Positions 1-29,664 of a stretch of DNA of 29,664 nt are shown here, piece by piece (positions within the stretch are counted from its first letter, which is position 1; each line of letters begins with the position of its first letter). A program made the position numbers and the translations under genes. The notes beneath the pieces are model-generated. The model had not been told where the DNA came from and searched no databases. It saw nothing but the letters and a program-made list of their open reading frames with translations. Origin of the DNA: a virus. Lineage: Duplodnaviria > Heunggongvirae > Uroviricota > Caudoviricetes. The stretch is taken from IMG/VR virus record IMGVR_UViG_3300009034_000003; one strand, 5' to 3'.

Positions 1-30
1 GTTCGGTATGTCTACATTCACCCAAAACAT
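1..30 (-). CDS. Partial CDS (N-terminus MFWVNVDIPN), runs off window edge
   Basis: GGAGG RBS 7 nt upstream of ATG at 30. Confidence 0.4.
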   Translation of the reverse strand, partial: MFWVNVDIPN

Positions 31-88
31 GATACAACCTCCTTGGTCTTTGTTATTGAGATGCTACAGCTGCCCCTCGCTCATTGTC

Positions 89-664
89 CTACAGAGAGAC
101 GACTATGTCCATCTGCTCTCTATCCATCGGGTACTCGAGCGATACATCCTCCGGAAGAGTCTCAGCAAGGGCTGACATGATATCAAAGACTTCTCTCCAG
201 TCTACAGGATTGTCGTTTACCGAAACAACAATCTTCTTTATTGATAGTGACGTCATCTCCTGTCCATTGTCAGGAGGAACGACAGAGACTCTCTCTGCTC
301 CCAGTCCGTAGAGCCGGTGAGCAATCTTGACTCCTCTATCAGGAGCTGCCTCCAAGGCACCGTCATCAAGAGTTGCGTCATAGAGCTGACGGGCGGTTGG
401 TGCGTCCCTGAAAGCGATCCTTGACGAGGAATTCTCCTCAAGCCATTTCAACGCTTCAGGTATCTCTTTACCTTGAGGACTAACCACCTTGTCGAGCACA
501 GCGAGTATATAGTTTATTTGCTTGTCGCTGAGTGTAGGATGATTACCTTCCAGCGTGTGCTGTGTCTCGCCGACATCGCCTTGCTCCAAGAGGAATTTGA
601 TTGTCTCTACCTCTTCCTCCGGTATGTCTATTATCACTGCTCCTTCTTCTATTTCGAACTTCAT
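89..664 (-). CDS. Hypothetical protein, C-terminal EAxxWLxxN...LYxxGA family domain
   Basis: 191 aa ORF, AGGAAAGG RBS; motif shared with 8753-9040 and 18271-18630. Confidence 0.8.
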   Translation of the reverse strand: MKFEIEEGAVIIDIPEEEVETIKFLLEQGDVGETQHTLEGNHPTLSDKQINYILAVLDKVVSPQGKEIPEALKWLEENSSSRIAFRDAPTARQLYDATLDDGALEAAPDRGVKIAHRLYGLGAERVSVVPPDNGQEMTSLSIKKIVVSVNDNPVDWREVFDIMSALAETLPEDVSLEYPMDREQMDIVVSL

Positions 665-763
665 AGGCCTTTCCTTTCACGGAGTCTTTGCTCCGTTGTA
701 CAAGCGCTAGGAGCAGCTGTTTAGCACCTCAACATGTACGATCAATCTACAAAAACAAACGTC

Positions 764-783
764 GTGTCGTTATATTATATGAC
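764..783 (-). promoter_or_regulatory. Leftward promoter -10 element (GTCA-TATAAT-ATAACGACAC)
   Basis: TATAAT in the recurrent CATATAATATA context; near-identical to 17229-17249; no consensus -35. Confidence 0.55.
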
Positions 784-952
784 GAAATCATGTTAATATA
801 ACGTAAAATTTACAAGTTGAAGTTAGAGCGGGGACCCTATAAAATTCCGCGATAGATACACGGTTGCTATAAATAACCCGGCTTTTTTGTGATCTCACCT
901 AAGCCCCCGCGCTAAGACGATGTTTAACTGTTCCGATTTATGTTACGATAAA

Positions 953-1111
953 CTAGCTGTTCCTCGTTGTTATTTTCTGGGAGAGCTCCTGTAGAATGCA
1001 ACGTGCATCTCCTAGCTCCTCTACATCGTCCTCGGTGAAAGTGTCCGGGCTCCATTCCTCCAGGCCCTCTGCAAGCGACTTTATCTCCTTGATCAATGAT
1101 TCTGGACCCAT
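953..1111 (-). CDS. Small acidic hypothetical protein (52 aa, MGPESLIKEIK...)
   Basis: Manual translation; GGAGG RBS; below the ORF-track length cutoff. Confidence 0.7.
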   Translation of the reverse strand: MGPESLIKEIKSLAEGLEEWSPDTFTEDDVEELGDARCILQELSQKITTRNS

Positions 1112-1125
1112 TGTGTGTACCTCCT

Positions 1126-1350
1126 TTACCCGCGGGACTCGACCGCTCTAGCCATTGTATCAGCTGCTACTTCTCGGTGACCCATCTTCTCGATGCTATC
1201 GGCCACCGCATGTAGCCCCTCGTGGATCAGCATTCCACTTATCAAGGTTGCTATTGCAAGTCTTTTATTTGCGTTGTTACCCGATAGTATAGTGTTTGCA
1301 TCGGGTGCAAGTTCTTTGACTCTGTTTAGTAGGTCGGTCTTCCTCGACAT
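1126..1350 (-). CDS. Hypothetical protein
   Basis: 74 aa ORF tiling with neighbours. Confidence 0.7.
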   Translation of the reverse strand: MSRKTDLLNRVKELAPDANTILSGNNANKRLAIATLISGMLIHEGLHAVADSIEKMGHREVAADTMARAVESRG

Positions 1351-1351
1351 T

Positions 1352-1531
1352 CTAGCTCACCACCTTTTTGATAATAGTTTGGGTACTGACTCCGGCTCTT
1401 ATTGCAAGGTAGATAGTTACGAAGAGTACTGCCGGACCTGACGCTAGTAGTAGTCCTGGAGCACCTGAGAACAAGATGGCGTTCCCAATTCCCACTAGTG
1501 CTGTTATTCCTAAGCCTTTGGAGAATGACAT
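1352..1531 (-). CDS. Small membrane protein (59 aa, MSFSKGLGITALVGIG...)
   Basis: Manual translation; TAATG overlap with upstream gene; two hydrophobic segments. Confidence 0.7.
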   Translation of the reverse strand: MSFSKGLGITALVGIGNAILFSGAPGLLLASGPAVLFVTIYLAIRAGVSTQTIIKKVVS

Positions 1532-1743
1532 TATTTGTGCTCCTTGTCAAGGTCTTTGAGGCATGAAAGAGCCCAGTCTGTTTCCATAGTAACCGTTCCC
1601 TTGATCGGTGGTCCTATGTCAAGAGTAATGTCTACCTCTATTGTCTCATTTCCTATTCGGATGTCGTGATACATTTGCCCTAGGTCCATTTCTTCATAGC
1701 AGTGATCTAGAAGGCGTATCACATCCTTCTTAGTTATCTTCAT
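1531..1743 (-). CDS. Hypothetical protein
   Basis: 70 aa, GGAGGAGG RBS. Confidence 0.75.
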   Translation of the reverse strand: MKITKKDVIRLLDHCYEEMDLGQMYHDIRIGNETIEVDITLDIGPPIKGTVTMETDWALSCLKDLDKEHK

Positions 1744-1759
1744 CTATCCTCCTCCTTAC

Positions 1760-1975
1760 TCACATTGTTCCTACATGACCATGAATGCCACAGAGTTCCT
1801 TTATTATCTTTTCCTGCTGTGCACTGATTCGTGCCAGGAGCTTCGCTATGAGGAGTGTGTCCATCCTCACAACTGCCTCGGGTTCCGCAGCTTGGAGTTC
1901 ACATAGAGCTTGGTCTAGGATTTGTGTGCTTCTATCTTGGATAAGCTTTTCTCTCATTTCGTCCGTCTCTGTCAT
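1760..1975 (-). CDS. Hypothetical helical protein
   Basis: 71 aa, TAATG overlap with upstream gene. Confidence 0.75.
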   Translation of the reverse strand: MTETDEMREKLIQDRSTQILDQALCELQAAEPEAVVRMDTLLIAKLLARISAQQEKIIKELCGIHGHVGTM

Positions 1976-2382
1976 TATATTTCCACCTCCTCTGTAAGCT
2001 CGATCATATCACACAGAATCGTTCCGTGGGGACAAGCACTCAGAGGGAAGGTCATCGCATGCTCGTTAGTTTTGATCCAGAGCATCCATGCGCTTGTAGT
2101 ATCTCTAATGAACTTACACTTGTACACTCTGAAGTTGCTCCGCTCGAACCTTGGACTTAGTCCTTCGTTCGCAAAGAATTTCTTCACATGTCTTTTCGTG
2201 GCGAGACACGCAACCGGTCCATCTCCTTCTCTGGGCCTTGTCTCTATGCCGATCCCGTACTCAAGTCCATCGAAGTCAGGATCTGCTATTAGATTGAACG
2301 TTGTGTACGACATCAACTTGACGCCTCCGGCATCGTCAATTGGAACTACTCTAACGACCTTGTAGCCTATTTCACGTTCCAT
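1975..2382 (-). CDS. Hypothetical phage protein
   Basis: 135 aa ORF tiling with neighbours. Confidence 0.8.
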   Translation of the reverse strand: MEREIGYKVVRVVPIDDAGGVKLMSYTTFNLIADPDFDGLEYGIGIETRPREGDGPVACLATKRHVKKFFANEGLSPRFERSNFRVYKCKFIRDTTSAWMLWIKTNEHAMTFPLSACPHGTILCDMIELTEEVEI

Positions 2383-2388
2383 AGTTGT

Positions 2389-3120
2389 TTACTCCAAGGG
2401 TACCGGAGGATCTATCTGGTGATCCTCACATAGCGCTTGCAAGTAGCTTGAGAAGTCCATGACTTCCTTTTCACGCCACATAGCATCGAAACCTCTTTCC
2501 CAGAAATCCCTTATCGCCATCACCTTTAGAGCAGCGGCAAGCTCCTTGTCTATGGCGATGACAAAGCCAATGATAGTGTGCGTTAGTATATGCCCCTCTG
2601 CTACTTCCTTCGTGAGCAAAGGATGACCTGCCCAGCAGTATACATCGATGGCGAGTTCATCAGGGATCTCGAAGGTCAGGTTCTCCTCTTTGAGTATGTT
2701 GTTACCTACTCCCTCTCTGAACAGGGCCTCCCTGATGGTCTTGTCCCCTTTGCAGATGTCAACTAGGCAGCTGAATATCCTATCTCCCGACACGGATCTT
2801 ACAGGTTCCTTGTTCAGGAAGACCGCGACGGTTCCTATCACATCGTCCTCGGGTTCCTTGCTCAAGAGATAGTTCTCTGCTTCAGTTATGTAGTAATGCT
2901 CGACTCTTTGTATAGTACCAACGATGCTCAATGTGTCAAGAAGATCGTCGATAACATCCTCGATGTTCTCTTCGGGATCGCACATCATCCGCTCTTTCCA
3001 CCAATCCACTGCGACCCCAAGTTTTGTTGGTTCCCATCCGGCTTCTATAGCATCCCGAACAGTTTTGCTGTTAGAGTTTTCCTTCAGCCATTCGAGCACT
3101 ATTTCTCTAAAGTCCTTCAT
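2389..3120 (-). CDS. Hypothetical protein (243 aa), TVxxAIxxGWxP family
   Basis: Start moved to ATG 3120 (AAGGAGG RBS); N-terminus similar to 5621-6277. Confidence 0.8.
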   Translation of the reverse strand: MKDFREIVLEWLKENSNSKTVRDAIEAGWEPTKLGVAVDWWKERMMCDPEENIEDVIDDLLDTLSIVGTIQRVEHYYITEAENYLLSKEPEDDVIGTVAVFLNKEPVRSVSGDRIFSCLVDICKGDKTIREALFREGVGNNILKEENLTFEIPDELAIDVYCWAGHPLLTKEVAEGHILTHTIIGFVIAIDKELAAALKVMAIRDFWERGFDAMWREKEVMDFSSYLQALCEDHQIDPPVPLE

Positions 3121-3134
3121 GTTATAGAACCTCC

Positions 3135-3380
3135 TTACTTCTTGTAGTAGCTGACGGTCAGGTCGAGGAGAGCGCACATCTTATCGCCGTCTCCGATGCC
3201 TATACAAGATGCGCCGTTCCCGTTACATTCGCACAATTTGTATTGAGACCTATGAACCTCCTCGACTATGAACCATCCGTTTGTTATTTCAGCTTGGTCG
3301 ATTTCACTCACTACACCTACGAATTCGGTGCCAGAGAGTTCTGCTAGTTCCCTTAGCTTGGATCTCATTGTCTGACTCAT
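3135..3380 (-). CDS. Hypothetical protein
   Basis: 81 aa ORF tiling with neighbours. Confidence 0.7.
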   Translation of the reverse strand: MSQTMRSKLRELAELSGTEFVGVVSEIDQAEITNGWFIVEEVHRSQYKLCECNGNGASCIGIGDGDKMCALLDLTVSYYKK

Positions 3381-3387
3381 CTGTTAA

Positions 3388-3597
3388 TCACCTCCAAGGG
3401 TACTTGAAGAAGAGGTAGATGCCTTTGAACTGGTATAGTATAAAGAGTAATGCTCGTTTGTACCAGGGCACCTTGTGCTTCCACTTAGAGCATCCAAAGC
3501 CTGAAGGCACTCCGCGTTCCGATACCTCACAGAGATAGTCTGTGGTGCCTACACGAATATCGGTTAAGTGCCTACAGTTACTGCAGCGCTCCTTCAT
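3388..3597 (-). CDS. Cys-rich small protein with C-terminal hydrophobic segment
   Basis: CxxC...C...C plus aromatic/hydrophobic tail; GGAG RBS. Confidence 0.7.
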   Translation of the reverse strand: MKERCSNCRHLTDIRVGTTDYLCEVSERGVPSGFGCSKWKHKVPWYKRALLFILYQFKGIYLFFKYPWR

Positions 3598-3609
3598 CTG
3601 GACTCTCCT

Positions 3610-3939
3610 CTAGCCTACAGAAACAGTGCGGCTTTCAGGTAGCGGGAGCTCTTCTGTGATTGCTTTCCAGGACACATATTTCTTCCTGACGAACTCTTCT
3701 ACCTTACCTGCCCACGCGAGTGCTTGCCAACGGAACACGAAGGTGTCAGAGCACTTGTGGGATAGGTATTTAGTCTTGGCTGTGTCATCGATAATTACTC
3801 TTGGTCCGATGAAGGGGATCTCATCGCCGAAGATCCTCCTACTCTTATAGTCTCCTGCGTCTATGACAACCGCCGTAACTCTGATCTGATGGTCTTTCGG
3901 ATGCTTTTCAATCTTCTCGTAGCTAAATGTAAGTTTCAT
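3610..3939 (-). CDS. Hypothetical protein (109 aa)
   Basis: Start moved to ATG 3939 (AAGGAGG RBS). Confidence 0.75.
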   Translation of the reverse strand: MKLTFSYEKIEKHPKDHQIRVTAVVIDAGDYKSRRIFGDEIPFIGPRVIIDDTAKTKYLSHKCSDTFVFRWQALAWAGKVEEFVRKKYVSWKAITEELPLPESRTVSVG

Positions 3940-3940
3940 T

Positions 3941-4141
3941 CTATTCCTCCTTGGGTACAAAGACCCGTTTGAATGCACCTAGAACCATTGTCTTTCCACA
4001 ACACTGGAACTCGTGGTCGTCAGGATAGCTCCAATAGTCCCCAGCGTTAGCTGAGTATTGAGCGTCGCACTCTGTACAATACATTATTGTTGCGTCATCA
4101 GTTCCGGTCTGGTTTTTAAGATTCCTTTTTATTGCTAGCAC
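3941..4141 (-). CDS. Zinc-ribbon-like protein
   Basis: CTEC...CCG motif. Confidence 0.7.
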   Translation of the reverse strand: MLAIKRNLKNQTGTDDATIMYCTECDAQYSANAGDYWSYPDDHEFQCCGKTMVLGAFKRVFVPKEE

Positions 4142-4664
4142 TTCTGAACTCCTTTTCTGCTCTCCCGATCCGTTCCGCGATCTTGGGTAGCGTGTTCAGG
4201 CATTTAGGTAACGTCGAAGCATTCTCATAGAAGTTCCCTACCACACTACAATTCTCAAAGAACTCCTCATCGGTAACGAACAGCTCACAGCTCGGTCTCC
4301 AGTCTGAGTGAGGCAGTTCCCCTCTGTAGCTTTCGTCCAGTCCAAACCTAATAATAGTGAAGTACCACAGCTCGGGGACGACTAGTCCTCGCTCGATCCC
4401 GACTGTCTCACCTTGTTCCCTGATCTTGCGTTCAATGACATCGAGTTCAAAGATATTGTTTCCGTTCCTATCTTTTATTCCGATCCACTGCATCGGAGAA
4501 CTACAAGTGCCCGGGAGCGGTGGCCTGAAAGTTATTCCTCCTTCAGTGTACTGTGTGGCGTTACAATCTCGGTACCAGACCTTCGCGAGTGTAGCCAAGT
4601 CGATAGAGAAGTAGTGCATCTGATTTGTCCATTCACCGTATGCTCTGAACAATAGTGCTCTCAT
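4116..4664 (-). CDS. YopX family phage protein
   Basis: N-terminal FRAY, central MQWIGIKDRNGNNIFELDVI and C-terminal VVGNFYEN match the YopX pattern. Confidence 0.8.
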   Translation of the reverse strand: MRALLFRAYGEWTNQMHYFSIDLATLAKVWYRDCNATQYTEGGITFRPPLPGTCSSPMQWIGIKDRNGNNIFELDVIERKIREQGETVGIERGLVVPELWYFTIIRFGLDESYRGELPHSDWRPSCELFVTDEEFFENCSVVGNFYENASTLPKCLNTLPKIAERIGRAEKEFRSASNKKES

Positions 4665-4667
4665 TGT

Positions 4668-4982
4668 TCATCCCTCCTTGAGGTCGTTTAGATAGTTGAT
4701 CGAGGCTTCGTCTTTGGCTAGGGACTTTGCGAACTCGAACAGCTCATCGTCTCCGCACTCATTGGCATAGTGTCCGAGTATCTCAGCAGCAATATCTAGG
4801 TCCTCGAAGACGAGCTTGCCTGCGACCTTTGTGCACGGGCGATAGACCTTTATCGGAATGGTCACCTTGTTCCTTTCAACCTGGATGTCACCCATTGTGA
4901 TCTTCTCTATGGTATCACCAAGTAACCAATCCTTCAAGGCTCGTTTCGTTTCTCTGTTGAGTTTAACGCTTTTGTATAACAT
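4668..4982 (-). CDS. Hypothetical protein
   Basis: 104 aa ORF tiling with neighbours. Confidence 0.75.
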   Translation of the reverse strand: MLYKSVKLNRETKRALKDWLLGDTIEKITMGDIQVERNKVTIPIKVYRPCTKVAGKLVFEDLDIAAEILGHYANECGDDELFEFAKSLAKDEASINYLNDLKEG

Positions 4983-4985
4983 CGT

Positions 4986-5312
4986 TCATCTCCTCTCAAG
5001 CCTGTTGTAGTTCAGATCCCAGTTGAGTCGTCCGAACTCAGAAACGCCTTTATCAGTGAGATTCCACCTGAAGAGATCCGAGCAGAGACTATCTGCGATG
5101 ACCACAAAGCCTCTTACTCCGAGGTCTTGCATTACTCCTAGCTGTCCTATAAAGCCATGTTCACTTGCTATCTCATGCTCGATGATGTCCACTTCTCCAC
5201 TAGCGGGGTCAACCATCCATTCCTTGTTACCAGTAGCCGCTCTGAGTCGGTCGCCAGCGTCCAGTGGCCTATTCTTTTTCCACTTCAGGTTGTACTTAAA
5301 CAGTATCTGCAT
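4986..5312 (-). CDS. Hypothetical protein
   Basis: 108 aa ORF tiling with neighbours. Confidence 0.75.
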   Translation of the reverse strand: MQILFKYNLKWKKNRPLDAGDRLRAATGNKEWMVDPASGEVDIIEHEIASEHGFIGQLGVMQDLGVRGFVVIADSLCSDLFRWNLTDKGVSEFGRLNWDLNYNRLERR

Positions 5313-5329
5313 TGACTGCTACCTTCTTT

Positions 5330-5533
5330 CTATACAACCGCTGGATCAGGCTGTAGTGAGTTGTTGGCCCTTTTGATCAGTTTATTATACTTCTCCGCGC
5401 ATCTGGAACATATACCACGATCACAGATCATGTAGTCACTGCCCAAGTGACACCAGCACATAGGACACGTTGCGTCTCTACTCCGATAGTCCTTTGGGTT
5501 CTGTTCCACCCATACAAATGAACTGCCTGTCAT
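5330..5533 (-). CDS. Zinc-finger-like small protein (start uncertain)
   Basis: CPMC...CxxC; overlaps 5478-5603 by 56 nt. Confidence 0.5.
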   Translation of the reverse strand: MTGSSFVWVEQNPKDYRSRDATCPMCWCHLGSDYMICDRGICSRCAEKYNKLIKRANNSLQPDPAVV

Positions 5534-5603
5534 AGGGAGCTAGTGCACTCCACCATTTCTTTGTTCTCTTAACTGACTTCACAAGGTCTATTCGTTCAAA
5601 CAT
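5478..5603 (-). CDS. Small hypothetical protein (41 aa, MFERIDLVKSVK...)
   Basis: Manual translation; GAGGAGG RBS. Confidence 0.5.
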   Translation of the reverse strand: MFERIDLVKSVKRTKKWWSALAPYDRQFICMGGTEPKGLSE

Positions 5604-5620
5604 TGTTAGTTAACCTCCTC

Positions 5621-6277
5621 TTAGGGATTGAACTTAGACGGAACATCGCCCGAAAGGATCTCTTTCAATTCCTTCAGGTAATATGTGTTCTTGACCCTTT
5701 CTTCTGCCCACTTGTACCACTGTCTCGCTTCCTCTTTTGTCTTGGATCCCGCCATAGAGTAGAAGGCAATCAAGTGGATACCCAGATCAAGATTAGGGAA
5801 CGTCAGCCTTCCTCTTATACACGCACTCCCTATCGATATTGTTACATCTGGAATATAGTGCATGCCGTCCTCTTTGAGTAGGGTCTTATTGTTGAAGTGG
5901 ACAAGGTTAGCTCTACTTTCTCCAATGTCCTTTGCTAGACCGTCACACGCTTCCTCGCTAAGAGTCGTTTCTTCAATAGTCATTTCGTTTTCTATTAGAG
6001 CAATTTCTGAATCTGCAAGGAAGCATTCTGCTTGGTATACAAAGGTGGGAGCAAGAGCTTCTACTACTTCCTCATAGGGGTGCGCTTCCACGAGGTGCTC
6101 CGCATAACCGTCTCCTATTTTCAACTCTGCACAGACTGTATAATACCTTTCGATGGCGTCATCAACATCAGGTGTCCATCCCAGGTTAATTGCTTCTGCT
6201 ACTGTCGCTTTGCCTTCGAACTCTATACTTCTTAAGCAACTAAGGATGTCGTGGGTAAGGCATTCTTTTATCAACAT
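5621..6277 (-). CDS. Hypothetical protein, TVxxAIxxGWxP family
   Basis: 218 aa, AAGGAGG RBS. Confidence 0.8.
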   Translation of the reverse strand: MLIKECLTHDILSCLRSIEFEGKATVAEAINLGWTPDVDDAIERYYTVCAELKIGDGYAEHLVEAHPYEEVVEALAPTFVYQAECFLADSEIALIENEMTIEETTLSEEACDGLAKDIGESRANLVHFNNKTLLKEDGMHYIPDVTISIGSACIRGRLTFPNLDLGIHLIAFYSMAGSKTKEEARQWYKWAEERVKNTYYLKELKEILSGDVPSKFNP

Positions 6278-6310
6278 TTTATTGGTACCTCCTTGAAAGT
6301 AATGCTAGCT

Positions 6311-6742
6311 CTATGTATCAAAGCTCAGCCAATCATCTCCGCCTTCATCGCTTTGGATCTCGGCCAGGTCTAGCAAGATCTTTCTCCCTAGTGCATGTAG
6401 GATCGGTTCGCGACTCTTAAAGCACATAGCTACTACTGTGCCATGAGTCTCCCCGTTGTCACAATAGATCCTGTTCCATGCATAGAGGTAAGAGGTCTTG
6501 TCTTGCTCTGCCTGTTCATAGATCTCGAGGTCCTTTTTGTCGCCGGAGGAGAGCTCGTCATCATCGAGTTCCTCCCTCATATGGAGAGCCCAATCCTCGA
6601 GCACGAACCGGATGTACTTCTCTACATCCTCGACTGATGTCGCGGCATTGCGGTTATTGTAGAAATCCGCAAAGCACCAGTTATCAAAACAGCTCTCGAA
6701 AAGCTTTTGTACTCGTTCATCTTCTTCGGCAATGAACTCCAT
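6311..6742 (-). CDS. Acidic hypothetical protein
   Basis: 143 aa, GGAGG RBS. Confidence 0.8.
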   Translation of the reverse strand: MEFIAEEDERVQKLFESCFDNWCFADFYNNRNAATSVEDVEKYIRFVLEDWALHMREELDDDELSSGDKKDLEIYEQAEQDKTSYLYAWNRIYCDNGETHGTVVAMCFKSREPILHALGRKILLDLAEIQSDEGGDDWLSFDT

Positions 6743-6745
6743 CAG

Positions 6746-7015
6746 TTACCTCCCTCTGGCGTATCTGGGGCCAGGATAGTCAGTTACTTGCATCGCAAAG
6801 CTTTTCATAGCGCTGACGAAGCATCGCTCTACTGCTCTCTTCAGATTATCTTTCATCTCATCATGGATTTGTTCTTGTGTACTCATAGGCAAACTTTTGT
6901 ACAATGCCAGGAGAACTGTGTTAGCCATCGTTGGTCTTATGCACCCAGTTACTCCATCGATCGTATCAAAGTTAAGATCCTGAGCGTCCACTCGTAGGAT
7001 TGTAAAATCGGACAT
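6746..7015 (-). CDS. Hypothetical protein
   Basis: 89 aa, GGAGG RBS. Confidence 0.75.
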   Translation of the reverse strand: MSDFTILRVDAQDLNFDTIDGVTGCIRPTMANTVLLALYKSLPMSTQEQIHDEMKDNLKRAVERCFVSAMKSFAMQVTDYPGPRYARGR

Positions 7016-7047
7016 CTAGTGTTACCTCCGTTCCCCTTCTCGGGCTA

Positions 7048-7461
7048 TTATTTTGTTAACTTTCGTAGTGCTAGGTCTACACTACTAGGTGTCTCTTCTT
7101 TTTCCTTTAGCTTTATTCGACACATCTCTCCGCCTGGTCGTTCAATGATAACATCATCCGGCCTGACTTCGAGAATGCAATGGTTGCTTGGTCCCCAACG
7201 AGTGAGAGCAAATGAGAGCACCGTCTCTGCAAGTTCAGGGTCATCAACGGTACGGAGCCTGTCGAGTTCCTTTTCTGTAATGAGCCCTTTCTCATGCATC
7301 CCCACTGCGAAGTCCTCCCAAGGATCGTAAGGATGGAAATCAAAAGCTTTGAGTGCTTCTGCATAGTTCTCTGTTTTCACAGCTCTCAAGTTTTCTATCC
7401 CAGGCAGGCCTCCTTCTTCAAGCTCAATGAGGATGTAGGTGTTCAGTTTCTTTTCAGCCAT
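7048..7461 (-). CDS. Hypothetical protein
   Basis: 137 aa, overlaps upstream stop. Confidence 0.75.
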   Translation of the reverse strand: MAEKKLNTYILIELEEGGLPGIENLRAVKTENYAEALKAFDFHPYDPWEDFAVGMHEKGLITEKELDRLRTVDDPELAETVLSFALTRWGPSNHCILEVRPDDVIIERPGGEMCRIKLKEKEETPSSVDLALRKLTK

Positions 7462-7966
7462 TAGTTGCTGCCTCCCTTTCTTCTAAAGTGGTAGTGGTAC
7501 ACTTCAGCATTTGTTCCCATCTATGTCCGGAGTGCCGATCCGCTGGTACGTCCCTTAGGAATATTGCTTTCCCATGAGTCGCTTTGCTTACTCGTTCGCT
7601 TGCTGTGTATATCGAGGCGTCTGTAGGATACTCCTCGAGCATTATCTCTAGTTGCTTCTCAAGGTCATCCCAGTCAAACATCACTAAGAACATAGCGCAT
7701 CCGTTCTCTTCATCTATAAAGAGGCTGGAAGTCTGGAACTCTCTGCGCTCTCCGTGGTAGAAGTACTCTACATGCAAGGTGAGATTGACTAACGGCGGAG
7801 GGATCAACTCTTTGTGGACACTGTGCCATATCCATTCACCTTCAGTATAGAAAACGCCTCTACATTCATTCAGAGTCTCTATTAGGTTATCCAGCTCTTC
7901 TTCGCTAGATACCCTCCAGTTCACCACCTGGATTCTTTTGTGTTTAGTTAAGATTCCTTGACACAT
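7454..7966 (-). CDS. Hypothetical protein
   Basis: 170 aa ORF tiling with neighbours. Confidence 0.75.
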   Translation of the reverse strand: MCQGILTKHKRIQVVNWRVSSEEELDNLIETLNECRGVFYTEGEWIWHSVHKELIPPPLVNLTLHVEYFYHGERREFQTSSLFIDEENGCAMFLVMFDWDDLEKQLEIMLEEYPTDASIYTASERVSKATHGKAIFLRDVPADRHSGHRWEQMLKCTTTTLEEREAATNG

Positions 7967-7975
7967 TTTTCTGCA

Positions 7976-8329
7976 TTACCTCTTTTCTACTTCAAGGTCA
8001 AATGCACGACATATACTGACCATCAATGTCTCCATACACATAGACGCGATCTCGTCTGCGTCAGCTAGTCCAATCTCAAGAGCGCGTTCAATGGTAGGGA
8101 ACTCTATTCCTTTGAGCCCCTGGGCAATTGCTAGCGGAATGTAGAAGTAGTCATAGTCCCCTAGTATATTATCGAACCACTCTCCGTAGTCATCGCCAGG
8201 AGGAATAGATGTATTGTCCCTGAAGTCCTTTTCGATTGCTTCCTGGGCAGTCATCTCTCTTATATCGAAGATAACTATTCCCCAGAAAGGGTTAGTTTCA
8301 CTTTCAGATACTACACAAACTGCTGCCAT
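7976..8329 (-). CDS. Acidic hypothetical protein
   Basis: 117 aa, AAGGAGG RBS. Confidence 0.8.
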   Translation of the reverse strand: MAAVCVVSESETNPFWGIVIFDIREMTAQEAIEKDFRDNTSIPPGDDYGEWFDNILGDYDYFYIPLAIAQGLKGIEFPTIERALEIGLADADEIASMCMETLMVSICRAFDLEVEKR

Positions 8330-8347
8330 TGGTGTTACCTCCTTTTC

Positions 8348-8737
8348 CTATATGCGTTCCTTGATAGCCTCGAACAGTTTTATCTCTGTCCGGAGTCCAG
8401 CAATAATTGCTTTGGCTATCTCATCCGCGTCCACGGACATTCCTTGTAGTTGCTTGGTCCTAGCAACAGCATCACAGACCCGATTCATTTTATCTCTCCT
8501 AGCACGGATGGCGTTACTAATTGCTATCCTCGAGCCGGTACGTCGCTTCTTTTCATTTATCTTACCAGGTACTCCTATGTTGCCAGAAACAGGTTCTAGC
8601 CACTTCTCTTGTCCTTCCTCAACGAATCGGTAGTGCATAGATCCAGGAGGCCCTTGTGCTCTGATTATATTTGAGACGGAGAACAGATCTTCAATGCTTA
8701 ACTGCGTGGTACCGATCTTTCCTTTGTACTTGTACAT
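8348..8737 (-). CDS. Basic hypothetical protein with helical C-terminus
   Basis: 129 aa, AAGGAG RBS. Confidence 0.75.
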   Translation of the reverse strand: MYKYKGKIGTTQLSIEDLFSVSNIIRAQGPPGSMHYRFVEEGQEKWLEPVSGNIGVPGKINEKKRRTGSRIAISNAIRARRDKMNRVCDAVARTKQLQGMSVDADEIAKAIIAGLRTEIKLFEAIKERI

Positions 8738-8752
8738 TTTTCCTATCTCCTT

Positions 8753-9040
8753 CTACCAAGTGTGGACCCATATCAACTCAGGGTCATCCTCGTCACGGCT
8801 TATTTCTTTATAAGGCCCTTCACCAAGGTCTATGAACATGCTGACAAGGTTCGTGCGCTCCTCGGGAAGTCTAATTGCAAAGTCCCCTACCTCGTAGTAG
8901 CCATCCTTATCAGGATCAACCTTAACGAGAATCTCTTTAACGTTATAGTCCTTAAGCCACTCGATGTTTATCTCGCGACCACCTCCAGTAATAAAGTGTT
9001 CGGGGTTCTTTAACCATTCGAATGCATCCATCATCGCCAT
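8753..9040 (-). CDS. Hypothetical protein, probable member of the EAxxWL family
   Basis: DAFEWLKN ... IRLPEE; GGAGG RBS. Confidence 0.75.
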   Translation of the reverse strand: MAMMDAFEWLKNPEHFITGGGREINIEWLKDYNVKEILVKVDPDKDGYYEVGDFAIRLPEERTNLVSMFIDLGEGPYKEISRDEDDPELIWVHTW

Positions 9041-9052
9041 CGGACTACCTCC

Positions 9053-9094
9053 CTACAAGCACTGTTGCAACTGCTATTACAGTAGTGCTTGTAG
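9053..9094. other. Intergenic hairpin, 11-bp perfect stem
   Basis: CTACAAGCACT / AGTGCTTGTAG, immediately upstream of the 9040 RBS. Confidence 0.65.
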
Positions 9095-9105
9095 ACTTGT
9101 AAGTG

Positions 9106-9756
9106 CTATACTACTAGTAGACTCAGGTCTGTAGCGAGCGCTGAGAGTGTTACGTCAGCAAGGTGCAGAAGTATTTCTTCTATGTTCTCCCCAGCCTTCC
9201 ACACATTGTAGAGTGCCTTGCCTTCTGGACCTAAGTCGAGTAAGCGCTGTAGCTCTTCATCTCGTCCAGCATAATACGATTCCGAACCGTGCCAATGAAG
9301 ACTAATCAATGGCTTCATTTCTCTAGCTACTGTCGACAAAGGAACTTCTATATCGACATCGTCTTCAAGCTCCTCTTGGTCTTCGTAGTAGATCAGGTTA
9401 ACAGTTAGGCTAGGTCTTACTTTAGCAATCCTCTCGATGCTTTCAAACACTGTGTACATTGTTCTTTGTCTCCTTTCTAAGATGGATCCACACAACAGTT
9501 CCTCCAACCATAGAACGTTTCCTTTCGCTTGTTGAAACTCTGTTGCATGTGGACAACCCTCAGTCGAAGTATTCATACATCGCCAATAAGGACTGAGGTT
9601 ATCCTTCGTTCTATCAAGTTCCACAGGACTGGAACAGTAAGGACACCTCCCTTCCTTTTCTATTCTATCTAACTTCTCGTTGATGGTCTCAAGGAGTTCA
9701 TCCCATATGTGATCGAAGGTCGACCACTCCCCTCGGTTATTTTCCATGCCGCTCAT
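9106..9756 (-). CDS. Zinc-ribbon-containing hypothetical protein
   Basis: 216 aa; CPYC...C...C resembling a topoisomerase-type C4 zinc ribbon. Confidence 0.75.
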   Translation of the reverse strand: MSGMENNRGEWSTFDHIWDELLETINEKLDRIEKEGRCPYCSSPVELDRTKDNLSPYWRCMNTSTEGCPHATEFQQAKGNVLWLEELLCGSILERRQRTMYTVFESIERIAKVRPSLTVNLIYYEDQEELEDDVDIEVPLSTVAREMKPLISLHWHGSESYYAGRDEELQRLLDLGPEGKALYNVWKAGENIEEILLHLADVTLSALATDLSLLVV

Positions 9757-10157
9757 AGCTTATGATCCCTTTCCTCCTCTTTGTCTTTGTCGGGTTCAAC
9801 AAAAGGTCCTCCTCTATGGTGAACCCAAGGAGAGCGTTCCTCAAACACAACGTCGCCTCTCTTATATCTAACGCCTTCATCTATGAGGGTATAGCGATCA
9901 AAGTGATACGGAGAGTCTATGTCATGAAGTGTCAACTCTCCTCGAACCCCATGTCTCCAAAGGATAATGAGTTGTTCTTCCATCGATTCATCCAGAGCCG
10001 GGAACATGTGACTTCCTATGCGGAGGAAGAACTCGTCTTCATCTTTTTCAATCTCCCACCCTACAGGAAAGTCTAGGTCCGCTATCACAGTTCTTGCGTC
10101 CGCAGTGAGGCTTTTGGTTACGAGGCTAGAGTCACTAACCATCCATGTATTCGACAT
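9753..10157 (-). CDS. Hypothetical protein (134 aa)
   Basis: Start moved to ATG 10157 (GAGGAGG RBS). Confidence 0.75.
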   Translation of the reverse strand: MSNTWMVSDSSLVTKSLTADARTVIADLDFPVGWEIEKDEDEFFLRIGSHMFPALDESMEEQLIILWRHGVRGELTLHDIDSPYHFDRYTLIDEGVRYKRGDVVFEERSPWVHHRGGPFVEPDKDKEEERDHKL

Positions 10158-10173
10158 TATTCTTTTACCTCCT

Positions 10174-10440
10174 CTAAAGTTTTGTTCCACAGTTAATGCA
10201 GAAGATAGATCCTCTCAAGTTACTGTAACCACACTTGTAACATACTTTCTTAGCTTTCTCCTCTGCTGGTTCCAGTCTATCAGGTACTTGACAAAGAGTG
10301 CTACATTTTGGACAGTACTTATTATTCATCTCAGGTAGCGGCATTGGATGTTTGCACTTGAGACAAGTATTGTTATAGTTGACCCACTGTCCGCGTGCGT
10401 TTAATCCTATGGGTTGGAAAGTATTCTGTCTCTCCCTCAT
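10174..10440 (-). CDS. Double zinc-ribbon protein
   Basis: Four CxxC pairs. Confidence 0.75.
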   Translation of the reverse strand: MRERQNTFQPIGLNARGQWVNYNNTCLKCKHPMPLPEMNNKYCPKCSTLCQVPDRLEPAEEKAKKVCYKCGYSNLRGSIFCINCGTKL

Positions 10441-10442
10441 TG

Positions 10443-10652
10443 CTAAGCAACCTCCTCTTCAAGTTTCGTCCCACACCTGATGCAGAAGATAGCAATGAGG
10501 TAGGGAGACTCGAAACCGCACTTGGGACATACCTTCGGCTTCGTTTCTTCATCATCCTCTGTCGGAATTTTTGCACCGCAACCTCCGCAGTGTGTCCAGT
10601 TCTTTAACAGTATCGTTCCACAAGTAGTACAGATCGGTGTCTTTACAGCCAT
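10443..10652 (-). CDS. Double zinc-ribbon protein
   Basis: Four CxxC pairs; C-terminus KVCPKCG...IFCIRCGTKL similar to 10174-10440. Confidence 0.8.
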   Translation of the reverse strand: MAVKTPICTTCGTILLKNWTHCGGCGAKIPTEDDEETKPKVCPKCGFESPYLIAIFCIRCGTKLEEEVA

Positions 10653-10900
10653 TACTCTACCTCCTTAGAATCTTTTCTGAGCCTAGCTTTTATCATCTTT
10701 GCAGTATCTCGAAGTACTGCTCCAGCTACTCCTCCGATCAATGCCATCAAAGCAAGAGGCCAAGGCTCTCTAGGAATCTCCTTGAGCGTCTTGAAAGCAT
10801 GTACCAAAAAGGCCGGAGCAACTATACAGAAGATGAAAAGAATGAATCCTATTCTCAGTCCCCAGTTCAACAGATCAAAGTCCTTATTGAAGATGGACAT
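10652..10900 (-). CDS. Small membrane protein (2 TM)
   Basis: Two hydrophobic segments. Confidence 0.75.
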   Translation of the reverse strand: MSIFNKDFDLLNWGLRIGFILFIFCIVAPAFLVHAFKTLKEIPREPWPLALMALIGGVAGAVLRDTAKMIKARLRKDSKEVE

Positions 10901-10902
10901 TC

Positions 10903-11220
10903 TTATTCCGCCTCCTTTATAGTACTATCCAACGGAAGTGTTATGTGAGTTGAGTACTTTCCACCAGCACCAATATCAATGACCATGAAGATTGTTATCT
11001 TTCCTGTAGTGAGATTGACTTGAGCACCAGTAACCTCAACTAAAGGTTCTGCTTGCCTTCCCCAAGAGCCGTCTGGATTCATAGTCATCGGACCTCTTAT
11101 GACAGGCTCCTCAGGTTCAGGAGAGTCGTCCATGCTACGATAGATCCAAAGGCATAACACGATAGTGCCAAGAGCGATAGCTACTCCGATCATAGTTCCT
11201 TGAGATCTAGTTAGTGCCAT
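10903..11220 (-). CDS. Membrane-anchored hypothetical protein
   Basis: N-terminal hydrophobic helix, GAGGAGG RBS. Confidence 0.75.
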   Translation of the reverse strand: MALTRSQGTMIGVAIALGTIVLCLWIYRSMDDSPEPEEPVIRGPMTMNPDGSWGRQAEPLVEVTGAQVNLTTGKITIFMVIDIGAGGKYSTHITLPLDSTIKEAE

Positions 11221-11232
11221 CTCGATCCTCCT

Positions 11233-11541
11233 CTAGATATGAAGTAGTTCATGTAACGAAGGATGTGCTAGTACCTGTCCAATGTAGTTTATGAAGTTCG
11301 GCGTTTCTCCAAGATCCTTTCCGGAGATAGCTTGGTCAAACGATATGTCCCTAACTTCCTTTTCTCTAAAACCCTCCGCCATGTCCCCTACCATCTCTGC
11401 TATCTCCTCAGGCTCGTGATCTAGAAGATTATCTATCACTGGGCTAAGTGTTAGTGCCGCATAGTGCGAAGCCTGAGGAACAAGACTAAAGCGCCCATAC
11501 AATCCTTCCAGTACCGTATCCGCAAACTCTCTAGCCGTCAA
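11233..11541 (-). CDS. Hypothetical protein
   Basis: 102 aa, TTG start after GGAGGTGAT. Confidence 0.7.
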   Translation of the reverse strand: MTAREFADTVLEGLYGRFSLVPQASHYAALTLSPVIDNLLDHEPEEIAEMVGDMAEGFREKEVRDISFDQAISGKDLGETPNFINYIGQVLAHPSLHELLHI

Positions 11542-11756
11542 AGAACATCACCTCCTCTGTCAGGTTGCATTGGAATTGGTTCTAGTTCGCTAGTGTTCTG
11601 TTCCTTTAGCTCCCCTTTCAGGTACTCTACTTCTGCTTCAAGAACAGCTACTCTAACCATCAAGTCTGTTAGGTAGTGCATTACCGTTATTATTATCACA
11701 ACCATCGACAATATACATATCGCAATTGTTATGAACTTCGCTTGTTTCTCAGTCAT
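11538..11756 (-). CDS. Membrane protein with coiled coil
   Basis: N-terminal TM, then heptad-like segment. Confidence 0.75.
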   Translation of the reverse strand: MTEKQAKFITIAICILSMVVIIITVMHYLTDLMVRVAVLEAEVEYLKGELKEQNTSELEPIPMQPDRGGDVL

Positions 11757-11768
11757 TTCTCCTTCTCC

Positions 11769-12224
11769 TCAGTCTGGTATGAACAGCGCATAGCTACCAG
11801 TGTACTCGCACACATTACATTTACATCTTTCCATCTCGTACTTTCCGCCTAGCGCGAGCTTCTCTGGCCTACCTTCTCTTCTCCTGATTGTGAACGTTCC
11901 TTTCCCCATAAGGGTGAAGTCATCTCCCCTACCACAATCAGGACACCTCAGACTAGTTTCCATTTCTAGTATAGCGTTATAGTAAGTGACCTCGAAGTCA
12001 TCCTCTCCAAGACGTTCATCCAGAAATTTTCTAGCTGCTTGTCCTACCTCACTAGCTTCCTTCTGCGTCTCAACTTCGAACCTTAAGTCCCTACATCCAA
12101 AACCTGCTCCAGTACTTTCAAGAGTGATTCCTTGTTCCTTAAGAAACTCTACTAGCTCCGCACTCAACTCCAGCACCGGATCAATTCCCATTTCCAATGA
12201 TATTGAAACATCAATGTACCACAT
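11769..12224 (-). CDS. Hypothetical protein with C-terminal zinc finger
   Basis: GAGFGCRDL motif; CPDC...CNVC. Confidence 0.8.
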   Translation of the reverse strand: MWYIDVSISLEMGIDPVLELSAELVEFLKEQGITLESTGAGFGCRDLRFEVETQKEASEVGQAARKFLDERLGEDDFEVTYYNAILEMETSLRCPDCGRGDDFTLMGKGTFTIRRREGRPEKLALGGKYEMERCKCNVCEYTGSYALFIPD

Positions 12225-12229
12225 TTTTT

Positions 12230-12622
12230 CTACCTCCTTTTACAATGTGTACCCTCAAGGGTATCTTCTAACTCAAATCCTAGTTCAGCCAGTCTATCTC
12301 TAATCTCATCTGCTATAGCCCAGGCCCTCTTTCTCCTAGCAGCTTGTCTCAGCTCCAGGATTATCTTAACGACTCCTTCCAAGAGTCTTTTGTATTCGTC
12401 CTCATTAAAACCTACATAGTTGTCTACTGTTCCTATCATCTCATTCTCAATCTTCAAAACAACTCGATCAGGGGTTACATTGTAAACTTTCCCATCGATC
12501 CCATCTGTACAGTATCTTGTGCCTCCTTCTGCATCGGTCCAGCGTATAGCGATCTTTCCAGCATATACATCACCTGTCAGTATCTTGAAAGCTATAACGT
12601 CCCCTTCTTTATAAATGTCCAT
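12230..12622 (-). CDS. Beta-barrel-like N-terminus fused to a cysteinyl-tRNA synthetase C-terminal (anticodon-binding)-like domain
   Basis: ELRQAARRKRAWAIADEIRDRLAELGFELEDTLEGT fits the CysRS C-terminal RxxARxxKxWxxADxIRDxLxxxGxxLEDxxxGT pattern; start moved to ATG 12622. Confidence 0.75.
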   Translation of the reverse strand: MDIYKEGDVIAFKILTGDVYAGKIAIRWTDAEGGTRYCTDGIDGKVYNVTPDRVVLKIENEMIGTVDNYVGFNEDEYKRLLEGVVKIILELRQAARRKRAWAIADEIRDRLAELGFELEDTLEGTHCKRR

Positions 12623-12642
12623 TGTTCCTTGCTCCGGAAAAG

Positions 12643-12694
12643 CACTTTGAGTTGGAGCTCGACCAGAAGGGTCAGAGCATCCAATCTCAAAGTG
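12643..12694. other. Long intergenic hairpin (22 bp, three single-nt bulges, 5-nt loop)
   Basis: CACTTTGAG/CTCAAAGTG, TTGGA/TCCAA, GCTC/GAGC, GACC/GGTC. Confidence 0.75.
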
Positions 12695-12739
12695 GAAAAG
12701 AGTAGTCTGCCTAGAGAGGAATTGTATATAACAATACAT

Positions 12740-13054
12740 CTAAGCTAAAGCATTCCTCTTACCTTTCTTTCTCCTATAACCACACTTCCTCTTAAAGCAT
12801 ACAGGCTTGTCTACTAGTTTCCACTTTATACAATCCTCTTTAGTACCATCTTCACATCTCTCAAAGCCCATCTCCTTTATTACCGCCAGGAGGTCCTCTT
12901 CAGTAGCATTGCAAAATCCCTCCTGATCCGCTTCCTCTTCCCTAGAGTACAAAAACAGATAGCCTCTTGCATGCTGGAAGTTGGTACACTCAAAGCCATT
13001 GTCCCTATAGCATATGTAAAGATTGCTCTCCAGGTTCTCTTTGTTCATACTCAT
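12740..13054 (-). CDS. Cys-rich hypothetical protein
   Basis: 104 aa, AAAGGAG RBS. Confidence 0.7.
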   Translation of the reverse strand: MSMNKENLESNLYICYRDNGFECTNFQHARGYLFLYSREEEADQEGFCNATEEDLLAVIKEMGFERCEDGTKEDCIKWKLVDKPVCFKRKCGYRRKKGKRNALA

Positions 13055-13168
13055 TTCAAAGTCTCCTTTATTACCGCCAAGGCGAATTGGTCCTAGCTCG
13101 ATTGGTCTTCTGTCTTGAATGCAGCGTGCACTCTTATCTTGTTCTCCTTTGGTGTCTGGTTGCTGTTA

Positions 13169-13405
13169 CTAGTTGCTAGTACCTGAAATAGCTTTCATCC
13201 CATTGTAAGATAAAAAGAGGGCTTTTGCCTTTTCCTCATCTCCAGTACCCAAACACTCTACCAGTTCGCTAGCTAGATACGGTACTGTGTAGGGATGGTG
13301 CCTTTTCAATTTCCTCCCCCTTCGATAGTTGGCTTGTCGATAAGATTGTAGACAGAGTGAATAAACAATTCGATGAGCTTTCTTTTCCCATGGTTCCATA
13401 ACCAA
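13169..13405 (-). CDS. Basic hypothetical protein
   Basis: 78 aa, AGGAG RBS. Confidence 0.7.
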   Translation of the reverse strand: MVMEPWEKKAHRIVYSLCLQSYRQANYRRGRKLKRHHPYTVPYLASELVECLGTGDEEKAKALFLSYNGMKAISGTSN

Positions 13406-13451
13406 TACTCCTATTGTTAGATCAGGTGTCAGTTCCTTGGTTCCTAGTAGC

Positions 13452-13510
13452 TAGCTCCTAAGTTCTAGCTCTTAAAGTTCTAGCTGCTAAAGTTCTAGCT
13501 CCTAAAGTTC
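13452..13510. repeat. Tandem repeat, 4 x ~15 bp TAGCTSYTAAAGTTC
   Basis: Units start at 13452 (14 bp), 13466, 13481, 13496; intergenic. Confidence 0.85.
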
Positions 13511-13615
13511 TGGTCCTAGAAGTGCTGAAAACCCTGCCTTTCTTTTCTAGACTCGCGACGGGCTTCAAAAGGTGGAGCTGTCCAGGTCTTAGTATCTAGG
13601 CTCAGGCCCTAGCCG

Positions 13616-14224
13616 TTATTGCATGCCGTGTGCGCAAGGCTGATCACCCTCCTCTCCTTCCGGGAAGCCTTCTATGGTCTGCTTGAGTATTGCGCCCAGC
13701 TGTAGAATCAAACTAGCATTGAGGTTTACAGCAGCTGCTATAGTGCTTGGGTGAGCATTGGTACTAATGACCCTAGCATTTGGACGAAGCTTCTCCAACA
13801 TCCCTAAGGCCCGTTCTTCGGTCATCTTGGGACCTGTTACAGCTGGCCAGTCACGCAAGTTCTCGGGTTCATCTAATGCTCCTTTGATCTCTCCGTATAG
13901 CTCGTACATCTTTTGCTTGGTGCTGATCACATCCTCTATGTTGTGAGTCTCTGTCAAGGCAGCTATCAGCCCGTACATTCTTTCGGATGCTAGCGACAAG
14001 ATCCTATGACGCTGTGCCTCGAATTCTGGTATGCTGTCTCCTTGTTCTATGTCGCCTTCAAACCAATCTCGAAGAGTATATCTGAGTAGGGTCTTACTCA
14101 ATGCACCTAGCTCACCATACTCGACGTGGCACCTATCACATACATCAACTCTTCCATGTCCATCTATTATAGCTTTCCATGGGGTTTCTTCTTCGATAGG
14201 TTCATGGCATCTATCACAGTTCAT
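13616..14224 (-). CDS. Hypothetical protein with N-terminal CxxC/CxxC zinc finger
   Basis: CDRC...CDRC; GAGGAGG RBS. Confidence 0.8.
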   Translation of the reverse strand: MNCDRCHEPIEEETPWKAIIDGHGRVDVCDRCHVEYGELGALSKTLLRYTLRDWFEGDIEQGDSIPEFEAQRHRILSLASERMYGLIAALTETHNIEDVISTKQKMYELYGEIKGALDEPENLRDWPAVTGPKMTEERALGMLEKLRPNARVISTNAHPSTIAAAVNLNASLILQLGAILKQTIEGFPEGEEGDQPCAHGMQ

Positions 14225-14510
14225 TTTGTACCTCCTCTATTTCAAATATGTTTGGGGACACTGAGACTGGACCGAACCACTCGACGGCTGTGACCAGATC
14301 TTTAGATGTAATCACATCCGTTCTGTTTTTGGTACGGACATCTTGGATGTATATTTCTAGTGCGAAGTGACCGTCGATGACCATAACAGTATAACCCGTT
14401 ATCTTCCATCGGCGGCCTTTGAAGTTGACCCTATCTCCTTTTTGCAGGCCTCTTTCTTCCATGCCGTAGCCCCAAGTAACTGGGTTTTCTAGGTTGTCTC
14501 TTCTGGGCAT
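14214..14510 (-). CDS. Hypothetical protein, possible SH3/KOW-like fold
   Basis: LQKGDRVNFKGRRWKITG; start moved to 14510. Confidence 0.7.
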   Translation of the reverse strand: MPRRDNLENPVTWGYGMEERGLQKGDRVNFKGRRWKITGYTVMVIDGHFALEIYIQDVRTKNRTDVITSKDLVTAVEWFGPVSVSPNIFEIEEVQNEL

Positions 14511-14800
14511 TCCTCTTCTCCTTTCAGCCAAGAGAATTTCGTTTCACCTATTTGCAGGTAGGCTGTTACGGTGTAGTCAATAGTACCGAGATCTATGTCT
14601 TCTGTTCTTTCAACTCTGATGATCAGGTTTGCTTTGAGCAGGTCCTCGTTCTCAGTTTGACGAGCAGTGTCTCGCAGCCCTCTGTAATACTCCAGGGCTG
14701 CTTTTTTCATATCACTGCTCGGCTCTCCTTGAACATCCCACTTGGTGTATGGATTATGGCTTATGAATCTTTTGGTCTTAGAGTCGTAGTAGGCTATCAC
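14489..14800 (-). CDS. Hypothetical protein
   Basis: 103 aa, GTG start with AAGGAGG RBS. Confidence 0.75.
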   Translation of the reverse strand: MIAYYDSKTKRFISHNPYTKWDVQGEPSSDMKKAALEYYRGLRDTARQTENEDLLKANLIIRVERTEDIDLGTIDYTVTAYLQIGETKFSWLKGEEECPEETT

Positions 14801-14906
14801 TTTAAGCCTCCTTGAATTGATGTTAACTTTACGTTGAAGCTATGTATTTGCATTTAGCCCAAGAGAGTACAAGTCTCCCTATACAAAATCCATAGCTGCT
14901 TATATT

Positions 14907-15344
14907 TTACCTCGCGATATTCATATATTCCTGGTACGATAGTAAGAAGTCTTCTCTCCACATTTCTTCTGTAGTATCGTAGGGATGATTTGGTTTGGAC
15001 AGGTTGAGTCCGAATTGATGTTCCACTTCACCTATGTGCTCGAACATATAGCCATAAGCGTCCCCGTATACGTCGGCGACATACACGTAGTATCTAAGGG
15101 GATTGTCGATGGTGACATTCGGTTTGTTGCCTAGCTGGCTGGCACAAAAGATCGAGAAGGCTTTACGAAGGTCTGCCTTACGCATCTGTATTTCTGCGTA
15201 GTTAGCTCCGCGAGCCATTTTAGTATAGTCCAGTTGTGCTAGGAACTCTTGGATCACTTTGGTTAGTATTCCTACGATGTGTGGAGTTGACTTTGCGTCT
15301 TCGTATCTGTCTGCAAGTCCTTCAGGTAGATTGGGTTCTGACAT
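14907..15344 (-). CDS. Hypothetical protein (145 aa)
   Basis: Start moved to 15344 (AAGGAG RBS). Confidence 0.75.
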   Translation of the reverse strand: MSEPNLPEGLADRYEDAKSTPHIVGILTKVIQEFLAQLDYTKMARGANYAEIQMRKADLRKAFSIFCASQLGNKPNVTIDNPLRYYVYVADVYGDAYGYMFEHIGEVEHQFGLNLSKPNHPYDTTEEMWREDFLLSYQEYMNIAR

Positions 15345-15358
15345 TGTGTGTCTCCTTT

Positions 15359-15760
15359 TTATGAACATGCTTCCATGATTTCATCTCTCAGATGCGAATG
15401 CTTGCGTATGGTTTCCATGATACGATTGTGTGTCCAATGGATTCTGCAAGCGCGATAGACTCTTATTTTACATCTGGTTATAGCCTCTTCGGTCTCGTAG
15501 TGAAGACCGCCTTGGCACTTAGCTCCCCAAGGTTCAGGCCAATTGATTCTCTGGAGGACATTTTTGCGGAGATCTGGATCAAGTATGAAATACTTGATGT
15601 GTTCGTCGTAGGCTTCCATGTCATCAGGAGTCCATTCCCACTTGCCTACGACTACATCGAGAGCGGTGTCCAGGGGCGACTCTCCTTCTTTGAGTGGGAC
15701 TACCTCCAGGTTGACTCCTACATCAGGATGGTCAGTTATGACTGCTAGGCGTAGTTGCAT
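15359..15760 (-). CDS. Hypothetical protein
   Basis: 133 aa, AGGAGG RBS. Confidence 0.8.
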   Translation of the reverse strand: MQLRLAVITDHPDVGVNLEVVPLKEGESPLDTALDVVVGKWEWTPDDMEAYDEHIKYFILDPDLRKNVLQRINWPEPWGAKCQGGLHYETEEAITRCKIRVYRACRIHWTHNRIMETIRKHSHLRDEIMEACS

Positions 15761-15806
15761 TTGGTTCCTCCTTGTCTAGGGAGTATAAAATACTCCCGCT
15801 TTAACT

Positions 15807-15826
15807 GTTCATAATATAATATGAAC
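15807..15826. promoter_or_regulatory. Palindromic promoter/operator GTTCAT-AATATAAT-ATGAAC
   Basis: 6-bp perfect inverted repeat enclosing -10-like hexamers on both strands. Confidence 0.5.
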
Positions 15827-15852
15827 GTTCTGTCGTTTTATCCTGAAAAACT

Positions 15853-15886
15853 TTGAGCTGTTATTTTGATTTTTCCATATAATATA
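15853..15886 (+). promoter_or_regulatory. Rightward promoter antisense to the gene block
   Basis: CA-TATAAT-ATA at 15876-15886 preceded by TTTTGATTTTT as in the array-linked promoters; TTGAGC 19 bp upstream. Confidence 0.5.
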
Positions 15887-15889
15887 AGT

Positions 15890-16072
15890 GAAAGGCAGAA
15901 ATGTCAGTTTTGGTTTTACGCATGAGTAGCTCCTCGTCGTTTCTATCTGCTTGACCTGCTTAGCTCGGGCAAGGATGGACCAGCAAACGATCGGTGTGAT
16001 TGGTAATAGCTTTGATGGTTTGGGATCCCGGGATGAGTAGAGATGGTCGACGAGGAGCTATTTCTTTTCTTT
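15890..16072 (+). ncRNA. Putative structured non-coding RNA
   Basis: 13-bp perfect closing stem 15927-15939/16048-16060, internal hairpins, T-rich tail, no credible ORF. Confidence 0.5.
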
Positions 16073-16181
16073 ACTAAACATTTTCTTACCAAGTTAGTCA
16101 CATCTCGTCACAACACCTGGTAAAGTATTTTGTGTTTTGTTTTACCTAGTGCGAGGTGATTTCCCCAAAGCACTGGGGAAG

Positions 16182-16490
16182 TTAGACGAAGTGATAGGGG
16201 ATTCCTCTGAACTTGATCCTTTTTACATTCTCCAACGGAATGAATCTGTATCCAAGATCTCCACCTTTTTCAGCTTCGTAGGCTCGAAGGTCCCATACAG
16301 AAACGAGACCATGTTCTGAAGGATTGAATGGTAGTCCTACGCCTTTAGCGAACTTGTCAACACCGATACGGCAGTCCATCGTCCTTTCTTCTCCTGTGGT
16401 TCTTTCGGTGAAGACAACGCGGAAGAACTTCCCATTGGTGTTATCTATAAGTGTCTTTACAGCTTCTTGTGCATCAACAGATAATGGCAT
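16182..16490 (-). CDS. Phage SH3/Sm-like (WYL-like) beta-barrel protein
   Basis: GKFFRVVF..TGEERTMDCRIGV ... VWD ... YRFIPLE pattern recalled from phage hypotheticals. Confidence 0.55.
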   Translation of the reverse strand: MPLSVDAQEAVKTLIDNTNGKFFRVVFTERTTGEERTMDCRIGVDKFAKGVGLPFNPSEHGLVSVWDLRAYEAEKGGDLGYRFIPLENVKRIKFRGIPYHFV

Positions 16491-16512
16491 TTTGATCCCT
16501 CCTTATAATAGA

Positions 16513-16548
16513 GCAAGAGGGAAGAGGATCGCTCCCCTTCCCTCTTGC
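16513..16548 (-). terminator. Strong hairpin after 16571-17152 (terminator or RNA stabiliser)
   Basis: 12-bp perfect stem; U-tract weak. Confidence 0.55.
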
Positions 16549-16570
16549 GGGCTAGGACCGGTAGGGCGGT

Positions 16571-17152
16571 CTAGCTGAACTCGACACCGTCGGTAGGCAC
16601 TGGCTGCTTAGTGCTGGTGCTTGCCACGGTGACGCCTTCGATTGCAACCCTTCCATGAGTCACATAGACGACGTCCTCAGCAGTCATCGGCATACCTTTT
16701 GCCACGAGGGCTGGGAAGATGTCGGTTGCTACTCTCTTCTTGTGAGAGTATTTCTCGATCAGGTCGGCCTTGCCAGCGGGAGTGAGTTTATCGAACTCCG
16801 CCTGGGTCAACTTGACCTTAGCGTTCTCAGCCTTATAGCCACCTGTGACCAGCGGCTCGGCGCCTTCGACGCGAACGCTGTTATAGGTGTAGGCCATCAG
16901 GACTCCCGCCGAGATGCTATTGACACGGCCTTCCTTGATCCTCTTGACCAGCTCGGTTTTGGCTCTCTCGCGGGAGAGTTTGTTCTCGGGCTCGGTCAGG
17001 AGGGCAACCAGATCTGCGGGACCTTTGGCGTCAAACTCTTCGCGGGTCAACTTGACCGGCTTCATGTCAGTGAGTTTTACACCTGTGGTCTCTTTCTTCG
17101 CAGCCTTGTCATTCTTCGTAGCCTTGGTGTTCTTGTTTTTGGTTTCGGCCAT
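16571..17152 (-). CDS. Lys-rich internally duplicated protein, paralog 1
   Basis: 193 aa; two VKLTxxEFxxxxPA repeats; clearly homologous to 20392-20982. Confidence 0.9.
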   Translation of the reverse strand: MAETKNKNTKATKNDKAAKKETTGVKLTDMKPVKLTREEFDAKGPADLVALLTEPENKLSRERAKTELVKRIKEGRVNSISAGVLMAYTYNSVRVEGAEPLVTGGYKAENAKVKLTQAEFDKLTPAGKADLIEKYSHKKRVATDIFPALVAKGMPMTAEDVVYVTHGRVAIEGVTVASTSTKQPVPTDGVEFS

Positions 17153-17222
17153 TGTGTTATTCCTCCTTGGTGTTGCTCCGCCCGGAGCACTTCGTAACTA
17201 GCCGCACAATTCAAAACATTGA

Positions 17223-17257
17223 ATCTCGGTGTCGCTTATATCATATGACACTGAGAT
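17223..17257 (-). promoter_or_regulatory. Hairpin-embedded promoter (11-bp stem, -10 TATGAT in loop)
   Basis: ATCTCGGTGTC/GACACTGAGAT; core matches 764-783 at 19 of 21 positions. Confidence 0.55.
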
Positions 17258-17330
17258 AGATTTGGACCATATTATTTGGTCCTTTCTTCTTCAGCGACGT
17301 TTTATTTCATGTTATCACCTCCTCCAGGTT

Positions 17331-17388
17331 GTGGGATGAGCAGAACTTTGCTTTCCAGGTGAGCACCGGCTAAGCACGCTCATCCCGC
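17331..17388. other. Extended intergenic stem-loop
   Basis: GGGATGAGC/GCTCATCCC outer stem, TGCTT/AAGCA and CC-GGT/ACC-GG inner stems. Confidence 0.6.
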
Positions 17389-17428
17389 TAATAATTATTT
17401 CTATCATTTTATTCTATTTCGATTGCGC

Positions 17429-17662
17429 TCATTTGCCTTCAGGGAATCCGAAGTCAGTGACGTCGTCGCTCTTGAACTCGCAACTAGTACATTGGTAGAC
17501 CACATCGTCTTTGTGATCGGTGTCGACTAGTTTCAGTTCGAGTTCTGGTTCGCCATCGATCTCGAGGATACTGACCTTGTGTACAGTCGCTATGGACTCG
17601 GTCCTTGTTATCACCGTAGAGTCGCACTCCGGGCAGTGAAGGTCCTTGAGAACTTGTGCCAT
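17429..17662 (-). CDS. Zinc-ribbon protein
   Basis: CPEC...CTSC; AGGAGGTGA RBS. Confidence 0.8.
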   Translation of the reverse strand: MAQVLKDLHCPECDSTVITRTESIATVHKVSILEIDGEPELELKLVDTDHKDDVVYQCTSCEFKSDDVTDFGFPEGK

Positions 17663-17692
17663 TTGCTCACCTCCTTTCCTCTGGGATTATTT

Positions 17693-17956
17693 TCATTGTT
17701 CTTTGTATCCATGTTTCACTGCATCAACAATGATGCTATTAGCCTTCTCGACATTCGCCTTAGCAAGGTTCCTGAGATGTGTAAGGGTGCCTATAGGATC
17801 GGATACAATATGCCAGTCGTGGTGTATAGCGTCCTTTCGTCTGTCCCAGATGGTATGCTCACCACGAAGCTGGTACTCACGATCGGCATTTAGGTTATTG
17901 AGAGTTGTAGTTAGTACATGCCAATTGATTTGGTCCATCCACTTGTAGTTACTCAC
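17693..17956 (-). CDS. Hypothetical protein
   Basis: 87 aa, overlaps upstream stop. Confidence 0.7.
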   Translation of the reverse strand: MSNYKWMDQINWHVLTTTLNNLNADREYQLRGEHTIWDRRKDAIHHDWHIVSDPIGTLTHLRNLAKANVEKANSIIVDAVKHGYKEQ

Positions 17957-18266
17957 TTGACTTCTTTCCTTTCTTGAGGCCTAGGTGTACGTCGACAGCT
18001 TCGATGATATTGAGCATAGCTTCACGCCACTTAGGATAAAGAGTCTCCGGTAGGTTGAACCCGGCCTTGGTAGGTCCAGTGTAGCCGCCAATGTTATCGT
18101 CTTTCCATTGGCGGATATCTATTCGCTTTGTGCTATTCCTTCCTGGCATTACTCGTGCCTGGATCTGTTCGCTGTGGACATTTGGGTTTTGCAAGGTCCA
18201 TTCTGCTGCAATGAGTTCGCCTCTGGCATCCGGGATAGTGATGTCTTCCATAGTGATGTTGCTCAT
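17949..18266 (-). CDS. PC4/YdbC-like ssDNA-binding protein
   Basis: RIDIRQW...GPTKAGFNL matches the PC4-fold signature; start moved to 18266. Confidence 0.7.
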   Translation of the reverse strand: MSNITMEDITIPDARGELIAAEWTLQNPNVHSEQIQARVMPGRNSTKRIDIRQWKDDNIGGYTGPTKAGFNLPETLYPKWREAMLNIIEAVDVHLGLKKGKKSSE

Positions 18267-18270
18267 TAGT

Positions 18271-18630
18271 TTATTCCTCCTCTTCTGCGTCCGGTCTGCT
18301 CCAGACTTTGTTGTAATCAAACACATAGCGGTTGTCGGGACTATAGGTTGTTAGCCGTATAACACGGTTCGCACATCGCTTGATTTTGGATGTGTCTTGC
18401 ATGACGTAGGCCATTGCTACCATGACATCGATTTGCTTTTCCGTGTCATCTGGGAGTGTTACGTCGAGGACTATTTCGTCAATGTCAACTTCTCCCTCGT
18501 CCTCTTCTTCGTCCTCTATGTCGGGGTCGCATGTGATATCGATGTGCTTTGCGCCTGCCGAGTATAGTACATCTACATTGGGCATATGATCTGGCGCTTC
18601 ATTTTCTTCTAGCCACTTTCTTACTTCCAT
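18271..18630 (-). CDS. Acidic hypothetical protein, EAxxWL family
   Basis: EVRKWLEEN...LYSAGAK...VTLPDD. Confidence 0.8.
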   Translation of the reverse strand: MEVRKWLEENEAPDHMPNVDVLYSAGAKHIDITCDPDIEDEEEDEGEVDIDEIVLDVTLPDDTEKQIDVMVAMAYVMQDTSKIKRCANRVIRLTTYSPDNRYVFDYNKVWSRPDAEEEE

Positions 18631-18631
18631 T

Positions 18632-18973
18632 TTATTCCTCCTCTAGGTATTCTAGTTTCACTGGGCCGCCTTTGGCAAAGGCAGCGAACACTATAGCCTT
18701 ATGCATGTTCTGTTCGAACAACTGATCGTCACGATAGGTCTCTTGCCATTCAGCTTTCTTAAGCCTCTCGGCAGCAAGGGGCTCAAGCTCGAAGACCTGG
18801 GCCTCTTCGAGGTCTATTCTGTCAAGGCCTGTTGCCTCGCAGATCACCTCCGTGAGTGCTTCTTTGGACTTATGTTCGTCTGCGTATAGCATGAACCTCT
18901 CTACGTCGATTGGCACATCGACAAGGCGAGGTTCCATCCATTCGCTGTCGCCTGTAATTACTACAACTACCAT
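18632..18973 (-). CDS. Acidic hypothetical protein
   Basis: 113 aa, GAGGAGG RBS. Confidence 0.75.
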   Translation of the reverse strand: MVVVVITGDSEWMEPRLVDVPIDVERFMLYADEHKSKEALTEVICEATGLDRIDLEEAQVFELEPLAAERLKKAEWQETYRDDQLFEQNMHKAIVFAAFAKGGPVKLEYLEEE

Positions 18974-18976
18974 TGT

Positions 18977-19144
18977 TTATTCCTCCTCGTGACCATCTTC
19001 GCCATCAAGTAGCCAATATTGCCCGCAGCCCGGGCACTTGCCTTCGTATGAGAATTGCTGCTGGCCTCCAATCAGATGGAGCGCTGCCTGGCTGGTACAG
19101 AGTGGGCATTTGAAAGTAACTTGGTGGTCTTTGACTTGGGCCAT
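18977..19144 (-). CDS. Zinc-ribbon protein (55 aa)
   Basis: CPLC...CPGC; start moved to 19144. Confidence 0.75.
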   Translation of the reverse strand: MAQVKDHQVTFKCPLCTSQAALHLIGGQQQFSYEGKCPGCGQYWLLDGEDGHEEE

Positions 19145-19160
19145 TTCATTTCTCCTTTGG

Positions 19161-19340
19161 TTAGCAGGCGTGTTCATACGCGCCACATACAAAGTAGCCT
19201 TTGTCTACATAGCTAATTCTAATTTGTACGTGGCAATTGTATTTATCGGGCTTGTCCTTGCATTGTTCTGCAAAGGTACATGTAGGACATTTTCGTTCCC
19301 ATGAGAATAGTTTCTGGATGATTGCAAATAGTCTGTTCAT
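19161..19340 (-). CDS. Cys-rich small protein (59 aa, MNRLFAIIQK...)
   Basis: Manual translation; ATGA overlap with upstream stop. Confidence 0.65.
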   Translation of the reverse strand: MNRLFAIIQKLFSWERKCPTCTFAEQCKDKPDKYNCHVQIRISYVDKGYFVCGAYEHAC

Positions 19341-19798
19341 TTCTTCCTCACCTCTATGCTTACTACTCCTAGAAGGTCGAAGTCAGCGACATTATCAAAG
19401 TCGATTCGGGCTAGTTCGAGGCCAGCAGCCCTGATAGCTTTCAATCCAGGGCCCTGATTGCCGAATTTGGGCTGGGCTCTGTACGGATCCCAGTAGTGAA
19501 GCATCTCTAACTTGGCTTTTGGAGCTTCAACCAGCTCTCTTATTTTATCTATTTTCAGTTGACATGGCCCTTTTTCTTTAAGGAAATCGGTCAAAGCTTG
19601 CCAATTTAGATGACGTCCGCCTTTGGTTTGAGGGTTCTTAAGCTCTTCCTCGAGCACTTTTTTCACTGTATCCAGGTCCACATTGGTCTTTTTACCGACC
19701 TTTTTTCCTGTTAACTTGCCCTCTTTAATCCATTTATAGATCTTTTGAGGCCTGACGTTAAGATCTTTTGCAGCCTTGGCTACTGTAACTTGACTCAT
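19337..19798 (-). CDS. Excisionase-like (HTH_17/MerR-type) helix-turn-helix protein
   Basis: TVAKAAKDLNVRPQKIYKWIKEGKL...KVGK. Confidence 0.8.
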   Translation of the reverse strand: MSQVTVAKAAKDLNVRPQKIYKWIKEGKLTGKKVGKKTNVDLDTVKKVLEEELKNPQTKGGRHLNWQALTDFLKEKGPCQLKIDKIRELVEAPKAKLEMLHYWDPYRAQPKFGNQGPGLKAIRAAGLELARIDFDNVADFDLLGVVSIEVRKK

Positions 19799-20025
19799 CG
19801 GTTCCTTCTCCTTTCATCTCTTCTGTCTCGTATATCGTCGATCCAATCTCCTATCCCTTCAAGTATACTGAACAAGAAGTCAGCAAGCAATAGAAGACCT
19901 CCGGCGGCCATTAGCTGACGGCCCTGGCGTTCACCATCGTATCTTTGTTTCCATTCCTCGTCGGTAAGACGTAGAGGATCATGAAGGCCTGTTATTTCTT
20001 CGTCAGGTTCCCATTCACCGTTCAT
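19795..20025 (-). CDS. Small membrane-associated protein
   Basis: One hydrophobic segment; GGAGGTGA RBS. Confidence 0.7.
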   Translation of the reverse strand: MNGEWEPDEEITGLHDPLRLTDEEWKQRYDGERQGRQLMAAGGLLLLADFLFSILEGIGDWIDDIRDRRDERRRNR

Positions 20026-20062
20026 TATTGTTCACCTCCCATTAAGTTAATGCAGGTCTATT

Positions 20063-20317
20063 CTATTTCTGTTGTGCCTTACATCTTTTGCGTAGTTCGT
20101 CTATAGTTTCTTGAAGGTCATCGAGTGCATTTTCATTAACCCAAATGCACATAGGGAGCATCTGTACTTCTGTGCCTCCTGCTCCAATACTTATTGGGAC
20201 CTTTAGGTAGATCTGAGGTGCCTCTTCGTCCTCGAGGTACTCTATCTCGACGTCTTGGTAATCCTCAAGGTGGTCAACGTAAACAGATCCTAGGATAAAC
20301 TTCTTGTCGTCAGCCAT
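20063..20317 (-). CDS. Acidic hypothetical protein
   Basis: 84 aa, AGGAGG RBS. Confidence 0.75.
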   Translation of the reverse strand: MADDKKFILGSVYVDHLEDYQDVEIEYLEDEEAPQIYLKVPISIGAGGTEVQMLPMCIWVNENALDDLQETIDELRKRCKAQQK

Positions 20318-20343
20318 TGTAATGTTCCTCCTATAAGTAAGGG

Positions 20344-20368
20344 CTGGAGGGGCGGAAAGCCCCTCCAG
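20344..20368 (-). terminator. Strong hairpin after 20392-20982
   Basis: CTGGAGGGGC/GCCCCTCCAG 10-bp perfect stem; same relative position as 16513-16548. Confidence 0.55.
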
Positions 20369-20391
20369 GTTCGCTCGTGAAGCTGGTTGGT

Positions 20392-20982
20392 CTAGTCGAA
20401 CTGCACGCCGTTGGTCGGGACAGGCTGCTTCTTGGAAGCGGTCTGCACTGTGACTCCAGCGACAGCTATGCGACCACAGGTCAGGTAGACAACATCCTCA
20501 GCAGACATAGGCATTCCTGCTGCGATGTATGCCGGGAAGATGCGGTCAGCGACCCTGCGCTTGTGGGTGTACTGTTCGACATAGGCTGCGATCTCAGCGG
20601 CTGTCAGTTCGTTGAACGCTTTCTTGGTCAGTTTGACCTTAGCGTTCTCTGCTGAGAAGCCGTAGCCATTGGTCTTGGCACCTGCGACTCTGACCGAGTT
20701 AAAGGTCAGGTGCATGAGGATCTCAGCCTTGTTGACTTTGATCCTGCCTTCCTTGATCCTGTCAACCAACATGGCCTTTGCCCTTTCGCGGCTGATGCGA
20801 TTGATGTCCGGGTTGGCCTGATCAATCATCTTCGCGACCAGGTCCGCGGGGGACAGCTCACCAAATGCTTTCTTGGTCAGCTTGATCACAGGCATATCAG
20901 CCAACTTCACTACGCGCTTGTGGTTGCCGTTGTTGCCATTCTTCTTGGCTTTGACGGCCTTCGGGGTTGTTTCTTTGGTCAT
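20392..20982 (-). CDS. Lys-rich internally duplicated protein, paralog 2
   Basis: 196 aa; colinear with 16571-17152 (RERAK...RIKEGR; KQPVPTxGVxF). Confidence 0.9.
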   Translation of the reverse strand: MTKETTPKAVKAKKNGNNGNHKRVVKLADMPVIKLTKKAFGELSPADLVAKMIDQANPDINRISRERAKAMLVDRIKEGRIKVNKAEILMHLTFNSVRVAGAKTNGYGFSAENAKVKLTKKAFNELTAAEIAAYVEQYTHKRRVADRIFPAYIAAGMPMSAEDVVYLTCGRIAVAGVTVQTASKKQPVPTNGVQFD

Positions 20983-21071
20983 TGTATTGACCTCCTTTTA
21001 TTATTACCTCCTACTCACTCACCATTGAGCTAGGACCAGGATTTATGTCGTCCTATTCAAGGAGTAGGCTT

Positions 21072-21101
21072 TGGCAGTGCCTCTAGTATATTGGCACCGC
21101 C
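21072..21101 (-). promoter_or_regulatory. Hairpin-embedded -10-like element (TATACT in loop)
   Basis: TGGCAGTGCC/GGCACCGCCA stem upstream of paralog 2. Confidence 0.45.
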
Positions 21102-21107
21102 AGTTGT

Positions 21108-21302
21108 TTATTCCTCCTTCGATTCTGTTGGAAGTTCCTCTATCTCGATATTGCTTACTGTTGTATCGGGTCCGCCACTACCAGTGCTATGTTCCTTGTC
21201 GAAGGTATTCAGGACGCCTACGCGCAGGAACTCGTCGCAGAGCTCGATGGTATCGGCCAACCATTCTCCTTCTACAATAAAAGTCACCTTGAACTTAGCC
21301 AT
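21108..21302 (-). CDS. Hypothetical protein (64 aa)
   Basis: Start moved to 21302 (AAAGGAG RBS). Confidence 0.7.
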   Translation of the reverse strand: MAKFKVTFIVEGEWLADTIELCDEFLRVGVLNTFDKEHSTGSGGPDTTVSNIEIEELPTESKEE

Positions 21303-21315
21303 TATGATATCTCCT

Positions 21316-21513
21316 TTAATAGCTCGTGAGTCTATCGAGCACTTGCCCGAGAGCAAAGCGAGCTGCCTTGAGGCCCTCTTCCTCGACCTCTTCAAGGCGT
21401 TCAGGGTCCCAATCTTCTAAGCTTTCAACTTGACTTCTGATGTCTGTAATTATTATTCCTATATGAACTGCGTGAGTTACTTTTTGCTTGTCTTGTTCTT
21501 TTTCATCAGCCAT
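21316..21513 (-). CDS. Hypothetical protein (65 aa)
   Basis: ATG 21513 with AAAGGAG RBS. Confidence 0.65.
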   Translation of the reverse strand: MADEKEQDKQKVTHAVHIGIIITDIRSQVESLEDWDPERLEEVEEEGLKAARFALGQVLDRLTSY

Positions 21514-21582
21514 TATCAATCTCCTTTGTTCGTGGTTCCTTTTATCTTATGCCATTTGTTTCTACTTGGCACAAAAAGGTTC

Positions 21583-21765
21583 CTATTTGAATTCGCGAGC
21601 TAGAAGTTGAATGACCCTTGGGTCGTTCTGATGTTCCTGAGCGAACTCTGGGTCGCTTTTCATCTTCTGTGCAAAGCGTTCAAGGGCATCTTCTTTTCTG
21701 ACCCTGCGAGCTGCATTCCTTATTCGAGGGTCTGTATCCTCTAGGAAGAGCGTGGACATTTGCAT
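21583..21765 (-). CDS. Hypothetical protein
   Basis: 60 aa, AGGAGGTGA RBS. Confidence 0.7.
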   Translation of the reverse strand: MQMSTLFLEDTDPRIRNAARRVRKEDALERFAQKMKSDPEFAQEHQNDPRVIQLLAREFK

Positions 21766-21779
21766 TCGTGTTCACCTCC

Positions 21780-21848
21780 TTAAATGTTGTTGCGGCCTGT
21801 TACTATACAAAAGGCCAAGATGATTATGAAAATGGTTGCTAGTGACAT
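21780..21848 (-). CDS. Hydrophobic micropeptide (22 aa, MSLATIFIIILAFCIVTGRNNI)
   Basis: Manual translation; AGGAGG RBS. Confidence 0.55.
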   Translation of the reverse strand: MSLATIFIIILAFCIVTGRNNI

Positions 21849-21853
21849 TTCTT

Positions 21854-22105
21854 TTATTCCTCCTCCTTGTATCCCTTCTCGTACCCATCGGGCTCGACAC
21901 AGGACGGTCCTTTGTTTCCAAAGCAGAACGTTCTGTAGTGCGTGTGTCCGTGTACGGGAGGATCCTGTGGACGCAGCTTGCAGTAGCCGCCGCAGCCATC
22001 ATAGTACCAGTGAAGACATTTGGGTCGATGTCGTTCTTTAAGTTCTTCTCCCTTTAGTTGCCTCCATTTCTCGAAGTTGGGGTTCGCTTCGTATTCCCTT
22101 TCCAA
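21854..22105 (-). CDS. Cys/His-rich protein (83 aa)
   Basis: TTG start after AGGAGGTGA. Confidence 0.65.
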   Translation of the reverse strand: MEREYEANPNFEKWRQLKGEELKERHRPKCLHWYYDGCGGYCKLRPQDPPVHGHTHYRTFCFGNKGPSCVEPDGYEKGYKEEE

Positions 22106-22116
22106 TTGGTCACCTC

Positions 22117-22275
22117 CTATGCAACAATAACGACCTTGTATGTTCGAGTCCACTTCGGGCATCGTTTCATTTCGTTTCGGAAGTTGAAGCAGTCACGGGC
22201 GAGGTCGCATGTCTTTGAACATCTTTCCTTCTCTATTCTCTTTACTAGTTCTTTGCGAATCTTCTCTTTAGCCAT
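22117..22275 (-). CDS. Basic Cys-containing protein (52 aa, MAKEKIRKEL...)
   Basis: Manual translation; AGGAGG RBS. Confidence 0.65.
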   Translation of the reverse strand: MAKEKIRKELVKRIEKERCSKTCDLARDCFNFRNEMKRCPKWTRTYKVVIVA

Positions 22276-22284
22276 TTGTTCCTC

Positions 22285-22602
22285 CTACACAAATGCGTGT
22301 TCTCTTTTGAGATCTCTGAACAGAAGTGCCTTGCCAAGTTGCATCGAGAATCCATCGCCGTTGCCATCGTGACAGAAGAGGCTTCTGCCATGCACCCAGT
22401 ACTTCGTGCCGTTGCCATTGGCATCGAGATTCAATTCAGTTGCGATGCGTTCCAGGCGTTCCACTTCGGGTATTGATCTAGTCGGGATGTCGCTGAACTT
22501 GACATTGTACAATTCTCTACATCTCTTTGCCCAGCGATTCTCTTCAGCTATTATAAGTGTGAATGCTACAAGTGCTACTGCTGCGCTAAGTGGTCCTATC
22601 AT
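22285..22602 (-). CDS. Protein with N-terminal signal/TM segment
   Basis: 105 aa, AAGGAGG RBS. Confidence 0.75.
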   Translation of the reverse strand: MIGPLSAAVALVAFTLIIAEENRWAKRCRELYNVKFSDIPTRSIPEVERLERIATELNLDANGNGTKYWVHGRSLFCHDGNGDGFSMQLGKALLFRDLKREHAFV

Positions 22603-22605
22603 TGT

Positions 22606-22794
22606 TTAGTCCTCCTTGTGTCCATTTTGCATAATGGCAAACTCGTAATTTGCTATGCACATCCTGAGCATGAGATTAGCTGTCTCCACCAGCTCGTGGG
22701 CTCTGTGTTCATGTTCAGTGTTCTCCACGAGGGCTCTGATTCGAGCTACTCTTTGTTCAAGTCGTTCAAGTTCCTCTAGTGTGTCTTCACCCAT
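22606..22794 (-). CDS. Coiled-coil small protein
   Basis: 62 aa, AAGGAGG RBS. Confidence 0.75.
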   Translation of the reverse strand: MGEDTLEELERLEQRVARIRALVENTEHEHRAHELVETANLMLRMCIANYEFAIMQNGHKED

Positions 22795-22830
22795 TTCTGA
22801 TCCCTCCTTATTATCTTTAGATAATAAAAG

Positions 22831-22953
22831 TTACTTGCCTAGGATCTTGCCCCAGTATTTCCAAAGCAGCTTTTGGATCTCAGCTTCATTGGAGAAGCGA
22901 CAACATAGTCCAATGATTATAAAAGCACAGACGACGTCAAGTATTTCTGTCAT
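22831..22953 (-). CDS. Small membrane protein (40 aa, MTEILDVVCAF...)
   Basis: Start moved to 22953 (AAGGAGGTGAT RBS). Confidence 0.7.
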   Translation of the reverse strand: MTEILDVVCAFIIIGLCCRFSNEAEIQKLLWKYWGKILGK

Positions 22954-23181
22954 CTGGATCACCTCCTTATGTTCAGCGTCAAGTGGCAAGCATACTGAAC
23001 CTCGCTTTAACATAGCCACCTTGGGAGCGCTGGCGGGTTTCCTCAATGCCGCAGCCTCAGGCTCCCATCGAAATACTTCCGTACAGAACTTGTAAGCTCT
23101 GTTGTTAAACAATAGCCTAGAGGATCCTACAGCCGCCAATCAGTCATTACTATCACCTCCTTTCCCAAGAGTTATGTGACT

Positions 23182-23259
23182 CTAGCGATTATCGAAATGT
23201 GCATCTATTAGTGCTGCTGGCACTGACAGCAGCAATAGGATGGCGAGCATCAAAAACAT
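23182..23259 (-). CDS. Hydrophobic micropeptide (25 aa, MFLMLAILLLLSVPAALIDAHFDNR)
   Basis: Manual translation; AGGAGG RBS. Confidence 0.55.
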   Translation of the reverse strand: MFLMLAILLLLSVPAALIDAHFDNR

Positions 23260-23272
23260 TTGATCATTCCTC

Positions 23273-23641
23273 CTATCTCTCGTAGTATATGATTCGTACT
23301 CTATGATACTCGGCAGAGTACGCTAACCAGATCCTGTGATCTACTGACAGCACCATTGACTCAGGTTGCCCAATCACAACCTCGAGTGTGGCACGTCGAT
23401 CGCCTTTCAGGAAGTGAATCTTTAATATTGCAGGACGCACTCCCTGATCGTTAAGTGCTTCTACTTCTGTTGTGAATGGCTCTCCGTAATCCTGTCTCAG
23501 TTCCAGATAGTAGAAGTAGGCAGGAATGGTGGGCATCGTTACGGCATTGACCTCCTTCCAGTCCGTTTGACCGAAAGCTAATTTGGTTATTATAATTGCG
23601 GCTATTGTGACACTTGTTCCTATTGCTATGAGCCTTTTCAT
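23273..23641 (-). CDS. Secreted or membrane-anchored protein (122 aa)
   Basis: Start moved to 23641 (AAGGAG RBS); MKRLIAIG...signal-like N-terminus. Confidence 0.75.
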   Translation of the reverse strand: MKRLIAIGTSVTIAAIIITKLAFGQTDWKEVNAVTMPTIPAYFYYLELRQDYGEPFTTEVEALNDQGVRPAILKIHFLKGDRRATLEVVIGQPESMVLSVDHRIWLAYSAEYHRVRIIYYER

Positions 23642-23654
23642 TTGAACTGTCTCC

Positions 23655-24050
23655 TTAGTAAAGTGGTCTAGACCAGTACTCACCACAGCGTATGCATTCG
23701 TGGTCCATGTTGCCACTGTCCGGGCCCGCTGATGAACGATCAACTAACTTGTGATTATAGCGCTTGCATATCCAGGGAGCAAGGCCCGACCCAACATATA
23801 TCCAACGATAGAGACAATAGATGTAACGCCACACAACCCAAAGAGCGAACCCTGTCATCCTCATCTTGGCACCTTCGATCGGTTCGCCTTCGTCATCACG
23901 GCACTTGCAATAGCCGTAATCGCCCCAGGCATTGAGGATACGGGAATAGATCTTGCGACGAAGCTTTGCAAGCTTAGCCCCTTCTTTGTGTGGGAATATG
24001 CCTCTGAGGATCTTTTCAAATATACGGGATGCGAGTGAAAGGTCTGACAT
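23655..24050 (-). CDS. Hypothetical protein with TM segment and C-terminal H/CxxC motif (131 aa)
   Basis: Start moved to 24050; TAATG overlap with upstream gene. Confidence 0.7.
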   Translation of the reverse strand: MSDLSLASRIFEKILRGIFPHKEGAKLAKLRRKIYSRILNAWGDYGYCKCRDDEGEPIEGAKMRMTGFALWVVWRYIYCLYRWIYVGSGLAPWICKRYNHKLVDRSSAGPDSGNMDHECIRCGEYWSRPLY

Positions 24051-24322
24051 TACTGATCCCTCCTTATTCGCCACCAGCCTTGCTCGAAGGCCTGGTCAAC
24101 ATTGAATCTATCAAAGCGTTTGTTCTTACGTGGGTCGCCTACATAACGATCAAATAGTGGTTTCATTTTCAGCCACTCGGTCCTGACATCTATAATCAAC
24201 CACGCTTGGTCGACCTCGGTATGTTCTATGACCAGGCCGACCGTGAACTGTTTGAGATCTATAAATCCGTCCTCCGCGATCTCTATGTCCGCGGCACATC
24301 TAGTCCAGTCCATCGTATCCAT
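24050..24322 (-). CDS. Hypothetical protein
   Basis: 90 aa, AAAGGAG RBS. Confidence 0.75.
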   Translation of the reverse strand: MDTMDWTRCAADIEIAEDGFIDLKQFTVGLVIEHTEVDQAWLIIDVRTEWLKMKPLFDRYVGDPRKNKRFDRFNVDQAFEQGWWRIRRDQ

Positions 24323-24354
24323 TGGTCCTCTCCTTTAATTCGATGGCGTTGTTT

Positions 24355-24816
24355 TTAGCTGGGGCGACAAACCATGAAGTGCTTCTTTGCAATCTCCTTA
24401 GTTATAAACAGTTGCGTTAGGCCCGATTCACTTTTGATCTCAACCTTGCCATTGACCCTACGAGCCTGGAACAAAGCCCCAAGGCTGTAGTCGGGCAGGA
24501 TAGATCGGTCAATCAATTTCGCTGGGTGCCACTTGCCAGGTACATCCTGGCCATTCTTGATCCTGGGATCATTTAATATAGCCCAGATGTACGAAGGCAT
24601 TCTAACCTTGCCGTTCAGGCTACTAGGACCTGACGAAGGCATCCGGGCTAATGCCTTACGGATATTGGACTTGGCGTGGACCTTATAGCCCGTGCGATTG
24701 ACCTCAAGCATACCATTCACTATTCTATAGATGAATGGACGCCCGGTCTTGGTACTGAAAATCATACCTGAATAATACACGATCCTACTATACACGGCAT
24801 CAAATTGACGGGACAT
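24355..24816 (-). CDS. Conserved hypothetical protein, first gene of the leftward block
   Basis: G.IF.TKTG.PF.Y ... MP..GP ... PSYIWAIL.DPRI pattern recalled from bacterial hypotheticals. Confidence 0.75.
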   Translation of the reverse strand: MSRQFDAVYSRIVYYSGMIFSTKTGRPFIYRIVNGMLEVNRTGYKVHAKSNIRKALARMPSSGPSSLNGKVRMPSYIWAILNDPRIKNGQDVPGKWHPAKLIDRSILPDYSLGALFQARRVNGKVEIKSESGLTQLFITKEIAKKHFMVCRPS

Positions 24817-24839
24817 AATATGCCCTCCTTTATAGATGT

Positions 24840-25122
24840 GTACTATATGTACGGTTACATATATATAGATACTAAGTAACAGGGGTCCAATATATAGGGG
24901 GCCAGGCCCTATATATAGGGTACGGGGGTTATATATATAAGGTTAATATACAAGGGGGCCCATATATATAGGGGCCGGGGGTGTATATATATAGGGCCAA
25001 TATACAGGGGGCCCCGGGGGTCTATATATAGGGGTTATATAGGCTATATATATAGGGTACGACCCCCCGGGGGTATACCTTATCTGCAGCCCCCCTATCC
25101 CCCCGGGGTCACGTGCCGGGGC
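24840..25122. repeat. TA-tract / G-run degenerate repeat region at the strand switch (candidate origin or terminus)
   Basis: About 7 copies of TATATAGG(G); AATATAYARGGGGCC at 24889, 24945, 24999; perfect palindrome CCCTATATATAGGG 24907-24920. Confidence 0.8.
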
Positions 25123-25194
25123 ATAACGCAAGCATCCGGTAGCGATACCAGGGTTAAAGGGGAACTTGTTACTTTTAACATATATTTAGCTACT

Positions 25195-25270
25195 CCAGCA
25201 TTCTAGATGTCCATATACCAGCATTCTAGCTCTCCTAGCTTCCCAGCCATCAAGTATCCCAGCATTCTAG
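25195..25270. repeat. Three dispersed CCAGCATTCTAG direct repeats
   Basis: Copies at 25195, 25218, 25259. Confidence 0.75.
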
Positions 25271-25306
25271 CTACCATACTCTAGCCCACCCAAAAACCCG
25301 GCCGTC

Positions 25307-25358
25307 CCTATACCCTTTTATTTCAAAAGCCTATTTTTTAAGATGTTCATATAATATT
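25307..25358 (+). promoter_or_regulatory. Degenerate promoter cassette copy driving the mini-array
   Basis: CCTATACCC...TTCA-TATAAT (25350-25355); no consensus -35. Confidence 0.5.
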
Positions 25359-25363
25359 AGTGA

Positions 25364-25487
25364 GAGTTATCCAAATGCCTACTGTGAACCAAGACAAAAG
25401 TGTACAGTCAAAAGCCACTTGAGAACCATACACGAGATGCACAAAAGCCATATAATGAACGTGAACCAGGCTGGTACTGCGTAGTTA
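25364..25487 (+). repeat. TIGR-like mini-array (3 units)
   Basis: Same two repeats and 9-nt spacers as 28135-29069; 25371-25430 is 59/60 identical to 28216-28275. Confidence 0.8.
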
Positions 25488-25492
25488 ACCTA

Positions 25493-25543
25493 TATACCCT
25501 CTTTTTGATTTTTGCAAAATGTTCCTTGCGCTCATATAATATA
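25493..25543 (+). promoter_or_regulatory. Sigma70-type promoter
   Basis: TTGCAA 25512-25517, 17-bp spacer, TATAAT 25535-25540. Confidence 0.85.
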
Positions 25544-25583
25544 GCGAAGCAAAATAAATTATTGTACATAAGGAGGTAGAAAA

Positions 25584-26075
25584 ATGACCGAAGCTGAAGT
25601 TGGCCTGTTCTTCCTACTCCTCTTTGGAGCTTGTGGCGTGGCAGGTATAGTATATGGGGTAGTTATGTGGAGACGTCATAGGTCCAAGAAAAAGAAGTTC
25701 AGGGTTCAGAACCCAGTAAGAGTACCAACAGATACGGTACTAGACATCAAGAAATACCTGACAGAGATAAAAGGTGAGGTGTGTGAACCTTGTTTTTATG
25801 TAGAAGCCAACTTGCGCGTTAGAGGCTATGCCGAGATGGATTGGGGTTCTGGTATGTGGGACATGTCTGCTTCTCTCCATATCTTTATTGAAGAAAAGGA
25901 CGCAGATGATTCCTGGCACTGCATCTACCATTATGAAGGAGTAGATGCCCCTATAGCTTCTGGTGTCTCTTCGGGGGAAGGTGCCACTGGTGATAGTACA
26001 AAGCTCCACAAGATACAAGAAGCGTGTGCATGGCTAAAACAGTACGCTAGTGACAAGGCACTAGTATCTGGTTAG
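25584..26075 (+). CDS. Membrane-anchored hypothetical protein
   Basis: N-terminal TM followed by basic residues; AAGGAGG RBS. Confidence 0.8.
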   Translation: MTEAEVGLFFLLLFGACGVAGIVYGVVMWRRHRSKKKKFRVQNPVRVPTDTVLDIKKYLTEIKGEVCEPCFYVEANLRVRGYAEMDWGSGMWDMSASLHIFIEEKDADDSWHCIYHYEGVDAPIASGVSSGEGATGDSTKLHKIQEACAWLKQYASDKALVSG

Positions 26076-26099
26076 ACTATACATAAGGAGGGAAGGAAA

Positions 26100-26645
26100 T
26101 TGGACAAGTTAAAGACAATTGAAGCACTGGTATGGGAGAATCAGGAATGGAAAGCGTTTATCCTTTCTATTGCTGAGGCTTGGCTTGAGTGTATGAGTAT
26201 AGATTACCGTCACTTCGGCACAAAATATCATTTATCTTTTGAGTCTGATGGTTTCTTCTTCATCTTCCACATACCTGGAGGGTCTAGGTCCCATAATAAG
26301 TCCCACCGCGTGAGGTTGAAATTGACGAGGTCGGAGATGGAAACTGCAATAGAGGGTACATTTTTTAAGCGGGAGAAAACCAGGAAGAGAAATATACCAG
26401 TCTTAACACTTGTTGACAAAGTTACTAGGACATATCATTATGACAGGGAGGCCCCAATCATAGAGTTTCTTGAAACTGCGGATTGGGCACTTGAGTCTGT
26501 TAATACGGACGAGTTGGTTAGCTTGAGGCAGGCTCTTGAGGCTGTTAACTTGGAACTATCGTGTCGGAAACAGAAGCTGCAAGAGCTTTTGGATGAGCAG
26601 GAGGGTAAAGAGGTTTTCCTGGAGGCTCTAGTAAAAGTGTTATAA
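26100..26645 (+). CDS. Hypothetical protein with C-terminal coiled coil
   Basis: 181 aa, TTG start, AAGGAGG RBS. Confidence 0.75.
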   Translation: MDKLKTIEALVWENQEWKAFILSIAEAWLECMSIDYRHFGTKYHLSFESDGFFFIFHIPGGSRSHNKSHRVRLKLTRSEMETAIEGTFFKREKTRKRNIPVLTLVDKVTRTYHYDREAPIIEFLETADWALESVNTDELVSLRQALEAVNLELSCRKQKLQELLDEQEGKEVFLEALVKVL

Positions 26646-26659
26646 AGGAGGGATAAAAC

Positions 26660-26854
26660 TTGAACGAAGACCTAGCTGAAGAAATAGAGGAATTGACAGA
26701 GAGATTTGGAGCAAAGGCGAGTGTGATCCTAAAGGCCGGTGCTAAATATGAAAATGTATCTCCTGAGGCAATGTCGGTAATGACGTCTGCTATGCTTCTC
26801 GCGTATCTCTTTATGCGTGGGGGATTACACAACAGTGCCCAAGAGAAACACTAA
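26660..26854 (+). CDS. Hypothetical protein
   Basis: 64 aa, TTG start, AAGGAGG RBS. Confidence 0.7.
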   Translation: MNEDLAEEIEELTERFGAKASVILKAGAKYENVSPEAMSVMTSAMLLAYLFMRGGLHNSAQEKH

Positions 26855-26863
26855 GGAAAAGCA

Positions 26864-26992
26864 ATGAAATACTTTAGCTCGGAGGAGACAAGCGAATTTT
26901 CATGGCGTGTAAGAGCCTGGCTCTGGCTACTTACATTCCTTATCAGTCATAGTCCGAAGGAGATCAAGGATGTAAAAATTGAATATCACTAG
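26864..26992 (+). CDS. Small hypothetical protein (42 aa, MKYFSSEETS...)
   Basis: Manual translation; fills the gap between neighbours. Confidence 0.5.
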   Translation: MKYFSSEETSEFSWRVRAWLWLLTFLISHSPKEIKDVKIEYH

Positions 26993-27254
26993 AAGGAGAG
27001 GAACAATAGCGTATAGAGACCGGAAAGAGCTTAAAAAGATGTATGGCGAGCCAGATTGCCCTGCGAGTGCTTTGCACTGGATAGTTGCTATAATCCACGA
27101 TTGGCTTATAAATGATACAATTGAAGCTATACGCGTGATCCTTACAGGAACCCAGGGTCTTATCGGTAGTAACCGAAGTCCTCTGGAGGGTAAGATCAAG
27201 GAAGTGCTAGAGTATCTGGACCTAAGAGGAAAAGGAGACAATGGACATACCTGA
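26979..27254 (+). CDS. Hypothetical protein (start uncertain)
   Basis: 91 aa; overlaps the HNH gene start. Confidence 0.6.
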   Translation: MNITRRRGTIAYRDRKELKKMYGEPDCPASALHWIVAIIHDWLINDTIEAIRVILTGTQGLIGSNRSPLEGKIKEVLEYLDLRGKGDNGHT

Positions 27255-27795
27255 CAATATACAATACCTTTGGTGGATGCTAGAGGAACACGGAGTCACA
27301 AGTAAACAAGTCAAAGTAAGATTGCTGCAGGAACTCAAGCGCTATGACCCAAGCAAACGACCTTATAAGATGAAGTATGATCGTTACTTGGAATCAGGAC
27401 ACTGGCTAAAGTTCAGGATATACATGCTACGCGAGTATCCTGAGTGTCAGTTTTGTGACTGCGAGGAAACTCTCCTTGTCCATCACACTAACTACGATCA
27501 TCTGGGCGAAGAAGACGAATACCGCGATGTGACTGTGCTGTGTAGCGAGTGTCACGAGGCATTCCATACTTTTGCGAACCTCTTTGTGGATAGGAAATAT
27601 AGGGAAAAGTTTCTATATCCACGAGCTGGTTCTTTTCTTGATGGGAATAACAGGTTCAAGTTCGGAAAGCACAAAGGCGAAAGCTTAAGCTATGTGAGAA
27701 GTGTCGATCCCGGCTATGTTGACTGGGTGCACGGTGAGTCAAAATACGAGAGTGATAGACACGCGATCGAAGAACCAGATTATGATGACTACTAG
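27241..27795 (+). CDS. HNH endonuclease with C-terminal FGKHKG...DPGY.xW module
   Basis: CQFC...LLVHH.NY...VTVLCSECHEAFH; FKFGKHKGESL...VDPGYVDW. Confidence 0.85.
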   Translation: MDIPDNIQYLWWMLEEHGVTSKQVKVRLLQELKRYDPSKRPYKMKYDRYLESGHWLKFRIYMLREYPECQFCDCEETLLVHHTNYDHLGEEDEYRDVTVLCSECHEAFHTFANLFVDRKYREKFLYPRAGSFLDGNNRFKFGKHKGESLSYVRSVDPGYVDWVHGESKYESDRHAIEEPDYDDY

Positions 27796-27841
27796 ATGAC
27801 CATGTAATAATATAGCGAACCCTAAACAAAGGAGTTTGCAA

Positions 27842-28138
27842 ATGGAACGCACAGAAGAATGTTCAGAAGTGACATACCAGGCTTTTTGTTTGTTGCAACG
27901 TGTAGCAGAACTCTTGCACATGGAGGAACTGTCCTTGTCTGTAGCAAGCTATATGCTTGGCATTTCGCTGATGGACGCTAAGGGGCTCAGTCTTAATTGG
28001 CGTCTTCTTCCCTGTACTGCACACCCACTTGTAGCACAGTACTGTGGCGAAGATGTGAAGACGTTACTGACGTGGGACGATTGCGATGCATGTGCGAACA
28101 GAGAGGACTGCCCCGCTAGAATAGGAGAACCCCAATAG
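27842..28138 (+). CDS. Cys-rich hypothetical protein directly upstream of the array (98 aa)
   Basis: ATG 27842 with AAAGGAG RBS; C-terminal CxxCxxxxxC; its stop codon abuts the array start. Confidence 0.7.
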   Translation: MERTEECSEVTYQAFCLLQRVAELLHMEELSLSVASYMLGISLMDAKGLSLNWRLLPCTAHPLVAQYCGEDVKTLLTWDDCDACANREDCPARIGEPQ

Positions 28139-29069
28139 AAACCAAAGTTCTCCTGAGAACCAAGCAATATGTGTACAGCCAATCATGATATGAGAACCGT
28201 AATGGTTTTGCATAGCCAAATGTCTACTGTGAACCAAGACAAAAGTGTACAGTCAAAAGCCACTTGAGAACCATAGCTGTAATGCATAGCCAACATATGA
28301 CTGGGAACCAAGACAATAGTGCTTAGCCAAGAATGAGTTGAGAACCGTGCTTGAAATGCACAGCCGATATAAGATAGGGAACCAGGTGTATATTGCGTAG
28401 TCAGAGAACCAATGGGAACTAAACCTTACATGCGTAGCCAAACGGCCATTGAGAACTAGAGGAGCTTTGTGTAGCCAACGTTGAATTGAGAACTAGGTAG
28501 CATATGCGTAGCCATTGCCGCAATGATAACCAAGCAAGAGATGCGCAGCCGTCGTCTACATGAGAACCTAGTCAACCTTGCATCAGTCAAAGCTCTCTTG
28601 GGAACCAAACCTTATATGTGTAGCCGTTGCTCATATGTGAATCAGGAGTTGTTTGCGTAGCCAAAGCTCACCTGAGAACCAGGAGTTGTTTGCATAGCCA
28701 TCATACATTTGTGAGCCGCATCGCAGTTGCATAGCCATATTCAATGTGCGAACCATACTGTTTCTGTGTAGCCATAGACGGAATGAGAACCGTGCCTAGG
28801 TTGCGTAGCCACGTGGACACTGGGAACCAGGTAGATAGTGCGTAGCCATCATCAACACGTGAACCCTACACTAATTGCACAACCAATCTCTAGATGGGAA
28901 CCTAGCCGGCTTTGTATAGCCAGACGTTTGATGAGAACCGTGAACTATCTGATAGCCATCTTACACATAGGAACCATGCCGGCATTGCATAGCCATCTAT
29001 AATTTGTGAACCATACGAGAATTGCGTAGCCGTGATACTCATGAGAACCTTTCTTTCCTTGCCTATACC
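28135..29069 (+). repeat. TIGR-like dual-repeat, dual-spacer array (25 units, 37-bp period)
   Basis: TGDGAACCR boxes at 28154, 28191, 28228 ... 29042, spacing 37 (one 38, one 36), alternating with TGCRTAGCCR; variable 9-nt spacers. Confidence 0.88.
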
Positions 29070-29114
29070 CTCTTTTTGATTTTTGCAAAACGTTCCTTTT
29101 GCTCATATAATATA
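29064..29114 (+). promoter_or_regulatory. Sigma70-type promoter
   Basis: TTGCAA 29083-29088, 17 bp, TATAAT 29106-29111; 48/51 identical to 25493-25543. Confidence 0.85.
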
Positions 29115-29134
29115 ATGAAGGAGATATAAACATT

Positions 29135-29419
29135 ATGAACTCTGAAGACATTCTAAACATTAGACTAGAACGTAGTTATGAGACCGATGCAATTACTATC
29201 AAAGAGTATTTTATAAAATTGCTATCGACACTATGGCGAGAAGCTGACCGCTTTTCTGGGAAGAGGCCGTTCGGGAGCTCGAACTGGCAGTACTGTGTTT
29301 ATAAGGCTCTGATTAAGCACGGCGTTGTTCCTGGTGAGCTCGATGAAGAGGATGACATAGTAGAAGTTGATACTAAACAGGCCGACGAAATTATACAACA
29401 AGCAATCAGATCACTATAA
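29135..29419 (+). CDS. Conserved hypothetical phage protein
   Basis: TIKEYF..LL.TLW.E...FSGKRPFGSSNW motif recalled from phage hypotheticals; GAAGGAG RBS. Confidence 0.75.
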   Translation: MNSEDILNIRLERSYETDAITIKEYFIKLLSTLWREADRFSGKRPFGSSNWQYCVYKALIKHGVVPGELDEEDDIVEVDTKQADEIIQQAIRSL

Positions 29420-29437
29420 CACACCGGAGGAGGACCT

Positions 29438-29626
29438 ATGCAAAGAGTAGCTATCTATACTGGTAGGAAGCTCGGGGACTACGTTCTATGCAGAAGGGAT
29501 GATTTTGTAGAGACGGTCATGAGCAAATGTAGAGAGTGCGACCATCATGAAAAGGTTGCTAAACAAGATCCGAGTAACCCTTTTAACTATAACTTGGAAG
29601 TAATGTGTGCTTACGAAAAAGAATGA
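29438..29626 (+). CDS. Cys-rich small protein
   Basis: 62 aa, GGAGGAGG RBS. Confidence 0.7.
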   Translation: MQRVAIYTGRKLGDYVLCRRDDFVETVMSKCRECDHHEKVAKQDPSNPFNYNLEVMCAYEKE

Positions 29627-29641
29627 GGAGACTACGCAACC

Positions 29642-29664
29642 ATGAGCATTCGTGCTATGCTCAA
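29642..29664 (+). CDS. Partial CDS, runs off window edge
   Basis: GAGGAG RBS then ATG. Confidence 0.4.

Follow-up and report, generated by a model that had tools for sequence, protein, structure and literature searches.

Gene context and array anatomy

The window, i.e., the whole 29,664-nt stretch of DNA analyzed here, is part of a 123,331-bp JGI/IMG contig from a large uncultured phage. Short genes without known function point to the left up to ~24,800 and to the right beginning at 25,584; a TA/G-run tract lies where the direction changes. The rightward side carries a mini-array of three units and, separated from it by ~2.7 to 2.8 kb and six ORFs, a main array. The mini-array is real, and both arrays fit the published sequence definition of dual-repeat TIGR arrays. 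The TIGR system itself is already known: it binds DNA under the guidance of RNA and was described in 2025 (Faure et al. 2025, PMC12045711). In its dual-repeat form, each repeat begins with UG and ends with CCA, spacers are 9 nt long, the 4-nt loop is A-rich, and the edge has one additional base pair (PMC12045711). The array features are as follows:

25368-25373, plus strand: edge repeat truncated at its 5' end and closed by box C (CCA, 25371-25373), the left end of the copied tract
25374-25410, plus strand: mini-array unit m1, a copy of M3 from the main array, carrying a single change at position 5 of spacer A (25378) and lacking the extra edge base pair (U-U)
25411-25450, plus strand: mini-array unit m2, spacer A and loop exactly those of M4, spacer B different (chimeric guide)
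25438-25450, plus strand: edge repeat between m2 and m3, 13 nt, with three added A within a short run
25451-25487, plus strand: mini-array unit m3, without a close match in the window, weakly like M7, final box C degraded
28142-29063, plus strand: main dual-repeat TIGR array, 25 units (M1 to M25, 28145-29063), period of 37 nt

Each unit is ordered spacer A, loop repeat, spacer B, edge repeat, and the three mini-array units (25374-25487) parse exactly as a first-pass annotation of this DNA had given them. All six of their spacers are 9 nt long, the loop repeats are 9 nt, and the edge repeats are 10 nt except for the one of 13 nt; the 3-nt insertion that had been reported there is thus present, and it is exceptional, since the 41 other edges span 9 to 11 nt. 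The mini-array therefore has the two alternating 8- to 12-nt repeats and 9-nt spacers of a dual-repeat TIGR array, and box D (UG) opens and box C (CCA) closes both repeats. Box by box, loop box C and the downstream box D are found in 3/3 units, loop box D in 2/3 (the third reads CG), and the upstream box C in 2/3, the exception, TCA, being found in the main array too. TIGRFinder would discard three-unit arrays with imperfect boxes.

Edge box D is present in 28/28 units of the window, and the loop is A-rich and 4 nt long. The extra edge base pair is found in 26 of the 28 window units and in 15 of the 16 units of an orthologous array from a relative (L001; Logan contig, SRR29324602), and A-U substitutes for G-C/G-U three times (M1, M21, and R1); the A-rich loop repeat and the covarying extra edge pair are thus features of the mini-array and main array alike. 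Units m2 and m3 retain a G-C edge pair and are the likelier working guides, as m1 is among the exceptions lacking it. The fold of the mini-array RNA is not unusual (z +1.6). CRISPR mini-arrays of phages have one 25- to 36-nt repeat and spacers of like size, whereas this array has two short repeats and 9-nt spacers, and an Rfam search gave no match.

The likeness to described dual-repeat TIGR arrays (PMC12045711; bioRxiv 10.64898/2026.09.09.750476) extends from the alternating UG...CCA edge and loop repeats, 9-nt spacers, and A-rich 4-nt loop to the extra edge base pair, the truncated first edge, and the phage origin. The mini-array departs from this type in its unit of 37 nt, which has a 10-nt edge (36 nt is typical), and in having only three units. 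Furthermore, it has no nearby tas gene, gives way downstream to a promoter cassette carrying T-tracts, with no hairpin terminator called there, and has a 1.5-unit tract in common with a second array. A guide repertoire divided over separately placed arrays is also seen at the PlTasA locus, where three sub-arrays lie ~450 nt apart (PMC12045711). However, stem-loop units stand beside tas there, whereas dual-repeat units stand 2.7 kb and six ORFs apart here, and sequence exchange between the arrays is traceable here. Expression and processing of split sub-arrays and of one- to three-unit arrays are known (PMC12045711).

No Nop-like hit was found among the 30 window ORFs scanned (Pfam may miss Tas proteins), and no tas gene adjoins the mini-array, none lying within 25 kb to the left or 4 kb to the right. 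The HNH protein at 27241-27795 was considered as TasH and rejected; it has an HNH domain and an ExoX-like C terminus and gave no Nop hit. The 169-aa phage protein at 12230-12739 just reaches the Pfam cutoff for CysS_C, the anticodon-binding domain of cysteinyl-tRNA ligase. A Cys-rich 98-aa ORF (27842-28138) leading into the main array is kept at the equivalent place in L001 (551-847), where other genes replace the HNH gene upstream of it.

Searches for further relatives gave little. Exact and degenerate array patterns, verified on the window, had no match in viral, metagenome, and genome collections; no similar phage record was found, protein-based searches for the locus found no relatives, and no homologues were found for the ORFs at 25584, 26100, and 1531. 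Two relatives, L002 and L003, end short of the mini-array. The TA/G-run tract at the strand switch (24840-25120) is kept in both (L002, 165-450; L003, 10-200) with varying run lengths; contigs of several relatives stop in or beside it, and it is a candidate origin or genome-end signal.

Promoter cassettes around the arrays

A promoter cassette is repeated at 25309, 25493, and 29064, and the mini-array lies between the first two copies:

25309-25357, plus strand: promoter-like cassette P1, a degenerate family member with a perfect -10 (25350-25355) and no -35 at 16 to 18 nt
25493-25542, plus strand: promoter cassette P2, TTGCAA-17-TATAAT with T-tracts, 47/50 identical to P3, driving the ORF at 25584
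29064-29113, plus strand: promoter cassette P3, directly past the main array, TTGCAA-17-TATAAT, 49/50 identical in L001

The 10-mer core around the 25350 hexamer occurs five times in the window (0.08 expected). Outside the cassettes, exact copies lie at 15876-15885 (plus strand) and 772-781 (minus strand), the former opposing the surrounding leftward genes. CTAG-rich direct repeats of ~15 nt are found at 25190-25290, just upstream of P1, and a similar 15-nt tandem repeat is found at 13451-13523.

The TATAAT that had been noted at 25350 is indeed there, but the array does not start ~10 nt after it as described: the first repeat remnant (box C) is at 25371, 15 nt past the hexamer, and 25364 is no repeat boundary. 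P1 is the first rightward promoter candidate beyond the strand switch. At 16 to 18 nt, however, the best -35 matches 2/6 positions, and the promoter scan does not call the 25350 site, calling the cassettes at 25512 and 29083 instead. Because P1 lacks a -35 at this spacing, the independent transcription, or early expression, of the mini-array that had been proposed is unproven. No hairpin terminator was called past the mini-array.

Repeated early-promoter cassettes also flank small modules in a variable region in T4-like phages, as PeSL cassettes (Arbiol et al. 2010, PMC2839356). Unlike in those, no terminator hairpin was called in the cassette here, and the flanked module is a guide array. By analogy with PeSL, the cassettes could mediate shuffling, and recombination may have occurred between them at this locus.

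Probable exchange of units between the arrays

The 59/60 identity that had been reported between the two arrays was reproduced. Positions 25371-25430 of the mini-array differ at a single base (25378, C versus T at 28223) from the likely donor tract:

28216-28275, plus strand: box C, M3, and the spacer A, loop, and 2 further nucleotides of M4 in the main array

Blocks with ≤1 mismatch reach at most 21 nt within the main array; the corresponding maxima are 17 nt for the mini-array against the L001 array and 36 nt for the orthologous main arrays compared with each other. A 60-nt match with one mismatch is far above the 21-nt background and is therefore not explained by the repeats.

The copied tract comprises 1.5 units, from the box C before M3 to 2 nt past box C of the M4 loop. 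Identity does stop 2 nt into spacer B, as the first-pass annotation had it, but the conclusion that the break lies inside the spacer does not follow: the two bases past the loop box C, TA, start nine of 44 B spacers, so that the join can be placed only within an 11-nt stretch consisting mostly of loop repeat. An exchange bounded by repeats is the simpler reading. The earlier proposal of a recent recombination or gene conversion between the arrays with a join at a repeat thus gains support, with box C on both sides of the tract and a divergence of 1/60, compared to 9.5% in orthologous units (P = 0.02). The direction was probably from the main array to the mini-array, the donor being judged from units within the window, and recombination at the repeats is the probable copying route.

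Polarity is provided by L001, in which an orthologous main array of 16 units (851-1440) lies between the same two genes. It has in common with the window M1, M4, M5, M17, M15, M21, M23, M22, and M25 and, partly, M18 and M24 (~9 to 11 of the 16 units). The first and last units are fixed, some middle units are reordered, and M2 and M3 are missing; a comparison with related genomes, as had been suggested, therefore shows units gained, lost, and reordered in the main array. In L001, unit R2 joins spacer A4 with spacer B4, as the main array of the window does, which makes the main-array pairing ancestral and m2 a derived chimera. Orthologous units of the window and L001 differ at 9.5% of positions, and the lower divergence of the copied tract (1/60, as above) suggests that the exchange is probably younger than the separation of the two phages.

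Between orthologous spacers, 13/162 nt differ, versus 55/193 third codon positions in the two flanking genes, and spacer positions 8 and 9 hold seven of the 13 changes (P = 0.013). Spacer conservation of this kind is consistent with purifying selection on the guides, the contrast being inflated by the choice of orthologues by similarity.

Copying of half-units occurs within the main array too, where neighboring units share one spacer B: M14 and M15 (28643-28663 and 28680-28700) have identical B spacers and related but not identical A spacers and are a tandem half-unit duplication. All 12 of the spacer pairs within ≤2 mismatches in the window are A-A or B-B (four expected in all). Spacer A of M8 (28404-28412) duplicates the loop repeat (GAGAACCA plus one base), i.e., a repeat fragment turned into a spacer.

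We regard the mini-array as probably a small satellite TIGR guide array that recombination between repeats has built and keeps current in a large phage. Through phage recombination (strand annealing at 9- to 11-nt repeats), the M3-M4A tract would have been copied from the main array into an M3-M7 copy that was older, had diverged, and lay between two promoter cassettes. Spacer A4 would thereby have been joined to a different spacer B, so that a new 18-bp address would arise although no DNA was newly acquired. Judging from the literature, the transcript would be cut in the edge repeats to give ~37-nt guides; these would presumably be loaded in trans on a Tas protein encoded elsewhere and, as in described systems, direct binding and a transcription block at sites consisting of spacer A, a gap, and the reverse complement of spacer B. 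Such sites are probably in related phages and, for M3, possibly in the early region of the phage itself.

Alternatively, the mini-array may be a decaying remnant left over from the duplication of an array-plus-promoter cassette, in the manner of the PeSL cassettes of T4-like phages, and now silent or unprocessed, the 60-nt tract being a neutral recent conversion. Such an origin, which we consider unlikely but of some weight, would suit the position of the mini-array between two direct cassette copies and the fact that both arrays end on this cassette, as well as the missing -35 of P1, the missing extra edge pair of m1, the edge with 3 extra bases in an A-run, and the degraded last box C. Decay is nevertheless difficult to reconcile with 9-nt spacers, both loop boxes, and the downstream box D being kept in 3/3 units and the G-C edge pair in m2 and m3; moreover, P1 retains the exact 10-mer core of its family, and a truncated first edge is normal in TIGR arrays (PMC12045711).

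The remainder of the mini-array bears on its age. Outside the copied tract, 57 nt of mini-array and the P1/P2 flanks occur once in the window. The 62 nt that make up the rest of the array align best, at a collinear position, with M6B-M7 (two null models equal the score in 1.7% and 7% of cases, respectively), and the last edge variant is found, among 41 edges, otherwise only after M7. Derivation from a diverged M6B-M7-like region is therefore suggested; descent as a relic of the 3' end of the main array (M24-M25) was also considered and received no support from alignment. The same order (M3, M4A, M6B-M7-like) and the same edge variant are what would be expected of a newborn daughter array, formed by one recent duplication of main-array units and a subsequent repeat-mediated deletion from the M4 loop to the M6 loop, with no older array overwritten. 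A single event would, however, diverge evenly, whereas the first 60 nt differ at one base and the remaining 62 nt are only loosely M6B-M7-like (P of 0.02 to 0.07). In addition, P2 has three private changes relative to P3 and its orthologue, which alone is not significant. A newborn array is thus improbable in our judgment, and the combination of collinear likeness and uneven divergence leans toward an older M3-M7 copy, the front of which was recently overwritten by conversion.

An assembly artifact, or a chimera of co-occurring strains, is very improbable even though the contig is metagenomic and the mini-array follows low-complexity TA/G-run DNA in which contigs of relatives end, since the 60-nt repeat carries a mismatch, has unique flanks, and is shorter than a read, the 57 further nucleotides and the P1/P2 flanks are unique in the window, and L002 crosses the TA/G-run region in unchanged order to ~130 nt before the mini-array.

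Candidate targets and significance

In tandem targeting, the two spacers of a guide pair with opposite strands of neighboring DNA. From the 8-nt 3' overhang reported for TasR, for which gaps of 1 to 2 bp are tolerated (PMC12045711), we derive targets in which spacer A precedes the reverse complement of spacer B. With the arrays masked, one site of this form stands out in the window:

1627-1646, plus strand: candidate self-target, spacer A, 2-bp gap, and reverse complement of spacer B, within a 70-aa orphan ORF (1531-1743, minus strand)

This site is matched at 17/18 positions by M3, at 16/18 by m1, and at 18/18 by spacer A of M3 combined with spacer B of M5. Among 2,000 spacer shuffles, 16 (0.8%) gave a cognate match this good at gaps of 0 to 3, and 10 gave a perfect match of any spacer A with any spacer B; other strand arrangements in the search gave nothing comparable. 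The match is a single event found after looking, and it may about equally well be biologically real or not. By the C-5 rule, the M3 mismatch (B7) would fall at the tolerated "nickase" position and the additional change in m1 (A5) in the seed, although PMC12045711 words the cut site in two ways. The single change in m1 therefore probably adds a seed mismatch to the self-target.

Other candidate sites were rejected. The IMG/VR targets predicted for M3/m1 and M5 (17 hits) were at about chance level, and none was related to the window by tblastn. A noncognate combination of m1 spacer A with m3 spacer B at minus 19110 (1 mismatch, gap of 3) was at chance level, as was an M7 site at 24935 (3 mismatches) in low-complexity sequence. 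M15 matches the gene directly past the array at 16/18 positions with a 3-bp gap (29322-29341, minus start 29341; L001, 1697-1717); both mismatches are at third codon positions and the same site is found in L001, but the match is not significant alone, 16% of shuffles reaching two mismatches, and it was also treated as chance level. Six any-pair sites with ≤2 mismatches were found, compared to an estimated ~6 expected.

The origin of M3 touches on the same site. M3 spacer B is 8/9 identical to that of M5, its loop, spacer B, and edge match the L001 orthologue of M5 at 23/25 positions, and it therefore looks like an M5 duplicate in which spacer A was replaced. M5 is retained at 18/18 positions in L001, which lacks M3. 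Either M3 and M5 are both aimed at alleles of the orphan gene at 1531-1743 in sister phages, or M3 spacer A was templated beside the spacer B match, or the match at 1627-1646 is due to chance. The second of these would amount to half-guide-primed acquisition, in which M3 was duplicated from M5 (whose spacer B matches 1638-1646 perfectly) and a new spacer A was templated 2 bp away (1627-1635, 9/9), later changes at B7 and, in an early-expressed mini copy, at seed position A5 detuning the self-match. We advance this scheme as speculative and rather unlikely; if true, the copied guide M3 records how TIGR arrays acquire new addresses.

How spacers are gained or changed in TIGR arrays and what they target have both been stated to be unknown (PMC12045711; bioRxiv 10.64898/2026.09.09.750476), and a TasA aimed inside a gene represses its transcription (Xu et al. 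bioRxiv 10.64898/2026.09.09.750476). The locus described here is a natural, repeat-bounded exchange of 1.5 units that yields a chimeric guide and is polarized by a relative, and it bears on how such arrays change. One candidate natural target, its halves 2 bp apart, is also available for testing with three natural guide variants. In addition, short satellite arrays can lie far from tas genes, where annotation anchored on tas would miss them.

What the first reader, a model, noticed from the sequence alone, without database searches (positions are those of the whole stretch)
28135..29069. 25-unit dual-repeat / dual-9-nt-spacer array: TIGR-type guide RNA locus
Seen: strict 37-bp periodicity of two alternating boxes, TGDGAACCR (9 nt) and TGCRTAGCCR (10 nt), each followed by a variable 9-nt segment. 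Example: tgcatagcca-aatgtctac-tgtgaacca-agacaaaag-tgtacagtca-aaagccact-tgagaacca. Both boxes start TG and end CC(A/G). The repeats are degenerate and non-palindromic, and 37 is not a multiple of 3, so this is neither CRISPR nor a coding repeat. Degenerate 10-nt-type boxes at both ends (ATAGAAACCA 28135, TGCCTATACC 29060) bound 25 units. Known: TIGR-Tas arrays in phages and archaeal viruses alternate edge and loop repeats with two ~9-nt spacers. They are processed to ~36-nt guides that direct Nop-domain Tas proteins to DNA without a PAM, one spacer per strand. Inference: this is such an array, with TGCRTAGCCR as edge repeat and TGDGAACCR as loop repeat, encoding about 25 guides.
Basis: partly seen in the sequence, partly recalled or inferred. 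Interest (0 to 1): 0.95.

Follow-up and report, generated by a model that had tools for sequence, protein, structure and literature searches.

The report
Phage TIGR guide-RNA array, effector elsewhere
This 935-bp repeat block is a real guide-RNA array of the TIGR-Tas type (an RNA-guided DNA-binding system described in 2025) in a large uncultured phage; it is a new example of a known kind, and its partner protein is not encoded next to it.

Summary
Positions 28135-29069 hold 25 head-to-tail units: 23 of 37 nt, one of 38 and one of 36. Each unit reads edge repeat TGCRTAGCCA, 9-nt spacer, loop repeat TGAGAACCA, 9-nt spacer. Identity at lag 37 is 0.52, against at most 0.32 in 1000 shuffles.

The anatomy matches published dual-repeat TIGR arrays:
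- Both repeats run UG...CCA.
- The loop repeat is A-rich.
- The edge repeat carries an extra pair.
- The array begins and ends with truncated edge repeats.

The validated Salicola phage CGphi29 array gives the same statistical signature. A related phage contig (L133) keeps the array in the same gene context. It has the same repeats, and whole units have been gained, lost and locally reordered.

No Tas protein is encoded in the 29.7-kb window. The rest of the 123-kb contig could not be fetched. Earlier notes of this scan place a nuclease-free TasA and about 150 more units within about 19 kb downstream in the same genome; I could not check this.

One guide, also present in a 3-unit mini-array at 25367-25490, matches the phage's own DNA at 1627-1646 in 17 of 18 positions (empirical p about 0.01).

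Verdict: a new member of a known kind. The scan has already reported this system on neighbouring DNA, and similar arrays in other genomes.

The parts
28135..29069 (+). Main dual-repeat TIGR array. It has 25 units (edge TGCRTAGCCA, spacer A 9 nt, loop TGAGAACCA, spacer B 9 nt) plus a terminal truncated edge repeat. It could give 25 tigRNAs of about 37 nt.
   Evidence: Unit table. Periodicity and column statistics. The motif is confined to the + strand.
28135..28144 (+). Degenerate first edge repeat ATAGAAACCA. It keeps the box C end (CCA), and the stop codon of the upstream ORF lies inside it.
   Evidence: It matches the '5' truncated edge repeat' of Faure et al.. The relative has ATAAAGACCA at the same place.
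29060..29069 (+). Terminal, 3'-degenerate edge repeat TGCCTATACC. It keeps the box D end (TGC).
   Evidence: It is identical in the relative L133 at 1436-1445.
25367..25490 (+). Mini-array of 3 units with the same repeats. Its units 1-2 duplicate units 3-4 of the main array. One edge repeat is 13 nt long (TGCACAAAAGCCA).
   Evidence: Positions 25371-25430 differ from 28216-28275 at 1 of 60 positions.
27785..27819 (+). Promoter-like site ATGACT-17-TAATAT followed by ATAGCGAA. It lies upstream of the 98-aa ORF and the main array and is the probable start of the array transcript.
Evidence: The core CATGTAATAATATA is conserved in L133. Its function is inferred.
27842..28138 (+). A 98-aa Cys-rich ORF with a strong ribosome-binding site. 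It ends inside the first repeat and is conserved as the array's upstream neighbour in two related contigs. Its function is unknown.
   Evidence: Homologs at 79% and 74% identity. Synteny. Codon position identities of 83/90/68% indicate a coding constraint. No family found.
29083..29111 (+). Strong sigma-70-type promoter TTGCAA-17-TATAAT directly after the array, driving the downstream genes. No terminator hairpin lies between the array and this promoter.
   Evidence: The region is 91% identical in L133.
25512..25540 (+). The same promoter cassette directly after the mini-array.
1627..1646 (-). Candidate self-target AGACAATAG-AG-GTAGACATT. It reads as spacer B, a 2-nt gap, then the reverse complement of spacer A of main-array unit 3 (17/18 match). 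It is an 18/18 match if spacer B of unit 5 is used instead. The site lies inside a 70-aa ORF (1531-1743, - strand).
   Evidence: A hit with at most 1 mismatch occurred in 2 of 200 spacer shuffles. It is a single site, so it is suggestive only.

Best explanation
This is a dual-repeat TIGR (tandem interspaced guide RNA) array of a large uncultured phage.

Inferred mechanism:
- The + strand is transcribed, probably from the promoter-like site at about 27785-27819, together with the small 98-aa ORF.
- The precursor is cut in the middle of each edge repeat (TGCRT|AGCCA).
- This gives about 25 tigRNAs of 37 nt. Each carries a box C end (CCA), spacer A, the loop repeat UGAGAACCA, spacer B and a box D end (UG).
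- Each tigRNA loads a dimer of a Nop-domain Tas protein encoded elsewhere in the phage. Earlier notes report a nuclease-free TasA about 20 kb downstream.
- The complex is directed to an 18-bp DNA site, with one 9-nt spacer pairing with each strand and no PAM.
- With a nuclease-free effector, the expected outcome is RNA-guided binding and transcriptional repression.

What is shown: the array anatomy, its strand bias, and its conservation and unit turnover in a relative.
What is inferred: transcription, processing, the identity of the effector and the outcome at the target.
For: 1. Anatomy and statistics. There are 25 units of 10+9+9+9 nt. Identity at lag 37 is 0.52, against a shuffle maximum of 0.32.

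2. Agreement with the published definition. The definition asks for alternating 8-12-nt repeats, 9-nt spacers, both repeats UG...CCA, an A-rich loop repeat, an edge repeat with an extra G-C/G-U/A-U pair, and truncated edge repeats at the array ends.

3. Pairing of edge position 3 (unit i+1) with position 7 (unit i) holds in 24 of 25 predicted tigRNAs. Both edges with A at position 7 are followed by an edge with T at position 3. This gives A-U across the tigRNA ends, whereas pairing within one repeat would be mismatched.

4. Positive control. The experimentally validated SpTIGR array next to SpTasH in Salicola phage CGphi29 reads AAGACAACCA / AAGCGAGCCA with 8-nt spacers. In the same sliding-window scan it reaches identity 0.56 at lag 36. 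The window reaches 0.57 at lag 37 in that scan.

5. Related contig L133. The 98-aa ORF homolog (74% identity) is followed by a 16-unit array with the same repeats, the same terminal edge and post-array promoter, and then the homolog of the downstream gene. Ten units are orthologous. The first and last units are anchored, two pairs of neighbouring units are swapped in order, and the other units are unique to one or the other contig.

6. The motifs lie on the same strand as all flanking genes, and no motif occurs on the other strand. The gene caller called no gene in the L133 array.

7. TasA and inactive TasR proteins act as RNA-guided repressors (bioRxiv 10.64898/2026.09.09.750476).
Against: No Tas or Nop-domain protein is encoded in the window. 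Pfam (including PF02371, which detects SpTasH at 2.5e-5, and PF01798), PHROGs, NCBIfam, phmmer with SpTasH and a 121-sequence TasH-family HMM against all six-frame ORFs all gave nothing.

The cognate effector is known only from unverified earlier notes on the next window.

No rho-independent terminator follows the array.

The unit is 37 nt, whereas Xu et al. 2026 describe a uniform 36-nt guide in dual-repeat systems.

The last base of the loop box is A in only 14 of 23 units.

The covariation signal rests on two events (permutation p 0.07).
Confidence: 0.87

Rival explanations
1. Orphan or decaying TIGR array. The repeats descend from a TIGR array, but this copy is no longer served by a compatible Tas protein and makes no functional guides.
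For: No Tas gene lies within 28 kb upstream or 0.6 kb downstream. Several repeats are degenerate, for example TGTACAGTCA, TGCACAACCA and CGTGAACCC, and there are 38-nt and 36-nt units. There is no terminator.
Against: Box D and box C positions are kept in more than 90% of units, while the inner repeat positions drift. The array, its boxes and its flanking promoter are kept in a relative whose flanking gene has only 68% identity at third codon positions. Units are duplicated into a separately promoted mini-array. Earlier notes report a TasA in the same contig.
Confidence: 0.06
2. A DNA-level array of protein-binding sites (iteron, centromere or operator-like), in which the two boxes are read as double-stranded DNA by a phage or host protein.
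For: Short phased direct repeats can serve as iterons or partition sites. No transcript evidence exists for this array (none was obtainable).
Against: The boxes follow the specific UG...CCA rule of Nop-domain guide RNAs. C-to-T variation at edge position 3 keeps a G-U pair, which matters only in RNA, and both A7 variants are matched by T3 in the next repeat. The 18/19-nt spacing with hypervariable 9-nt inserts and whole-unit turnover between relatives is not what binding-site arrays show. The strict single-strand orientation matches the direction of transcription.
Confidence: 0.03
3. A CRISPR array or a coding tandem repeat.
For: It is a regular array of repeats and variable inserts.
Against: The repeats are 9-10 nt and of two kinds, and the inserts are 9 nt. 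The 37-nt period is not a multiple of 3. No ORF longer than 71 aa crosses the array. There is no Rfam match. The units do not fold on their own.
Confidence: 0.01

Closest known systems
Dual-repeat TIGR arrays of TasR systems (e.g. TaTIGR-TasR, Thermoproteota archaeon; Faure et al. 2025, PMC12045711)
   Same: Both have alternating edge and loop repeats and 9-nt spacers A and B. Both repeats start UG and end CCA. The loop interior is A-rich and tetraloop-like, and the edge repeat has one additional pair supported by covariation. Truncated edge repeats sit at the array ends (one search compared).
   Different: The unit here is 37 nt, not 36. There are 25 units, whereas 5-15 is most common. No terminator follows. 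No Tas gene is adjacent, and the effector reported for this genome is a TasA, not a RuvC-bearing TasR.
SpTIGR-TasH of Salicola phage CGphi29 (NC_020844; PDB 9W03 and related)
   Same: Both are phage-borne dual-repeat arrays. The edge repeats AAGCGAGCCA and TGCGTAGCCA agree at 7 of 10 positions, and both loop repeats end in AACCA. The periodicity signature is the same.
   Different: SpTIGR has 8-nt spacers and 10+10-nt repeats starting AAG (AG where box D would be UG). It lies directly downstream of its HNH-bearing effector and ends in a terminator hairpin. No relative of SpTasH is encoded in the window.
TIGR-TasA systems (FpTasA of Flavonifractor plautii; MbTasA; PlTasA)
   Same: This is the probable effector class according to earlier notes on the same contig. 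TasA proteins lack a nuclease, bind DNA through dual-spacer guides and repress transcription.
   Different: The TasA of this phage could not be read here. PlTasA and MbTasA use stem-loop arrays, whereas this array is of the dual-repeat type and its units do not fold alone.
CRISPR arrays
   Same: Both are tandem arrays of conserved repeats and variable guide segments processed to unit-length guide RNAs. Both show unit turnover between related genomes.
   Different: Here there are two short repeat types, a split 9+9-nt guide that pairs with both DNA strands, no PAM, and no known adaptation genes.

Membership tests
Dual-repeat TIGR array (TIGR-Tas, Faure et al. 2025) | Two distinct alternating repeats of 8-12 nt separated by spacers of about 9 nt, in many tandem units | tested here: met
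   There are 25 units with a 10-nt edge, a 9-nt loop and two 9-nt spacers.
Dual-repeat TIGR array (TIGR-Tas, Faure et al. 2025) | Both repeats begin with UG (box D) and end with CCA (box C) | tested here: met
   Edge repeat: T1 22/23, G2 22/23, C8 21/23, C9 23/23, A10 19/23. Loop repeat: T1 21/23, G2 23/23, C7 22/23, C8 20/23, A9 14/23. The final A of the loop box is the weakest position.
Dual-repeat TIGR array (TIGR-Tas, Faure et al. 2025) | A-rich loop repeat interior, and an edge repeat with an extra pair that covaries (formed between the two ends of a processed tigRNA) | tested here: inconclusive
   The loop interior is AGAA. Edge C3/T3 pairs with G7 or A7 of the preceding repeat in 24/25 units. 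Two A7 cases are both followed by T3. Permutation p is 0.07.
Dual-repeat TIGR array (TIGR-Tas, Faure et al. 2025) | [quoted passage not shown] | tested here: met
   ATAGAAACCA at 28135 and TGCCTATACC at 29060. The same ends occur in L133.
Dual-repeat TIGR array (TIGR-Tas, Faure et al. 2025) | A rho-independent terminator after the array (typical, not obligatory) | tested here: not met
   No terminator-like site was found after 29069. The fold of 29000-29110 is not better than shuffles. A T-rich tract and a promoter follow instead.
Dual-repeat TIGR array (TIGR-Tas, Faure et al. 2025) | A Tas (Nop-domain) gene directly next to the array (the usual arrangement) | tested here: not met
   None of 54 ORFs hits PF02371 or PF01798. 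NCBIfam and PHROGs gave nothing. phmmer and a TasH-family HMM against 264 six-frame ORFs gave no hit below E = 0.5. Positive control: SpTasH hits PF02371 at 2.5e-5.
Dual-repeat TIGR array (TIGR-Tas, Faure et al. 2025) | A Tas protein encoded somewhere in the same genome | not testable with these tools
   The 123,331-bp source contig could not be fetched. Earlier notes e1-1677204 and e1-1677196 report a TasA 18.8 kb beyond the window end. I did not verify this.
Dual-repeat TIGR array (TIGR-Tas, Faure et al. 2025) | Transcription and processing into unit-length (about 36-nt) tigRNAs bound by Tas | not testable with these tools
   No sequencing run could be listed for this DNA.
Dual-repeat TIGR array (TIGR-Tas, Faure et al. 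2025) | Repeats conserved while the guide units differ between related genomes | tested here: met
   Comparing L133 with the window, repeats and array ends are shared, 10 units are orthologous, and 6 units of L133 and 15 of the window are not shared.
Stem-loop TIGR array | Variable palindromic stems in place of edge repeats | tested here: not met
   The edge positions hold a conserved non-palindromic repeat. Predicted units have folding energies no better than shuffles.
CRISPR array | A single repeat of 23-55 nt with spacers of similar size | tested here: not met
   There are two repeats of 9-10 nt and spacers of 9 nt.

The most novel reading that the evidence does not exclude
The guide kept in two copies (main-array unit 3 and the first unit of the separately promoted mini-array) directs the phage's TasA to the phage's own DNA at 1627-1646, inside a small gene of the leftward gene block. 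On this reading, part of this giant TIGR library works as RNA-guided self-regulation of phage gene expression. That would be one of the first natural TIGR targets identified. Half-spacers exchanged between units (A of unit 3 with B of unit 5 gives 18/18) would be a way to tune such guides.
Probability: 0.15. Interest if true: 0.75.

Novelty: new member of a known kind. Interest (0 to 1): 0.45.

Why it matters
TIGR-Tas systems were described only in 2025. Their natural targets and the way arrays gain units are still open questions.

This locus adds a well-delimited example with four unusual features:
- It is a 25-unit array lying about 20 kb from the reported effector gene. Tools that look only around tas genes could miss it.
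- Its unit is 37 nt rather than the canonical 36 nt.
- It can be compared directly with a relative, which shows gain, loss and reordering of whole units between fixed array ends.
- One guide has a near-perfect match in the phage's own genome.

It does not change what is known about the system class. The same system has already been reported by this scan on the adjacent window.

Tried and rejected
Recovering the source contig beyond the window:
- No whole genome is held.
- Exact-protein look-ups failed for four window proteins, although the protein collection knows them from a 123,331-bp JGI contig.
- An exact 52-mer was absent from viral contigs, and the related-locus scan of metagenome contigs found nothing.

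Looking for the same repeat pair elsewhere:
- The strict three-box pattern gave 0 hits in viral, metagenome and genome contigs.
- The looser two-box pattern gave 131 loci, none with more than two loose matches and none carrying an array, so I read them as chance.

Similarity to known phages: megablast of the window against the phage collection found no match.

RNA evidence: no sequencing run was listed.

Rfam: no family matched.

Looking for a hidden Tas among the neighbouring genes:
- PDB sequence searches of the 184-aa HNH protein and the 181-aa protein gave nothing relevant.
- Atlas look-ups of the 98-, 262- and 181-aa proteins gave nothing.
- The AlphaFold model of the 181-aa protein was unusable (pLDDT 42). 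This protein has no relative among 1.8 billion representatives.

The 184-aa HNH protein as a split TasH nuclease: rejected. It has no similarity to SpTasH. It appears to be absent from the position just upstream of the 98-aa ORF in L133, where the called genes are a 77-aa and a partial 95-aa ORF that I did not compare with it.

More distant relatives (L134-L136, found through the downstream 94-aa protein) carry no periodic array in the fetched DNA.

Composite targets in the window for all other guides and for all A x B combinations are at chance level.

Full report
**Observation**

The region 28135-29069 was read directly and parsed into units. It holds 25 head-to-tail units. Each consists of a 10-nt box (consensus TGCRTAGCCA), a 9-nt variable segment, a 9-nt box (TGAGAACCA) and a second 9-nt variable segment.

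Twenty-three units are 37 nt long. The unit at 28579 has an 11-nt first box (38 nt), and the unit at 28950 has a 9-nt first box (36 nt). The first box of the array is degenerate (ATAGAAACCA). A last, half-degenerate box (TGCCTATACC, 29060) closes the array.

Self-identity is 0.523 at lag 37 and 0.520 at lag 74. In 1000 shuffles the best lag reached 0.292 on average and never more than 0.320. Most box columns carry 1.3-2.0 bits, and most spacer columns are near zero.

The paired-box motif occurs 21-22 times on the + strand, never on the - strand, and nowhere outside this array and a mini-array at 25367-25490. No ORF longer than 71 aa crosses the array, and no Rfam family matches. The only correction is that the period is not perfectly strict.

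**What it is**

Faure et al. 2025 (PMC12045711) define dual-repeat TIGR arrays by several features:
- both repeats starting UG (box D) and ending CCA (box C);
- a loop repeat with an A-rich, tetraloop-like interior;
- an edge repeat with one more pair that covaries and forms between the two ends of a processed guide;
- a 5'-truncated edge repeat at the start of the array and a 3'-truncated one at the end.

All of these are seen here. I tested the extra pair in the register the paper describes, that is position 3 of edge i+1 against position 7 of edge i. It is a standard pair in 24 of 25 predicted guides. The only two edges with A at position 7 (28135, 28876) are each followed by an edge with T at position 3. 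The other T3 variants give G-U. The permutation p is 0.07, so this is consistent but weak.

As a positive control I fetched Salicola phage CGphi29. I identified SpTasH (L132:14395-15324) by its identity to PDB 9W03 and related entries and read its validated array. That array reads AAGACAACCA / AAGCGAGCCA with 8-nt spacers. Its edge repeat agrees with the one here at 7 of 10 positions. In the same scan it gives identity 0.561 at lag 36, where the window gives 0.568 at lag 37. Predicted single units do not fold better than shuffles, as expected for the dual-repeat type and not the stem-loop type.

**Comparative evidence**

The 98-aa ORF that ends in the first repeat has two homologs, at 79% and 74% identity. 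One lies on a readable contig, L133. In L133 the ORF is followed by a 16-unit array with the same two repeats, the same degenerate first box and an identical terminal box. The same post-array promoter follows (91% identity), then the homolog of the downstream 94-aa gene. No gene was called in that array.

Ten L133 units have orthologs in the window: window units 1, 4, 5, 18, 17, 15, 21, 23, 22 and 25, in L133 order. The first and last units are anchored, and two pairs of neighbouring units are swapped. Six L133 units and fifteen window units are not shared.

In the orthologous units the spacers are 89-92% identical and the repeats 83-88%. Third codon positions of the flanking ORF are only 68% identical. 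This comparison is biased, because orthologs were recognised by spacer similarity. It does show that the variation in the repeats falls on the interior positions and not on the UG/CCA boxes. A conserved frame with exchangeable units is what a guide library should look like.

**Context**

The window is a gene-dense stretch of small, mostly unknown phage genes; YopX, HNH and excisionase-type HTH hits are the few exceptions. Leftward genes run up to about 24.8 kb and rightward genes start at about 25.4 kb.

A 3-unit mini-array at 25367-25490 follows a TATAAT at 25350. Its first two units copy units 3-4 of the main array, with 1 mismatch in 60 nt. Each array is followed directly by the same strong promoter cassette, TTGCAA-17-TATAAT, at 25512-25540 and 29083-29111. 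There is no terminator hairpin.

Upstream of the 98-aa ORF lies a promoter-like site, ATGACT-17-TAATAT followed by ATAGCGAA (27785-27819). Its core is conserved in L133. The main array is therefore probably transcribed together with that ORF. This is inferred.

**The effector**

No Tas protein is encoded in the window:
- Pfam gave no PF02371 or PF01798 hit among 54 ORFs, although PF02371 detects SpTasH at 2.5e-5.
- PHROGs and NCBIfam gave nothing relevant.
- phmmer with SpTasH, and an HMM of 121 TasH-family proteins, found nothing below E = 0.5 among 264 six-frame ORFs.

The proteins between the two arrays are a membrane-anchored 163-aa protein, a 181-aa ORFan and an HNH endonuclease with an ExoX-like C-terminal motif. 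None resembles a Tas.

The window comes from a 123,331-bp JGI contig that none of the tools would return. Earlier notes of this scan state that a nuclease-free TasA lies 18.8 kb beyond the window end and that the 18 kb before it are filled with about 150 further TIGR units. If so, the array studied here is the upstream edge of a region of about 23 kb of arrays and small genes. I could not verify this and treat it as a lead.

**Mechanism**

The array is most likely transcribed rightward and cut within each edge repeat into 37-nt tigRNAs. These would be loaded on a dimer of the phage's Tas protein, which then binds 18-bp DNA sites with one spacer on each strand. With a TasA, the expected result is transcriptional repression, as shown for MbTasA and inactive TasR proteins.

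**Targets**

I searched the window for composite targets in both orders with gaps of 0-2 nt. One site stands out. At 1627-1646 the - strand reads AGACAATAG-AG-GTAGACATT. That is spacer B, a 2-nt gap, then the reverse complement of spacer A of unit 3, matching at 17 of 18 positions. It is an 18/18 match if spacer B of unit 5 is used.

By my own reckoning from the paper's cut-site description, this spacer order is the one that yields the 3' overhangs reported for TasR. Gaps of 1-2 bp are tolerated by TasR. A hit with at most 1 mismatch appeared in 2 of 200 spacer shuffles.

The site lies inside a 70-aa ORF of unknown function. The guide concerned is the one duplicated in the mini-array. It is absent from the L133 main array. 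This is a single, suggestive match in one quarter of the genome, not a demonstrated target.

Half-spacers recur within the array. Four A-A pairs and four B-B pairs differ at 2 or fewer positions, against about one expected, and there are no such A-B pairs.

**Comparison and verdict**

The locus works like, and by its intrinsic features belongs to, the dual-repeat TIGR arrays. It differs from the typical case in five ways:
- unit length (37 nt against 36 nt);
- size (25 units);
- the lack of a terminator;
- the lack of an adjacent tas gene;
- the promoter cassette that follows each array.

It is a new member of a known kind. This scan has already reported the same system on the neighbouring window, and several similar phage arrays elsewhere. 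Interest is moderate. The useful extras are the unit-level comparison with a relative and the candidate self-target.

Noticed in passing
window 24890-25110: In the divergent intergenic region between the leftward and rightward gene blocks there is a dense run of alternating TATATATA and GGGGCC/CCCCGGGG blocks. Tandem Repeats Finder reports periods of 37, 53 and 54. It could be an origin, a packaging site or another structured DNA element.
   Followed up: no
window 25195-25270: Three exact copies of CCAGCATTCTAG lie within 76 bp, just upstream of the mini-array promoter. Chance gives 0.22 copies, and no shuffle reached 3. It may be an operator or another binding site.
   Followed up: partly
window 25367-25490: A second, 3-unit TIGR mini-array sits behind its own TATAAT. 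Its units 1-2 copy units 3-4 of the main array (1 mismatch in 60 nt), and one edge repeat carries a 3-nt insertion.
   Followed up: yes
window 27842-28138: A 98-aa Cys-rich ORF ends inside the first repeat and is kept in front of the array in two related contigs. No family or fold could be assigned. It could be an array-linked accessory gene or merely a neighbour.
   Followed up: partly
window 27241-27795: A 184-aa HNH endonuclease has an ExoX-like C-terminal motif (Pfam PF20600, 1.5e-8). One of the 54 scanned ORFs, probably this one, gives a weak NCBIfam hit to the IscB family; the scan did not say which ORF. The gene is present upstream of the array in one related contig and apparently absent from that position in L133, so it is probably a mobile homing-type gene.
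   Followed up: partly
window 13451-13523: A 15-bp tandem repeat, CTAGCTCCTAAAGTT, occurs in 4.9 copies in the leftward gene block.
   Followed up: no
window 28145-29059: Half-spacers recur with 0-2 differences in other units while their partner spacers differ. Examples are GGAGTTGTT twice, AGACAAAAG/AGACAATAG and AACCTTACA/AACCTTATA. They recur only A with A and B with B.
   Followed up: partly
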